From: Candidatus Omnitrophota bacterium | Lineage (GTDB): Bacteria > Omnitrophota > Gorgyraeia > Gygaellales > Profunditerraquicolaceae | Length of the DNA: 64,000 bases | NCBI GenBank assembly: GCA_049517335.1 | Contig: JBEKSD010000002.1 | Location: 1-64,000 of the forward strand | Reading direction: 5' to 3' | Shown here: one piece after another, positions 1-64,000 of the stretch | How positions within the stretch are numbered: position 1 is the stretch's first letter | Layout: each line of letters opens with the position of its first letter | The notes under the pieces: model-generated | Seen by the model: only the letters and a program-made list of their open reading frames with translations | The model's database searches: none | Told to the model about the DNA's origin: nothing | Position numbers and translations under genes: made by a program

Positions 1-231
1 TCTAAAGACGCTTTCGACAAGCTTTACCGCTCAGGGGTAAGAACGCTTATTTGCATGCATTTAAGCGAAGAGCATTTTAAGAAAGTCAAAGAAGCAAACC
101 TTAACGCGGTTATTGCCGGGCATATTTCTTCCGATACTCTGGGTTTAAACCTGCTTTTGGACAAGATTGAGAAAATAGAGCCGTTTCAGGTTACCGCCTG
201 TTCCGGTTTCACCAGGATTAAAAGAAGCTAA
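1..231 (+). CDS. NIF3-like (NGG1p-interacting factor) protein, C-terminal part, truncated by window edge
   Basis: Frame 1 translated by hand: ...GVRTLICMHLSEEHFKKVKEANLNAVIAGHISSDTLGLNLLLD...CSGFTRIKRS*. MH and AGHxxSD motifs of NIF3-like proteins. Confidence 0.75.
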   Translation, partial: SKDAFDKLYRSGVRTLICMHLSEEHFKKVKEANLNAVIAGHISSDTLGLNLLLDKIEKIEPFQVTACSGFTRIKRS

Positions 232-249
232 ATTCAGGAAATTTTATTT

Positions 250-2013
250 ATGAGAGGTCTTATCCCGGACAATTTACTGGAAGATATTTTAAGCCGCGTT
301 GACATCGTCGAGCTTATTTCTTCCTATATTCCCCTTAAGAAAACAGGAAAAAACTTTAAGGCCTGCTGTCCGTTCCATCACGAAAAGACCCCTTCTTTTA
401 TCGTTTCGGCAGACAGGCAGATTTATCATTGTTTTGGCTGTGGGGAATCAGGCAACGCTTTCAAATTCTTAATGCGTTATGAACGCATGGAATTCCCCGA
501 AGCAGTAGAGGTGCTGGCAGGAAGAACAGGAGTGGTGCTTCCCGAAATAAACAAACAGAATGATAAAGCGTCTGAGTTTGTTACCCAGCTTTATAAAGCT
601 AATGAACTGGCTGTTGTTTTTTACGAAAATAACCTGAATTCGCCGGAAGGATTAAAGGTGAAGGATTATTTATTGAAGCGCGGGATTAAGCCTGAATTCA
701 TTAAAGAGATGCGGTTAGGATATGCCCGGGATAGTTGGGATGCCTTGATTAATCATCTTCGCACCAAGGCTTTTAGCCTTGCGCTGCTGGACAAAGCCGG
801 ATTGATTGTCGCAAAAGATTCGGGCGGATATTATGACCGTTTCCGTAACCGCCTGATAATCCCCATTTTTGATATTAAAGGCAGGCCGCTGGCTTTTGGG
901 GCGCGGGTATTGGACAATTCCCTACCTAAATACATCAACTAACCTGAAACTCTCCTTTATACAAAAGGGAGGCATCTTTTCGGGTTAAATCTAGCAAAAG
1001 AAGCAATAAGGGAAACAGACAAGGCGATAATAGTTGAAGGGTATCTTGATTTTATTATTCCTTATCAGGGAGGGTTAAAGAATATAGTAGCATCCCAGGG
1101 CACTGCGCTTACGGTAGAGCAGGTCCGCCTGTTAAAAAGGCACACTAGTAATGTCGTGGTTGTTTATGACCCTGATAAAGCAGGAGAACTGGCGGCTTTG
1201 CGTTCACTTGATATTTTTATAGAAGAAGAAATGGAAGTAAGAGTCGTTTCTTTGCCGCAGGGGTATGACCCGGATTCATTTGTGCGTAAAGAAGGCGCGG
1301 ATGCATTAAATGAACTGGTTATAAACTCACAGGATCTTTTTGATTATAAATTAAAGATATTAAAGTCGTACTTTAGCCATAAGGATATTTCCGGAAAAAT
1401 GAAGATTTCTAAAGCCATGCTTGAAACCCTGAACAAAATTAAGAATGCAGTCCTGAAATCCGAGTACTTAAAGAAACTTGCGCAGGAATTGGATATAAAC
1501 GAAGATGCCGTTATTGCGGAATCCAACAAAACTAAGCCCGATAAGCGTCATGCAGATATTCCTTTAAAACCTGACAATAAATTGGCGAACGTAAACCCCG
1601 CGGAAATGCTTCTGATTAAACTGATGCTTGAAGAGACAGAACTCATAAATCATATAAAAAATCATCTTTGCCCGGAAGATTTTCAGGACGAGAAAATAGC
1701 GCGGATAGTTTCCATTATGTTTGAACTGGCCTCGGAGGGCAGAAAAATCGGGCCCAATACCCTGATTAACCATCTGCCTAACGAAGATATCTCCCGACTT
1801 GTCTGCGAATCAATGTTTTTACCGCTTCAGCTAAACAACGGGAATAAAGAAAAGATTGTGGATGACTGTATTAGGCGCCTTAAGAGTAATAAAGTTAAGT
1901 TTAAGCGCCTTAAATTGCAGGAAGAAATCAAGCTGGCTCAGAATTCCGGGAATGAACAGAGGCTGAATAACCTCATTAAAGAGTTTCAGGTATTGATCAA
2001 CGAGGAGAGGTAA
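250..2013 (+). CDS. dnaG: DNA primase, interrupted by an in-frame TAA at 940-942
   Basis: CHC2 Zn finger ([11 protein letters not shown]...CFGC), YDRFRNR and KYIN*PET, then in the same frame IVEGYLD, ASQGTAL and YDPDKAG (TOPRIM). ORFs 250-942 and 1156-2013 share a frame with only one stop between them. Confidence 0.93.
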
Positions 2014-2018
2014 AAGGG

Positions 2019-3551
2019 ATGAAGAAGAAGGAATATGCGGCAAAAGACATGGAAAAATTAATCGCTCTTGGCAAGCAAAAGGGTTTTCTCACCTATGATG
2101 AAGTAAATGATTTCCTGCCTGAAAATATGTCTTCGTCTGAAGAGATTGACCGTTTATTTGAGATGCTCGGTAATGAGGACATAGAATTAATTGAAAACGA
2201 GGAAGACCGTGCACAGGAAAAAGCGAACATTCAGGCGTTAAAAGAAGATGCCCTGAACGAGCAGATGAAGGCGGAAGAGAAATTCCTTCCGCTAGATGAC
2301 CCTGTAAAAATGTACTTAAAACAAATGGGTTCAATTTCCCTTCTCTCCCGTGAGCTCGAAATAGAGCTGGCTAAAAAGATAGAAGAAGCAGAGGAAAAAT
2401 TCAAGCGCGCCGCACTCCAGACGAAATTCGTGCGTAACCACACTCTAAGAGTTGCCGACGATATTCTGGAAAACAGGATTAATTTTGAGGAAGTCGTTAA
2501 AGAGGACATTAAAGTAAAGAAAAACAATATTGCCGGCCGCATCAGGAGGATAGTCAGGAAATACAAATCTACGCGCAGTAGTTCTTACGGGATTGACCTA
2601 CTGCTGACCCTTAATTTTACCACTTCGGTTATCGAAGTGGCAGTGCGTAAATTAAATAGGCTGGTTAAAGAATTGGAGCAGATTGATAGGAGCCCGAAAC
2701 GTAATAGCCTTCGTAAAAAGAAGCTTCTGCGTGAGCTGGGTGAATCATACCATAAGGTAAAAGAACAGATGAAACTGATTAAGGCCACGCATATCAGGTT
2801 TAGCCGCACGAAAAAGAAACTGGTTGAGGCAAACTTAAGGCTGGTGGTAAGTATTGCGAAAAAATACACTAACAGGGGGTTATCCTTCCTTGATTTAATT
2901 CAGGAAGGAAATATCGGGCTTATGCGCGCGGTTGAAAAGTTTGAATATAAAAGAGGCTATAAGTTTTCAACTTACGCCACTTGGTGGATACGGCAGGCTA
3001 TTACCCGTTCTATTGCGGACCAGGCGCGCACGATAAGGATCCCTGTGCATATGACGGAAACGATAAACAAAATTATCAGGTACTCAAGGATATTCGTGCA
3101 GGAGAACGGCCGCGAGCCTACGCCGGAAGAAATAGCCCAGAAGATGCGGCTGCCGCAGGATAAGGTCAAGACGATATTAAAAATCGCGCAGGAGCCAATT
3201 TCCCTGCAGATGCCTATAGGAGATGAAGGCGATACTCATTTTGGAGACTTCATTCAGGATAAAAAAGCGGTTTCTCCCGCAAATGAAACCGTGCGTTCAA
3301 TGTTAAAAGAAGAGATGAATTCGGCATTGAGCACATTAACGGAAAGGGAGAAAAAGATATTGGTTTTACGTTTCGGCATCTTAGACGGTGCAGCGCGGAC
3401 TTTGGAAGAAGTAGGCAATGTTTTCAGGGTTACCCGCGAAAGGGTACGCCAGATTGAGGCTAAAGCCCTGAAGAAACTGAGGCATCCGACACGCTCAAGG
3501 CGCTTACGCACCTTTTTAGATATGACCCTTGCTCACCAGAGGGAATATTAA
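2019..3551 (+). CDS. rpoD: Primary RNA polymerase sigma factor RpoD
   Basis: Region 1.1, [52 protein letters not shown]...[12 protein letters not shown]. Follows dnaG. Confidence 0.97.
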
Positions 3552-3560
3552 CTGGTTTAT

Positions 3561-6053
3561 ATGGAAAAAACAGTTCAACAGGAAGATAAGTTAAAGATTC
3601 TACTCGACCTTAAGGAACGGGTAAAAGAGCTGGAGTGCCTATACGCTATCGAAGGGTTTCTGGCTTTTAGCGATAAACCTTTGGAAGCCACAATCTCGGA
3701 CATAGTAAATATTATCCCCGCGGCAGTGCGCTATTCTAATATCGCCTCCGCCAGAATAGTAATAAAAAACACTGAGTTTAAGTCCGTCAAATTCCACGAA
3801 ACAGAATGGAAACAGGAGCATGATATACTTGTTTACGGCAAAAAATCCGGCTCGCTTACCATTTATTATTCCGAAAATAAAACTTTCCATGAGGAAGAGA
3901 AACAGCTCTTAGAAGCCATTTGTAAGCGCTTAGGCAGGTATTATGAACGTAAGTATATGGAAGAAAATCTGAAAGAATCGCGGGCGGAACTGGAATTGCG
4001 CGTCAAGGTAAGGACCGCCGAATTCACCAAGACCAACGAAGACCTCCTTAACCAGATTAATGAACGCAACAAGATTGAAAAAACCTTCCGGGAATCCGAA
4101 GAGCGATACAGGATATTGTTTGAAAATAATCCCATACCAATGGTTATTTACGACTTAGAAACTCTTCGTTTCTTGTCGGTTAATGATTCTGCGCTCCAGC
4201 ACTACGGTTATTCTCGCAAAGAGGTGCTTTCTATGACAATTAAAGATATCTTTCTTCCGGAAGATATACCGGCGCTTTTGGATAATGTTTCTAAGGTTAC
4301 TGAAGGTCGTGATGCGGCTGGTATTTGGAGGTTATTAAAGAAAGACAAAACTATTGTCTTCGCAGAAATCATTTCTCATACCGTAAATTTTACCGGAAGA
4401 CGTGCAGAGATAGTCCTAGCTATAGACGTAACGGAAAGAAAAAAAATGGAAGATACATTACGCAAGCAGGAATGTTTTCTTTTAAGTGTATTTGCCAGCA
4501 TACAGGATGGTATAAGCGTACTGGATAATAAAATGAACATTCTACGCGTAAACCCTACTATAGAAAAATGGTACGCTCACGCTATGCCTATTGTCGGGAA
4601 GAAATGTTATGAAGCTTACCATGGCCGCTTAAAACCCTGTAAAACCTGCCCTACGCTTAGAACACTAGCCACTAAAGAAGTAGCCCGTGAAATCGTGCCT
4701 AAAGTCGGCGCGCAGGGGCAAATTGACGGGTGGCTTGAATTGTATAGTTTCCCGTTGATTGACCAGCAGACCATTTCGCTTACGGGCGTAATTGAGTACG
4801 TACGGGATATAAGTGCTGAAATGAAGACAAAGGAAGAGACAAGCAAGCTTACGGAAGAGGTATTGAGATCAAACAAACGGCTGAAAGAAATTTCGCTTAC
4901 CGACCCCCATACGGAACTTTATAATTACCGCTTTCTTGAGAATGCCATTGAAGCGGAGTTTTACCGGGCTAAAAGATACGTTCAGGCGCTTTCCGTTATA
5001 ATGGTGGATATAGATTATTTCAAGTCCGTAAATGACGTTTATGGCCACCATTTCGGCGACATCGTTTTAAAACAATTCGCAAAGGAATTGAAACGGATGG
5101 TAAGGCGTTATGATTACGTGATCCGTTCTGGAGGAGAAGAGTTCATCATTGTTTCTCCCAATATTGACCGGCGCCAGGCTTTGGGCCTTGCCCAGCGGCT
5201 TTTGGAGACTTTATCCCTTTGCAGTTTTGGGGATAACAAACATTCCGTAAAATTGAAATTGAGTATGTCTGTGGCTTCGTATCCGGAAGACAAGGTAAAG
5301 GAAGGCGCGGACTTAATCAATCTTGCCGACCGTATTTTAGAGAAGGCCAAGGAATTAGGGGGCAACAGGGTTTATTCTGCGGAAGATATTGGCAAGGCAA
5401 AAAAATCGTCAGCCGTTAATAATTATTCAAAGAACAACGAAGTAAAGCACTTAAGGAACAAGATTGATAAGCTTACCAAGAAAACAAATCAGGGGTTGGT
5501 TGAATCTATTCTGGCTTTGGCAAAGACAATAGAATTAAAAGATCACACTACCGGCGAGCACGTAGAACACACCGTGCATTATGTAACGGGGATATCCCGC
5601 GCCTTGGGGTTGAACCGCGAAGAATCAGAGCTCGTGCGGCAGGCATCCATTTTGCATGATTTGGGAAAAATCGGCATCAGCGAAAAGATTCTGAATAAAA
5701 AAGCGAAGCTTAACAAAAAAGATTACGATGAAATCAAAAAACACCCGCAGATTGCCGCGGATATCCTGCGGCCGGTACAGTTTTTACACGGCCTGATACC
5801 GTTCATTTTTTATCACCACGAAAGATGGGACGGTAAGGGCTATCCCAGCGGCATAAAAGGAGACGAGATTCCCATTGGTGCGCGCATTATTGCCATTGCC
5901 GACGTTTATGAAGCTTTAACCAGTAACCGCCCCTATCGTAAGGCCTATTCCAAAGAAAAAGCCATCCAGATAATCAAAGACGGCTCAGGAAAGCAATTTG
6001 ACCCCCGCATTGTCTCGGTGTTCCTGAAGGTTATTGAAACAGAGAGAAAGTAG
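3561..6053 (+). CDS. Soluble c-di-GMP signalling protein: N-terminal GAF-like domain, two PAS domains, GGDEF and HD-GYP
   Basis: ERVKELECLY N-terminus; PAS (LFENNP...DVTERK; DGISVLD...GKKCY...RDIS); DIDYFKSVND, RRYD I-site and GGEEF; HDLGKIG and HHERWDGKGYP. Confidence 0.9.
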   Translation: MEKTVQQEDKLKILLDLKERVKELECLYAIEGFLAFSDKPLEATISDIVNIIPAAVRYSNIASARIVIKNTEFKSVKFHETEWKQEHDILVYGKKSGSLTIYYSENKTFHEEEKQLLEAICKRLGRYYERKYMEENLKESRAELELRVKVRTAEFTKTNEDLLNQINERNKIEKTFRESEERYRILFENNPIPMVIYDLETLRFLSVNDSALQHYGYSRKEVLSMTIKDIFLPEDIPALLDNVSKVTEGRDAAGIWRLLKKDKTIVFAEIISHTVNFTGRRAEIVLAIDVTERKKMEDTLRKQECFLLSVFASIQDGISVLDNKMNILRVNPTIEKWYAHAMPIVGKKCYEAYHGRLKPCKTCPTLRTLATKEVAREIVPKVGAQGQIDGWLELYSFPLIDQQTISLTGVIEYVRDISAEMKTKEETSKLTEEVLRSNKRLKEISLTDPHTELYNYRFLENAIEAEFYRAKRYVQALSVIMVDIDYFKSVNDVYGHHFGDIVLKQFAKELKRMVRRYDYVIRSGGEEFIIVSPNIDRRQALGLAQRLLETLSLCSFGDNKHSVKLKLSMSVASYPEDKVKEGADLINLADRILEKAKELGGNRVYSAEDIGKAKKSSAVNNYSKNNEVKHLRNKIDKLTKKTNQGLVESILALAKTIELKDHTTGEHVEHTVHYVTGISRALGLNREESELVRQASILHDLGKIGISEKILNKKAKLNKKDYDEIKKHPQIAADILRPVQFLHGLIPFIFYHHERWDGKGYPSGIKGDEIPIGARIIAIADVYEALTSNRPYRKAYSKEKAIQIIKDGSGKQFDPRIVSVFLKVIETERK

Positions 6054-6084
6054 TTTTAAGCCGGTAATTTAGCTAAATTTTGTC

Positions 6085-6118
6085 TTGCCAAACCGCCTCC
6101 TAAATAGTATATTATAAT
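6085..6118 (+). promoter_or_regulatory. Putative sigma70 promoter for the tRNA-Ile2/Val operon
   Basis: TTGCCA (6085-6090), 17 nt, TATATT (6108-6113), with an overlapping TATAAT. Confidence 0.55.
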
Positions 6119-6181
6119 ATTACATTTTTCACTCCGCTTGGGCCCTATAGTTCACCGTAGGACCCTAAACGAAATAGATGG

Positions 6182-6254
6182 GGGCCCATAGCTCAGTGGT
6201 CAGAGCAGGTGACTCATAATCACTTGGTCGGAGGTCCAAATCCTTCTGGGCCCA
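6182..6254 (+). tRNA. tRNA-Ile2 (CAT anticodon, lysidine type); T-loop has C55; CCA not encoded
   Basis: Cloverleaf with GGGCCCA/TGGGCCC acceptor stem and anticodon arm GGTGA-CTCATAA-TCACT, resembling ileX-type tRNAs. tilS is present in the window. Confidence 0.85.
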
Positions 6255-6267
6255 GAAAAGTTTATCC

Positions 6268-6341
6268 GGACGATTAGCTCAGCTGGTTAGAGCGTTGCGT
6301 TCACATCGCAAAGGTCACAGGTCCGAATCCTGTATCGTCCA
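6268..6341 (+). tRNA. tRNA-Val (CAC); T-loop has C55
   Basis: GGACGAT/ATCGTCC acceptor stem, TTGCG-TTCACAT-CGCAA anticodon arm, ACAGG-TCCGAAT-CCTGT T arm. Confidence 0.88.
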
Positions 6342-6384
6342 CATATGCCCATTTGTTAAGGTCTTCAAAGAAAAGGAGTCGCCC

Positions 6385-7107
6385 ACGTTAAACCTTAAAA
6401 CGCAGTTAGGAGAATTAATCAAGCTCCAGCAGATTGATACTGAAATCTATGCCTTAAACCGGGAAAAAAATATAAAGCCGGAAGAAATTAAGGCAATAGA
6501 ATTTGAATTTCAGGAAAAGAAAAAAAACTTCGCCGATTTAGAAAAGAACTTACTTGACCTGCAGAAGCAGAGGAAAGATAAGGAAGGCGAACTGGCTGCC
6601 AAAGAAGAGGCGACCCGGAAACTGCAGGTGCAGTTGTATTCTTTGAAAACGAATAAAGAGTATCAGACGATGCTTCATCAGATTCAGGATTCAAAGGCGG
6701 ATGCATCGGTTATTGAAGATAAAATTTTACAGTTATTCGACGCCTCCGATAAGATAAGCAGGGACATAGATAAGGAAAAAAACCGCCTTAAAGAGGAAGA
6801 GAAGGTTTTCTCCGCTCAAAAGCAACAGGTTGAAACGCACATAAAAGAGATTGATGACCGCCTACTTCAGCTTCAGGCGCAGAGAAAACAGACTATACCT
6901 TTAATTGATGGTAAGATTTTATCGCAGTATGAACGGATACTTTCCAACCGGGACGGGTTGGCTATAGTTGGGGTTAAGCATAATTCCTGCTTAGGGTGTA
7001 ATATGCACGTGCCCCCGCAGGTAATAAATCTTATCCAGATGTACGAACATATAATTACCTGCGAAATGTGTAACAGGATTTTATATATTCCGGATGAAAA
7101 CTCTTGA
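6385..7107 (+). CDS. Coiled-coil plus C4 zinc-ribbon protein (DUF164, CT398/HP0958-like); probable ACG start
   Basis: LIKLQQIDTEI N-terminus, long coiled coil, CLGCNM...CEMCNRILY. The ORF-track start at 6295 lies inside tRNA-Val. SD AAGGAG at 6373-6378 precedes an in-frame ACG at 6385. Confidence 0.85.
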   Translation, partial: TLNLKTQLGELIKLQQIDTEIYALNREKNIKPEEIKAIEFEFQEKKKNFADLEKNLLDLQKQRKDKEGELAAKEEATRKLQVQLYSLKTNKEYQTMLHQIQDSKADASVIEDKILQLFDASDKISRDIDKEKNRLKEEEKVFSAQKQQVETHIKEIDDRLLQLQAQRKQTIPLIDGKILSQYERILSNRDGLAIVGVKHNSCLGCNMHVPPQVINLIQMYEHIITCEMCNRILYIPDENS

Positions 7108-7513
7108 AATTTACATTGACGGTGCCTCAAAGGGCAATCCCGGACCAAGCGGTGTAGGTATAGTGATTTGTCGGGATGGCTCAACGGTTAAAAATATTTC
7201 TAGTTATATCGGGAATACTACGAATAATGTCGCGGAATATACGGCGCTTATTTACGCTTTAGAGGAAGCGTTGATGATGAAAGCGGAAAACCTGAAGATT
7301 AATACCGATAGCCAGCTTTTACACAGGCAGTTAAAAGGTATCTACAAAGTCCGGCATCCTAATATGATACCTCTTCATGAGCGGGCAAAATATTTATTAT
7401 CGGGATTCAAGGAAGTCGTTATACATAATATCCCACGCAGCAAAAACTGCGGTGCGGATAAATTAGCAACAGAAGCAGTAAAAAAACAGTATGGAAAACA
7501 CGCTCTTTGTTAA
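7094..7513 (+). CDS. rnhA: Ribonuclease HI
   Basis: IDGASKGNPGPSG, TNNVAEY, TDSQL and N..ADKLA motifs. Confidence 0.92.
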   Translation: MKTLEIYIDGASKGNPGPSGVGIVICRDGSTVKNISSYIGNTTNNVAEYTALIYALEEALMMKAENLKINTDSQLLHRQLKGIYKVRHPNMIPLHERAKYLLSGFKEVVIHNIPRSKNCGADKLATEAVKKQYGKHALC

Positions 7514-7514
7514 A

Positions 7515-7882
7515 GGGGAGAGGCGGAAGGTGGTCGCCCGTCATTGATTTAGTGGCGGGAGGAAAGTCCGGGCTCCGGAGGATAGCGTAATGGGTAACAC
7601 CCATCTCCGCCAATATTTTTGACGGAAGGATAAGAGCCACAGAGACGAGCTTTTGTTCGAGGCTGTCCCCCAAAAGGGAACTGTCCCGTTACAAGAGAGT
7701 GAAACGGGGTAATCTCTACGCGGAGCAAGGTGAAATAGGAGATGAGCTGATCCGGCGCATTAAATTAATCTCGGGTAAGCTGCTTGAGTCCTTGCGGTAA
7801 CGTAAGGATCGAGAGGAATGATCACTTTAAGATGCGGATAATCGCATCAAGACAGAACCCGGCTTATTCCGCCCCTAACCCT
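7515..7882 (+). ncRNA. rnpB: RNase P RNA (type A)
   Basis: GAGGAAAGTCCGGGCT, GCCACAGA, GTGAAACGG..AA, GGAGCAAG and ACAGAACCCGGCTTA conserved regions; P1 GGCGGAA/TTCCGCC. Ends are approximate. Confidence 0.95.
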
Positions 7883-7934
7883 TTAATAAATTTTCAAAAA
7901 TAATAACAGCAGCGTAAAATAGGAGGAAACAAAT

Positions 7935-8690
7935 ATGTCTGGTCATTCTAAATGGAAAACGAATAAAGGAAAAAAAATGGCGGCTGATGCCAAGAAGGGC
8001 GCGACCTATACCAGAATAATTAAAGAACTGGTAGTTATCGCCCGGGAAGGCGGCGGCAACCCCGATACCAACCCTAAGCTTCGCGCGGTAATCCAGAAGG
8101 CAAAAGAAACAAATATGCCTATGGATAACGTGAAGATGGCGATTAAACGGGGAACCGGCGAGCTTCCGGGAATCGTTTATGAATCTGTCATGTATGAAGC
8201 TTATGGCCCGGGAGGAGTCGCCATAATGGTTGAAGCGCTTACAGATAACAAAAACCGGACCACTGCCGAATTACGCAATATTATGTCCAAAAAAGGCGGT
8301 AATATGGCGGGCGCCGGCTCGGTTGCCTGGATGTTCACCAAAAAGGGTTATTTTTTAATTGATAAGAATCAAATCAAAGAAGATGATTTGATGAGTATTG
8401 CCCTTGAAGCAGGAGCGGAAGATATTAAGTCCGACGAAAAAAATTTTGAGATTACCTGTTCGGTTGCGGATTTTGAAAAACTAAAACAGGCGCTTTCTAA
8501 CAAAGGCATTCAGTTTCAAGATGCCGAATTAACTATGGTCCCTTCCTCATCGGTCAAAGTTACCGGTAATGGAGCCAAGCAGGTTTTAGCTCTAGTGGAA
8601 GCGCTTGAGGAACATGATGATGTTGAGCAGGTATACGCGAACTTTGATATACCCGATGAGATTCTGGAACAGGTTGCTTCAGAGCAATAA
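7935..8690 (+). CDS. yebC: YebC/PmpR family protein
   Basis: MSGHSKW, YEAYGPGG, LTDNKNRT, LEEHDDVEQVYAN. Confidence 0.95.
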   Translation: MSGHSKWKTNKGKKMAADAKKGATYTRIIKELVVIAREGGGNPDTNPKLRAVIQKAKETNMPMDNVKMAIKRGTGELPGIVYESVMYEAYGPGGVAIMVEALTDNKNRTTAELRNIMSKKGGNMAGAGSVAWMFTKKGYFLIDKNQIKEDDLMSIALEAGAEDIKSDEKNFEITCSVADFEKLKQALSNKGIQFQDAELTMVPSSSVKVTGNGAKQVLALVEALEEHDDVEQVYANFDIPDEILEQVASEQ

Positions 8691-8692
8691 GC

Positions 8693-9193
8693 ATGGTCAT
8701 CTTAGGGGTTGACCCGGCTTTGACCATTACGGGTTACGGCGTAATTGAAGTAAAGAAAAAAAATATTGGTTTACTTGAGGCAGGTATTATTTCAACTTCA
8801 AGCAAGGATCCAACTCCAAAGCGGTTGGATAGGATTTACAGGGCCCTGATAAAGCTGGCTTCGGATACAAAGCCGGATTGCCTTGTTCTTGAAAAACTTT
8901 ACGCCCATTACCGCCATCCGGTTACGGCATTTATTCTGGGGCAGGCGCGGGGAGTAATCTGTCTGGCAAGCGCGACAGCAAATATTCCGATGTTTGAATA
9001 CGCCGCAACCAGAGTAAAGAAAGCGATAGTCGGGCGCGGCCTTGCTTCAAAGTCTCAGGTGCAGAGTATGGTTGCTTCTATACTGGGTTTAAATAGTATT
9101 CCGAAATATACCGATGTAACGGATGCTTTGGCTTTAGCTATTGCTCATAGTTATATTATGAAGGTACAATATGATTTCACGAATCAGCGGTAA
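8693..9193 (+). CDS. ruvC: Holliday junction resolvase RuvC
   Basis: ILGVDP..TGYG, LGQARG, VKKAIVG.G.ASK.QV, D..DALALA. Confidence 0.93.
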   Translation: MVILGVDPALTITGYGVIEVKKKNIGLLEAGIISTSSKDPTPKRLDRIYRALIKLASDTKPDCLVLEKLYAHYRHPVTAFILGQARGVICLASATANIPMFEYAATRVKKAIVGRGLASKSQVQSMVASILGLNSIPKYTDVTDALALAIAHSYIMKVQYDFTNQR

Positions 9194-9797
9194 GGTCATT
9201 GAAAAAGGCTTAAATTATTTAATGCTGGATACGGGAAGTATCTGCTATGAGGTGCTCATCCCTTCAGCGGTTATGCAACGTATTGACGAAAATATCAGAG
9301 GCGACGGGAAAATAAGCCTCGTTACCTACCATTACCATCAGATTGAGCCTTCGAAAAGCACGCCGGTATTAATCGGCTTTTTAAACAATATTGAGAAGGA
9401 CTTTTTCCAGACTTTTATCACCGTTTCCGGCATCGGGCCCCGGGCGGCATTAAAGGCGTTGAATAAGCCGATTTCACAGATAGCGCAGGCGATAGACGAA
9501 GCTGATCTTGGTTTTTTAAAATCCCTTCCCGGTATCGGGGAGCAAAGAGCAAAAGAAATTGTGGCTAAACTGCAGAATAAAGTAGGCCGTTTCGCCTTGA
9601 TTCAGGACGGAGAAGCAAAAGTATGTAGCCCTAAGAATAAAGATATCGCAGAAGAAGCGTTGTTAGTTCTGATGCAGCTTGAATATAAAAAACCCGAAGC
9701 CCAATCTATGCTTAAGAGGGCACTGGAGGATTTTCCGGAAATTCAGACCACTGAACAATTATTAAATATAGTTTACAAGCAAAAGAAGGTAAAATAA
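9171..9797 (+). CDS. ruvA: Holliday junction DNA-binding protein RuvA
   Basis: OB fold, HhH motifs VSGIGP and LPGIG, C-terminal domain. Follows ruvC. Confidence 0.88.
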   Translation: MISRISGKVIEKGLNYLMLDTGSICYEVLIPSAVMQRIDENIRGDGKISLVTYHYHQIEPSKSTPVLIGFLNNIEKDFFQTFITVSGIGPRAALKALNKPISQIAQAIDEADLGFLKSLPGIGEQRAKEIVAKLQNKVGRFALIQDGEAKVCSPKNKDIAEEALLVLMQLEYKKPEAQSMLKRALEDFPEIQTTEQLLNIVYKQKKVK

Positions 9798-9799
9798 CC

Positions 9800-10414
9800 A
9801 TGCCTGAAAACAATACGAAATCCGTTATTGAAGCTTTGCTTTTAGCAAGCGAAAAACCTTTAACATTAGAACAAATCAGGAAAATCCTGGATAATTTAGA
9901 CGCCCCTGAAATCCGGAGTTTAATTGATGAATTAAAAAGCGAATATGAGCAACAAGGCCGCGGCATGCGCATTATTGAGGTTGCCGGAGGCTGGCAGATG
10001 ATTACCTATGCGGGTTTTGCCTCGTTTTTAAAAAAGATGTTTAAAGACCGGCAGGTTGAGAAGTTGTCACGTCCGGCTTTGGAGACGCTGGCAATTATTG
10101 CTTATAAGCAACCGCTAACAAGGAGCGAAATCGAAGATTTAAGGAACGTAAACGTTGACGGTGTAATGAAAAACTTAACTGACAAAAACCTGGTAAGAAT
10201 TTGCGGCAGGAAGAAGATCCCCGGAAGGCCGTTTGTTTACGGGACTACGAAAGAATTCCTGCTACATTTTGGTTTAAATTCTTTAGGTGATTTGCCGAAA
10301 ATGGAAGATTTTACCGCCATGGCGCAAATGAAAGAAGCTGAGATTGAGCCGATTAAAGAAGGGCAAAAACTGGAGGAAATAAATGAACCTGAACAGACTG
10401 CGCAAGCAAATTGA
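9800..10414 (+). CDS. scpB: SMC-Scp complex subunit ScpB
   Basis: IEALLLAS, LSRPALETLAIIAYKQP.TR, PGRPFVYGTT.EFL.HFGL. Confidence 0.95.
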   Translation: MPENNTKSVIEALLLASEKPLTLEQIRKILDNLDAPEIRSLIDELKSEYEQQGRGMRIIEVAGGWQMITYAGFASFLKKMFKDRQVEKLSRPALETLAIIAYKQPLTRSEIEDLRNVNVDGVMKNLTDKNLVRICGRKKIPGRPFVYGTTKEFLLHFGLNSLGDLPKMEDFTAMAQMKEAEIEPIKEGQKLEEINEPEQTAQAN

Positions 10415-11444
10415 TTCAATCGATAAAAAAATTACGGAGTTGCTTAATGCGCGCGCTAAAATAATTGTAAATGTGGGGCAATTAAAAAAAAGGAACGGCT
10501 CAAGCGTCTATTCCCCGGAGAGAGAAAAACAGGTTTTAGACAGGTTAATCCGGATGAATAAAGGCCCTTTAAGCAAAGATGCTTTGACAGCTATCTACAG
10601 GGAGATAATGTCCAGCAGCCTTTCCCTGGAAAAACATTTAAAGATAGCTTACCTTGGTCCTGAAGCGAGCTTCTCTAATCTGGCTGCCATAAAAAAATTC
10701 GGCTCTCAAATCGCTTATATCCCCTGCAATAATATAAGCGACGTATTCGCGGAAGTTGAAAGAGGAGAAGCTGATTACGGCGTAGTCCCGATTGAAAACT
10801 CCATTGAGGGAGCGGTTAGCTACACCCTCGATATGTTTATGGATTCGGATTTAAAAATTTGCGCTCAACTGATGCTGGATATCTCACATAATTTACTGGC
10901 TAATTGCGCTAGAAATAAAATCAAGCGAGTATACTCTAATCCCAACGTGCTTGGCCAGTGCCGCATATGGTTAAAGGAAAATCTTCCGGATGTAGAAACG
11001 ATTGAGGTTTCCAGCACTACCCGGGCAGCTAAGATTGCAAAAAGCGAAAAAGGGAGTGCCTGCATTGCCTCATCTTTGGCAGCTAAAGTTTATAAATTGA
11101 AACTAGTAGCCGCGGGCATAGAAGATTCACCACATAATATTACCCGTTTTTTGGTAATTGGTAAAACCACGGCAAAACCAACAGGCCACGATAAAACATC
11201 AATCCTTTTTTCCATTAAAGACAGCATAGGCGCTTTGCACGATATGCTGGTTCCTTTTAAGAAATACGGGATTAACCTGACTAAAATAGAGTCGCGCCCT
11301 TCAAAGAAAAAGGCATGGGATTATTATTTCTTTGTAGACTTGAACGGGCATCAAGACAGCCCCAAAGTAAAACGGGCGCTGAGAGAGCTGGAAAATAAAT
11401 GTAAGTTCCTCAAAGTGCTGGGGTCATACCCCGCAGGAGAATAG
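10383..11444 (+). CDS. pheA: Chorismate mutase / prephenate dehydratase
   Basis: CM domain (LRKQID.ID), YLGPE, VVPIENS.EG, N.TRF and ACT domain with INLTKIESRP. Confidence 0.95.
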   Translation: MNLNRLRKQIDSIDKKITELLNARAKIIVNVGQLKKRNGSSVYSPEREKQVLDRLIRMNKGPLSKDALTAIYREIMSSSLSLEKHLKIAYLGPEASFSNLAAIKKFGSQIAYIPCNNISDVFAEVERGEADYGVVPIENSIEGAVSYTLDMFMDSDLKICAQLMLDISHNLLANCARNKIKRVYSNPNVLGQCRIWLKENLPDVETIEVSSTTRAAKIAKSEKGSACIASSLAAKVYKLKLVAAGIEDSPHNITRFLVIGKTTAKPTGHDKTSILFSIKDSIGALHDMLVPFKKYGINLTKIESRPSKKKAWDYYFFVDLNGHQDSPKVKRALRELENKCKFLKVLGSYPAGE

Positions 11445-11450
11445 TTATTT

Positions 11451-12533
11451 ATGAGTAATCTGGTTAGAAAACACATTTTAAGCATCGCTCCTTATGAAGC
11501 AGGCAAGCCGATAGAGGAGATCAAAAGACAGTTGGGCTTAAAAGAAATTATTAAGCTCGCCTCAAATGAAAACCCTTACGGCCCGTCCCCTAAGGCGCTT
11601 GCGGCGATTAAGAAAAACCTGCCCCGGATTAACCGCTATCCGGACTCAGCAGGGTTCTATTTAAAGAAAAAACTGGCCAAAACTTACAATATTAAAGAAG
11701 AAAATATTGTTTTAGGAAACGGCTCAGATGAACTCATTGACATAATTTTAAAGACCTTTGTTGAGGATGATGAGCACATCCTGACCGCGGATTTTACTTT
11801 TTTGGAATACAGCATCATATCCAAGGTAAAGAACCGCACTGTCTTAACCGTCCCGTTAAAATATTTCCGCTATGATCTAGATGCGATAAAAAGGAAGATC
11901 GACCCAAACACTAAGATTATTTTTATTTCAAACCCCAATAATCCTACTGGCACTTATGTCGGTAAATATGAACTGGATGAATTCCTGAAGGGTTTACCTG
12001 AAAGTGTCATTGTTGTCCTTGATGAAGCTTATGAGGCGTTCATTGACGTAAGTGATTTCGCAAGCGGGATTGATTATTTCCCTAAAAATAACGTCATTAT
12101 TTTGAAAACATTCTCAAAGGCTTACGGACTTGCTGGGCTAAGGGTCGGGTTTGCGGTGGGAAGAAAAGAGTTCATCTCCTATATGAATATCGCGCGCCAG
12201 CCGTTTAACGTGAATTCACTTGCTCAGACAGCTGCGATTGCTGTGCTTGATGACAAAGCGTTCCTTGAGAAAACAAAGAAGTTAATCCTTGAAGGCAAGA
12301 ATTATCTTTACGATAACTTAAAAAAGTTAGGCCTTGCTTATGTACCGACGGTGGCAAATTTTATCCTTATTGATACGGGCTCGGACGGGATTGAAGTGTT
12401 TAATAAGATGCTTAAGTTCGGCGTAATTGTACGCGATATGAGACAGTACGGCTTAAAAAATTACATCCGTGTTACTATCGGGACAAAAAAAGAGAACGAA
12501 AGATTCATTAAGGTATTAAAGAAAATACTTTAA
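11451..12533 (+). CDS. hisC: Histidinol-phosphate / aromatic aminotransferase
   Basis: KLASNENP, GNGSDE, NPNNPTG, DEAY, TFSKAYGLAGLRVG. Confidence 0.92.
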   Translation: MSNLVRKHILSIAPYEAGKPIEEIKRQLGLKEIIKLASNENPYGPSPKALAAIKKNLPRINRYPDSAGFYLKKKLAKTYNIKEENIVLGNGSDELIDIILKTFVEDDEHILTADFTFLEYSIISKVKNRTVLTVPLKYFRYDLDAIKRKIDPNTKIIFISNPNNPTGTYVGKYELDEFLKGLPESVIVVLDEAYEAFIDVSDFASGIDYFPKNNVIILKTFSKAYGLAGLRVGFAVGRKEFISYMNIARQPFNVNSLAQTAAIAVLDDKAFLEKTKKLILEGKNYLYDNLKKLGLAYVPTVANFILIDTGSDGIEVFNKMLKFGVIVRDMRQYGLKNYIRVTIGTKKENERFIKVLKKIL

Positions 12534-12548
12534 GCTAAGGAGAACGGT

Positions 12549-13565
12549 ATGATTATTGTCTTGAAGCCGCAGGTGACTGAAAAAGAGATAAACCATATAC
12601 TTGAAAAAGTAAAAAAACTCGGGCTTACCCCGCATCTTTCAAAAGGGACCGAACGCACTATTATCGGCGTAATCGGGCCGGAAGAAATCCTGCAGGCAAC
12701 CCCATTAGAAGTTTTCCCCGGTGTAGAAAAAGTAATGCCGGTTTTAGCCCCTTATAAGCTAGTTTCTAGTGAATTTAAACGAGAAGGCTCTGTGATTGAT
12801 TTGGGCAAAGGCATAAAAATCGGAGGTAAGAAGATTATCGTTATGGCCGGTCCCTGCGCCATTGAAAACCGGGAAACATTGGCGGAGATTGCCCGTCTAG
12901 CAAAAGAAGCAGGGGCAGCGGTTTTGCGGGGAGGCGCATTTAAGCCTCGTACATCGCCTTACAGTTTTCAGGGTTTAGGCGAAGAAGGATTAAAATATCT
13001 GAAAGAAACAGGAGATGCTTTAGGTATGGTGACCGTTACCGAAGTTATGGACACCCGCGACGTAGGATTAGTGGCTGGTTATGCTGATGTCCTCCAAATA
13101 GGCGCGCGCAATATGCAGAACTTTAACCTGTTAAAAGAGGTAGGTCTTACCAAAAAACCTGTCCTCCTGAAGCGCGGGCTTTCTTCAACAATCAAAGAAC
13201 TGCTGATGTCGGCAGAATATATCATGGCTGGAGGGAACTTCAACGTTATTTTATGCGAGCGCGGGATTAGAACGTTTGAAGAGGCCACACGTAACACCCT
13301 TGATATAAGCGCAATCCCCGTTATTAAATCTCTTTCTCATTTACCGATTATTGTTGACCCTTCGCATGCAGCCGGTAAATGGGGGCTAGTGCCTGCGCTT
13401 TCAAAGGCTGCTGTGGCCGCAGGCGCGGACGGTTTAATCATTGAAGTGCACACTCGGCCTGAAGAAGCCAAGTCGGACGGCGAACAATCGCTTATTCCGA
13501 CTAATTTTAAAAACTTGATCAAAGAGTGCCGCACCATTGCTCAAGCGGTAGGGAGAGAGTTATAG
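12549..13565 (+). CDS. aroF: DAHP synthase, type I-beta with N-terminal regulatory domain
   Basis: [45 protein letters not shown]. Confidence 0.95.
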
Positions 13566-14395
13566 TGAAAATATTTAACAAAGTTGCTATAGTTGGTACG
13601 GGCTTAATCGGAGGCTCAATGGGCCTAGCCATTAAAAAGAATAAACTCGCCGGTAGTATTGTAGGTGTCAGTAGGCATGAAAACAGCATAGTAAGGGCTA
13701 AAAGGCTCGGTGCAATAGACAACGGTTCAAAATCTTTAGCTTTTATTAAGGATGTAGATTTAATTATTTTGGCAACTCCGGTCAGCGTCATAATGGATTT
13801 GGCGCTCCGCATTTCAAAAATAATAAATAAAAATTGTACTGTGATAGATGTCGGGAGCACTAAAGAGAAGATTGCCTTAAAACTAAGCAAAATTTTTCCG
13901 AATTACGTAGGGACTCATCCTTTAGCCGGTTCAGAGAAACACGGCGTGGCATTCGCGAGCGCAGGTCTCTTTCAGGGCTCGTTATGCATCCTGACGCCTG
14001 ATAAAAAGACGAATAAGAATATCCTACTTAAAGTTAAAAAATTATGGCAGGGCGTCGGAGCTAAAACATGGGAAGTTAATGCCTCGGAACACGACAGGAT
14101 CATGGCTTTTGTAAGTCATCTTCCTCACGCTGCAGCCTTTGCCTTAATGAATTCCGTGCCGGAAGTTTTCTTAAAGTTTAGTGCAAGCGGCCTGAAAGAT
14201 ACAACCCGCATATCCGCTTCAGAACCTAAGCTTTGGGCGGATATATTCCTAAGTAACGACAGGAATCTCCTACTCGCTTTGGAATCATTAGTGGACAATT
14301 TAGAGCGGATTAAATTAACAATTAAGAACAAAAACAAAAATACCCTGATTAAGATCCTGCGAAAAGCCAAGAGAATAAGAGAAAAATTGAAATGA
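13565..14395 (+). CDS. tyrA: Prephenate/arogenate dehydrogenase
   Basis: GTGLIGGS Rossmann motif, DVGSTK, HPLAGSE, HD...A.VSHLPH, TRI. GTG start at 13565 is more plausible than 13526. Confidence 0.9.
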   Translation: MKIFNKVAIVGTGLIGGSMGLAIKKNKLAGSIVGVSRHENSIVRAKRLGAIDNGSKSLAFIKDVDLIILATPVSVIMDLALRISKIINKNCTVIDVGSTKEKIALKLSKIFPNYVGTHPLAGSEKHGVAFASAGLFQGSLCILTPDKKTNKNILLKVKKLWQGVGAKTWEVNASEHDRIMAFVSHLPHAAAFALMNSVPEVFLKFSASGLKDTTRISASEPKLWADIFLSNDRNLLLALESLVDNLERIKLTIKNKNKNTLIKILRKAKRIREKLK

Positions 14396-15045
14396 TTATT
14401 GCGATAGACGGCCCGGCAGGCGCGGGCAAAAGTACGGTTGCTAAATTAATAGCCCAGAAACTGGGCTTTCTTTATATTGATACGGGAGCAATGTACCGCG
14501 CCTTGACTTTAAAAGCTCTTAATGTAAACATCCTTTCCTCTGACATGGCCCGTATTATAGAGCTTGCCCGTAATACGGCGATAGACCTGTTTAATAATCC
14601 CGACGGTACGATAAAAGTTACGCTTGACGGAGTTGATGTGAGCAAAGAAATAAGGGAACCTCGCATAACGAGGTATGTTTCGGATATTGCCAGAATAAAA
14701 GAAGTGAGGGATGTAATGGTTTCCCTTCAGAGGCGCTTAGGCAGAATGGGTGATTCGGTATTGGACGGCCGGGATATCGGGACCGTTGTCTTTCCTGATG
14801 CCGAAAGAAAATTTTACCTAGATGCAAATTTTAAAGAAAGGGTACGGCGAAGGTATAAAGAGTTCCTTGAAGGCAGCCGCAAAATATCCCTAGAAGAAAT
14901 AGAAGAAGATGTTTTAAACCGCGACACGATAGATTCAAATCGCGAGGTTGGGCCTTTAAAAAAAGCAGCTGATGCGTTTTACATTGATACGACCAATATG
15001 AGTATATTAGAGGTCGTGGATATTTTATTAACCCGCATTATATAA
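14392..15045 (+). CDS. cmk: Cytidylate kinase
   Basis: IAIDGPAGAGKST, DTGAMYRA, DGRDIGTVVFPDA. Confidence 0.96.
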   Translation: MIIAIDGPAGAGKSTVAKLIAQKLGFLYIDTGAMYRALTLKALNVNILSSDMARIIELARNTAIDLFNNPDGTIKVTLDGVDVSKEIREPRITRYVSDIARIKEVRDVMVSLQRRLGRMGDSVLDGRDIGTVVFPDAERKFYLDANFKERVRRRYKEFLEGSRKISLEEIEEDVLNRDTIDSNREVGPLKKAADAFYIDTTNMSILEVVDILLTRII

Positions 15046-16845
15046 ATGGACAAATCGCTGATACGAAACTTTTCTATTATAGCGCATATAGACCACGGTA
15101 AGTCAACGCTTGCCGATAGGATCCTTGAGTTGACCGGTGCCGTTGATAAAAGGCATAAAGGCCAGCAGCTTCTTGACGATATGGACTTGGAAAAGGAGCG
15201 TGGGATTACTATCAAGGCTTCCATGGTGCGTTTGGATTATCATTCCAGAAAACGCGGCAAAACTTATGTTTTTAATTTAATTGATACGCCGGGGCACGTG
15301 GATTTTACCTATGAGGTTTCAAAATCTTTAGCTGCATGCGAAGGGGCAGTCTTGATAGTAGATGCGGGTCAAGGTATTGAAGCGCAGACTGTGGCGAATT
15401 TTTATCTTGCGCTCGAGAACAATCTTCAGGTTATACCCGTGATTAACAAGATAGATTTAAGCTCCGCTGACATACCTCGCGTCAGGCGCCAGATTGTAAG
15501 TGTCTTGGGCTTTAAAGAAGAGGACATAATTATGGCTTCTGCCAAAGAAGGGATAGGGATAGAAGACATTCTTGAGAAGATTATTGAGGTCATCCCTGCA
15601 CCTCAAGGCGAGGTAACAAATTCTTTAAAAGCGCTTGTTTTTGACTGCCGGTTTGACGTTTATAAAGGCGTAGTGGTTTTTTTAAAGGTCATTGAGGGAC
15701 AGATGGATACAATGACAAGCCTTAAAATGATGCATTCCGGCGTCGTATATAAAATAGAAGAGTTAGGCGTATTTAAAGATTTGAAATACTCTGCAGTTAA
15801 AACCCTGACCAGTGGAGAAGTCGGTTATTTCACGGCAAATATACGCGAAGCGCGCGAACTTATTGTCGGAGATACTATTACCGATAACAAGAATCCCTGT
15901 AGAGAGGTCCTGCCTGGTTACAGGAGACCCAAACCCCTTGTTTATTGCGGGATTTATCCGGTTAACTCGGGAGATTTCCCGCAGTTAAGGGACGCAATGG
16001 ATAAACTAAAACTGTCGGACGCATCTTTCGTATTTGAGCCAGAGAATTCGCAATCATTTGGCTCAGGTTTCCGTTGTGGTTTTCTCGGGCTCCTGCATAT
16101 GGAAATCGTACAGGAACGGCTTGAGAGGGAATATAATTTAAACCTCATACTTACCGTCCCCAACGTCGTTTACCGTGTTAGAACTCGCGCAGGAGAACTC
16201 TTGGAAGTTGACACGCCTTCAAAACTTCCGACTGCGCAGGATATAATCGCAGCAGAAGAGCCTTACGCCGCGCTTCTAATGATTATTCCGGTTGATTCAA
16301 TTGAAGCAGTCTGCGATTTCGCTAAATCGCGCCGGGGAATATTCCAGTCAACCGAATATCTAGGTGAGGATAGGGTAAAGGTGATATTCTCCATCCCGCT
16401 TTCCGAAATTATCGTAGATTTTTATGACCGGATTAAATCTTTAACCCGCGGTTATGGTTCGCTTGATTACGAATTCAGAGAATACGTTTCTACCAAACTG
16501 GTTAAACTTGACATCCTCTTAAACGGAGTCATTTGCGATGCTTTTTCTTCGCTTATGAGTAAAGAGCGGGCAACGATGAAAGCGCACGCCCTCGTATCTA
16601 AATTGAAGGAATTAATCCCCCGGCAGCTATTCGAGGTGGCGATTCAGGCGGCAGTAGGAGGCCAGATTCTGGCTTCTGAAAAAATCCGGCCCGTAGGCAA
16701 ACATGTTACTGCCAAATGTTACGGCGGGGACATTACTCGTAAACGCAAGCTTTGGGAAGAACAGAAAAAAGGGAAGAAAAGACTGAAGCAGTTCGGAAAA
16801 GTAGAAATTCCTCAGGAAGCATTTTTGGAGGTTCTGAAAATATGA
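15046..16845 (+). CDS. lepA: Elongation factor 4
   Basis: IRNFSIIAHIDHGKSTLADR, DTPGHVDF, GFRCGFLGLLH, KCYGGDITRKRKL. Confidence 0.98.
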   Translation: MDKSLIRNFSIIAHIDHGKSTLADRILELTGAVDKRHKGQQLLDDMDLEKERGITIKASMVRLDYHSRKRGKTYVFNLIDTPGHVDFTYEVSKSLAACEGAVLIVDAGQGIEAQTVANFYLALENNLQVIPVINKIDLSSADIPRVRRQIVSVLGFKEEDIIMASAKEGIGIEDILEKIIEVIPAPQGEVTNSLKALVFDCRFDVYKGVVVFLKVIEGQMDTMTSLKMMHSGVVYKIEELGVFKDLKYSAVKTLTSGEVGYFTANIREARELIVGDTITDNKNPCREVLPGYRRPKPLVYCGIYPVNSGDFPQLRDAMDKLKLSDASFVFEPENSQSFGSGFRCGFLGLLHMEIVQERLEREYNLNLILTVPNVVYRVRTRAGELLEVDTPSKLPTAQDIIAAEEPYAALLMIIPVDSIEAVCDFAKSRRGIFQSTEYLGEDRVKVIFSIPLSEIIVDFYDRIKSLTRGYGSLDYEFREYVSTKLVKLDILLNGVICDAFSSLMSKERATMKAHALVSKLKELIPRQLFEVAIQAAVGGQILASEKIRPVGKHVTAKCYGGDITRKRKLWEEQKKGKKRLKQFGKVEIPQEAFLEVLKI

Positions 16846-17417
16846 CAACCAAGAAAAAGACGATTATCCGTGAATGGATTGAATCAATCATAATAGCTTT
16901 TCTGCTGGCAATGGTAATCCGCGCTTTTGTGGTACAGGCATTTAAAATTCCCAGCGGCTCAATGCGGCCGACCCTGCTTGAGGGAGACTTAATTTTAGTA
17001 AATAAATTCATTTATGGCGCAAAAATTCCTTTTACAAATAAAAGGTTGACGGCATTGCGAGACTTAAAAAGAGGTGATGTAATTGTTTTTATCTACCCGG
17101 AAGACCAAAAAAAGGATTTTATCAAGCGACTTGTGGGGTTGCCTGGTGAAGAAATTGAGATAAAAAAATATACAATTTACGTAAATGACAAGCCTCTTTT
17201 GGATTCGGTCTTTAACCGGAGATATTATTACAACGGTGGTGATTTTGCCGTTGAGGGAAAGAAAATAACCGTGCCCAAAGACCATTATTTTGTGCTTGGG
17301 GATAATTCCGCTTCATCCAAAGACAGCCGTTACTGGGGTTTTGTGCCCAAAGATAATATTTTAGGTAAGGCATTCCTAATTTACTGGCCGCCTAACCGTA
17401 TAAGGCTTATTAGATGA
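16842..17417 (+). CDS. lepB: Signal peptidase I
   Basis: IPSGSM.PTL, FIKR, GDN...S.DSRYWG. ATG at 16842 overlaps the lepA stop. Confidence 0.95.
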   Translation: MTTKKKTIIREWIESIIIAFLLAMVIRAFVVQAFKIPSGSMRPTLLEGDLILVNKFIYGAKIPFTNKRLTALRDLKRGDVIVFIYPEDQKKDFIKRLVGLPGEEIEIKKYTIYVNDKPLLDSVFNRRYYYNGGDFAVEGKKITVPKDHYFVLGDNSASSKDSRYWGFVPKDNILGKAFLIYWPPNRIRLIR

Positions 17418-17977
17418 ATATAGCCAATAAGATTTCTACTTTTCGCATCCTCAGCGTGCCGTTTTTTATCGCCACCTTAATTTACTACAATCCGTTGCGC
17501 GAATACCTGCGTTTTACCGCTTTATTCATTTTTATGCTGGGGGTAATCTCGGATGCTGTTGACGGTTATATCGCAAGGAAATCAAAACTGCAGTCAAAAG
17601 CAGGGCTGGTGCTTGACCCTTTAGGCGATAAGCTCCTTTTAATGAGCGCCTTTATCTGCCTTTCATTTCTTGATAGTTTTACGATTACCTTTCCGCTCTG
17701 GGTCACCTTTATTGTTATAAGCCGGGATGTAATAATTATACTGGGGGCTGTAGTTATCTACATTGTTAAACAGAATATTGAGGTTTTCCCCACCCGTTGG
17801 GGCAAATGCAGCACTGTTTTTCAGATGTGCGCAGTAATTGCGGTTCTGCTGCAGCTAAAAGCATCATTTATCTTCTGGTGGTTTGCTGTAATTTTTACCA
17901 TTTTTTCAGGTATGGACTATATTAGGAAAGGGTTTAAAATTTTGTATGCTCTGGATAATCACAGGGATAATCGTTAG
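17414..17977 (+). CDS. pgsA: CDP-alcohol phosphatidyltransferase (PgsA-like)
   Basis: D..DG.IAR...G..LD...DK motif; several TM helices. Confidence 0.85.
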   Translation: MNIANKISTFRILSVPFFIATLIYYNPLREYLRFTALFIFMLGVISDAVDGYIARKSKLQSKAGLVLDPLGDKLLLMSAFICLSFLDSFTITFPLWVTFIVISRDVIIILGAVVIYIVKQNIEVFPTRWGKCSTVFQMCAVIAVLLQLKASFIFWWFAVIFTIFSGMDYIRKGFKILYALDNHRDNR

Positions 17978-18587
17978 TTACCTTATAGGCTCAATTCCTA
18001 CAGCCTATATTTTTGGCCGGCTGTTAAAAGGAATAGACATCCGGAAATACGGCTCGGGGAATGTGGGCGCTACAAACGCGCTTCGTATTTTAGGAAGAGC
18101 GGTCGGTATAACCGTTTTAATACTGGATATTTTTAAGGGCTTCTTTACAGTAGTCTTCATAGGTAACCTTATTTCAGGAAAAGGTATACCGTTCATTTCA
18201 GAAGAAACCTTACGCCTTATATTAGGCATCAGCTGCATATGTGGTCACAACTGGACAATATTCCTGAATTTCCACGGCGGTAAAGGCATAGCTACTTCTT
18301 TAGGCGTATTGATTGGCCTGGCATTTAAAATTGGGGCTTTAAAAATTGTTCTTGGATTACTGATTTTAATTTGGCTGGTTGTTTTTTTTCTGCTTGGGAT
18401 CGTTTCAATTGCATCGGTATTTACCGCAATTGCCCTTCCGGTTTTTGTCATCCTTTTTGCACAAACGCCTGTATTGATCTTCGCCAGTCTATTATTATGC
18501 ATCTTTGTAATTGTCCGCCATAAATCAAACCTTAAACGTTTTTTCAAAGGCGAAGAACCCCGCTTGAGCTTTAAGAAAAAACCCTAA
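17946..18587 (+). CDS. plsY: Glycerol-3-phosphate acyltransferase PlsY
   Basis: YLIGSIP, GSGNVGATN, GH.W.IF..F.GGKGIAT, RH.SN. Confidence 0.95.
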   Translation: MLWIITGIIVSYLIGSIPTAYIFGRLLKGIDIRKYGSGNVGATNALRILGRAVGITVLILDIFKGFFTVVFIGNLISGKGIPFISEETLRLILGISCICGHNWTIFLNFHGGKGIATSLGVLIGLAFKIGALKIVLGLLILIWLVVFFLLGIVSIASVFTAIALPVFVILFAQTPVLIFASLLLCIFVIVRHKSNLKRFFKGEEPRLSFKKKP

Positions 18588-18712
18588 AAGAAACCGCTTT
18601 CCAAAATACCTGATAAGACCCTTGTTTATCCTTGATTTCCGATGCATACTTTTTCTGCATATAAGCCGGCATAATATCCCCCCCCATCAGCCACAAGACA
18701 ACTGGGGTTGGA

Positions 18713-18737
18713 GCCGGGTTGCATGGAGCAACCCGGC
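18713..18737 (+). other. Perfect 10-bp hairpin with ATGGA loop (terminator or RNA-binding-protein site)
   Basis: GCCGGGTTGC-ATGGA-GCAACCCGGC followed by AAACTTTT. Confidence 0.6.
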
Positions 18738-18765
18738 AAACTTTTAATAAACTTAAGGAGTAAAA

Positions 18766-19101
18766 ATGCGCGATTTACTCTACAAAAACCTGACTTCGGA
18801 TGATAAAAGGCGCAAAATTATTTCAAGCTCCGAAATTTCCGATAAGGAAGGAGTCCGCAGCGCCATACACCGCCATTTTATCTGGATAGTAAAAGAGGTA
18901 AGTATAGGCGATGTCCGGACTAAACCCACATCCTCCATCTACATTATAAAAGAAAAAATAAACAGGGAGTGTAAGCAAAGGTTTATTTGCAGGATTAAAG
19001 GTGGTTTGTATGTGACCGTTAGAAATAAAGTTTTCCTAGTTATGTATGTGCATTCCTTAAAGATTTACCTGCAGGATTTAACGCAGATCTCGCCTAAATA
19101 A
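18766..19101 (+). CDS. Hypothetical basic protein (111 aa)
   Basis: SD TAAGGAG upstream of ATG; no family recognised. Confidence 0.7.
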   Translation: MRDLLYKNLTSDDKRRKIISSSEISDKEGVRSAIHRHFIWIVKEVSIGDVRTKPTSSIYIIKEKINRECKQRFICRIKGGLYVTVRNKVFLVMYVHSLKIYLQDLTQISPK

Positions 19102-19128
19102 AATAATTAAGCCCATTTTAACTTTTTC

Positions 19129-19156
19129 TTGACAAAGGTTCTATGCATAGTATACT
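19129..19156 (+). promoter_or_regulatory. Putative sigma70 promoter giving a very short leader
   Basis: TTGACA (19129-19134), 16 nt, TATACT (19151-19156). ATG follows 12 nt later with no SD. Confidence 0.6.
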
Positions 19157-19168
19157 AATTTTTAATCT

Positions 19169-21949
19169 ATGCAAAAAAAAGTTCTCTTACCTTTATTGCT
19201 CCTGTCAATATTTCTTTTCAGTAACCCCATTTTTGCCGAAACTTTGGCAATTAATTACCTTTGCGAATTAGGCGCAGCTTATTATAAACAGGGCCGTTAT
19301 GAAGAGGCTTTGGCCGAATTTAACAAAGTGCTCTTGCTTGACCCCGATAATAAGGCGGTAAAAATCTACATTAACGATATCTTCAAAATACAAAACCCGC
19401 CATTTACGGTAGTTGATCCGATAGATGCCGCTTTCGCTTCGGCTCAAAGAAAATCCTGGGCTAAGCCCGTTCCTGATACAGTCAAAAACACACCTGAACT
19501 TACTAAAGAACAAACAATAGACCAGACAATGAATAAGCTTGAGACTAAGGAAAGCAGGGCTACTTATTTTTCGCATAAAAAAGAAGAGGGAGGAATTAAA
19601 GCCGGGCCTTTAAAGGTAAGCGGAGAAATACAACTTAGTTTCGGCCTTACTCCCGATGATTTCATCTGGAAAAGGGCGAATTTTGATTTGAACGAAAAAT
19701 TCAAAAGCTGGCGTATTACTTCCGATGCGGCATTCAACCACAGATTCAATACCTATGACCCTGCGATTTATGATTCCTTAAGCGTAAATGTTGATACTGA
19801 AAACAAAGAGGGATTTAACTTCCATACCAATATTACGGTTGACCCTTGGAGCTATACGGGTAAGAGCAACAAGTTTACGGTTACCGGATCTAACGGAGAC
19901 ACCGCAAAACTACAAATGTACTACTGGTCAAATACGGGTTATGTTGTAAATAATACGGCTTATACTTCGCTTAAAGGCGATACTTTCGGCATTCCGGAAG
20001 TAAAAGTAAAAGACGGTGTGACGGATTCATTCACTGCCACTTCTTACCGCAACAGCGCTACTTTTGTAATTCCTTCAGTAAAAATAGAACGGCAGTTCCA
20101 GCCTATGCGTGAATTATGGCTTGATTATGCCAGTGATCAAGTCAAATTAAGGACATTTGTCTTAGGTTATCAAGATCAGGCTTATTCTTCCGATGACCCG
20201 ATGGGGATAACTAATCATGGTATCTGGTGGAAAGATAGTAAGTGGCTGCGTCAATATACCCCCGGTGTCTATAATTCCGGGGATACACCTGTAAGTTTCG
20301 TTAAGGGAAAATGGGACGACTCGCTTTCTTTCCTTTCCAAGGACAGCACGGGTAAATATTTAACTGGCTTAAGGGGCTTTTCTTTTAATTTCCAGTCTCA
20401 GGAGCAAACCTATTTTGATACCACCGTTGCCACGCCTAAAAACCTCTGGCAGGATTACGGGAACGTAGATAACGTTATTTCCGCCAGCAGGCTCAAACAT
20501 TATTTTACCGATAATTTTATGCTTGGTGGCACTTTTACCACCCGCTTCGGTTTCTTGACCGATAAGGATAATAAACTGGATAGCCAGAATCTTGTCGGCG
20601 GCTTTGACATAGGATACGAACCTCTTGGTGGGGTAAAGATTCAGGCAGAAGCTTTAACTTCTCAGTCCAATTACGATATGAGTAATTCTACTTACAAAAC
20701 AGATTCCCGTGGGAATACCTATTATTTTTCTGTTATTTCGCGTTACCCGCAGAAGGATATCATGAATTTGAAATACGGATACGATGAGATATCCATAGAC
20801 AAAGATGAAAGTTTCCTGATTAAAGGCAAATTTTACGCCAGCCGCATGGATTCTAATTTTGATTCGGCTCTTGCAGATTATCATAATACAAGACAGGATG
20901 TATTCTGGTCAAGGCATATACATTTCCGCAACCCACTGGATTATTATTCTCAAGGGCTAAACGGATCTACTACTAATTGGGACGAGCTCAATTCCACGCG
21001 CATAGGCGACGGCATTGATATAGGCAGGAACGTTTTGGGATTCCGTTTTGAAACTTTTCTGGAAAACGGCGTTTATAACCTTTTTGACGTGCGCAATGTG
21101 CATAATGTCAACGGTAAGCTTATTGAAAACGTGGTGCGTGACGAAGCTACGGTAAAATTAACGGATAAACTAACCGCTAAAGCACTGGGAATCTATCAAA
21201 AATTACCCAAGACTACTACGGGAATAGACCCGTTTATTTATGATGGAGATACAGGTGAGTTCTTTGCAAATTCATCGGTTGTTGGAGGAGAGGACCCAAG
21301 TCTTAAAACAGGATCTTTCGGTTTAAATTACGACTTCTTTGACTGGTTAAGCATAAACGGCATATATGAACGCACTAATGATTACAGTCTCGGTTACGGG
21401 GATTTCCCACGCAATGTTTTAAGGAATGACACAACCCTTTGGGGCTCTTATTACCAAAATGATAATTTTTACCGTTATATTTATCCTATTCTTTATTCGC
21501 AGGGCGTTTTCCCGCAGGCCCCATATGAATTCTATAATATATTTAAGGCCGGCATAAGGCTGAAATTACGCGACAATCTTGAAGCGTACCTTGATTACAC
21601 ACGCAATGAATTTGAGGCCGCCTCCTTAATCTCCGATAATATGAACCATGTCGGTTTAGAAGTTGCTTATATGCCTACAAAACAAATGGGCATGGTCTTT
21701 AAATATACTTATTCCCGTTGTCAGGATCTTGATGATTTAGTCGCAGGGATCACTAAAATGTCTAGCCATCATAGTTTCTTCACTGAATTCAGATATTTGC
21801 CTTCTAAAACCGATGAATTTATCATGCAATATGGAGTGGGTGATACCAGCTCCATCGGTAATTTATCTTCCCTTGACCCCTATGGAGGCAGCCTGCTTAC
21901 TCTGGATATGCAGCACATTATTCGTGTTTATTACCGCCGCAGATTTTAA
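19169..21949 (+). CDS. Secreted TPR-containing protein with a probable outer-membrane beta-barrel C-terminus
   Basis: Signal peptide (...PIFA/ET), TPR (LGAAYYKQGRYEEALAEFNKVLLLDP), alternating aromatic beta-strands, terminal ...RVYYRRRF. Confidence 0.7.
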   Translation: MQKKVLLPLLLLSIFLFSNPIFAETLAINYLCELGAAYYKQGRYEEALAEFNKVLLLDPDNKAVKIYINDIFKIQNPPFTVVDPIDAAFASAQRKSWAKPVPDTVKNTPELTKEQTIDQTMNKLETKESRATYFSHKKEEGGIKAGPLKVSGEIQLSFGLTPDDFIWKRANFDLNEKFKSWRITSDAAFNHRFNTYDPAIYDSLSVNVDTENKEGFNFHTNITVDPWSYTGKSNKFTVTGSNGDTAKLQMYYWSNTGYVVNNTAYTSLKGDTFGIPEVKVKDGVTDSFTATSYRNSATFVIPSVKIERQFQPMRELWLDYASDQVKLRTFVLGYQDQAYSSDDPMGITNHGIWWKDSKWLRQYTPGVYNSGDTPVSFVKGKWDDSLSFLSKDSTGKYLTGLRGFSFNFQSQEQTYFDTTVATPKNLWQDYGNVDNVISASRLKHYFTDNFMLGGTFTTRFGFLTDKDNKLDSQNLVGGFDIGYEPLGGVKIQAEALTSQSNYDMSNSTYKTDSRGNTYYFSVISRYPQKDIMNLKYGYDEISIDKDESFLIKGKFYASRMDSNFDSALADYHNTRQDVFWSRHIHFRNPLDYYSQGLNGSTTNWDELNSTRIGDGIDIGRNVLGFRFETFLENGVYNLFDVRNVHNVNGKLIENVVRDEATVKLTDKLTAKALGIYQKLPKTTTGIDPFIYDGDTGEFFANSSVVGGEDPSLKTGSFGLNYDFFDWLSINGIYERTNDYSLGYGDFPRNVLRNDTTLWGSYYQNDNFYRYIYPILYSQGVFPQAPYEFYNIFKAGIRLKLRDNLEAYLDYTRNEFEAASLISDNMNHVGLEVAYMPTKQMGMVFKYTYSRCQDLDDLVAGITKMSSHHSFFTEFRYLPSKTDEFIMQYGVGDTSSIGNLSSLDPYGGSLLTLDMQHIIRVYYRRRF

Positions 21950-21960
21950 TTTTTTTATTA

Positions 21961-22038
21961 ATTAGGGATATTTCTTAACTAACCGTAAAACTGTCCACTT
22001 ATAGGCAGTTTTAACTAAATTTAAGAAACGTTCCTAAT
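21961..22038. terminator. Long imperfect palindrome between convergent genes; probable bidirectional terminator
   Basis: Core TAAAACTGTC/GGCAGTTTTA, extended by TTTCTTAA/TTAAGAAA and ATTAGG/CCTAAT. Confidence 0.6.
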
Positions 22039-25000
22039 TTATTTCAGGTAAATATCTATTTTATTAATCAAGCGAGACCTTATTTGTTCTGCATAAGGAG
22101 AGGGTATAGTGTCGGACGCTATTTCTACTGTTGAGCCGGAGTTATCCTTGAAGATAATCTCTTTAATTTTTACTGAATTCTTGCCGAAAGTATCTTTACG
22201 GCTTAAGTTAAAATAGGTAATATTAATCCTACTTAAAAAATTAAATCCGTAAATACCTTTTTTATCAAATAGCCATCCTGCGAGAACCGGTCTGAAACGC
22301 AAATTCAATTCGTTTTTCTTATTTAAGAAGAAGGGGTAATTGCCTAGATTCATCAAAAGCCAGATTTGCAGGAATTCTGCAGTTGAACCGGACAGGCGCG
22401 CTACGAAGCCGTTTCCCTGTAAATTTTTATCTGCAAAAGCGCTTGAAACCAGAAAAGAAGAATTTTCAAGGATACTCCGGCCGTAGCGGGCTGGGTCTTG
22501 GAAGGGTATAAGCACATTCTTAAAATCCGCATAAAACTTTTCATAAAGCCCGCATTTAAGCATTTCCAGCATATATTTATATTCCATATGCAGCCAGATA
22601 GACTCATTTTCAAGCCAACCGGGAGCAAATATCCTGCACCTGCCTATTTCCTCGGGCATATTTCTTAATGAAGCGGTAACCTTGTACATTTTTAACTTTT
22701 TGTCAAAGAGTTCGTTTTTCTTTGTAGCGTCCGCAAGTTTCACTGCTTCATTAATATCTTTTGAAAGCCGTAAAGCGTGCATCTGTCCTTCAAGGAAAAA
22801 AGGAAGTTTTATCTGCTTAAATTTCTTAGGCGCTATAAACCGGCTCTTTATAATGTCGTACTTTGTAATTTCATTTATAAAATATGAATAATAAACCTTT
22901 CTTTTTCTGTCAAACACTTTATTTAAACCCACGTTAATCTTTTTTAAAGCCTTATTCAATACCTCAAGTAGTAAAGATGCACTGATTTCTGTTTTTTTGC
23001 CGCTTAAACCTAAACGGGTTATCCGGCGGTACTCTTCTTTTAAAGAATGGCTTTCATCCCAGTATTCATAATTACTGGTATTACGGCTAAGAAGCCGATT
23101 CAGCGCTATAAGGAAATTATAGATTTCCTTCGTTAACTCAATATTATTAACTCCGCTTTTTACAAGAGAAGATTTAATAAAAATAATAAGCCGTTTTAAT
23201 TCAAAGGTTTCGCACACGGATGAGCCGAAAAGGGCAGGGAGGCCGTTTAAAGCATCGTACCAGTTGGGCTTATCAGCTTCCATTTCCATACCTGAACCGA
23301 AGGGGTCAAGAGAAGCGAGCTTATTGACAGCCAAGCAGAGAAGCTTATCGATTAAGGTCGTCCGGTAAACCTCGCCTTTCCCAAAATTTTTCCTTACTAG
23401 ATGCGGGTAGAGACGGCGCTTTTTTATTAATTCTTTTTTTTCGGCATCCGCTGTAACTGAATGTAGCTGCCTCGGTAGATTGTTATACAGTACGTATTTT
23501 TCGCTCCTCGGTTTTACTACTTCTATGTTGTCAAAAAAAGTAAAACTGTTAATTTCAAAAAGGATATTTTTTAGTTTATCAGGATAAAGACCGAAGTAGC
23601 TTTCCAGTAAATCAAGGTTGTAACTCCAATGGTCGCTCCAGAACCCTTCCCCATGGTCAGCTTCCTGAATTTCCTCACAGCAGGAAATCAATACATTCAG
23701 GAATTCATCTCTTTCCGTGTTTAGCCTTATACCGTTATCCTGAATGAACAGTATTACTTCACCCGGAGAAAACGGTTTTTTAAAAAATGCGCTTAACTTA
23801 GCGGTATTATTTCCAGCAATGAAGCGCTTTAATTCTTTCGTAAGTCTTTTTTTATCTTTGAGAATAAAGAGAGCGCCTTTAATTATTAAAGGGTTAAAAC
23901 CGTCGGTTTGAATAAGATTTAAGAGAGAAATTAAGTCTGCCTCTTTAATGTCCGGATTGAACCAAACATTATTGCGCCTATTCTGGTTTATATCTCGGTA
24001 ATTTCCGTTACCCTGTGAGAAATAGGTCGGCTGGATCAGGAATTTGTTATAATCCCGCTCAAGGTCACCGTGCTTACGGGAGTAGAGATAGAATACGGTT
24101 TCTTTCAGGCCACATTTAAAAATTTGAGGATATCCCCCACGCATGATGTTATCAAGATAAGTTTGTTTTGCGTAAAGATTGAATTCCTTTGAACTGCTTT
24201 TTGTTTCAATGTCGGACTGCAGCTCTTTTATGATTTCTTTATTTTTAATGCGTTTTAAATTCAAATATTCGGGAGCGGTTATCCTGCTTATGGATTTATT
24301 CAGTTCTTCCAGGCTCCGCATAAAGCCGAGCACAGTATTAAAAGTGATTTCCTGCCCCGCTTTCAGGCTTAGGGGCATAAAAGAGAAGGCCGAAGGGGTC
24401 CTGCTTTCCGTAATTTCTTCGTGAGGTATGCTAAATTTTTTATCCGATGAAAATTTAGCAGGAGATGAAAAATCTGTATTTTGCCCAAATATGCTTTCAG
24501 GGTTAACTATCGGCCTGAACATAGTTGTTTTACCCCCGACAGAATAGAAACTCAAGTAAAAATTACCTTCATTAATATGAATTACTTCCGGTTTATCAGC
24601 GGGGTCAACTGCGAGACGGAAGAAAGGCGCATTATTCTTAAGGTTCTCAACCCTTGTCCACGCCTCTATGGTCCTGCTCATTTTTTTAAGGAAAAAGTTA
24701 TTTATGCCGTAAGGAATAACTTGAGGAAGCCCATCTAATATTTGAATCTTTTTTACAAGCCGGCCCGTATTCTTTATCCTGACCACCCGGGCTAAGCCTG
24801 CATAGCAGTCAGAAGGAATATTAAAATATTCCACCCTAACTTCAAGGCCCAAGGTTAAATTCATTTCTTTCAATTTTAAATCATAGGAAGTAAGCGACAT
24901 ACTATTGTTTAATTTGAAAGCTAAATTTACGAAACCGTTATGAAACGGCTCATAAATACGGTCTTTTGCCCCGAGAACCTTTATAAAGGTACGAAAACCA

Positions 25001-25242
25001 GCTGAAGTGGTAAATTGCCATGACTTATTCGCAGGGTAAAATTCCAAAATAGGGTGGTCTTTATCTTTTGTGCCAAAACTGGCGATAGCCTGGCCGCGGT
25101 TGACATAGAAAACCCACATCGGTATGCCGTATTTTCCGGCAATGCCCGGGAAGAAGTCGGCAAAGGGCTTGGCGTAATTATAATTTTCAATTATAAATTC
25201 GCCTTTTTCATTAAGGTAGTATTTCGCTTGTTTTTGCGCCAA
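22039..25242 (-). CDS. Large glycoside phosphorylase, GH161-like (putative beta-1,3-glucan phosphorylase)
   Basis: FFPGIAG..GIPMW.FYVNRGQ, HGDLERDYN, SQGNGNYRD.NQNRR, GEGFWSDHW.YN.DL, KPNWYDALNGLP, GWLENESIWLHMEYKY, GFVARLSGSTAEF. TTG start after AAAGGA. Confidence 0.75.
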   Translation of the reverse strand: MAQKQAKYYLNEKGEFIIENYNYAKPFADFFPGIAGKYGIPMWVFYVNRGQAIASFGTKDKDHPILEFYPANKSWQFTTSAGFRTFIKVLGAKDRIYEPFHNGFVNLAFKLNNSMSLTSYDLKLKEMNLTLGLEVRVEYFNIPSDCYAGLARVVRIKNTGRLVKKIQILDGLPQVIPYGINNFFLKKMSRTIEAWTRVENLKNNAPFFRLAVDPADKPEVIHINEGNFYLSFYSVGGKTTMFRPIVNPESIFGQNTDFSSPAKFSSDKKFSIPHEEITESRTPSAFSFMPLSLKAGQEITFNTVLGFMRSLEELNKSISRITAPEYLNLKRIKNKEIIKELQSDIETKSSSKEFNLYAKQTYLDNIMRGGYPQIFKCGLKETVFYLYSRKHGDLERDYNKFLIQPTYFSQGNGNYRDINQNRRNNVWFNPDIKEADLISLLNLIQTDGFNPLIIKGALFILKDKKRLTKELKRFIAGNNTAKLSAFFKKPFSPGEVILFIQDNGIRLNTERDEFLNVLISCCEEIQEADHGEGFWSDHWSYNLDLLESYFGLYPDKLKNILFEINSFTFFDNIEVVKPRSEKYVLYNNLPRQLHSVTADAEKKELIKKRRLYPHLVRKNFGKGEVYRTTLIDKLLCLAVNKLASLDPFGSGMEMEADKPNWYDALNGLPALFGSSVCETFELKRLIIFIKSSLVKSGVNNIELTKEIYNFLIALNRLLSRNTSNYEYWDESHSLKEEYRRITRLGLSGKKTEISASLLLEVLNKALKKINVGLNKVFDRKRKVYYSYFINEITKYDIIKSRFIAPKKFKQIKLPFFLEGQMHALRLSKDINEAVKLADATKKNELFDKKLKMYKVTASLRNMPEEIGRCRIFAPGWLENESIWLHMEYKYMLEMLKCGLYEKFYADFKNVLIPFQDPARYGRSILENSSFLVSSAFADKNLQGNGFVARLSGSTAEFLQIWLLMNLGNYPFFLNKKNELNLRFRPVLAGWLFDKKGIYGFNFLSRINITYFNLSRKDTFGKNSVKIKEIIFKDNSGSTVEIASDTIPSPYAEQIRSRLINKIDIYLK

Positions 25243-25359
25243 AGCAGGTCCTTTTATGAGTTAGAATATTAATAGTTATTTTACATAATTTCCAGCTTTT
25301 GTCCAGCGAAAACAACTGTTCTTTTGGAATGAAACAATATAATTTAATTAATTAAAAGC

Positions 25360-25530
25360 TACCGAGTCATGCCTTTCGCAGCACCGCTCGATTTTCCCTA
25401 CCATGGAAAATCTCGCTCGAAGAAGCTGTTCGTTCCCCGCCAAAAACCGTGGCGGGACCGTGCACGCTCGGATTTTCTAACGTGCGTCTCGAATCAAACC
25501 AAGTCAACCGTTTAAGAGTTGATTAATTTT
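25360..25530. repeat. GC-rich multi-hairpin REP-like element between divergent promoters
   Basis: Hairpins GATTTTCC/GGAAAATC, CCCGCCA/TGGCGGG and GCACG/CGTGC; CGCTCG(G)ATTTTC occurs twice. Confidence 0.55.
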
Positions 25531-25613
25531 AAATGTTATCCTTTCATGCTGTTTTAGCTTTACTTTTTTCCTATCTAATGATATTATAATATTTTAATTA
25601 ACAGGAGGAAAAC

Positions 25614-25901
25614 GTGGCAATAGATAAAAGGACGGTTGAATATACCGCACACCTTGCACGGATTGAATTAGGCAGCAGGGAGTTGGAGACGATTTCCAAA
25701 CAACTCCAGGATATTCTGGATTTTATTGATAAACTTAAAAAAGCCGATGTTGACGGCATAAGTGCGACAAGCCATATTTTGCCCGTTAGCAATGTCTTAA
25801 GGGAAGATTTGGTAAAACCGTCTCTGTCTGCCGATGAAGCATTAAAAAATGCCCCCAGCCGCCAGGAAACTTTCTTCATTGTACCAAAAGTTATAGAATA
25901 A
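25614..25901 (+). CDS. gatC: Asp/Glu-tRNA amidotransferase subunit C
   Basis: V.Y.A.LARI, NVLRED, NAP....F.VPKV. GTG start after AGGAGG. Confidence 0.93.
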
Positions 25902-25905
25902 TAAG

Positions 25906-27333
25906 ATGGAGCCTTGTAAATTAACCGCCCACGAACTTCTTGAAAAAATGAAGACAGGGGAAGTAAAACCCCCTGAAATAATAACTTCGCTTTTTAAGAG
26001 GATAAATGAAGTTGACTCTAAAGTATCCGCTTACGTCCGTAGCGATAAAGTGAAGGAAAATACGGATTCCTACGGGGGGCTGCCAGTTTCCATAAAAGAC
26101 AATATCTGCACCAAAGATCTAACTACGGAATGCTGCTCAAAGATATTGGAGGGTTTTAAGCCTCCCTATGACGCAACAGTTATTAAAAAAATATGCGGTT
26201 CCGGTAACTGCATATTAAATATTAAGACTAATATGGATGAATTTGCATTCGGTTCATCTACGGAGAATTCGCATTTTAACCCCACCCATAATCCATGGAA
26301 CTTAGGCTATGTTGCGGGCGGTTCGTCCGGCGGTTCAGCTGCGGCTGTGGCAGCTGATGAAGCAATCTGGGCATTAGGCTCGGATACCGGGGGTTCAATA
26401 AGGCAGCCTGCGTCGTTTTGCGGGGTAGTCGGTCTGAAACCAACTTACGGGAGAGTTTCTCGTTATGGGTTGATTGCTTTTGCCTCAAGCTTAGACCAGA
26501 TAGGCCCGCTTACCAAAGATGTCAGGGACTGCGCGCTCCTTATGAATATTATCTCTTGTTTTGACTCCAATGACTCTACTTCCGTAAATATTCCTGTCCC
26601 TGATTACACAAAGTCGCTTGTTAATGATATAAAAGGCGTAAAGATAGGTATTCCTAAAGAATATTTTATAGAAGGGATTGACGGAGAAGTTAAAAAGACA
26701 ATTGAGGAAGCTTTGAATAAATTAAAAAATCTGGGAGCACAAGTAAGTCCTGTTTCACTGCCACATACGGAATACGCAGTTGCCGTTTATTATATTGTTG
26801 CTACTGCCGAGGCCAGTTCTAATCTTGCGCGTTTTGATGGTGTCCAATACGGCTATAGGGTGCAAATGGATAACCTTATGGATATGTATAAAAAAACGCG
26901 CGGACAAGGGTTTGGCGAAGAAGCAAAACGCAGGATAATTTTAGGCACCTTTGTATTATCTCACGGTTATTATGATGCATATTATCTCAGGGCATTAAAG
27001 GTGCGTACGTTAATCAAAAATGACTTTGACAAAATATTTAAAGATTTTGACTGCGTGATTACTCCTACATCACCGACCGTAGCTTTTAAACTCGGTGAGA
27101 AGATTAAAGATCCCTTAAAAATGTACCTTTCGGATATTTGCACTATCTCGGCAAACCTTGCGGGCATCCCAGGCATATCAATACCCTGCGGTTTTACAAA
27201 AAAGGGCCTGCCGGTAGGCATGCAGATATTAGGCAAGCCGTTTGATGAAGAGATGCTTTTCAGGGTCGCGCATACTTATGAGCAAAATACAGAGTGGTAT
27301 AAGTTAAAACCAAACTTACAAATAGGTAACTAA
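25906..27333 (+). CDS. gatA: Asp/Glu-tRNA amidotransferase subunit A
   Basis: [43 protein letters not shown]. Confidence 0.97.
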
Positions 27334-27334
27334 A

Positions 27335-28762
27335 ATGAACTACGACACGGTTATAGGGCTGGAAGTCCACTTACATTTAAATACGAAGACAAAGGCCTTT
27401 TGTTCCTGTTCTACTGAATTCGGCAAAGAACCCAATTCCCAAACTTGCCCTGTTTGTTTGGGCTTTCCGGGCTCCCTGCCGGTCTATAATAAAACCGCCC
27501 TGGATTACGCCGTTAAAGTAGCCCTCGCTTTAAATTGCACCGTACAGGAATATACGAAATTTGACCGTAAGAATTATTTTTACCCGGACCTGCCTAAGAA
27601 TTATCAGGTCTCTCAATATGACCTTCCGTTATCGGTTGGGGGTTTTCTTAAAATCAATTCGGAAGAAAAAACCAAACGGATAGGAATTACGCGGGTACAT
27701 ATGGAAGAAGATGCGGGCAAATTAATCCATAAGGAAAATGTAAGTCTCCTTGATTTTAACCGTGCAGGAATACCCCTACTTGAAATAGTAAGCGAGCCGG
27801 ATATGAATTCCCCCGAAGAAGCATACGCATATTTAGCTGAGCTTAAGAATATACTTGAATACCTTGATGTTTCTGACTGCGACATGGAAAAGGGGTCTTT
27901 GCGCTGCGATGCAAACATATCCTTAAAAAAAGAACAATCCCGGCAAATGGGGGTTAAGGTTGAGTTAAAAAACATGAATTCCTTTAAAGCGGTCAAAGAT
28001 GCACTCACCTTTGAAGTGAGGCGCCAGGCAGAGCTTTTGGATGAAGGGAAAAAGATTATTCAGGAAACCCGGCTTTGGGATGCAGAAGTTTTAGTTACTG
28101 TTTCCATGCGCACAAAAGAAGAAGCGCAGGATTACCGTTATTTTCCCGAGCCGGATTTGCCGCCTTTTGTTATCGAAAAAAATAAAGTTGAAGAAATCAG
28201 GAATACCCTTCCGGAGCTTCCGGCTAATAAACTCAAGCGGCTTATCCGTGAATACGGCCTTTCGCACTATGACGCGAAAATTCTTATTTCATCAAGAAAA
28301 GACGCCGAATACGCGGAAAGCTGTATAAAGACATATCCGGGTGACGATAAGAAAGCCGTCGTAAACTGGCTAATCGGAGCTGTATTATCGGAAGCAAATA
28401 ACCGTTCTTCTTCAATAGCCGGCTTAAATATCCCCGAAGAAAACTTAATCAGCCTCATCAAGTTACTGCAAAAACAGGAGATATCCAATCTTGTTGCGAA
28501 ATTGGTTTTAAACGAAATGATTAATACTGGCAAACCCCCATTAGAAATCATAAAAGAGAAAAATTTAATCCAAGTTTCCGATAGCGGTGAACTGGAAAAA
28601 ATTGTTGATGAGGTGGTTAAAACCAATCAGAAATCCGTTGCGGATTTTAAGTCGGGGAAAGAGAATGCGCTTATGTTTTTAATCGGACAGGCTATGAAAA
28701 AGAGTAAAGGAAAAGCCAATCCTAAGCTGCTTCAGGAGATATTTAAACGGAGGTTGTCTTGA
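27335..28762 (+). CDS. gatB: Asp/Glu-tRNA amidotransferase subunit B
   Basis: IGLEVH, FDRKNYFYPDLPK, HMEEDAGK, LRCDANIS, YRYFPEPDL. Confidence 0.97.
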   Translation: MNYDTVIGLEVHLHLNTKTKAFCSCSTEFGKEPNSQTCPVCLGFPGSLPVYNKTALDYAVKVALALNCTVQEYTKFDRKNYFYPDLPKNYQVSQYDLPLSVGGFLKINSEEKTKRIGITRVHMEEDAGKLIHKENVSLLDFNRAGIPLLEIVSEPDMNSPEEAYAYLAELKNILEYLDVSDCDMEKGSLRCDANISLKKEQSRQMGVKVELKNMNSFKAVKDALTFEVRRQAELLDEGKKIIQETRLWDAEVLVTVSMRTKEEAQDYRYFPEPDLPPFVIEKNKVEEIRNTLPELPANKLKRLIREYGLSHYDAKILISSRKDAEYAESCIKTYPGDDKKAVVNWLIGAVLSEANNRSSSIAGLNIPEENLISLIKLLQKQEISNLVAKLVLNEMINTGKPPLEIIKEKNLIQVSDSGELEKIVDEVVKTNQKSVADFKSGKENALMFLIGQAMKKSKGKANPKLLQEIFKRRLS

Positions 28763-29919
28763 TGTTTTTAAAGAAAGGAACTTTTTTTATTTTAGTCTTA
28801 GGCGTAATAATTTCGGGGATAGTATTTTTTAGCATATCTGAAGCGAAAGTAAAAAGAAAAGAGAATTTATACAAACAGGTTGAGCTTTTCTCCGATGCTT
28901 TAGCGATAATCCAGGCCGAATATGTAGATGAGCCGGATACTAAAAATTTAATTTACGGCTCATTAAAAGGGATGCTCGCTTCGCTTGACCCTTACAGCGA
29001 GTTTATGGACCCGGATACTTTTAATGAATTAAAGGCTGACACTGAAGGTAGATACGGCGGCTTGGGGCTGGAAATCAATATTAAAGAGGGGTTTCCTACC
29101 GTCGTAACTCCCATTGAAGACACTCCGGCATGGCGGGCGGGAATCAAACCGGGAGACCGCATTGTTAAAATCAATAATGAGTTAACGCGCGACATGAGCC
29201 TAACCGATGCGGTGAAAAGGATACGCGGTAAGCCAGGAGAAACGGTAAGCCTAACGATACTAAGGGAACCGGAAAAGAAATTGCTTGAATTAAAATTGGT
29301 GCGCGCAATGATTAAAATGAAAGGCGTCAAAGAAGCAAAGCTACTTTCCGACGGCATAGGTTATATCCGCCTGGTTGAATTTCGTGACAGCGTTCCTCCT
29401 GAAATGAACGCGGTAATAGAAAAACTGTCCAGGTCCGGAATGACCGCGCTGATAATTGATTTGCGTAATAATCCGGGGGGCTCGTTGGATTCTGCGGTCA
29501 GGGTAGCCGAAAGATTCATTGAAAAAGGCAAAATGATAGTTTATATCCGCGGGAGGATTCCTTCGCAAAATATGGAATTTTATTCCGCTTCCAGGCATCT
29601 GGTATTGAATTTGCCTTTGGCGATTTTAATTAATGAGGGTTCTGCTTCGGGAAGCGAGATTGTCGCCGGAGCCATGCAGTATTATAAACGCGCGGTTATC
29701 ATAGGCAAAAAATCATTCGGTAAGGGTTTCGTGCAAGCGGTTATTCCCCTGAAGGACGGTTCGGCTTTGCGGTTGACGACAAGCAGGTATTTTACCCCTT
29801 CGGGAAAAGTGATAAACGGCATAGGAATTGAGCCTGATATAACCGTTGAAGAAGGAAATATCCAGCTTAGCGATAACCAGCTACTGCGAGCCATAGATGC
29901 CTTAAAAAATAAAAAATGA
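28759..29919 (+). CDS. ctpA: C-terminal processing protease (S41, PDZ)
   Basis: N-terminal TM helix, LDPYS, PDZ GLG, DLRNNPGG, SASGSE, FGKG.VQ. Confidence 0.9.
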   Translation: MMFLKKGTFFILVLGVIISGIVFFSISEAKVKRKENLYKQVELFSDALAIIQAEYVDEPDTKNLIYGSLKGMLASLDPYSEFMDPDTFNELKADTEGRYGGLGLEINIKEGFPTVVTPIEDTPAWRAGIKPGDRIVKINNELTRDMSLTDAVKRIRGKPGETVSLTILREPEKKLLELKLVRAMIKMKGVKEAKLLSDGIGYIRLVEFRDSVPPEMNAVIEKLSRSGMTALIIDLRNNPGGSLDSAVRVAERFIEKGKMIVYIRGRIPSQNMEFYSASRHLVLNLPLAILINEGSASGSEIVAGAMQYYKRAVIIGKKSFGKGFVQAVIPLKDGSALRLTTSRYFTPSGKVINGIGIEPDITVEEGNIQLSDNQLLRAIDALKNKK

Positions 29920-30695
29920 GAAATACTTCAAAGAAATATTTAATTGTTATAATTTTAATTACGATAATCACGCTTATTATTCTAATTTTAGCCTTAAAGA
30001 AATCCACTTTAAGGATCCATAAAATCTCCGTTCCTTTTAAAGGAAAAATCGCCATAGTAATCGATGATTGGGGGTATAACTTAAACAATATACCGATTGC
30101 TGAAGGGATCAAATACCCTTTTACCGCTTCGGTCTTACCTAACCTCAAAAGTTCTAAAGAAGCGGCTTACAGGCTTCATTCGGCTGGCTTTGAAGTTATA
30201 TTGCATTTACCGATGGAGCCGAAAGAGAAATACGGGCTGGAAAAGAATACGATTACAGTGTCAACGGATAAAGAATCTATTAATAAGATAATTAGTGAAG
30301 ACTTGAGCAATATTGTTTATGCTAAGGGAATATCTAACCACATGGGCTCGCGTGCCACGGAAGACAGCCGCATTATGACACTGGTATTTAAAGAATTAAA
30401 AAACAGGCATCTTTATTTTCTGGATAGTTTTGTCACTCCGCGCTCCGTATGCCGGGAGGTAGCTGGAAAAATCGGCATCCCGTCCGCAAAAAGGGATATT
30501 TTTCTGGACAATAAGGTTGAAAAAACATATATAAGGCAGCAGATTAATAAATTAAAATCCTGCTCAAGGAGAAAAGGATGGGCTGTAGGAATTGGCCATG
30601 ACCGCAAGGTAACCTTGGAGACCTTAAAAGAAGAAATGCCTGCCCTTACAAAAGAAGGATATAGGTTAGTTTTCGTTTCCGAATTAGTTAATTAA
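29916..30695 (+). CDS. Divergent polysaccharide deacetylase (YibQ family)
   Basis: AIVIDD.G, LHLPMEP, NHMGS, FLDS, D.FLD, IGH. Typical position after ctpA. Confidence 0.9.
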   Translation: MRNTSKKYLIVIILITIITLIILILALKKSTLRIHKISVPFKGKIAIVIDDWGYNLNNIPIAEGIKYPFTASVLPNLKSSKEAAYRLHSAGFEVILHLPMEPKEKYGLEKNTITVSTDKESINKIISEDLSNIVYAKGISNHMGSRATEDSRIMTLVFKELKNRHLYFLDSFVTPRSVCREVAGKIGIPSAKRDIFLDNKVEKTYIRQQINKLKSCSRRKGWAVGIGHDRKVTLETLKEEMPALTKEGYRLVFVSELVN

Positions 30696-30711
30696 TAGCC
30701 AGGTTAAGAAT

Positions 30712-31680
30712 ATGATCGTATTAGGAATAGAGACATCCTGCGACGAAACTTCCGCAGCTGTTGTTAAAAACGGCAGAAAAGTTATGTCTAATGTAGTAGC
30801 TTCAAGTCTGAATTTTCATAAGAAATTCGGGGGAATAGTCCCTGAGATTGCTTCGCGTAAGCAGCTTGAGGCTATCGTTCAGGTAACGGACAGCGCAATC
30901 AAAAGCGCAAAAATTACTTTAAAAGACATAGGCCTTATTACAGTGACCGCTGAGCCCGGGCTTCCCGGCTCCTTATTGGTAGGAACGTCTTTTTCAAAGG
31001 CTGTTTCATTAAGCCTAAACGTGCCTCTTCTTAGCATTAATCATGTTTATAGCCATATTTACGCAAATTTCCTGAATAGTGGAAGGGTTAAACTTCCTTT
31101 TACGGCTTTAGTTGTTTCCGGAGGGCACACGAGCTTATTTTACGTAAAAAGTTTTAGCCGGATTGAGCCTTTAGGTCGGACTCTGGATGATGCCTGCGGC
31201 GAAGCATTTGACAAGGTTGCTAAAATCTTAGGGTTAAGTTATCCCGGCGGCCCAGCAATCGAAAGGCTGGCTAAAGAGGGAAACGGCAAAAGATTCAAAT
31301 TCCGCTGTTCAGGCACAAAGAACGCGCTTGATTTCAGTTTTAGTGGAATAAAAACAGCTGTCTTATACGCAGTAAGAAATAAAAGGCTCTTAATAAAAGA
31401 CAAGAAAGATATTGCCGCATCTTTTCAGGAGGTAGTTTTTGATACTTTAATAGCGAAATCTTTTCTTGCCTGTAAAATAAAAAAAACTACCCGCCTTGTA
31501 TTTGGCGGAGGAGTCATCGCAAATATGAGGCTACGGGAGAAATTTAAGCTCACAGGGCAGGCTAAAGGGATAAATTGTTATTTCCCTCCAAAAATTTTAT
31601 GTATGGATAACGCAGCCATGGTGGCAGGATTAGGCTATCAGTTACGTAAACACGGAGGATATGAGTATGCTCACGGATAA
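30712..31680 (+). CDS. tsaD: tRNA t6A37 threonylcarbamoyltransferase TsaD
   Basis: LGIETSCDET, GGIVPEIASR, H..SH, VSGGHT, DDACGEAFDK, DNAAM. Confidence 0.95.
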   Translation: MIVLGIETSCDETSAAVVKNGRKVMSNVVASSLNFHKKFGGIVPEIASRKQLEAIVQVTDSAIKSAKITLKDIGLITVTAEPGLPGSLLVGTSFSKAVSLSLNVPLLSINHVYSHIYANFLNSGRVKLPFTALVVSGGHTSLFYVKSFSRIEPLGRTLDDACGEAFDKVAKILGLSYPGGPAIERLAKEGNGKRFKFRCSGTKNALDFSFSGIKTAVLYAVRNKRLLIKDKKDIAASFQEVVFDTLIAKSFLACKIKKTTRLVFGGGVIANMRLREKFKLTGQAKGINCYFPPKILCMDNAAMVAGLGYQLRKHGGYEYAHG

Positions 31681-32110
31681 CCAAATTATTTACCGGTTGT
31701 GTTTAACCGTATTCTTAAGCGGCCTGATTGGTCTTGAACGCCAAATCCAAAGAAGGCACGCGGGCCTGCGCACGCATATTTTGCTGGCCCTTGGTTCCTG
31801 TCTTATAATGTTGACATCCCTGTATGTTTTTGATATATATAAAGACATAACCAAGCTTGATCCGGCGCGGATTGCCGCAGGTGTTATTACCGGCATCGGG
31901 TTTTTGGGAGCGGGCACAATTATAAGGGACAATGAGGGCATCCGGGGACTGACTACTGCTGCCAGCCTTTGGGTTGTTTCCGGAATAGGCCTTGCAGTCG
32001 GCTGTGGCTTTGGCCATGCGGCAATATATACGACGGTTTTAACCCTAATCGTGCTTTTTATCTTAAGGTATGTTGAAAACATAATGTTTCTTCAGAATAA
32101 AGATAAGTAG
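31661..32110 (+). CDS. MgtC/SapB family membrane protein
   Basis: IGLERQ...AGLRTH, D..RIAA.VITGIGFLGAG, GLTTAA.LW. Confidence 0.92.
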   Translation: MSMLTDNQIIYRLCLTVFLSGLIGLERQIQRRHAGLRTHILLALGSCLIMLTSLYVFDIYKDITKLDPARIAAGVITGIGFLGAGTIIRDNEGIRGLTTAASLWVVSGIGLAVGCGFGHAAIYTTVLTLIVLFILRYVENIMFLQNKDK

Positions 32111-32131
32111 TCTAATACAAGGAGGTGGTGT

Positions 32132-32635
32132 ATGTCCTTTAAGAAGAAGCTGGAAGAAAAAATCCTGGATGTGGATGCTTCTATGCAAGGGTCGCTAAGT
32201 TTTAAAGACCCTGTTAACTTACGCATAAACGGTAAATTTGAAGGTACGCTTGAAACCCGTGGAAATTTGACTATCGGCCCTACTGCCGTTGTAAATGCGG
32301 ATATTGTCGGAGATAATATCATTGTCGGAGGCAGGATTAAAGGAAGAATAACCGCAAAAGAAAGGCTGACCCTTCTTCCTACGGCAATCGTTGACGGCGA
32401 TATCTTTTCGGTACGGCTTAACATCGCTGAGGGCGCCGTATTTGAAGGAAACTGCTCCATGCTCCATGATTTGCTAAACGCTCAGGAGTTAGCGCGTTAC
32501 CTTGAAGTTGATCTGAATTCGGTGATGGAATGGGTGAGTGCTGGAAAACTTCCTGGGCATAAAGAAGGCAACGACTGGAGATTTGACAGGAAAGAAGTTG
32601 ACTCCTGGGTCGCCTCGGGAAAAATTGAAAGCTAA
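32132..32635 (+). CDS. Bactofilin fused to a C-terminal Xis/MerR-like (HTH_17) domain
   Basis: Beta-helix repeats (LRINGKFEG, LTIG..A.V.ADI, I.V.G.I.G.I.A, GDI....L.I.EGA.FEG.C.M), then LNAQELARYL...GKLPG.K.G..WRF. Confidence 0.85.
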   Translation: MSFKKKLEEKILDVDASMQGSLSFKDPVNLRINGKFEGTLETRGNLTIGPTAVVNADIVGDNIIVGGRIKGRITAKERLTLLPTAIVDGDIFSVRLNIAEGAVFEGNCSMLHDLLNAQELARYLEVDLNSVMEWVSAGKLPGHKEGNDWRFDRKEVDSWVASGKIES

Positions 32636-32653
32636 AAAATAAATTAAGATTTT

Positions 32654-32968
32654 ATGGCAGAAGAGAAACTTTTAACAGTTAGGGACGTTGCCGGAGTTTT
32701 AGGCATATCGGAAAAAGAAGTAATGGAATTAGCCGAAAGCGGAGCTATTCCTGCTTACAAGGTAGGTGGAGTCTACTTAAGATTTAAGAAGGAACAAATT
32801 CAGGAATTCAGGAAACTTGCAAAGCATCCTTCGGTAGTTAAGGGGCAAGTCTGGGAAAAATACAACTTGGGCGAAAAACTTAAGGATTTCCTGTACTTCA
32901 ATGATTTTTATCTCATTTCAGCCCTTGTAATTATTTTCCTTCTTTTTATAATATTTCAGGGAAATTAA
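32654..32968 (+). CDS. HTH_17 (excisionase-like) protein with a C-terminal transmembrane anchor
   Basis: LLTVRDVA..LG......G.IPAYKVGG.YLRF, then the hydrophobic segment FYLISALVIIFLLFIIF. Confidence 0.8.
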   Translation: MAEEKLLTVRDVAGVLGISEKEVMELAESGAIPAYKVGGVYLRFKKEQIQEFRKLAKHPSVVKGQVWEKYNLGEKLKDFLYFNDFYLISALVIIFLLFIIFQGN

Positions 32969-32973
32969 CAATA

Positions 32974-33642
32974 ATGGCTTTAAATAAGGGGTTTTGCGAC
33001 CTTGGTTTTGCCAAGGTTGATCTGGATAGATGCAGGCGCAGAGGAATCGCCGAGGTTATTTATTGCCCGGGGAAAGACAGGAAACATCTTAAAAAAATCT
33101 GCAGCCGGTTAATAAAAAGCGGACAAAATCTTCTTTTAACCCGCCTGGACAAAAAGACCTATTTGTATCTAAAAAAATCAAACCCCCATTTAAAATATAA
33201 CATTTTAGCTAAAATCGCCTTTTTAAATAAAAAAATTGCAACATCTAAAAAGGGCTCTATACTTATCGTGTCCGCCGGCACCTCTGATCTGGCAGTGGCG
33301 GAAGAGGCAGCTGTTACGGCGCAAGTCCTTGGCAATAAGGTTAAGCGGCTTTACGATGTGGGCGTTGCCGGAGTGCATCGCCTCATCCATAATATAGGGC
33401 TGTTAAAAGAAGCTTCAGTCATCGTAGTAGTTGCGGGTATGGAAGGCGCTTTGCCGAGTATCGTAAGCGGAATGGTGGCAGTGCCCGTGGTTGCGGTCCC
33501 GACGAGCTGCGGTTACGGAGCGAATTTTGCAGGATTGTCTTCATTACTTACAATGCTAAACAGTTGTTCTCCCGGTATAGGCGTAGTCAATATTGATAAC
33601 GGATTTGGGGCTGGGTATTTAGCCGCATTAATTAATAGGTAA
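32974..33642 (+). CDS. larB: Nickel-pincer cofactor biosynthesis protein LarB (PurE-like)
   Basis: AKVD..R..R.G..EVI...GK, AGTSD..VAEEA, DVGVAG.HR, AGMEGAL.S, PTS.GYG, VNIDNGFGA. Confidence 0.92.
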   Translation: MALNKGFCDLGFAKVDLDRCRRRGIAEVIYCPGKDRKHLKKICSRLIKSGQNLLLTRLDKKTYLYLKKSNPHLKYNILAKIAFLNKKIATSKKGSILIVSAGTSDLAVAEEAAVTAQVLGNKVKRLYDVGVAGVHRLIHNIGLLKEASVIVVVAGMEGALPSIVSGMVAVPVVAVPTSCGYGANFAGLSSLLTMLNSCSPGIGVVNIDNGFGAGYLAALINR

Positions 33643-33649
33643 ATAACAA

Positions 33650-34069
33650 ATGGCTAACAAAATTTCTTTGAAAGAAGCAATTAAATTTCACGGGCATTTG
33701 GGCCCTTATCTAGTTTTGGGCCTACTCTGCGGAGATTCCGCCATAAAAAAACTTAAGGCTAATAAATATTTCGGAATAAACGTTAAAGTCTGGGGCGCAA
33801 ATAAAAAACCTCAATCCTGCCTCATTGACGGCCTGCAGCTTTCAACGGGAGCAACGTACGGTAAAGGCAATATCTCTAAATTTAACGCTAAGAAAATAAA
33901 AATTGAGGTTCTTAATAATTCCAACGGCAAAAAGGCCGCTTTTAAATTTAAGCCGGCCATAATTCAAAGGCTTAAAAGAACAAAGACACATAGGGATTCG
34001 GAAATTTTGGCAAAAAAATTATTTAAAGAAGGTCCCCGGAATATTTTTGACCTTTTGCCTGTAACCTAA
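33650..34069 (+). CDS. FmdE/FwdE family protein
   Basis: FHGHLGP...LG, SC.IDGLQ.STGATYGKGN. Confidence 0.85.
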   Translation: MANKISLKEAIKFHGHLGPYLVLGLLCGDSAIKKLKANKYFGINVKVWGANKKPQSCLIDGLQLSTGATYGKGNISKFNAKKIKIEVLNNSNGKKAAFKFKPAIIQRLKRTKTHRDSEILAKKLFKEGPRNIFDLLPVT

Positions 34070-34091
34070 TACTCATTATTAAGGAACAACC

Positions 34092-35423
34092 ATGCCCCTC
34101 TCAGGATTGGATATTTATAAACTATTACCTAAAACCAACTGCAAGCAATGCGGATTTGCGACCTGTCTTGCTTTCGCCATGCAACTGGCCAAGAAGGCGG
34201 TCGTAATAGAAAAATGCCCTTACTTAAGTACAGAGGCAAAAAAAATCCTGGAGGATTCCGCGCAGCCGCCTATAAAATTAGTAACCATCGGTATAGGAGA
34301 AGATAAAGTGGAAGTCGGAAATGAATCAGTCGTCTTCCGTCATGAAGAGAAATTCCACAGGCCGTGCGCAGCCGGTTTTATCATCAATGACAGCCTGAGC
34401 GATGTTGAAATTTTAAATAAAGTTAAAGAAATCAATAATCTTAAGTTTGAACGCGTGGGACAAAAGCTTGAGGTTAATATAATCGCCGTTAAACAGTGCT
34501 CTGATGCAACAAGGTTTAAAGATGCGGTAAAACTCATTTCTTCCAATACCCGGCTCAATCTGGTGCTGATGAGCGAAGATTTAACCGCGTTAAAGGAAGC
34601 GACGGTATTTACAAAAGATAGAAGACCTTTAATTTATAATGCCAATAAGAATAACCTTAGCGAGGCGGTAAAGTTAGCCAAGGAATTTAACCTGCCATTA
34701 GTAGTAAAAGGCGCTGATTTAAATGAGATTTCAAATCTGACAAAGGAATTAACTGGCTTCGGGTTAAGCGAGCTCATTTTGGATACAGGGGAGAAAAACA
34801 TCAAGGATAAATTATGGGACTTCACTCAAATCAGGAGACAGGCGCTGAAAAAATCCAATCGCCTCTTAGGTTATCCCGCATTGGCTATTGTAGATAAGGC
34901 CGATCCTTATGCGGAAGCAGTTGAAGCCGCAACTTACATTGCCAAATACGCCGGCATTATCCTATTAAGGAATATCCATGCCTGGGAGGTTTTAGCGCTG
35001 CTTACCTTAAGGCAGAATATTTATACCGACCCCCAAAAACCACTACAGATTGAACCTAAGATTTACGCCGTTGGCCAGGTAAATAAAAAATCTCCTCTCT
35101 TAATCACTACGAATTTTTCACTGTCTTATTACACCGTGCTCGCTGAAGTAGAAGCAAGCAAAATCCCCTCATACATTATGAGTGTAGATACCGAAGGTAT
35201 GTCTGTTTTGACGGCGTGGGCAGCGGAAAAGTTCACGCCGGATAAAATTTCCGATTCCATTAATAAATTCGGAGTATCAGAAGTTGTGTCGCATAAAAAT
35301 TTAATTATACCCGGTTATGTCGCGGTAATGAGCGGAGATTTAGAGGAACATTCGGGTTATAAAGTTATTGTCGGGCCGAAAGAAGCTGCCGGTATTCCGT
35401 CGTTCTTAAAAAATTTACAATAA
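34092..35423 (+). CDS. acsC: Corrinoid Fe-S protein large (gamma) subunit
   Basis: LPKTNCKQCGF.TCLAFA...CP 4Fe-4S motif, RHE..F, NIYTDPQKP, TTNFSL.Y, SVLTAWAA.KF. Confidence 0.96.
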   Translation: MPLSGLDIYKLLPKTNCKQCGFATCLAFAMQLAKKAVVIEKCPYLSTEAKKILEDSAQPPIKLVTIGIGEDKVEVGNESVVFRHEEKFHRPCAAGFIINDSLSDVEILNKVKEINNLKFERVGQKLEVNIIAVKQCSDATRFKDAVKLISSNTRLNLVLMSEDLTALKEATVFTKDRRPLIYNANKNNLSEAVKLAKEFNLPLVVKGADLNEISNLTKELTGFGLSELILDTGEKNIKDKLWDFTQIRRQALKKSNRLLGYPALAIVDKADPYAEAVEAATYIAKYAGIILLRNIHAWEVLALLTLRQNIYTDPQKPLQIEPKIYAVGQVNKKSPLLITTNFSLSYYTVLAEVEASKIPSYIMSVDTEGMSVLTAWAAEKFTPDKISDSINKFGVSEVVSHKNLIIPGYVAVMSGDLEEHSGYKVIVGPKEAAGIPSFLKNLQ

Positions 35424-35453
35424 ACTGCATAATAGACGCTTTAAATATAAAAT

Positions 35454-37361
35454 ATGGAAAAATTTAAGGTAACATTTCATCCTAAGAATAAAAGTATTGA
35501 GGTGCTTAAAGATACTACGATTTTATCCGCGGCTATATCCGCAGGAGTAGCTATAAATTCCGCCTGCGGCGGAGATGGAGTATGTGGGAAATGCAAGGTT
35601 CTTATAAAAAACGGAAAAGTGGTTGCTCAGGCAAATTCCGTATTGACATTAGAGGAAAAACGCCGGCAAGTTTACCTTGCCTGCCAGACCACAATTCACA
35701 GCGATTTAGAAGTTGAAGTGTTGCCTGAATCAAAATTTGATACGGCCGGCTTAAGAATTAAAGGGCTTTATACAAAATCAGAGAACGTTGAACCGGTAAG
35801 AGAGATTCCAGAAGAAAGTATTTTTAAACACTCCCCGCTTGCCACAAAATTATATCTTCAGCTTCCTAAGCCTAATTTTGAAGATACGGCCGGCGACCTT
35901 GAAAGGATTTACAGGGAGTTACGTAATATCAAGGGTTTTCCTCTCGCCCAGACCGCTCTTACCAATATACGCCAGCTGGGGGAGTTATTAAGGGATTCAG
36001 ACTGGAAGATAACCGTAACATTGGGTAGGAGAAATGACGCCATTGAAATAGTTTTGATTGAGCCGGGTGATACTACGGCTAATAATTTCGGCCTTGCTTT
36101 TGATATCGGGACAACGACTATTTCAGGACAGCTCATTGACTTAAACTCCAAAAAAATCCTTGGCACCAAGGCCAGTTATAACAAACAGGCCAGTTTTGGA
36201 AGCGACGTGATTACCCGTATAATTTACGCCCATGAGCGGGACGGCCTTGAGAAACTGCATAACGCCGTAGTTGAGACCATAAACCTGATCATTAGGGAGC
36301 TGGTAAAAGAACATAACGTAAATCTAAATGACGTAAATTGTATTTTGTGCGCGGGCAATACGACAATGATACATCTTCTCTTAAGCGTAGATCCTACTTA
36401 CATAAGAAAAGAACCTTATATCCCTACGATAAATTCCGTTCCAACTATTCGCGCGAAAGAAGCCGGAATAAATATAAACCCGCGCGCTCTTTTATCGTGC
36501 GTTCCGGGGGTTTCGAGCTATGTCGGAGGCGATACGACCGCAGGGATCTTATCAAGCTGCTTGTATAAAGAAGAGGGCTTAAGCATTTTAATTGACATAG
36601 GGACTAACGGAGAGATTGCGCTGGGGAATAAGGAATTTATGGTCGCATGCGCTGCTTCAGCAGGTCCAGCATTTGAAGGAAGCGGCATAACAAGCGGAAT
36701 GCGCGCAAGCAAAGGCGCGATAGAAAAGGTGAGGATTAGCCCTAAAACTCAAAAGGTGATTTTTGAAACCATAGGAGAAGAGAAACCCCGCGGTATCTGC
36801 GGTTCAGGTTACATTGACATAATCGGGGAATTACTTACGGCCGGAATAATTGACAAGAGCGGGAAAATCATAGTTGAAGGCAGACGCATCCGGGAAAGCG
36901 ACTTAGGAAAAGAATTCCTTATAGCGTCTAAGGAAGAATCCGCTACCGGTGGAGACATCGTAATCAATGAAGCGGACATAGATAACATCAAAAGGGCAAA
37001 AGCCGCAATATATTCCGCGGTTTCTATTCTAGTTGAACATCTAAATTTTGATTTTTCTGAAATAAAAAAAGTATTCATAGCAGGCGGATTCGGCACTTCC
37101 ATAGACATTGAAAAGGCAATCAGAATAGGATTGCTTCCGGATCTAAACAGGGACGTATTTAAATTCATCGGCAATAGCGCACTCAAAGGAGCCCAGGAAA
37201 TGCTTTTGTATTCCGATACTGAGAAAATCGCACAGGAAATTGCCAATAAAATTACCTATATTGAATTATCGGCTGACCCGGGATATATGGACCATTATAT
37301 GGCGGCCCTGTTTTTCCCGCATACTGACTTATCAAGATTCCCTTCGTTAAAGGAGAAATAA
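35454..37361 (+). CDS. acsV: Corrinoid activation protein (RACo/AcsV; 2Fe-2S plus ASKHA)
   Basis: CGG.G.CGKC...LACQ, DIGTTT, G.DVITRI, DIGTNGE, AGPAFEG, GICGSG, AGGFG. Confidence 0.92.
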   Translation: MEKFKVTFHPKNKSIEVLKDTTILSAAISAGVAINSACGGDGVCGKCKVLIKNGKVVAQANSVLTLEEKRRQVYLACQTTIHSDLEVEVLPESKFDTAGLRIKGLYTKSENVEPVREIPEESIFKHSPLATKLYLQLPKPNFEDTAGDLERIYRELRNIKGFPLAQTALTNIRQLGELLRDSDWKITVTLGRRNDAIEIVLIEPGDTTANNFGLAFDIGTTTISGQLIDLNSKKILGTKASYNKQASFGSDVITRIIYAHERDGLEKLHNAVVETINLIIRELVKEHNVNLNDVNCILCAGNTTMIHLLLSVDPTYIRKEPYIPTINSVPTIRAKEAGININPRALLSCVPGVSSYVGGDTTAGILSSCLYKEEGLSILIDIGTNGEIALGNKEFMVACAASAGPAFEGSGITSGMRASKGAIEKVRISPKTQKVIFETIGEEKPRGICGSGYIDIIGELLTAGIIDKSGKIIVEGRRIRESDLGKEFLIASKEESATGGDIVINEADIDNIKRAKAAIYSAVSILVEHLNFDFSEIKKVFIAGGFGTSIDIEKAIRIGLLPDLNRDVFKFIGNSALKGAQEMLLYSDTEKIAQEIANKITYIELSADPGYMDHYMAALFFPHTDLSRFPSLKEK

Positions 37362-38104
37362 TGGGGCGCGTTATCGCTTTTGCCGGAAAGGGCGGGACAG
37401 GAAAAACCACAACCGCGGCTTTAGTTGTGAGGATTATCAGAGAAAAGAAGTTGGGCTCGATCCTTGCAATAGATGCCGATCCAAATAACAATCTGGCTGA
37501 AATTTTGGGGCTTACGGTAAAACAAACCATCGGTTCCATTTTGGATGATGTTACCGCCTCATCCAAAAATGTCCCCGCAGGGATGACTAAAGATAGGTTT
37601 ATTGAATATGAAGTGCAGGCGGCTGTGGAAGAAGGGGACGGCTTTGATATTCTAACGATGGGCCGGCCCGAAGGCCCGGGCTGTTATTGCTACGTAAATA
37701 ACATCTTGCGTAACGTTATGAGCAACTTAATTAAAGATTATGATTATGTGATCATTGATAATGAAGCAGGCTTAGAGCACCTCTCGCGCAGGACAACAAA
37801 AAACGCGGACGCAATGATTATCGTATCTGATGCTTCCGCAATCGGGCTTAAAGCTGCCGGAAGGATAGTTGAACTTATAAAAGAATTAAAAATCCGGGTC
37901 AGGAATAATTTTTTACTTGTCAGCCGGGCCTACTCAGATATCGACAAGCAAAAAATACAAGATTTAAACCTTGAATATCTAGGATTTATCCCGCACGATA
38001 CTGAAATTGAAAAATTAAGCTTATTGGGTTTATCGTTAATGAATCTGAAGGACGATACTGTAAGCTTAAATCATTTGAGAAAACTGGGAGAAAAAATATG
38101 GTAG
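37361..38104 (+). CDS. cooC: CooC/AcsF Ni-insertion ATPase
   Basis: GKGGTGKTT, IDADP, GPGCYC, DNEAGLEHLSR. Confidence 0.92.
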   Translation: MGRVIAFAGKGGTGKTTTAALVVRIIREKKLGSILAIDADPNNNLAEILGLTVKQTIGSILDDVTASSKNVPAGMTKDRFIEYEVQAAVEEGDGFDILTMGRPEGPGCYCYVNNILRNVMSNLIKDYDYVIIDNEAGLEHLSRRTTKNADAMIIVSDASAIGLKAAGRIVELIKELKIRVRNNFLLVSRAYSDIDKQKIQDLNLEYLGFIPHDTEIEKLSLLGLSLMNLKDDTVSLNHLRKLGEKIW

Positions 38105-39036
38105 CGGAATTAATGTTGGAAAAATGGTCAGGGCAAGTTGCTACTGTGGTAATCGGCGCTACAAAAGAAGAAGGCGGGACCCGGGCGCATTCGGTCAGGG
38201 TAGGGGGGCAAAAAAGTTTACCGTTCTTATTTGCCGAAGGAGACATACCAAATAAACCGGTGATTGCTTTTGAAATCTGGGATGCCCAGCCCCTAGACTG
38301 GCCTGAACAGCTAGTTAAAGAATATGGCGACGTTTTGAAAGACCCTTTCTTATGGGCGCAGAAATGCGTAAAGGATTTTAAGGCTAGAGTTTTATGCGTG
38401 CGCCTTCAGGCTACGCACCCTGATTTCGCTAATAAAGATGCACCGGATGAGGCAAAATTCATATCAATGCTGCTTAAAAAAGTTGATGTGCCTCTTATTA
38501 TTTTGGGATGTGGCGATGACGTAAAGGATAACCAGATTTTCCCCGCAGCCAGCGAAGCAGCAAGGGGAGAACGCTGCCTGATAGGAAACGCTGTACAGGA
38601 TAATTATAAAACCTTAACCGCTGCCGTACTTGCCGATGGCCACAACATCATTGCCGAGTCGCCTATTGACATCAATATAGCAAAACAGCTGAATATTCTG
38701 ATTTCAGATATGGGGTTACCACTCGAACGCATTGTCATAAACCCGACTATTGGAGCATTAGGATACGGATTAGAATACGCTTACTCTATTATGGAGAGGG
38801 CGCGTCTTGCCGCACTTTCAGGAGACAAAACGGTCGCTTCGCCTTTTATCTGTTTTGTAGGACAAGAGGCGTGGAGGGCAAAGGAAGCAAAAGATACTTT
38901 TGAACAACAGGGAATTGTCTGGGAAGTAATTACTGCAGCTGCTTTGATTCAGGCAGGAGGCGATATTTTAGTGATGCGTCATCCCAAAGCAGCTGAAGAA
39001 GTAAATAAATACATAGAAACATTATTTAAAAAATAA
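38098..39036 (+). CDS. acsD: Corrinoid Fe-S protein small (delta) subunit
   Basis: GATKEEGGTR...VGG, SPIDINIAKQLN, LGYGLEY.YS.MER.RLAAL, MRHP. Confidence 0.95.
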   Translation: MVAELMLEKWSGQVATVVIGATKEEGGTRAHSVRVGGQKSLPFLFAEGDIPNKPVIAFEIWDAQPLDWPEQLVKEYGDVLKDPFLWAQKCVKDFKARVLCVRLQATHPDFANKDAPDEAKFISMLLKKVDVPLIILGCGDDVKDNQIFPAASEAARGERCLIGNAVQDNYKTLTAAVLADGHNIIAESPIDINIAKQLNILISDMGLPLERIVINPTIGALGYGLEYAYSIMERARLAALSGDKTVASPFICFVGQEAWRAKEAKDTFEQQGIVWEVITAAALIQAGGDILVMRHPKAAEEVNKYIETLFKK

Positions 39037-39048
39037 AACGGAGTTAAT

Positions 39049-39837
39049 ATGTTTATAATCGGCGAACTGATAAACGGAATGTATCAGGATATTGGGTCTG
39101 CGATTAAGAATAAGGATAAGCCCGTAATACAAAAATGCGCGCTTGCTCAGGTTAATGCCGGAGCAGATTGCCTAGATGTAAACTGCGGCCCGGCTTCAAG
39201 ACAGCCGGTATCTGATATGCCTTGGCTTGTTGAAACGATACAGGAAGTAACGGATAAGCCCTTGAGCCTCGATTCCAGCAAACCTCAGATTATTCAGGCC
39301 GGATTAAAAGTTATAAAAAATAAAGTTGTCATCAATTCAACCACTGCGGATCCGGAAAAATTGGAAATTTTAGTGCCGCTTGCCAGACAATACAACGCTA
39401 AGCTGATAGGCCTGACTATAAGCGCAAAAGGGATACCACAGAATAAAGACCAACGCCTTGAGCTGGCGGCTGCGATAGTTGCACATTGTTCGGATGCGGG
39501 CTTTCCTATTGAAGATTTATATCTTGACCCGATAGTTATGCCGGTAAATGTAGCGCAGGCGCAAATAAAGGATATTTTAGAGTCCATCCGCGAATTTAAA
39601 ATTATATCCGAACCCAGCCCCAGGACAATCGTAGGATTAAGTAATGTTTCACAGGGCACGGGGCAGAGGAATCTAATTAATAGGACATTTTTGACAATGG
39701 CAGCCGGTTTTGGCCTGGACGCCGCCATACTTGACCCGTTGGATAATAAACTTATGGACGCCCTGATAACCACAGAGCTAATTCTGAATAAAAACATTTA
39801 TTGCGATTCTTATTTAACCGCCTATAGAAAAAAATGA
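39049..39837 (+). CDS. acsE: Methyl-THF:corrinoid Fe-S protein methyltransferase
   Basis: IIGE.INGM, LDVN.G, INST, DP...P, GLSNVSQ, GLDAAI.DP. Confidence 0.93.
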   Translation: MFIIGELINGMYQDIGSAIKNKDKPVIQKCALAQVNAGADCLDVNCGPASRQPVSDMPWLVETIQEVTDKPLSLDSSKPQIIQAGLKVIKNKVVINSTTADPEKLEILVPLARQYNAKLIGLTISAKGIPQNKDQRLELAAAIVAHCSDAGFPIEDLYLDPIVMPVNVAQAQIKDILESIREFKIISEPSPRTIVGLSNVSQGTGQRNLINRTFLTMAAGFGLDAAILDPLDNKLMDALITTELILNKNIYCDSYLTAYRKK

Positions 39838-40208
39838 AAAAATTTTCTTACGGTTTTTTTGAAAGTTTAAGAGTTGCCTTCAAGGGCATTATTTATCTCT
39901 TCCTTTACCACCGCAATATGCGTATTATATTCATGCTCGGGGCTTGCGCTTTTCTCTTCGGTATTTATTTTAAGCTAGAGGGAATCCAGATGGTAACGCT
40001 TTGCATCACCATAACCTTAGTTTTTATGGCTGAAATTTTTAATACTGCAATTGAGATACTGATGAATATGCTCACTTCAGAATACCACCTGCGCATAAAG
40101 TTGGTTAAAGATATTGCTGCGGGCGTGGTAATATTGGCCTGCTTAAATGCCCTCGCAGTTGGTTATATACTTTTTTACCGTAGTATAATTTATTTGACAA
40201 AAAGCTGA
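39834..40208 (+). CDS. dgkA: Diacylglycerol/undecaprenol kinase family protein
   Basis: AFKGI....RN, E..NTAIE, KDIAAG.V. Confidence 0.88.
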   Translation: MKKFSYGFFESLRVAFKGIIYLFLYHRNMRIIFMLGACAFLFGIYFKLEGIQMVTLCITITLVFMAEIFNTAIEILMNMLTSEYHLRIKLVKDIAAGVVILACLNALAVGYILFYRSIIYLTKS

Positions 40209-40222
40209 CAAAAGGGTATCCT
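40194..40222 (+). promoter_or_regulatory. Putative sigma70 promoter of tRNA-Met
   Basis: TTGACA (40194-40199), 17 nt, TATCCT. Confidence 0.6.
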
Positions 40223-40239
40223 TTAAAAAATAGATTTTT

Positions 40240-40316
40240 GGCGGAGTAGCTCAGCCTGATAGAGCACGCGGCTCATACCCGCTTGGTCGGTGGTTTAAAT
40301 CCACTCTCCGCCACCA
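40240..40316 (+). tRNA. tRNA-Met (CAT), elongator type, CCA encoded; A19/T56 variant
   Basis: GGCGGAG/CTCCGCC acceptor stem with G1-C72 paired, CTCATAC anticodon loop, GGTGG-TTTAAAT-CCACT T arm. Confidence 0.88.
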
Positions 40317-40332
40317 GTTATTTAGCTTCTTC

Positions 40333-40361
40333 TTGACAAACAGGATTTGTAACGGTATACT
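40333..40361 (+). promoter_or_regulatory. Near-consensus sigma70 promoter
   Basis: TTGACA (40333-40338), 17 nt, TATACT (40356-40361). Confidence 0.8.
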
Positions 40362-40385
40362 ATATTTAAACACGAGGAGGAAAAT

Positions 40386-40424
40386 ATGTGCAAAACTTGT
40401 GGATGCAGGAAGAAACCAAAATAA
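40386..40424 (+). CDS. 12-aa Cys-rich micropeptide MCKTCGCRKKPK (HypB-type CxxCGC metal-binding motif)
   Basis: GAGGAGG SD 5 nt before ATG TGC AAA ACT TGT GGA TGC AGG AAG AAA CCA AAA TAA, with its own promoter and a downstream hairpin. Confidence 0.65.
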   Translation: MCKTCGCRKKPK

Positions 40425-40466
40425 CAGTTTTTGACGGTTGATTAAACAGCTAGATACATATTTTCA

Positions 40467-40499
40467 TAAAAGGCAACTCATTCTTTGGGTTGCCTTTTA
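40467..40499 (+). terminator. Putative intrinsic terminator after the micropeptide gene
   Basis: TAAAAGGCAACTCA-TTCTT-TGGGTTGCCTTTTA. Confidence 0.7.
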
Positions 40500-40513
40500 G
40501 CTATCTCAATACA

Positions 40514-41473
40514 ATGCTAAATAAAGTCAAGAATACAATTGAAAAATACGGTTTGATCCGGAAAGGCGACAAAATTCTCGTTGGGGTTTCCGGCGGCCCT
40601 GATTCCGTAGCGTTGTTATATATTTTAAATACCTTAAGGAAAAAAGGCGCATTCCATTTGCACATCGCACACCTTGACCATATGTTAAGAAAAAACTCGA
40701 CTAAAGACGCCGAATTCGTTAAGAAGCTTTCCGTTAACCTTAAAATCCCTTTACGGACTGGGCGCATCAATGTAAAAAAATTAGCAAAAAATCAGTCAAT
40801 TGAAGAGGCCGGCCGCAATGCCCGTCTTGACTTCTTCTTTAAAACTGCCGAGAAAATTAAAGCGGATAAAATTGCCCTTGCGCATAACCTTGAAGATCAG
40901 GCGGAAACCGTCTTAATGCGCATATTGCGGGGGACAGGCCTTTATGGATTGTCCGGAATTTCGGCAAAAAGAAAAATCCGCGGCTATGAGATCATCCGCC
41001 CCCTTATTGAAACGAAAAGGAGCGAAATTGAGTCATATTTAAAAAAAAATCGGATCAAATCGCGGCTTGACCGATCAAACTTTGAAGATATCTATTTTCG
41101 TAACAGAATCAGGAATAAACTGATCCCGCTCTTGGAAAAAAATTACAGCCCGAATATAAAAGAATTACTTGCTAATCTTGCCGTGAATTCCGGCTCGGAT
41201 TACCAGTTCCTTGAACATTTGGCGGCTAAGGCAATAAAGAAAACAACAACAAAATTTAATTTAAAGGCTCTCAGCCAACTTCACATTTCAATGCAGCGGC
41301 TACTTTTCAGAAGAGCGATAGCATGCCTACAGGGTGATACCCGCCGGATCACCTTTAGGCATATAAATGAAATTGAAGATTTGGTTTTAAACCGGCCGAA
41401 AAATTCAATTGTTGACCTGCCTAAAGGTATATCAGTAATAAAGAAAAAATCCCTCGTTTTCTACCGAAGATAA
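40514..41473 (+). CDS. tilS: tRNA(Ile2) lysidine synthetase
   Basis: VSGGPDS, HLDH.LR, E..GR.AR, AH...DQAET, IRPL, RN.IR. ATG at 40514. Confidence 0.95.
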   Translation: MLNKVKNTIEKYGLIRKGDKILVGVSGGPDSVALLYILNTLRKKGAFHLHIAHLDHMLRKNSTKDAEFVKKLSVNLKIPLRTGRINVKKLAKNQSIEEAGRNARLDFFFKTAEKIKADKIALAHNLEDQAETVLMRILRGTGLYGLSGISAKRKIRGYEIIRPLIETKRSEIESYLKKNRIKSRLDRSNFEDIYFRNRIRNKLIPLLEKNYSPNIKELLANLAVNSGSDYQFLEHLAAKAIKKTTTKFNLKALSQLHISMQRLLFRRAIACLQGDTRRITFRHINEIEDLVLNRPKNSIVDLPKGISVIKKKSLVFYRR

Positions 41474-41485
41474 TTTCAATAATAC

Positions 41486-41514
41486 TTGATTTTTAAGTCG
41501 GTTAAAGATATAAT
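41486..41514 (+). promoter_or_regulatory. Putative sigma70 promoter of ftsH
   Basis: TTGATT, 17 nt, TATAAT. Confidence 0.65.
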
Positions 41515-41540
41515 AAAAGTCTAAAAAGGGGAATGTAAAA

Positions 41541-43391
41541 ATGTCAAACCATAATCAGAAGTCCAAGAAAAACAATATACTTAAGCGAATTCCTTTCGGT
41601 TGGATATTCGTTATCATCATTTTTGTGATGTTGATAAATTCCTTTAATATTCCCGTAAACGGAGTGCCGAAGGAAATAAGTTACAGTGAATTTTACCGAA
41701 CCTTAAAAGACAGCCCCGATAGGATTAAGTCTTTGACAAAAACCGAGAGTATCCTGCAGGGCGAATACAACGATAAGTCCAAGTTCTTTGTGAATATTCC
41801 CGATAACGACACTGAGTTGTTAAATTTAATCCGCCAAAATGTGAGAAATTTTGAGGTAAAGCCGGCGCGAACATTCTGGGTTTCGCTCCTTTTTAATGTC
41901 GGTCCAATCTTACTCTTGATATTTTTCTGGTGGATGATGGCTGCCCGGGGAGAACAGCTGGGCAACCGAGTTATGGCTTTTGGGAAAGTCAGACCTAAAG
42001 TTCAGGGAGAAAAAGAAAAGACCACCTTTAATGACGTCGCCGGAGTAGATGAAGCCAAAGAAGAATTAAAAGAAGTAATTGAATTTTTAAAAGACCCTAA
42101 AAAATTCCAGAAATTAGGCGGTAAAATACCCAAAGGCGTCTTATTGGTGGGCCCACCTGGCTGCGGGAAGACTTTAATCGCAAGGGCCGTGGCAGGAGAG
42201 GCGGGTGTGCCGTTTTTCTCCATAAGCGGCTCGGACTTCGTAGAGATGTTTGTGGGAGTCGGCGCCAGCCGCGTGCGCGACCTCTTTGAACAGGGAAGGC
42301 GCGCAGGAAAAGTTTCCGGTAAGGGCGCAATAATTTTTATTGATGAGATTGACGCAGTAGGGCGCCTACGGTTTGCAGGCATCGGCGGAGGTCATGACGA
42401 ACGGGAACAAACATTAAACGCGCTTCTAGTTGAAATGGACGGGTTTGACTCCCAGCAGGGGCTGATTTTAATTGCCGCGACCAACAGACCGGATACTTTG
42501 GACCCCGCGCTTCTTCGTCCGGGCAGGTTTGACAGAAACATCATTGTTAATTTACCTGATATAAGGGGAAGGGAAGAAATTCTGAAAGTCCATACCCGCA
42601 AGATTAAACTTGCCGAGGGAGTGGATCTTAAGTCCATTGCCGCTTCAACCCCCGGCTTTTCCGGTGCAGACCTGGCAAACCTCTGTAATGAGGCGGCCCT
42701 GCTTGCCGCCCGTCACAGTAAAGAAGCGGTGGAAATGATTGAATTTGAGAAATCGGTTGAAAGAGTGCTGATGGGACCTGAAAAAAAGAGCCACATTATG
42801 TCTAAGAAAGAAAAGGAAATAACCGCGCTGCATGAATCGGGACACGCCTTAATGTCCCTTTTATTGCCCGAAGTAAACCCGGTAAAGAAAGTTTCCATAA
42901 TCCCTCGCGGCTTAGCCGGCGGCTACACTTTTACTCCTCCGCTTGAAGACCGGCATTACTGGACTAAACGCGAGCTAATTTCAGAAATTGCCATGATGCT
43001 CGGCGGCAGGGCATCGGAAGAAATTAATTTGAATGATGTTACTACGGGCGCCCAGAATGACTTGGAGATGGCCACCGGTATGGCGCGTAGAATGGTTACC
43101 CAGTTCGGCATGTCCGAAAAATTAGGCCATATTACCCTGGGCCGTAGGGAAGGTCTTGTATTTTTGGGCCGCGATATCATGGAAGAGAAGAATTACAGCG
43201 AGCAAACAGCCCGTATTATAGATGAAGAAGTAAAAAGTATAATAGATGAAGCGTATTTAAAAGCAAAGAGTTTGCTGCAACAGAATTTAGATAAGCTAAA
43301 AATGCTTTCAAGCGCTTTAATAGAAAAAGAGGTTTTAAGCGGAGACGAAGTTAAAAAACTACTTGGTATTGAGAAAGCGGACCTTACCTAA
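41541..43391 (+). CDS. ftsH: ATP-dependent zinc metalloprotease FtsH
   Basis: Two TM helices, [26 protein letters not shown]. Confidence 0.98.
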
Positions 43392-43400
43392 AAAAAAGTA

Positions 43401-44594
43401 ATGCGCATAATTAAAGGCTGTTCTCCCGAAGCCATAAAACAAGCAATGCATGATATACGGGTTGACCCTTACGGCGTTGATATCATGTGGCCCAAGGCGG
43501 TAAACTATATCGTAAAATTGGATAGGCTTTCAAATATATCCGCCAATATTCTAAAACAGGAGATGCTCTCTTTCGGCGCGGAAGCTGCCTTGGCGCGCGG
43601 CGCGCTTACGGGAAAAACAAAAAATACTGGCTGTCTGTTGATGGGTAACCTCGCCCAGTTCAGGAGGTTAATTGAGAAACTTAAAAGCCAACCGTTTGGT
43701 TTGGAAAAATTGTCGGCTGAGCTGGAGGTTACGCTAAATAATTACCAAAATACCAGTTTTACGGTTAATGCCGGCCGGCACAACCTAAATTTGTCCAGCC
43801 GTGCGTATATTATGGGTATAATTAACGTTACCCCGGATTCATTCAGCGGCGACGGCCTTCTCGGCAGATGCAACAAAGAAGCTATAGTTGAATATGGACA
43901 AAAGCTGGCTGAAGAAGGAGCAGATATACTAGACGTTGGAGGAGAATCAACCAGACCCGGCGCAAAACCCGTTCCTTTAAAAGTTGAACTTGAGAGGGTC
44001 CTGCCTATAATCAAGGCTTTGGCAAAAAAAGTGAAGCTTCCGATTTCAGTTGATACTTATAAGCCGCACGTTGCCGAACAGGCGCTTGACTCAGGTGCTG
44101 CAATATTAAATGACATAAGGGGTTTGCGCGAAGCAAGGATGTTAAAAATCGCCGCTAAATATAAAGCCGCGGTTATAATAATGCATATGAAAGGCACGCC
44201 TTTGACTATGCAGAAGAATACGAAATATATTTCCGTTGTGGATGAAATCATTAAATATCTTTCCGGCGCAATAGAAAAGACGAAGAACGCAGGTATTAAT
44301 AGCGAGAGAATCATAATTGACCCGGGCCTTGGCTTCGGAAAAACCGCAGAGCAGAATCTTGAAATCCTGAAGAATTTAAGCAGCTTTAAAGTTTTAGGCA
44401 GACCGATATTAGCCGGGCCGTCCCGTAAATCATTCATCGGAAAGATTATCAACGCAGATCCTGATAACAGAATTTTCGGTACAGTCTCAGCGGTCTTAAG
44501 CGTGATTAAAAATGGGGCGAAAATCGTAAGGGTGCATGACGTTAAGGCCATCAAACAAGCAATAAAAATTGAGGAAGCGATAGAGAATACATGA
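43401..44594 (+). CDS. folP: Dihydropteroate synthase with a ~130-aa N-terminal extension
   Basis: MGIINVTPDSFS, DVGGESTRPG, SVDT, DPG.GFGK, SRKSF, RVHDV. Confidence 0.95.
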   Translation: MRIIKGCSPEAIKQAMHDIRVDPYGVDIMWPKAVNYIVKLDRLSNISANILKQEMLSFGAEAALARGALTGKTKNTGCLLMGNLAQFRRLIEKLKSQPFGLEKLSAELEVTLNNYQNTSFTVNAGRHNLNLSSRAYIMGIINVTPDSFSGDGLLGRCNKEAIVEYGQKLAEEGADILDVGGESTRPGAKPVPLKVELERVLPIIKALAKKVKLPISVDTYKPHVAEQALDSGAAILNDIRGLREARMLKIAAKYKAAVIIMHMKGTPLTMQKNTKYISVVDEIIKYLSGAIEKTKNAGINSERIIIDPGLGFGKTAEQNLEILKNLSSFKVLGRPILAGPSRKSFIGKIINADPDNRIFGTVSAVLSVIKNGAKIVRVHDVKAIKQAIKIEEAIENT

Positions 44595-45364
44595 ATTTAC
44601 CAAGCGTACTGATTTTTTGGAAACCCGTAATTGAAATAGCGTTACTATGGTTTGTAATTTACCATATTATGCTTTTTTTTGAGGGGACACGGGCACTGCA
44701 AGTCTTACGCGGAATAATCATTCTCCTGCTTGCTTTCCTGCTTTCTCGAATTTTCCAGTTGGATATCCTTGCTTGGCTACTGACTAGATTGTTCGGCATA
44801 TCGGTTATCGCTCTTTTAATTATTTTTCAGCCTGAGATACGGCAGGGGCTTGCCCGGCTGGGCCAGCGTAATCTTTTCTCACAGGGATTAAGGGAAGAAG
44901 ACCTTGATTATATGCTTAAGGAAATCGGCAGGGCTACCGAAAACTTGTTACAGTCGGAATTCGGCGCGCTGATTGCGATAGAAAGAAATGATTCTCTCGC
45001 CGGTTATTTAGAAAGCGGCGTTCTTGTTGAAGCAAAGGTATCCGCGGATTTAATTGAAGCGATATTTACGCCAAATAACCCCCTGCATGACGGGGCGGTT
45101 ATAATTCAGCACGGCCGTATTATGGCTGCCGGCTGCTTTTTTCCGTTAAGTGAAAATCAGGATTTGGACCGTATATACGGCACGCGCCACCGCGCAGCCC
45201 TCGGCTTAAGTGAAGAAACTGATGCTTTGCTAATCATCATTTCCGAAGAAAGAAAAGATATGTCATTAGTTTATAAGGGTAAACTATTTAACGCCATGAG
45301 TAAAGAAGAGATGCTCGCAAAGATAAAAGGAATATTAAAACTTAAATCCGATGAACAAAAATAA
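44591..45364 (+). CDS. cdaA: Diadenylate cyclase CdaA
   Basis: Three TM helices, FQPEIR, GALI, PLHDGA, GTRHRAA. Confidence 0.94.
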   Translation: MNLPSVLIFWKPVIEIALLWFVIYHIMLFFEGTRALQVLRGIIILLLAFLLSRIFQLDILAWLLTRLFGISVIALLIIFQPEIRQGLARLGQRNLFSQGLREEDLDYMLKEIGRATENLLQSEFGALIAIERNDSLAGYLESGVLVEAKVSADLIEAIFTPNNPLHDGAVIIQHGRIMAAGCFFPLSENQDLDRIYGTRHRAALGLSEETDALLIIISEERKDMSLVYKGKLFNAMSKEEMLAKIKGILKLKSDEQK

Positions 45365-45494
45365 AGCATCTATACCCCAAAGGATTACCTGTTTATTTAC
45401 GAAACATCCCTGGTTAAAACTTATTTCGCTTGCGTTGGCTATAATCGTATGGCTCTATGCCCGTGGCGAGATGGCCCGCTTCATAAATTTTTAA
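45351..45494 (+). CDS. 47-aa mini-CdaR-like membrane peptide (TM helix only)
   Basis: Translated by hand: MNKNKASIPQRITCLFTKHPWLKLISLALAIIVWLYARGEMARFINF. The WLKLISL.LAI..WLY pattern matches the CdaR/YbbR TM helix. It overlaps the cdaA stop and ends 1 nt before pdxJ. Confidence 0.75.
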   Translation: MNKNKASIPQRITCLFTKHPWLKLISLALAIIVWLYARGEMARFINF

Positions 45495-45495
45495 C

Positions 45496-46206
45496 ATGCC
45501 TAAATTAGGGGTTAATATTGACCATGTAGCAACCTTAAGGCAGGCAAGAAGGGCTCTTGAACCTCAACCGCTAAAAGCGGCATTAATTTGCGAAAGAGCA
45601 GGTGCGGACAGTATAGTCGTCCATTTGAGAGAAGACCGCAGGCACATTAATGACGGTGACGTCTTAAAGTTAAGAAAATCCATTAAAACAAAACTCAATC
45701 TGGAGATGTCTACTGCGCCTGGAATCGTAGATATTGCCTGCCGCATTAGGCCGGATCAGGCAACCCTGGTTCCTGAAAAAAGACAGGAATTGACCACTGA
45801 AGGCGGATTGGATGTCCTTAAATACCTGAATAAGACAGCCAGGGTAATTAAAAAACTACAAAATAAAGGAATAGAAGTAAGCTTATTTATTGATCCCTGT
45901 AAAGAACAAATTGACGCCGCTAAGATGGCTGGCGCCTCAATGGTTGAGTTGCATACCGGACGGTTCGCAGATGCAAACAATAAAGCCGTTCAGGAAAAAT
46001 ATTTTGAGGAAATACGGGAAGCCGCAAAATATACTTATAAACTCGGCTTGACGGTTAATGCAGGGCACGGCCTAAACTATTCAAACGTTTCCAGAATCGC
46101 AAAAATTAAGGAAATCAGAGAATTAAATATCGGTTATTCAATTATCTGCCGGGCGTTATTTACCGGACTTGATAAAGCAGTAAGAGAGATGAAAGCTCTA
46201 ATATGA
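45496..46206 (+). CDS. pdxJ: Pyridoxine 5'-phosphate synthase
   Basis: LGVNIDHVATLRQAR, HLREDRRHI, LVPE.RQELTTEGG, ELHTG, AGHGL. Confidence 0.97.
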   Translation: MPKLGVNIDHVATLRQARRALEPQPLKAALICERAGADSIVVHLREDRRHINDGDVLKLRKSIKTKLNLEMSTAPGIVDIACRIRPDQATLVPEKRQELTTEGGLDVLKYLNKTARVIKKLQNKGIEVSLFIDPCKEQIDAAKMAGASMVELHTGRFADANNKAVQEKYFEEIREAAKYTYKLGLTVNAGHGLNYSNVSRIAKIKEIRELNIGYSIICRALFTGLDKAVREMKALI

Positions 46207-46562
46207 TTACCGGCACAGGCGTTGACATAACTGAAGTGCGGCGACTTAAACAGGCGGTCCAAAAATGGGGCGACGATTTCCTAAAACGTATTTTTACCGA
46301 ATTGGAATTAAAACACGCAAAAAAACGGGGTAGCAGTATTTATCAGCATTTAGCCGGCAGGTTTGCCGCTAAAGAAGCAGTATTTAAAGCTGCGGGGGAC
46401 AGGAACCTAAACTGGAAAGACGTCCAGATCTTAAACGATAAGGACGGCAAACCGGTTTGCGTCCTTTTGAACGGTAAAGGTAGGAAATTAGACGTAAAGA
46501 TATCTATTTCTCACGTAAAAACCTATGCGGTTGCCAACGCGATTGTTACGCCGAAAAGCTGA
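46203..46562 (+). CDS. acpS: Holo-ACP synthase
   Basis: G.GVDI, LAGRFAAKEA..KA, G.P, ISISH. Confidence 0.95.
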   Translation: MITGTGVDITEVRRLKQAVQKWGDDFLKRIFTELELKHAKKRGSSIYQHLAGRFAAKEAVFKAAGDRNLNWKDVQILNDKDGKPVCVLLNGKGRKLDVKISISHVKTYAVANAIVTPKS

Positions 46563-47403
46563 TTCAAATAAGGGTGATTTCGGGCATATTTTCATATTGG
46601 CAGGCTCAGCCCCCTTTTCCGGAGCCGCGGTTTTGTGCTCGACAAGCGCAATGCGTTCAGGTTCAGGCCTAGTTACTTTAGGAATCCCCAAAGGCATCAA
46701 TAATGCGATTATTAAAATCAAACTTCCTGAAGTAATGACTTTACCACTTGCAGAAACAAAAGAAGGTAATATCAGCGTAAGGGCCTATAAAAAAATAGTT
46801 AATTTTGTAAAAAAAGTCGATGTTGTCGTTATTGGACCCGGCTTAGGCAAAGAAGAATCAACACAGAGTTTAGCGCGTAAACTGATAAAGAAAATAAACA
46901 AACCAATGGTTATTGATGCCGACGGCTTAAATGCTTTGGCCAAACATTTAGAGCTATTACGAGTTACGAATTACCGGTTACCAATTACGAGAATACTTAC
47001 TCCTCATCCGGGTGAAATGTCGCGGCTTTGCGGCAAGAACATCAAAGAAATCCAGGATAAAAGAGAAACGATTTCTAAAAAGTTTGCCGCTGCACATAAG
47101 GTTACCCTTGTTTTAAAAGGCTATAAAACAATCGTTGCGGATTTCAAAAATAAATTGTATATTAACAAAACCGGAAACCCGGGCATGAGCACGGCAGGAT
47201 GCGGGGATGTTTTAACCGGGATTATCGCCTCGTTTTTAGGGCAAAAACTGGATGTTTTTAATGCTGCGAAATACGCAGTTTATATCCACGGGTTAGCCGG
47301 TGATTTAGCAGCGAAGGAAAAAAGTCAACTAAGTTTAACGGCTTCTGATATAATAGATAAACTTCCGGAAGCTATTATGAAAAGCGGTTTATTGCCGGCG
47401 TAG
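46525..47403 (+). CDS. nnrD: ADP-dependent NAD(P)HX dehydratase (stand-alone)
   Basis: NKGDFG, R.GSGLV, IGPGLG, IDADGLN, LTPHPGE, LKG, GNPGM.TAG.GDVL.G. Confidence 0.93.
   Translation: MRLPTRLLRRKADSNKGDFGHIFILAGSAPFSGAAVLCSTSAMRSGSGLVTLGIPKGINNAIIKIKLPEVMTLPLAETKEGNISVRAYKKIVNFVKKVDVVVIGPGLGKEESTQSLARKLIKKINKPMVIDADGLNALAKHLELLRVTNYRLPITRILTPHPGEMSRLCGKNIKEIQDKRETISKKFAAAHKVTLVLKGYKTIVADFKNKLYINKTGNPGMSTAGCGDVLTGIIASFLGQKLDVFNAAKYAVYIHGLAGDLAAKEKSQLSLTASDIIDKLPEAIMKSGLLPA
46957..46991 (+). repeat. Five tandem heptamers (TTACNRR) inside nnrD
   Basis: TTACGAG TTACGAA TTACCGG TTACCAA TTACGAG. Confidence 0.8.
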
Positions 47404-47466
47404 CTCAGTTGGTAGAGCAATTGTTTTGTAAACAATGGGTCGGGGGTTCGATTCCCTTCGCCGGCT
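47394..47466 (+). tRNA. tRNA-Thr (TGT)
   Basis: GCCGGCG/CGCCGGC stem, ATTGT-TTTGTAA-ACAAT, TTCGATT T-loop. Confidence 0.93.
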
Positions 47467-47481
47467 TAATATTGACATTAC

Positions 47482-47564
47482 GGGTAGGTACCCAAGTGGC
47501 CAAAGGGGGCAGACTGTAAATCTGCTGCACTTGTGCTTCAGAGGTTCGAATCCTCTCCTGCCCA
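47482..47564 (+). tRNA. tRNA-Tyr (GTA)
   Basis: GCAGA-CTGTAAA-TCTGC, long variable arm, TTCGAAT. Confidence 0.93.
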
Positions 47565-47644
47565 TTGAAATTTTCCGACAAGGAAAATTTCAATGGCACT
47601 GTGCGAGCGTAGCCGAGCGACAAGCGAGGCAGCGAGAACAGTGC
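47562..47644. repeat. REP-like structured spacer between tRNA-Tyr and tRNA-Gly
   Basis: Perfect 15-bp hairpin CCATTGAAATTTTCC-GACAA-GGAAAATTTCAATGG, then a GCACTGT...ACAGTGC stem containing GAGCG/AGCGA motifs. Confidence 0.6.
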
Positions 47645-47661
47645 ATACACCAAAATATTTT

Positions 47662-47732
47662 GCGGGAGTAGTTCAGTGGTAGAACAATAGCCTTCCAAGC
47701 TATATATGGGGGTTCGATTCCCCTCTCCCGCT
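47662..47732 (+). tRNA. tRNA-Gly (TCC)
   Basis: GCGGGAG/CTCCCGC, ATAGC-CTTCCAA-GCTAT, TTCGATT. Confidence 0.93.
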
Positions 47733-47786
47733 TAAATGAGGCTATAATCGTTTAAGCGAAGAAACAACAAAAAAAAGACAGAAAAC

Positions 47787-48548
47787 ATGGAAAAAGAATT
47801 TTTAGAACCTGTATTTATCGACGCTTTTGACGTAGATGACGCCTGGTTTCAGTGTTTATCGGCAATCTTGGAAAAAGGGCACGTATATACCATCACCCGC
47901 GGCAGCTATGAAGGCCAAAGGCGCCTTGAGTTTGATTTTGTGACCGTACGCATAAAAAAACCTTCCCACCAGATTATCCCCATAATACCGGAAGGAATGA
48001 GTATTCCCGCACCCACTGATATGGATTACGTTCAGGGGTATTTAAGTTATCTTTTAACCGGGACAAAGACTAACACGGAAGATTATACTTACGGCGAGAG
48101 GTTGGTTGACCCTAAAATGCGTTTTAAAGAAACTGTGGACGGCAAAGAAATGGTCAAAGAGATGCCGCTTAACGTAAATCAGGTTGAGGAAGTAATCAAG
48201 CTCTATAAAGAGAAAGGCCAAGGGACCAATCAGGCTACTATGGAAATTGGGATGCCCGGGGACATTAAATTAGTTGACCCGCCGTGCTTAAGAATCATTG
48301 ATACGCGCATCCGCTACGGCAAGCTTCACTTTATTCTCTATTTCCGTTCCTGGGATTTATGGGGAGGTTTCCCTTCTAATTTAGGAGGACTCCAGTTAGT
48401 CAAGCAGTATATGGCAGATGAGATTGGCGTTAGCGACGGAGAAATGGTGGCTGTTAGTAAGGGCTTGCATCTTTATGAATATTCATGGGATTTAGCCAAA
48501 ATGCGCACCAATAAAAATAACTTAAGTTTAAAACAACATGGAGAATAA
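47787..48548 (+). CDS. thyA: Thymidylate synthase (divergent, archaeal-like ThyA)
   Basis: YTYGER, DPPCLR, FRSWDL..GFP.N, GLHLY. Confidence 0.8.
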   Translation: MEKEFLEPVFIDAFDVDDAWFQCLSAILEKGHVYTITRGSYEGQRRLEFDFVTVRIKKPSHQIIPIIPEGMSIPAPTDMDYVQGYLSYLLTGTKTNTEDYTYGERLVDPKMRFKETVDGKEMVKEMPLNVNQVEEVIKLYKEKGQGTNQATMEIGMPGDIKLVDPPCLRIIDTRIRYGKLHFILYFRSWDLWGGFPSNLGGLQLVKQYMADEIGVSDGEMVAVSKGLHLYEYSWDLAKMRTNKNNLSLKQHGE

Positions 48549-48939
48549 TTATACCGGCCCTGAGCGCAGGCAATTCCCGAGAGTTGAACATGTTACTCCT
48601 CTGGCTTATAAGGTTTGCAGCAAAGAGACCGTAACTAAATTACTTCAGGGCTACACCTCTGACATAAGCCAGTCAGGCTTGTCCTGCATGCTAAAGAATA
48701 GGGTAAACGAAGATGATATTATGTGGCTTTCTTTTGACCGCGCGGTACTTTCCATATGCGAGGGAATTGATAAAAAAGTCTTTATTTATCAAAACGGCAT
48801 TATCGCGAAAGTCTCAAGGGTTGAGGCCTCCGAAGATGATTCTTATGAGGTAGGAGTGCAATTTATTCTGCGAGAAGAAAAGAACGTATCATATATTTAT
48901 CCCAGCGTCTATTTTTTAGGACAGAAATCAAATGAATAA
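48538..48939 (+). CDS. PilZ domain protein
   Basis: YTGPERRQFPR (RxxxR) and DISQSG (DxSxxG); ends GVQF. Confidence 0.85.
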   Translation: MENNYTGPERRQFPRVEHVTPLAYKVCSKETVTKLLQGYTSDISQSGLSCMLKNRVNEDDIMWLSFDRAVLSICEGIDKKVFIYQNGIIAKVSRVEASEDDSYEVGVQFILREEKNVSYIYPSVYFLGQKSNE

Positions 48940-49939
48940 CAAGGTAAAACCAAGGATTTCCATTATCGGTGACGGCGGTTGGGGGACAACTTTGGCGATA
49001 GCCCTTTCAAAAAAGGGTTATAACGTTACCGTTTGGGGGGCATTCCCGGATTACTGCACCTATGTGGCTACGAACAGGATTAATCCAAAATTCCTACCGG
49101 GAATAAGAATCCCCAAAGATATCGGGATTACTCATAATTTAAGAAATGTCTTGCCCGGCAGAGAACTCATAATCCTTGCCGTGCCTTCACAACATATGAG
49201 AGAAGTATTAAGAAAGGTTAAGAACGCACCTTATCCGAAAGATACGGTATATTTAAGCGTAACAAAAGGCATTGAAATCGGTACGCTTAAAAGGATGTCT
49301 GAGGTAATCAAAAGCGAACTTGGGCCTGTTAAATTAGGGGTCTTATCAGGTCCGACAATTGCCCATGAAGTGGCAAAAGGAATACCAACTACAGCGGTGG
49401 TCAGTTCCTATGACGCTAAAATCCGCACTTATCTACAAAATATCTTTATGACCGACAAATTCAGGATTTATACCAACGCTGATGTCATTGGGGTAGAATT
49501 GGGCGGCAGCCTGAAAAATGTAATCGCTATTGCCTGTGGCATATCGGACGGCCTCGGATTCGGAACGAATACTAAAGCTGGAATCCTTTCGCGCGGCTTA
49601 GCTGAGATTTCGCGCCTAGGGCGCGCTATGGGAGCGAATGCCTCTACGTTTTCCGGCTTAAGCGGCTTAGGCGACCTCGTTACTACCTGTATAAGTACTT
49701 ACAGCAGGAACAGGTTTGTAGGGCAGCGGCTAGGCAAAGGTAAAACATTAAAACAAATAGAATCCCATATGCAGATGGTGGCTGAAGGCGTGCCAACGAC
49801 AAAATCAGCTTACGCACTATCGCGGAAATACAAAGTGGATATGCCGATAACGATGGAAATTTACCACGTCCTTTACAATAATAAATCTCCGTTAAAAGCA
49901 GTTAGGGATTTGATGACGAGAGAAAAGAAGGACGAATAG
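48932..49939 (+). CDS. gpsA: NAD(P)H-dependent glycerol-3-phosphate dehydrogenase
   Basis: GDGGWGT, TKGIE, LSGP..A.E, GG.LKNVIAI, GLGDL.TTC...SRN, AEGV.T. Confidence 0.96.
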   Translation: MNNKVKPRISIIGDGGWGTTLAIALSKKGYNVTVWGAFPDYCTYVATNRINPKFLPGIRIPKDIGITHNLRNVLPGRELIILAVPSQHMREVLRKVKNAPYPKDTVYLSVTKGIEIGTLKRMSEVIKSELGPVKLGVLSGPTIAHEVAKGIPTTAVVSSYDAKIRTYLQNIFMTDKFRIYTNADVIGVELGGSLKNVIAIACGISDGLGFGTNTKAGILSRGLAEISRLGRAMGANASTFSGLSGLGDLVTTCISTYSRNRFVGQRLGKGKTLKQIESHMQMVAEGVPTTKSAYALSRKYKVDMPITMEIYHVLYNNKSPLKAVRDLMTREKKDE

Positions 49940-49965
49940 ATAAAATACTAAGCCGGAAAGATTTA

Positions 49966-50043
49966 CGGGGCGTGGCTCAGCTTGGCTAGAGCGCTTGAAT
50001 GGGGTTCAAGAGGTCACAGGTTCAAGTCCTGTCGCCCCGACCA
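49966..50043 (+). tRNA. tRNA-Pro (GGG), CCA encoded
   Basis: CGGGGCG/CGCCCCG, CTTGA-ATGGGGT-TCAAG, TTCAAGT. Confidence 0.93.
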
Positions 50044-50067
50044 AATTTTTTAGAAGGAGGGTTAAAG

Positions 50068-50424
50068 ATGGCATATACCGGTCCTGAAAGACGAAAGCAT
50101 CAACGCATAAGTGGCCGTTTTATCGTATCATACCGTATCATTGACCCGGACGACGTAAGAGATGTTTCCCAGACAAAAAATATCAGCGTCGGCGGAATGC
50201 TTCTTACGACAAACAGGCATTTTGATGTAGGCACGAACCTTGCTTTAGAAATCAGGCTTCCCTTTGACCCGCACCCGATAATGATTATCGCAAAAGTGGC
50301 AGAGTCTCATGAAATCACCAAAAATATAATTTACGATACCCGGCTTATCTTTCTGGCGGTAGATGAGAGACATAGGAAAGTAATACAGGAAACTATAAAT
50401 TACTATTCAAAGAAAGGGCATTAA
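50068..50424 (+). CDS. PilZ domain protein
   Basis: ATG at 50068 after AGGAGG; YTGPERRKHQR and NISVGG. The ORF-track start lies within tRNA-Pro. Confidence 0.88.
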   Translation: MAYTGPERRKHQRISGRFIVSYRIIDPDDVRDVSQTKNISVGGMLLTTNRHFDVGTNLALEIRLPFDPHPIMIIAKVAESHEITKNIIYDTRLIFLAVDERHRKVIQETINYYSKKGH

Positions 50425-51720
50425 ATGAGAAAGATTAACGTAGGGTTGATCGGGTTTGGCAACATCGGCTCCGGAGTTGTCAAAATCCTCCGCGATAGAA
50501 AAGCGTATCTGGCCCAAAAAATCGGCTTAGAAATTGAGATCAAAAAAATATGCGATAAAGATATCAGTTCCAAGAGGGCTGTTTCAGTTGATAAAGGACT
50601 GTTTACGAATGACGCTCGGGTAGTAATAGACGATCCACAGATAGACATTGTAATTGAGCTGGTTGGTGGGCTGCATCCGGCAAAAGAATTTATTTTAGGG
50701 GCATTAAAAAAAGGCAAAAACGTAGTTACCGCAAATAAGGCCTTGCTTGCTCAAGCCGGCTCGGAATTATTTGCCGAGGCGCTCGACCGGGGAAAAAATA
50801 TTTATTTTGAGGCTTCCGTCGGCGGCGGGATACCGATTATAAAGTCTTTGCGCGAAGGGCTGATAGCGAACCATTTTAACAGCGTTTTCGGCATCGTAAA
50901 CGGGACCTCTAATTATATTTTATCGCGGATGTCGCAATGCGGCTTAAGCTTTAGCCAGGCACTGGATGAAGCAAAGAAAAAGGGCTTTGCCGAAAAAGAC
51001 CCTACCCTTGACATTGAAGGCATTGATTCGGCGCATAAACTCATCCTACTTACTTACCTTTGCTTCGGGAAATTGATAAATTTTGAGGATGTTTTCATTG
51101 AAGGTATATCAAGGATTTCTTCATCCGACATACAATACGCTAAAGAGCTGGGTTTAGAGATCAAATTACTGGCTATCGCCAAAAAGAAAGATGACGGGCT
51201 GGAAGTAAGGGTGCATCCTACTTTAATCCCCAAAAATCATCTCCTCGCTTCTATTGACGGGGTATTTAACGCTATATACGTATCAGGCGATCTAGCGGGG
51301 AATCTATTATTTTACGGCCCCGGCGCAGGGCAGCTACCTACTGCTTCGGCAGTAGTTTCGGATTTAGTTGACCTGACTCAAGATATTAAAGCAGGATTAT
51401 TCAGGCCGACACTAAATATCGTAGCGGACAAATCTATTAAAAAACTGCGCAATATTGACGAAACTGAAAGCCGTTATTACATCCGTTTCATGGTTCTTGA
51501 TAAGCCGGGAGTACTGGCGAAGATTTCAGGAATCCTGGCTAAATTCGGAATCAGCATTGCTTCTGTTTCCCAGAAAGAACGCAAGGCAGCGCATGTCGTG
51601 CCTGTGGTAATCGTGATACACCGTGCACGGGAAAAAGATTTACGCGCAGCCCTATCCATGATTGATAAACTTGACGTTGTTAAGGAAAATTCCGTTGCCA
51701 TAAGAATAGAGGAATTTTAA
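50425..51720 (+). CDS. hom: Homoserine dehydrogenase with ACT domain
   Basis: [50 protein letters not shown]. Confidence 0.96.
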
Positions 51721-52787
51721 TGGACGAAAGAAAATATTGCGGGATAATCGGTAGGTATAAAAAATATCTACCCGTATCGGATAAGACACCGGTTATTACT
51801 TTGAACGAAGGTAATACCCCTTTAATTCATGCCGGATATTTAAGTAAACTGCTGGGTAAAGGATTTGAAGTTTACTTAAAATATGAAGGGTTGAACCCCA
51901 CAGGCTCCTTTAAAGACAGGGGTATGACCCTGGCAATCTCCAAGGCATGCGAGGCAGGCTCAAAAGCAGTCATGTGCGCTTCTACCGGAAATACTTCCGC
52001 ATCAGCTGCCGCATATGCTGCGCGTGCAGGCATTAAATGCATTGTCTTAATCCCCAGCGGAGCCATAGCGCTCGGTAAATTAAGCCAGGCAATGATCCAC
52101 GGCGCAACGGTTTTGGCAGTAAAGGGTAATTTTGATGACGCGCTTAATCTGGCCAAAGAAATAACCGCCAACTATCCGATAACATTAGTTAATTCCCTCA
52201 ACCCCTATCGTATTGAAGGACAGAAGACCGCAAGTTTTGAGATATGCGATTACTTGGGTTATGCGCCTGATTTTCAGGTTATGCCCGTAGGCAATGCCGG
52301 CAATATTACGGCATATTGGAAAGGCTATAAAGAATATAAAGAAGATTTAAAAATCACCGATAATTTACCAGCGATGCTCGGTTTTCAGGCAGAAGGAGCT
52401 GCTCCAATAGTAAAGGGGCATCCTATAAAGAACCCGAAAACCCTGGCTACCGCCATAAGGATAGGGAATCCTGCCAGCTGGAAGAGCGCTGTGCAGGCAA
52501 GAGACGAATCAGGCGGACTTATTGATATGGTTTCAGACCAACAGATACTTGCAGCTTATAAATTATTGGCGGAAAAAGAAGGCGTGTTTGTGGAGCCGGC
52601 TTCTGCTGCATCAATTGCCGGATTATTGAAATTATCAAAGAAGGGTTACTTTAAAAGGGGAGCTAAAATAACCTGCATTCTTACCGGGCACGGCTTAAAG
52701 GATCCGGATTGCGTGATTAAAACAATTAAAAAACCTAAAACGGTAAAAGTAAACGCCAAAGCAATATTAAAAGAAATCGGCTACTAA
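51720..52787 (+). CDS. thrC: Threonine synthase
   Basis: [46 protein letters not shown]. Confidence 0.96.
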
Positions 52788-52791
52788 AGTT

Positions 52792-53379
52792 TTGAAAAAC
52801 TACAGGGGAAAAAGAATATTAATCACCGCCGGCCCGACCTGGACAGCGATAGATAAGGTGAGGGTAATCAGCAATACGGCAAGCGGAGAAACCGGCAAAT
52901 TACTCGCTCAGGCCCTGACTGGGCTGGGAGCTAAGGTTACTTTATTATCAGGCCCTTTTAGTTTTGATTATTTAAGAAGCTCTTTAACAAAAGAATTAAG
53001 GTCAAAAAAATACGCTATCGTGATTCACTCGGCAGCAGTTTCTGATTACCGCCCGGCAAAAGTATTTAACGGTAAACTTGAATCCGGGAGGGAATCTTTA
53101 ACTTTAAAACTTGTACAGGCGCCGAAGATTATTAATTCAATAAAGAAAATATCTCCTGGCTCACTTTTGGTAGGTTTCAAATTTGAACCTGAAGCCTCAA
53201 AAACGAAACTGATAAAAGAAGCTAAATTTCTTTTAAACAAGGCAAAAGCGGATTTTGTAGTCGCGAATACTAAAAATAACAATAAGTACCGGGCGTTCAT
53301 TATTTCCCGAAGTGAAACCCTAGGCCCGTTTTTAAGTAAAAGTGCACTGGTTAACTCTTTAATCCATACTTTACTATGA
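52792..53379 (+). CDS. coaB: Phosphopantothenate-cysteine ligase domain only (CoaB-like)
   Basis: LITAGPT...D.VR.ISN..SG, AAVSDY.P, LVGFK.E, VAN. No CoaC flavoprotein domain. Confidence 0.75.
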   Translation: MKNYRGKRILITAGPTWTAIDKVRVISNTASGETGKLLAQALTGLGAKVTLLSGPFSFDYLRSSLTKELRSKKYAIVIHSAAVSDYRPAKVFNGKLESGRESLTLKLVQAPKIINSIKKISPGSLLVGFKFEPEASKTKLIKEAKFLLNKAKADFVVANTKNNNKYRAFIISRSETLGPFLSKSALVNSLIHTLL

Positions 53380-54581
53380 AATATATTGTTTTAGTCGCAG
53401 ATGGAATGGCTGATTATCCGGTTAAAGAACTGGGAGACCGCACTCCTATAGAAGCGGCGCGCACCCCTAACCTAGATTTCATTGCAAAGAACGGCTCGCT
53501 CGGTAGGATTAAAACTATACCCGATAAAATGAGTCCGGCTTCCGATGTGGCGAACCTTTCCATCATTGGATACGACCCGCAAAAGTATTATACCGGGCGC
53601 GGCCCGCTTGAGGCGGCAAATTTGGGCGTAGAACTTGAAGAGGACGATGTTGCTTTCCGCTGTAACCTCATTACCGCTTCAGGGGATACCCTTGTAGATT
53701 ACAGCGCCGGTCATATCAAGACCGAAGAAGCGTCTATCCTGATAAAATACCTTGATCAGGCCTTAGGAGGCGAACGGATAAAATTCTACCCCGGAGTAAG
53801 CTACCGGCATCTTCTTCTAATCAAGGGCGGTTCTGATAAGGATCTTGAAAATTTAAAATGCCGGGCACCCCATGATATTACCGGAGAAAATATCATAAAG
53901 AATCTCCCTAAAGGCAACGGCGCAGAAACCATAATTAGGCTAATGGAGGACTCTCGTAAACTACTGGAGCGCCATGAAATTAACCTTATCAGGATAGACC
54001 TGAAAGAAAATCCGGCAAATATGATCTGGCTATGGGGACAAGGAAAGAAACCGGTTCTGCCTAAGTTTATTGATAAATTCGGAATAACCGGCAGCGTCAT
54101 CTCTGCAGTAGATTTGATAAAAGGCTTGGGCAGATTTCTCGGCTTAGAAGTAATTAACGTAGAGGGTGCAACCGGTTATTACGACACTAATTATCAAGGA
54201 AAAGCAGACGCAGCGCTGAGATCGCTTAGAATACGCGATTTTGTTTTTGTGCATGTTGAGGCCCCTGATGAAGCAGGCCATAACGGCGACTTAAGGGAGA
54301 AAATTACCGCTATAGAAAGGTTTGACCAGCTTATCGTAGAAAGGATTCTGGAAGAATTCAAAGGCCGCGATGACTTCCGACTGCTTGTGCTCCCCGATCA
54401 CGCAACTCCGGTTTCGGTAAAGACTCACACCTCGGAACCAGTGCTTTTTGGTATCTTTGGCAAGGATATTCCAAAAGGCTCATTTCAGGCCTATTCTGAA
54501 AAGGAAGCGGAAAAATCCGGCCTGTATTTTGATAAAGGGTATGAACTAATGGAGTATTTTATCAGGGGGACTCATGCATAA
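53376..54581 (+). CDS. apgM: Cofactor-independent phosphoglycerate mutase family protein (ApgM; proposed homoserine kinase)
   Basis: DGMAD, TP.EAA.TP, SDVAN, Y.GRGPLEAA, HVEAPDEAGH, PDH.TP....H. Confidence 0.85.
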   Translation: MKYIVLVADGMADYPVKELGDRTPIEAARTPNLDFIAKNGSLGRIKTIPDKMSPASDVANLSIIGYDPQKYYTGRGPLEAANLGVELEEDDVAFRCNLITASGDTLVDYSAGHIKTEEASILIKYLDQALGGERIKFYPGVSYRHLLLIKGGSDKDLENLKCRAPHDITGENIIKNLPKGNGAETIIRLMEDSRKLLERHEINLIRIDLKENPANMIWLWGQGKKPVLPKFIDKFGITGSVISAVDLIKGLGRFLGLEVINVEGATGYYDTNYQGKADAALRSLRIRDFVFVHVEAPDEAGHNGDLREKITAIERFDQLIVERILEEFKGRDDFRLLVLPDHATPVSVKTHTSEPVLFGIFGKDIPKGSFQAYSEKEAEKSGLYFDKGYELMEYFIRGTHA

Positions 54582-55794
54582 AAAACTGATTGTTCAAAAG
54601 TTCGGCGGCTCATCGGTGGCAAATGCCGAATGCATTCAGAATGTCGCTAAAAGAATAGTCGGCTACAGAAAGAAAAAATATGACCTTGTTGTTGTGGTTT
54701 CCGCATTAGGCGATACTACGGATGAACTGATTGAATTGGCGGCTAAAATTACGAACAATCCTTCAAAAAGAGAAATGGACATGCTCCTTTCAACGGGTGA
54801 GCAGATATCCGTCGCGCTCTTGGCTATGGCAATCCACAAACTTGGGTATGAAGCAGTATCTTTTACCGGGGCACAGGTTGGAATCATTACCGATAAGAGC
54901 CATACAAAAGCGCGCATTATCAAGATTAACACCGATAAAATACGGCAAGCATTGAAAGAAAGAAAGATTGTAATTGTCGCTGGGTTTCAGGGCACGACAT
55001 TAGACCAGGATATTACGACTCTGGGCCGCGGCGGCTCGGACCTGACGGCTGTGGCATTAGCAAAAGAATTAAAAGCGGATGAATGCGAGATTTACACGGA
55101 CGTGGAGGGGATTTATACCACCGACCCCCGCATTGAGCCGAAAGCACAGAAATTAAAGGATATTACTTACGATGAAATGCTTGAGATGGCTTCACTCGGG
55201 GCTCAAGTTATGCAGCCACGTTCAATAGAAGTTGCCAAAAAGTTTGATGTCCCCCTGCACGTGCGTTCTTCGTTTTCCTTTAATCCCGGAACCATGATTA
55301 TCAAGGAGGTAAAAATAATGGAAGAGGTAGTTATCAGAGGAGTGACTTTAAATAAAAGCGAGGCAAAAATCACAATCTGTGATGTCCCAGATAAGCCGGG
55401 GGTTGCGGCGAAAATATTCAAGGAATTATCTTCGGGCGGAATAAGCGTTGACATGATCGTCCAGAATGTGAGTCATACACGCAAGACCGACCTTTCATTT
55501 ACAGTCACAAAAACGGACCTGCCGAAAGCATCGCGGCTTGTTAAGAAGGTCGCCAAGAACGTGGGTGCGGGAGAGGTTTTGAAGGATCAGGATATTGCCC
55601 GGGTTTCGGTTGTAGGAGTGGGGATGAAGTCGCATCCGGGCGTGGCGGCAACTATGTTTGGCACTATGGCGGAAAAACAAATTAACATTGAGATGATTTC
55701 AACGTCCGATATCAGTATTTCCTGTATCATAAAAAAGAAATTTGCTGAAATCGCAGTCAAGGCATTGCACGAAAAATTCGGTTTGGGGAAATAA
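54574..55794 (+). CDS. lysC: Aspartate kinase
   Basis: VQKFGGSSV, VVSA.G..TD, TTLGRGGSD.TA, DV.G.YT.DP, two ACT domains. Confidence 0.96.
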   Translation: MHKKLIVQKFGGSSVANAECIQNVAKRIVGYRKKKYDLVVVVSALGDTTDELIELAAKITNNPSKREMDMLLSTGEQISVALLAMAIHKLGYEAVSFTGAQVGIITDKSHTKARIIKINTDKIRQALKERKIVIVAGFQGTTLDQDITTLGRGGSDLTAVALAKELKADECEIYTDVEGIYTTDPRIEPKAQKLKDITYDEMLEMASLGAQVMQPRSIEVAKKFDVPLHVRSSFSFNPGTMIIKEVKIMEEVVIRGVTLNKSEAKITICDVPDKPGVAAKIFKELSSGGISVDMIVQNVSHTRKTDLSFTVTKTDLPKASRLVKKVAKNVGAGEVLKDQDIARVSVVGVGMKSHPGVAATMFGTMAEKQINIEMISTSDISISCIIKKKFAEIAVKALHEKFGLGK

Positions 55795-55808
55795 TTTAAG
55801 GGGTCAAT

Positions 55809-57377
55809 ATGCATAAAGTAAAATTATATGATACGACGCTACGTGACGGAGCGCAAGGTGAGGGCATTTCTTATTCTGTGTTGGATAAGATCAGTATTAC
55901 GCGAGAACTGGATTTATTTGGAGTGCATTATATCGAAGGCGGCTGGCCAGGGTCAAACCCGAAAGATATGGAGTTTTTCCTTCAGATGAAAAAGAAGGAA
56001 CTAAAAAACGCAAAACTCACAGCTTTCAGTATGACGAGGCGAGTGGACGCAAAAGCCGAAGACGATATCAGCCTTAAAGCGATACTTAAGTCCGGGGCTA
56101 CCGTTGTAACTATCGTCGGTAAAACGTGGGACCTGCATGTAAAAGAAGTACTTAAGGTCGGGCTTGATGAAAATATAAAGATGATTAAAGATACGGTGGA
56201 ATTTATCAAAAATTCCGGCCTTACGGTTTTTTATGATGCGGAACATTTTTTTGACGCGTGGAAAAATAATAAAGACTACAGTTTAAAATGCTTAAACGCC
56301 GCAGTTGACGCAGGTGCACAAGCAGTGTGCCTCTGCGATACTAACGGCGGCACAATTACTTCCGAGATCTCCCGGGTCGTCGCGGAAGTAAGGCGTCATT
56401 TCAAAGATATAATGGTAGGTATTCATTGCCATAATGATGCTGGCCTCGCGGTGGCAAACTCCATTGCTGCGGCTGAGGCAGGCGCGGATATGGTGCAGGG
56501 GACAATCAACGGGTATGGCGAAAGATGCGGGAACGCCGACCTTATCCCGATCATCGCTAATCTTAAATTAAAATTAGGAATTAACTGCGTCCCTGATTCC
56601 GCCTTAAAAAACCTGACCCATTTATCGCATTTTATCAGCGAAATCAGCAATATGCGCACAAAAAATGACCAGCCTTTCGTAGGAGAATCTGCTTTTGCGC
56701 ATAAAGGTGGGATGCATATTAACGCGGTAATGAAAGAACCGAAAACATATGAGCATATTGACCCCACTTGTGTGGGAAATCACCGCAGAATACTGGTTTC
56801 TGAATTAGGCGGCAAGACGGGTATACTGCTGCGCGCTAAAGCGCTGGAATTTGATTTGAGCAAAGAAGATCCAAAGACCAAAAAGATATTGGAGTTGGTG
56901 CAGAAATTAGAACATCAGGGTTATCACTTTGAAGCAGCTGAAGCGTCTTTCGAACTTCTGATGAAGCGAGCGCTTAATAAATATAAGAAATTCTTTGAAT
57001 TGGAAGGTTTCCGGGTAGTGATTGAAAAACTTTCTGATAAAAAGATTACATCGGAAGCAATAATTAAATTAAAAGTAAACGGAATCAAAGAACATACCGC
57101 AGCCGATGGTGACGGGCCGGTTAATGCCCTGGACAACGCTCTGCGTAAGGCTCTGAAAGAATTTTACCCTACGCTATCTAAAATGCATCTTTCGGATTTT
57201 AAGGTGCGGGTATTGGAAGGCAAAGAAGGTACTGCTGCGAAGGTACGCGTCCTTATCCAGTCGCAGGATGAAATTAATGCCTGGAATACTATTGGAGTCC
57301 ATGAAAATATTATTGAAGCTAGCTGGGAGGCTCTCGTAGACAGTATTGAGTATAAATTGTTAAAAGATTCACCATAG
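55809..57377 (+). CDS. cimA: Citramalate synthase
   Basis: YDTTLRDGAQGEGIS, EGGWPGSNPKD, YDAEHFFD, HCHND, FAHKGG.H, regulatory domain GPVNALD. Confidence 0.9.
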   Translation: MHKVKLYDTTLRDGAQGEGISYSVLDKISITRELDLFGVHYIEGGWPGSNPKDMEFFLQMKKKELKNAKLTAFSMTRRVDAKAEDDISLKAILKSGATVVTIVGKTWDLHVKEVLKVGLDENIKMIKDTVEFIKNSGLTVFYDAEHFFDAWKNNKDYSLKCLNAAVDAGAQAVCLCDTNGGTITSEISRVVAEVRRHFKDIMVGIHCHNDAGLAVANSIAAAEAGADMVQGTINGYGERCGNADLIPIIANLKLKLGINCVPDSALKNLTHLSHFISEISNMRTKNDQPFVGESAFAHKGGMHINAVMKEPKTYEHIDPTCVGNHRRILVSELGGKTGILLRAKALEFDLSKEDPKTKKILELVQKLEHQGYHFEAAEASFELLMKRALNKYKKFFELEGFRVVIEKLSDKKITSEAIIKLKVNGIKEHTAADGDGPVNALDNALRKALKEFYPTLSKMHLSDFKVRVLEGKEGTAAKVRVLIQSQDEINAWNTIGVHENIIEASWEALVDSIEYKLLKDSP

Positions 57378-57385
57378 ATACCGTT

Positions 57386-60127
57386 ATGACTGAAATCCCA
57401 AGCCGTTATAATCCCAAAACCTGCGAGGATAAGTGGTACGGGTTTTGGGAAACAAAAAAATATTTTAGCGCTAAGCCTCGAAGCCCCAAAAAACCTTTCA
57501 CAATAGTCATTCCTCCGCCCAATGTAACCGGAATTCTGCATATGGGCCATGCCTTGAATAATACTATTCAGGATATACTTATCCGTCATCACCGTATGAA
57601 AGGCGAAGAAACGCTCTGGATGCCGGGTACTGACCACGCCGGTATTGCTACTCAAAACGTAGTTGAGAAATCCATTGCCAAAGAAGGCCTAAAGAGGCAG
57701 GATTTAGGAAGAGAGAAATTTGTCGAGCGGGTCTGGCTTTGGAAAGAACAATACGGCTCAACTATTATAAAACAACTTAAGAAATTAGGCGCCTCATGCG
57801 ACTGGGACCGCCTGCGTTTTACTATGGATGAGGAATACTCCAAGTCCGTTATTGAAGCATTCGTTAAATTATATGAGAAAAAATTAATTTACCGCGGCAG
57901 CTATATAATCAACTGGTGCCCACGCTGCCAGACCGCGTTATCTGATGAGGAGGCTCCACACCATGAATTAAAGGGTAATCTTTATTATTTAAAGTATCCC
58001 TTAAAAGATAATCCCGATGAGTTTATTACCGTTGCTACAACCCGGCCCGAAACCATGTTAGGAGATACCGCCGTTGCGGTTAACCCCAAGGATAAACGAT
58101 ATAAAAAACTAATCGGCAAAAGCCTGATCTTGCCCTTGATTAACAGGGAAATAAAAATAATTGCCGATTCCCTCGTTGACATGAAATTCGGCACCGGCGC
58201 GGTTAAAGTAACACCTGCTCATGACCCCAATGATTACGCCCTTGGTAAAAAACATTCCTTGGAGTTTATAAATGTAATGCATCCTGACGGCCGCATGAAC
58301 GCAGAAGCTGGCGAATACCAGGATATGGACAGGTTTGAGGCGCGCGAAGTAATTTTGGAAGATTTAAAAGAAAAAGGGTACTTGGAAAAAATCGAACCGC
58401 ATACTTTATCGGCCGGGCATTGTTACCGCTGTCACACGATTATTGAGCCTTATTTGTCCCGGCAGTGGTTTGTGAAAATGCAGCCCCTGGCTAAGCCGGC
58501 GATTGAAGCGGTAAAAAAATGTAAAATCAAATTCCATCCCCAGCGCTGGACTAAAGTTTATCTTAACTGGATGGAGAACATACAAGACTGGTGCATATCG
58601 CGCCAGATATGGTGGGGCCATAGAATTCCGGCTTGGTACTGCGCACAATGTCATCCAAAAGTTAAGGTATTCTTGGATCCGAAAGGTGATAAGTTAGATT
58701 CAGATAAACCGATACCAAAAGCTCATTTTGAAACTGATAACTTGAGTAATCTTACTCCTGACATTGAACCAATTATTTCTAAAGATAAACCGGTATGTAA
58801 AAAATGTGGAGTTTCTGATTATATGATACAAGATCCAGATGTTTTGGATACCTGGTTTTCAAGCTGGCTTTGGCCCTTTGCGACTTTCTATTGGCCAAAA
58901 GAATCCGAAGACCTGAAATATTTTTATCCTACTTCGGCCCTTGTCACCGCTCCTGAGATAATCTTTTTCTGGGTCGCCCGGATGATTATGTCCGGTTTTG
59001 AATTTATGGACAGGGAGCCGTTCAGAGATGTTTATATCCACGGCACAGTGCGCGATATTGAAGGAAAAAAAATGTCCAAATCCTTAGGTAACATTATTGA
59101 CCCGCTGGAGATAATTGATGAATACGGGGCTGACGCCTTAAGGTTCAGCCTGATATCCATTACCGCCCAAGGGCAGGATGTATTCCTCTCAAAAGAAAGG
59201 TTTGAACAAGGGAGGAATTTTGCCAACAAGATCTGGAACGCATCAAGGTTCATCCTGATGAACCTTGATCAAAGTCAAGTTAGAGTAGACCTCTGCGAGT
59301 ACGCAAGAGCGGAAAACTTAAGCTTAATCAACGGCTGGATCTTAAGCCGCTATTATTCGACATTAGAAGAAGTCAACAAAAACCTTGAAAATTTCAAGTT
59401 CAATGAAGCGGCGAACCTGCTTTACGTCTTCTTCTGGCATGAGTTTTGCGACTGGTACCTTGAATTAATCAAGCCGGAAATCAAGTCGCATCAAAATCAG
59501 GTAGTAATGTATAAAGTTTTGGAGAAATTTTTAAGGATACTGCATCCGTTTATGCCTTTCATTACGGAAGAAATCTGGCAACAGCTTCCGCATGAAGGAG
59601 AATCAATCATGACACAGCCCTGGCCGCATATCCAGCAAAACCTAATTGATAAGAAGACTGATACCCGGACGTCCGCTTTATTTGAAGTCATAAATACGAT
59701 AAGGAACATGCGCCTTGAACTAGAAGTGGGATTAAACGAACCGATAGATGTTAAGGTATTCTCGGGATCAAAAGAGACGCTTAAATTACTTGATATAGCT
59801 CGAGGTTACATCAAAAATCTGGCAAAAACAGGAAGCTTGAGTTTCTTTGAACATTACGCGCGGGCTGAATCTGAATTTGTGGCTGTAGTAAAAGATATGC
59901 ATATCGCCATACCTTTGGCTGCTTCGGATATAGAGAAACAAAAAAACAAAATTGAAGAGAGGATACAAAAGACAAAAGCCGCGATAAATTCAAAAGAGAA
60001 GACATTGGCCAATGATAACTTCATAAAGAAGGCACCTGTAGAGATTGTCGCAGGGGAAAAAGAGAAATTAAAAAACCTGGGGGAAACCCTTAAAAAACTG
60101 GAGGCAGTGAAAAATGGACTCATGTAA
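57386..60127 (+). CDS. valS: Valyl-tRNA synthetase
   Basis: PPPNVTG.LHMGH, DHAGIATQ, DWCISRQ.WWGH, KMSKS, C-terminal coiled coil. Confidence 0.98.
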   Translation: MTEIPSRYNPKTCEDKWYGFWETKKYFSAKPRSPKKPFTIVIPPPNVTGILHMGHALNNTIQDILIRHHRMKGEETLWMPGTDHAGIATQNVVEKSIAKEGLKRQDLGREKFVERVWLWKEQYGSTIIKQLKKLGASCDWDRLRFTMDEEYSKSVIEAFVKLYEKKLIYRGSYIINWCPRCQTALSDEEAPHHELKGNLYYLKYPLKDNPDEFITVATTRPETMLGDTAVAVNPKDKRYKKLIGKSLILPLINREIKIIADSLVDMKFGTGAVKVTPAHDPNDYALGKKHSLEFINVMHPDGRMNAEAGEYQDMDRFEAREVILEDLKEKGYLEKIEPHTLSAGHCYRCHTIIEPYLSRQWFVKMQPLAKPAIEAVKKCKIKFHPQRWTKVYLNWMENIQDWCISRQIWWGHRIPAWYCAQCHPKVKVFLDPKGDKLDSDKPIPKAHFETDNLSNLTPDIEPIISKDKPVCKKCGVSDYMIQDPDVLDTWFSSWLWPFATFYWPKESEDLKYFYPTSALVTAPEIIFFWVARMIMSGFEFMDREPFRDVYIHGTVRDIEGKKMSKSLGNIIDPLEIIDEYGADALRFSLISITAQGQDVFLSKERFEQGRNFANKIWNASRFILMNLDQSQVRVDLCEYARAENLSLINGWILSRYYSTLEEVNKNLENFKFNEAANLLYVFFWHEFCDWYLELIKPEIKSHQNQVVMYKVLEKFLRILHPFMPFITEEIWQQLPHEGESIMTQPWPHIQQNLIDKKTDTRTSALFEVINTIRNMRLELEVGLNEPIDVKVFSGSKETLKLLDIARGYIKNLAKTGSLSFFEHYARAESEFVAVVKDMHIAIPLAASDIEKQKNKIEERIQKTKAAINSKEKTLANDNFIKKAPVEIVAGEKEKLKNLGETLKKLEAVKNGLM

Positions 60128-60995
60128 ATATTTTCTTTCCGAAGAAAAATTTGAGTTGGATCAAAAAAAATTAGAATCAATCGTGCGCCATGCCTTAGTT
60201 GAAGACATCGGTAAAGGCGATATCACAACCCAATTGACCATACCCAAAGATAAGAACATTAGGGCAGTGCTAATGGCGAAAGAAAATTTCATAGCCTGCG
60301 GACTTACGGTTGCGGAAAAAGTTTTTAAGACGGTAGATAGCAAGGTTAAATTCAAACCGCTTGCCAGCGAGGGGCAGAAGGTAAAGAATAAAAAGATTAT
60401 TGCGCGCATTTCCGGAAAAGCGGTAAGCATCTTGAGCGCTGAAAGGGTCGCGCTTAACTTGCTAAGCATGCTCTCCGGTATTGCGACTAAAACAAGGGAA
60501 TATGTCAAGTGCATTGAGCCTTATAAGACCAAGATTACCGATACACGCAAAACATTCCCCGGATTAAGAGACCTGCAGAAATACGCAGTGCGTATCGGTG
60601 GAGGGCACAGCCATAGGATGGGTCTGGATGAAATGATCCTGATTAAAGACAATCATATAAAGATTACGGAAGGTTATGAAAAACTTCCCAGCGTGCCGCC
60701 GGGGTTCAAGATTGAAGTTGAAGTCCAGAACTTGGAAGAATTCAAGCATGCAATAAGGTTTAAGCCGGATGTCATTATGCTTGACAACATGGGCCTTGAG
60801 GACATCGAAAAGGCGGTAAAAATCCGTAACGGTATACTTTTTAATTCCCATCACCCGCGCACGAAACTTGAAGCTTCAGGCGGGATAGATTTTAAAAACG
60901 TGCGTAAAATCGCATCTACCGGAGTAGATATAATTTCAATAGGCGCCCTTACGCATGACGTAAAATCCGCGGACATAAGCCTGGAAATTCCTTAA
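60114..60995 (+). CDS. nadC: Quinolinate phosphoribosyltransferase
   Basis: ED...GDITT, ER.ALN, DTRKT.PG, HR.GL, IKDNH, MLDN, EASGG. Confidence 0.96.
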   Translation: MDSCKYFLSEEKFELDQKKLESIVRHALVEDIGKGDITTQLTIPKDKNIRAVLMAKENFIACGLTVAEKVFKTVDSKVKFKPLASEGQKVKNKKIIARISGKAVSILSAERVALNLLSMLSGIATKTREYVKCIEPYKTKITDTRKTFPGLRDLQKYAVRIGGGHSHRMGLDEMILIKDNHIKITEGYEKLPSVPPGFKIEVEVQNLEEFKHAIRFKPDVIMLDNMGLEDIEKAVKIRNGILFNSHHPRTKLEASGGIDFKNVRKIASTGVDIISIGALTHDVKSADISLEIP

Positions 60996-60998
60996 ATT

Positions 60999-62972
60999 AT
61001 GCCTGCCTTCAAACTCGTTTCAAATTATAAGCCGTGCGGCGACCAGCCAAAGGCGATAAACGAGTTAACTTCTTGCCTGAAATCAGGAAAACAATACCAG
61101 ACTCTTTTGGGCGTTACCGGTTCAGGAAAAACCTTTACCTTAGCCAACGTAATTGAAAATTTAAATCTGCCAACGCTGGTCATATCCCATAATAAAACTT
61201 TAGCCGCTCAGCTTTACTCGGAATTCAGGGAATTCTTCCCTCATAATGCGGTTGAATATTTCGTCAGTTATTATGATTATTACCAGCCTGAAGCTTACGT
61301 GCCATCAACCGATACCTACATTGAGAAAGACGCCTCCATTAATGACCGGCTTGACCGTTTGCGCCTTTCGGCAACCACATCGCTAATGAGCAGAAAAGAT
61401 GTTATAATCGTGGCATCTGTTTCCTGTATATATAACCTCGGCTCACCAGATGACTACCGTGATATGCTCGTCTTCCTTAAAAAAGGAGAGGAATTTTCCC
61501 GCGATAAGCTGATTGTAAAACTTATCCAAATACAATATGAACGCAATGATTATGAATTTGTCAGAGGCAGGATACGCGTACGCGGAGACGTAGTGGAAGT
61601 TTTCCCGTCTTATGAAGAGACAGCAGTACGTATTGGACTCTCCGGAGAAATAATTGAAAACATACATGAATTTAATCCCGTTTCGGGAAATAAGATAGCC
61701 ACCCTTGAAAATATAGCAATTTATCCGGCAAAACATTTTATCGTATCAGGGGAAGGGATTGAAAGTGCACTTAAATCAATCAAGCTTGAATTAGAAGAAC
61801 AGCTTGAATTATTAAAATTAAAAAATAAGCTACTTGAGGCACAGCGACTTGAATCGCGCACAAATTACGACCTTGAGATGCTCAAAGAAATCGGATACTG
61901 CCATGGGATTGAAAATTACTCAAGGCATATCTCAGCCAGGCCTTCCGGATCAAGGCCGTTTTCATTAATAGATTATTTTCAGGGGAATTTTTTAACCATT
62001 ATTGACGAATCACACGTAACTATACCCCAGATAAGGGGTATGTATGAAGGCGACAAAGCAAGGAAAGAAATTTTAGTTGAGTACGGCTTCCGCCTGCCGT
62101 CCTGCCTTGATAACCGCCCGCTTAAATTCAATGAATTTGAAGAGTTAATCAAACAGGAAGTCTTTGTTTCCGCCACTCCCGATAAATACGAACTTAGCAA
62201 GTCGGAAGATAAAGTTATTGAACAGATAATCCGTCCTACGGGATTAGTGGACCCCGAAATAATCATAAAACCTACGGAAAACCAGATAGACGACTTAATT
62301 GAAGAAATAAAAAAACGCGCTAAAAGTGAGGAACGCGTTTTAGTTACTACATTAACCAAACGCATGGCTGAAGAAATAACTAATTATTTACAAGAAAAGG
62401 GATTAAAGGTAAAATACCTCCATTCTGAAATTGAGACTATCGAGCGGTCAAAGATATTGAGGGATTTAAGGAAAAAAGAATTTGACTGCCTTGTAGGCAT
62501 AAACCTTTTAAGAGAGGGACTGGATCTACCGGAAGTTTCCTTGGTCGCTATTTTAGACGCGGATAAAGAGGGCTTCCTGCGTTCTGCAACCAGTTTAATC
62601 CAGGTTTCCGGCCGGGCTGCGCGCAATATCAATGGGAAAGTCATAATGTACGCGGATGATATCACCGGTTCAATGAAAAAGGCCATTGACGAGAGCTCCC
62701 GCCGCAGGAAGATTCAGTTTGAATTTAACAAAAAAAATAATATTACGCCTCGCTCCATCCAGAAAGAAATAAAATACGGCATTGAAGATTTGGCAAGAGC
62801 GGAAGAGTTCGTTCAGGAATTGACGGGTGAAGCAAAAGACGAATACGAACTAAAAAAGTATATATCCGAACTTGAGTACGAAATGGAGTTATCCGCGCGC
62901 AACCTCCAGTTTGAGCAGGCTGCGCAGCTAAGGGATAAAATAAAGGAGTTAAAACAGGGAGGCTTAAGTTAA
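60999..62972 (+). CDS. uvrB: Excinuclease ABC subunit B
   Basis: [47 protein letters not shown] domain. Confidence 0.98.
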
Positions 62973-62974
62973 AG

Positions 62975-63712
62975 ATGCTGTTAGCGATAGACATAGGGAA
63001 TACAAATATAAGCTTTGGAATATTCGAATCCCGTAAAATCATAAAAAGATTCGATATTCCAACGAAAGCTTTTACTTCCGGAGCCTTAAAAAAACGTTTA
63101 AGTAATATAAAAATTAGGGATTGCCTTATTTCCAGCGTTGTTCCTCCGGTTACAAGAAAGGTCTATAACAGTATAAAGAATATCACCGGGCGCAAGGCGC
63201 ATATAATAGGTAAAGATATAAAGGTTCCAATTAAGAATTTATACCGCTCTCCCGCAGAGGTAGGGCAGGACCGTTTGGTGAATGCTTATGCAGGAGTAAG
63301 GCTTTATGGTGCCCCTTTAATCGTAGTTGATTTTGGGACTGCGGTTACTTTTGATGTAATATCAAAAAGGAAGGAATATCTCGGAGGGATGATCCTACCC
63401 GGCTTGCAGCTTTGCCTTGAAGCGCTGGCGCAAAAAACCGCTTTGTTACCTGAGGTTAAATTAAAAAAACCCGATGACTTTATCGCCAGAGACACAAAAA
63501 ACAGCATGCTAAGTGGGATAGTTTACGGTTATGCAGCGTTAAGCAAAAGTTTAATAAAGAGAATAAAAAAAGAGATGGGCAGTAGAACAAAGGTAATAGG
63601 TACGGGAGGGAATGTAAAGATAATTTCGCAATTTTGTGCTAATATAGGCAAAATTGACCCCTATCTTACTTTAAAAGGAATTAACCTGATCTATCACGGA
63701 GAGTATTTATGA
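62975..63712 (+). CDS. coaX: Type III pantothenate kinase
   Basis: LAIDIGNT, SSVVP, G.DR, VDFGTA.T.D, GG.I.PG, TGG. Confidence 0.95.
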   Translation: MLLAIDIGNTNISFGIFESRKIIKRFDIPTKAFTSGALKKRLSNIKIRDCLISSVVPPVTRKVYNSIKNITGRKAHIIGKDIKVPIKNLYRSPAEVGQDRLVNAYAGVRLYGAPLIVVDFGTAVTFDVISKRKEYLGGMILPGLQLCLEALAQKTALLPEVKLKKPDDFIARDTKNSMLSGIVYGYAALSKSLIKRIKKEMGSRTKVIGTGGNVKIISQFCANIGKIDPYLTLKGINLIYHGEYL

Positions 63713-64000
63713 TAAAGGCAAAAAAAGAAGCTTTCACCGTCCTTGAAATGCTGGTTGTAGTGGGGGTTATTGCAATAGTCTCCGCCATAATCATCCCCAA
63801 TCTGTTTATGGCAAGAATGACGGCGAATGAGGCGGCGGCAAAGAGTAACCTGCGCAGCATAGCGGCAGCTGCTGAAACCCTATATGCTTCCAAAAACCAT
63901 TATCCCGATGATTTGACGGAATTTGAAAACTTCCTCCAGTCGGCAAGAACCTTCTGTGCTGATTTAAACGGCACAAAAAGCGAGTATAAAGGTTATGATT
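63709..64000 (+). CDS. Type IV pilin-like protein (partial, runs off window)
   Basis: Translated by hand: MIKAKKEA/FTVLEMLVVVGVIAIVSAIIIPNL..AR..ANE.AA..NLR. Prepilin N-methylation motif with E5. Confidence 0.85.
   Translation, partial: MIKAKKEAFTVLEMLVVVGVIAIVSAIIIPNLFMARMTANEAAAKSNLRSIAAAAETLYASKNHYPDDLTEFENFLQSARTFCADLNGTKSEYKGYD

Follow-up and report, generated by a model that had tools for sequence, protein, structure and literature searches.

The micro-gene described here lies between a tRNA gene with anticodon CAT and tilS in a 64-kb window, by which we mean the whole stretch of DNA analysed (Table 1). The first-pass annotation had proposed a miniature transcription unit at this site, made up of a promoter, the sequence GAGGAGG, 12 codons, a TAA stop and a 14-bp hairpin, and we found each of these elements in place. 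The CxxCGC motif comes straight after the initiator Met, with MCKTCGC encoded by positions 40386-40406. The promoter scored 11 out of 12 and is the top promoter-like site within positions 39000-42000. When folded with RNAfold, a 156-nt region of the locus had a z of -4.1, and none of 200 shuffles folded equally well. The hairpin went unflagged in a simple scan for terminators, since just four T's follow its stem. Among Rfam families, tRNA was the only one recognized at the locus; this tRNA(CAT) may be tRNA-Ile2, the substrate of TilS.

Table 1. Features of the micro-gene locus and its boundaries (positions in the window)
Feature	Position	Strand	Details
tRNA gene, anticodon CAT	40240..40316	+	ARAGORN; Rfam tRNA, 59 bits; upstream boundary of the cassette
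Sigma-70-type promoter	40333..40361	+	TTGACA 40333-40338, 17-nt spacer, TATACT 40356-40361
Shine-Dalgarno (SD) sequence GAGGAGG	40374..40380	+	5 nt ahead of ATG 40386
12-codon gene, product MCKTCGCRKKPK	40386..40424	+	TAA at 40422-40424
Intrinsic-terminator-like hairpin	40468..40498	+	A-tract, GGCAAC...GTTGCC stem, T-tract; 14-bp stem (RNAfold minimum-energy structure)
tilS	40514..41473	+	ATG 40514; Pfam PF01171 E = 3.5e-56 (PP-loop), PF09179 E = 1.1e-05 (TilS substrate-binding); downstream boundary, outside the unit

By Pfam, the upstream neighbours of the micro-gene are RACo, a CooC/MinD-type ATPase, CdhD, an AcsE-like protein and a diacylglycerol kinase, and the downstream neighbours are tilS, ftsH, a pterin-binding protein and cdaA. 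The cluster of RACo, the ATPase, CdhD and the AcsE-like protein ends 549 nt before the ATG of the micro-gene, which confirms part of the cluster that the first-pass annotation had placed about 550 nt away. The nucleotide pattern ATG-TGY-N6-TGY-GGN-TGY occurs once in the window and was absent from all 100 shuffles, and the codon pattern for M-C-x-x-C-G-C has a single occurrence in the source genome (1.45 Mb, 92% complete). A search of sequencing runs detected the source DNA in peat metagenomes. In one RNA run, a contig covered the tRNA only (40236-40317), with unlike flanks, and this has no bearing on transcription of the ORF either way.

We scanned 234 genomes of the order with the first nine codons fixed (M-C-x-x-C-G-C-x-K), leaving ORF length, SD and tail free. 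Matches were found in 10 genomes from seven genera, and the reversed control pattern gave none. Each of the 10 matches is a 12-19 aa ORF that follows a GGAGG-type SD and ends in a tail composed purely of K, R, P and A (for example MCKTCGCKKKPK, MCKSCGCRKPKPK, MCATCGCRKPKPK and MCKSCGCKKKPKPK). In a scan of genome contigs, which likewise made no demand on SD, ORF length or tail, we counted 23 family-like ORFs among the 119 matches listed; the remainder lacked an SD and were of arbitrary length. The carriers among the matches listed included Candidatus Omnitrophota, the DPANN groups Pacearchaeota and Woesearchaeota, and one Paceibacterota (CPR). On metagenome contigs, where an SD was required, about 58 of 77 loci were family-like by our count, with lengths of 9-19 aa and basic tails. 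With SD, ORF length and tail again left free, a member was carried by 4 of the 301 genomes of a DPANN class sample, from which the reversed pattern was absent, and by 10 of the 121 genomes of the family-level sample when the [KR]K requirement was dropped.

The matches were pooled, filtered for the presence of an SD and for a tail in which K, R and P make up at least 70%, and freed of duplicates, which left 70 unique-context loci whose 68 different ORF DNAs encode 52 different peptides. The pooled members are SD-preceded ORFs of 9-19 aa, with lengths that peak at 12-15 aa, and read M-C-x-x-C-G-C-[KR]-K followed by a Lys/Arg/Pro tail. At positions 3-4, which the search had left unfixed, Lys (34/70) and Thr/Ser (52/70) are favoured. 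In the tails, 310 of 324 residues are Lys, Arg or Pro, in a set that was itself filtered for a basic tail.

For ten different DNAs of the 12-aa type, we compared the codons that the pattern does not force, and observed 93 differences at the third position, nine at the second and none at the first. Synonymous variation among relatives, which the first-pass annotation had suggested looking for, is thus abundant, although the contrast between synonymous and non-synonymous changes is partly circular because the groups were defined by the peptide pattern. The contrast between ORF and flanks is free of this circularity: within the 12-aa group, identity is 0.86 in the ORF versus 0.30, a chance level at which no alignment is possible, in both flanks. 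Some loci of the DPANN type (including the carrier L067 and the metagenome loci L210/L211) have the archaeal markers aRF1, S3Ae and S13/S15-N beside the ORF.

Judged from its sequence conservation, the 12-codon ORF is a genuine conserved protein-coding gene with a predicted transcription unit of its own. The family to which it belongs, defined by an N-terminal Met-Cys-x-x-Cys-Gly-Cys and a Lys/Arg/Pro tail, consists of 9-22 aa micro-proteins; its Cys-rich relatives measure 23-36 aa. The family spans Omnitrophota, DPANN, one CPR genome and metagenomes, and related short ORFs are found on viral contigs. Nevertheless, the micro-gene is uncommon (approximately 4% of the order and 1% of the DPANN sample) and therefore dispensable. 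The first-pass annotation had raised the case of a longer ORF in relatives, of which this one would be a truncated remnant, but none of the 23 matches in the 121 family genomes heads an enzyme-size protein, and we reject this origin.

The signals that accompany the ORF are also shared. A promoter scoring at least 10/12 and ending 14-29 nt ahead of the ATG was found at 14 of the 33 loci with a Pro/Lys tail (PK-type) and in none of 27 control windows; the exact TTGACA-17-TATACT pair lies upstream of members at seven loci. A terminator-like hairpin is present within 120 nt downstream at 32 of 67 family loci, mostly of bacterial type, compared to 12 of 57 control windows placed 400 nt further on. 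The reverse-complement control for terminators was high (27/67), as expected for A-tract/T-tract hairpins. All four marks of an independent gene (promoter, SD, stop and terminator) are present and conserved together with the ORF, and the family scans support the earlier view of a stand-alone, conserved micro-gene equipped with its own promoter, SD and terminator. The high expression proposed in the first-pass annotation is a prediction from such signals.

Ten loci, in genomes G000 and G020 and on eight metagenome contigs, are orthologous to that of the window, and the SD, ORF and hairpin are common to all of them. The outer stem of the hairpin (AAGGCAAC/GTTGCCTT) is invariant in these loci, and the inner pairs covary. 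tilS and ftsH come next in nine of the ten, L235 having other neighbours, and the 3' end of the tRNA is also found upstream in one. G029, G033 and G038 come from three further families of this order; there, tilS is the next gene after the same tRNA(CAT), and both the mini-ORF and the hairpin are absent. We therefore conclude that a promoter-to-terminator unit of ~170 bp was inserted into an older tRNA-tilS junction. The remaining tRNA(CAT) loci of 19 relatives contain no Cys-rich short ORF.

Elsewhere, the cassette occupies unrelated sites: the gap between FMN reductase and nitroreductase-rubrerythrin, a position before rubrerythrin and peroxiredoxin, a position after MsrB/A, the inside of an arg operon, and the side of a histidine kinase gene. 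In DPANN, the ORF follows NifU/IscU (four loci), lies between NrdR and NrdD (two loci), or precedes a DUF5654 or a DUF7343/MarR-like gene. At four DPANN loci it is directly upstream of RuBisCO; three of these have CysRS upstream, and the fourth is without upstream DNA. DPANN ORFs often abut or overlap the next start. Neighbours vary from locus to locus, and no partner gene is conserved across the family loci. A role as a RiPP precursor finds no support in these neighbourhoods: radical-SAM/SPASM neighbours are isolated (L049, L161, L163), with no recurrent modifying-enzyme partner.

The closest known counterpart of the N terminus is found in HypB. According to the accessible part of PMC12284835, the CxxCGC motif of E. 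coli HypB, written CTTCGC, holds Ni(II) in a square-planar site of picomolar affinity whose ligands are the N-terminal amine and three thiolates. The same source describes a response to Ni(II) as well as Zn(II) in a short peptide that models the motif. A HypB-type N terminus had been suggested for the micro-peptide in the first-pass annotation, and the exact CxxCGC arrangement does stand directly after Met. Following Met1, the layout is the same (Cys2, Cys5, Gly6, Cys7), and 52 of the 70 family members have Thr or Ser at position 4, which resembles the E. coli CTTCGC as that source gives it. In contrast to HypB, the micro-peptide lacks the disordered linker and the GTPase domain and is not encoded among hyp genes, and its Lys/Arg/Pro tail runs straight into a stop. 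The peptide would act like the tip of HypB, but for want of these parts it is not a HypB.

Searches for the rest of HypB agreed with this distinction. There is no SIMIBI-class GTPase domain at the locus, where the ORF stops after 12 codons and tilS follows, and PF02492 yielded only P-loop matches of ~20 bits in the source genome. HypB itself (TIGR00073) scored above its cut-off in none of 24 carrier genomes and none of 61 relatives. The only library model touched by the family was NCBIfam NF053667 (HypB_prefix_1), to which a 20-aa and a 22-aa member aligned over model positions 1-17 with 15.8 and 14 bits, the cut-off being 30. No Pfam or NCBIfam model covers the micro-peptide or its longer relatives.

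We then placed one codon between the ATG and the first Cys codon. In the order, this shifted register was found in one of 234 genomes, as a 43-aa ORF without an SD, versus 10 of 234 for direct Met-Cys. On viral contigs, the shifted register gave 13 matches, none of them family-like, whereas the direct register gave 58 loci, 36 of which fall into four recurrent families of short ORFs. A shift by a single residue thus abolishes the family, which fits a requirement for a free alpha-amine.

The same N terminus is also found on longer proteins. Cys-rich proteins of 34-36 aa occur in 7 of the 121 family genomes, a phage 23-mer contains nine Cys, and proteins of 74-77 aa end in His/Asp-rich runs, so that the longer relatives appear to add candidate metal ligands in the form of Cys or His/Asp-rich tails. 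One 69-aa protein adjoins FMN reductase and MsrA. In one DPANN member the motif is kept and the tail is acidic. Pfam, NCBIfam and the names of homologues revealed nothing about the proteins of 56-77 aa and 331-485 aa that begin in this way; all homologues, including those of the 74-aa relative, are called 'hypothetical'. The neighbours of the longer proteins gave no metal-specific signal, and the ESM Atlas held no usable match for the 36-aa relative.

Methionine aminopeptidase removes Met1 before a small second residue such as Cys. If the micro-peptide were processed in this way, its free Cys alpha-amine and three thiolates would form a HypB-like site of four ligands, the counterpart of which in HypB holds Ni(II) with picomolar affinity and also binds Zn(II). 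The polycationic tail would keep the peptide soluble and would probably hold it on a polyanion, whether nucleic acid, polyphosphate, acidic lipid or an acidic partner protein. Such a peptide could buffer, chaperone or scavenge metal in the cytoplasm with a minimum of sequence. The constant N terminus, the HypB precedent, the register, the relatives that add ligands and the below-threshold matches to HypB_prefix_1 together lead us to read the micro-peptide as a putative free-standing HypB-type metal site, composed of an N-terminal amine and three thiolates on a polycationic tail, and we assign this reading a probability of roughly 0.55. Candidate metals in vivo are Ni, Zn, Cu, and Fe or Fe-S.

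A specific link to nickel fared less well. The first-pass annotation had tied the peptide to nickel and pointed to the acs/cooC cluster nearby, but neither nickel specificity nor a functional link to that cluster finds support: no Ni gene is a conserved neighbour, the surroundings differ between loci, and the acs/cooC neighbourhood is common only to the three closest orthologues (G000, L162, L183). All 15 Omnitrophota carriers have ACS, a co-occurrence that is uninformative because 216 of the 234 genomes of the order have it too. Likewise, the lack of HypB in carriers does not point to a complementary role, because HypB is missing from the whole order, relatives as well as carriers. PF00374, the family of the [NiFe]-hydrogenase large subunit, was matched in 19 of 24 carriers; neither [NiFe]-hydrogenase nor ACS was found in 5 of 24 (four DPANN and one CPR), genomes that are possibly incomplete. 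We hold only tentatively to a broader proposal, which is doubtful as it stands: that these are the smallest known metallochaperone genes, crossing domains and partly phage-borne, in which a 'nickel hook' (alpha-amine plus Cys3) with a polycationic tail travels in mobile cassettes of ~170 bp and would buffer Ni or another thiophilic metal with high affinity for HypB-lacking ultra-small cells (Omnitrophota, DPANN, CPR) and for their viruses.

The recurrence of oxidative-stress and Fe-S genes among the neighbours makes a thiol-redox or Fe-S helper a serious rival, although we regard it as unlikely. Here CxxC/CGC would be a redox-active dithiol, a carrier of persulfide or of an Fe-S cluster bridged by a pair of peptides, or a scavenger in oxidative stress, with no Ni/Zn site. 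The order FMN reductase, mini-ORF, nitroreductase and rubrerythrin is seen at two loci (L029, L174), and a third (L193) keeps the upstream FMN reductase. Rubrerythrin with peroxiredoxin, MsrB/MsrA, and flavodoxin with a metal-resistance/LTXXQ protein each adjoin a member (L024, L033 and L032, respectively); Fer4 proteins do so at four loci (L026, L187, L031, L189). To these may be added the NifU/IscU genes immediately upstream in four DPANN loci (L147, L202, L203, L213), FeS_assembly_P near L067, and the FMN reductase and MsrA beside the 69-aa protein. However, redox and Fe-S genes are common anyway in the small genomes of anaerobes, and our neighbour lists are raw occurrences in which several such contexts are orthologous and represent few independent events. 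Many other loci have unrelated neighbours (tilS, the arg operon, RuBisCO, NrdD, endolysin, head scaffold), and neither a dithiol nor a cluster site needs a strict N-terminal register.

The tails raise a different question, that of whether the peptide is chiefly a polycation: a binder of nucleic acid or ribosomes that would neutralize charge, in the manner of protamine or eL41, in phage heads and very small cells, with the Cys triad holding a structural Zn or mediating dimerization. We consider this a little less credible than a redox role. It would account for the almost pure Lys/Arg/Pro composition (the 310 of 324 residues in the set filtered for such tails), for carriers drawn from Omnitrophota, DPANN and one CPR genome, and for the head-scaffold, primase and endolysin genes that adjoin viral short ORFs with the same N terminus, and at two DPANN loci the genes downstream include some for ribosomal proteins. 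Patchy occurrence, though, excludes a core ribosomal role, and the acidic-tailed DPANN member that keeps the motif indicates that the constant feature is the N terminus and not charge. A polycationic role is in any case compatible with metal binding and not opposed to it.

The first-pass annotation had also raised the alternative that the ORF is a leader peptide for tilS. TilS uses lysine, and translation of the mini-ORF could sense the supply of Cys-tRNA or Lys-tRNA and so control how far transcription runs on past the hairpin into tilS-ftsH or, in archaea, into the abutting gene. The arrangement of promoter, short ORF, hairpin and a tilS start 10-30 nt further on is conserved in at least nine loci; the DPANN ORFs that abut or overlap the next gene, the CysRS upstream in three RuBisCO-linked loci and the use of lysine by TilS also fit. 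A precedent exists in the polycysteine short ORFs of mycobacteria, leaderless ORFs described, in the accessible part of bioRxiv 10.1101/834739, as cysteine-responsive attenuators. In the fold of the window, the SD/AUG region pairs with a downstream stretch, but this SD-sequestering fold is not conserved: for the 10 orthologous loci, RNAalifold kept two helices, that of the terminator and one of 3 bp inside the ORF, and predicted neither a shared antiterminator nor a shared helix that would sequester the SD. Moreover, the downstream genes across the family are unrelated to one another (tilS, rubrerythrin, nitroreductase, UbiA, ArgD, His kinase, RuBisCO, NrdD, DUF5654, endolysin), and Gly6, the C-x-x-C-G-C spacing and the post-Met register are invariant or strongly preferred, none of which a codon-counting sensor needs. 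The tRNA-tilS junction is older than the cassette that it received, which shows that tilS functions without the insert. We accordingly give the leader alternative little credence.

Finally, we find it scarcely credible that this is a functionless chance ORF within a non-coding element such as a small RNA or a promoter-terminator cassette: the cassette does appear mobile and Rfam recognizes no family besides the tRNA, but conservation lies in the peptide and not in the RNA across bacteria, archaea and phages, the flanks are ~30% identical with differences in the ORF at third codon positions, an SD precedes 10 of 10 unbiased matches, and the reversed pattern was absent from both the 234 and the 301 genomes.

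The HypB-type metal site that we favour invites comparison with other small Cys-rich proteins. Like bacterial metallothioneins and other small Cys-rich metal binders, the micro-peptide is small and Cys-based and presumably relies on metal-thiolate chemistry, and its 23-aa phage and 34-36 aa Omnitrophota relatives reach a metallothionein-like density of Cys. It differs in having three Cys and a single predicted mononuclear site that would use the alpha-amine, and its length of 12 aa falls far below that of the metallothioneins or zinc-finger micro-proteins that have been described. The C(P)XCG micro-proteins of Haloferax are another small Cys-rich class, as the accessible part of PMC11241148 presents them. 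The micro-gene shares with the mycobacterial polycysteine ORFs, so far as the accessible part of that report describes them, the property of being unannotated, very short, Cys-rich, at the 5' end of a transcript and upstream of other genes. Unlike them, it has a strong SD and is not leaderless, its Cys have a fixed spacing and do not form a run, its downstream genes are unrelated to cysteine metabolism, most of its bacterial copies have a terminator of their own, and no alternative RNA structure is conserved.

We searched the literature with keywords and with six-letter peptide strings typical of the family and found no description (the strings turned up in a single, unrelated paper) in what is searchable, which leaves subscription journals and bioRxiv supplements outside; an earlier description is possible. 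What appears to be new here is a metallochaperone-type module, as predicted from sequence, in the form of a free, mobile micro-gene belonging to a previously unannotated family. Few conserved protein-coding genes whose biochemical activity can be predicted would be as short as this one of 12 codons, and no standard gene caller or protein database shows it. If metal binding is real, the peptide would offer a Ni or Zn tag or sensor that is both minimal and natural. The presence of the family in bacteria, archaea and viruses reveals functional coding capacity concealed in the 'intergenic' DNA of the least understood microbial lineages. Should the peptide prove to bind metal in the way expected from its HypB-like tip, it would show that a metallochaperone module is able to stand alone as a gene and to spread in that form.

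The cassette, the promoter-to-terminator unit that carries the 12-codon mini-ORF, was also detected in a second peat metagenome. A 263-nt contig from sequencing run X3 matched the mini-ORF at 88%, with 6 differences over the 50 nt corresponding to window positions 40375-40424. Its flanks differ from those in the window, yet they retain a similar -10 region. The contig represents a related strain or species in which the cassette lies in another context.

The mini-ORF begins with the CxxCGC layout found at the N terminus of the nickel chaperone HypB. Canonical HypB (TIGR00073) exceeded the cut-off in none of the 61 genomes of the Omnitrophota order sample (the source genome plus 60 relatives). 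Despite this, all 15 Omnitrophota carriers tested had PF00374-family large-subunit matches.

The same N terminus is also found on longer proteins. Within the window's family, 7 of 121 genomes encode very Cys-rich, SD-preceded proteins of 34-36 aa that begin MCxxCGC as the mini-ORF does (for example, MCQTCGCTPCKKCGKPVKNGVCSGCGKKSDECTCKK), and searches of Pfam and NCBIfam with these proteins returned nothing at threshold. A separate family of 56-77 aa starts with MC[YLI]xCGC[KR]K, and most of its members continue with P.(D)DHG and NIT-like residues. Those of 74-77 aa carry His/Asp-rich runs at the C terminus. This family was found in Chloroflexia, Bdellovibrionales-labelled, CPR and other MAGs, and its database homologues are all named "hypothetical".

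Coordinates and loci of the features discussed
Feature	Locus	Position
tRNA, anticodon CAT	window	40240-40316
tilS	window	40514-41473
Cys-rich 34-36 aa family	L319, L323, L326, L327, L329, L330, L331	around 1501 in each
56-77 aa family	L045, L131, L134, L050, L055, L099, L104, L175, L177-L179, L208, L224, L234	
Split NifU/IscU gene, DPANN	L202	471-2009

Short ORFs with an MCxxCGC-type N terminus recur on viral contigs (L241-L298; L166, L192, L209). They include a 21-mer, MCATCGC[KR]KSKPKPSKPKGG[KR], at 15 loci, a 23-mer containing 9 Cys at 10 loci, and a 52-mer at 9 loci. Where its neighbours are annotated, the 21-mer follows a primase gene and precedes an endolysin-type gene by 2 nt. In addition, 9-mers of the form MCK[KR]CGC[KR]K are positioned upstream of head-scaffolding genes.

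The tail of the mini-ORF, described as basic in the first-pass annotation, is not always so, since a 16-aa SD-preceded ORF in one DPANN genome (L240, G335:C12; MCGTCGCGKESDEGGQ) keeps the N terminus of the mini-ORF family with an acidic tail. At another DPANN locus (L202), the gene directly 5' of a mini-ORF encodes NifU/IscU and has an intein-type LAGLIDADG domain splitting it.

Several families of the window's order have a tRNA gene with anticodon CAT immediately before tilS (the window; L012, L015, L016). Because tRNA-Ile2 (anticodon CAU) is the target modified by TilS, the gene labelled tRNA-Met in the window may specify the TilS substrate, encoded next to its own enzyme.
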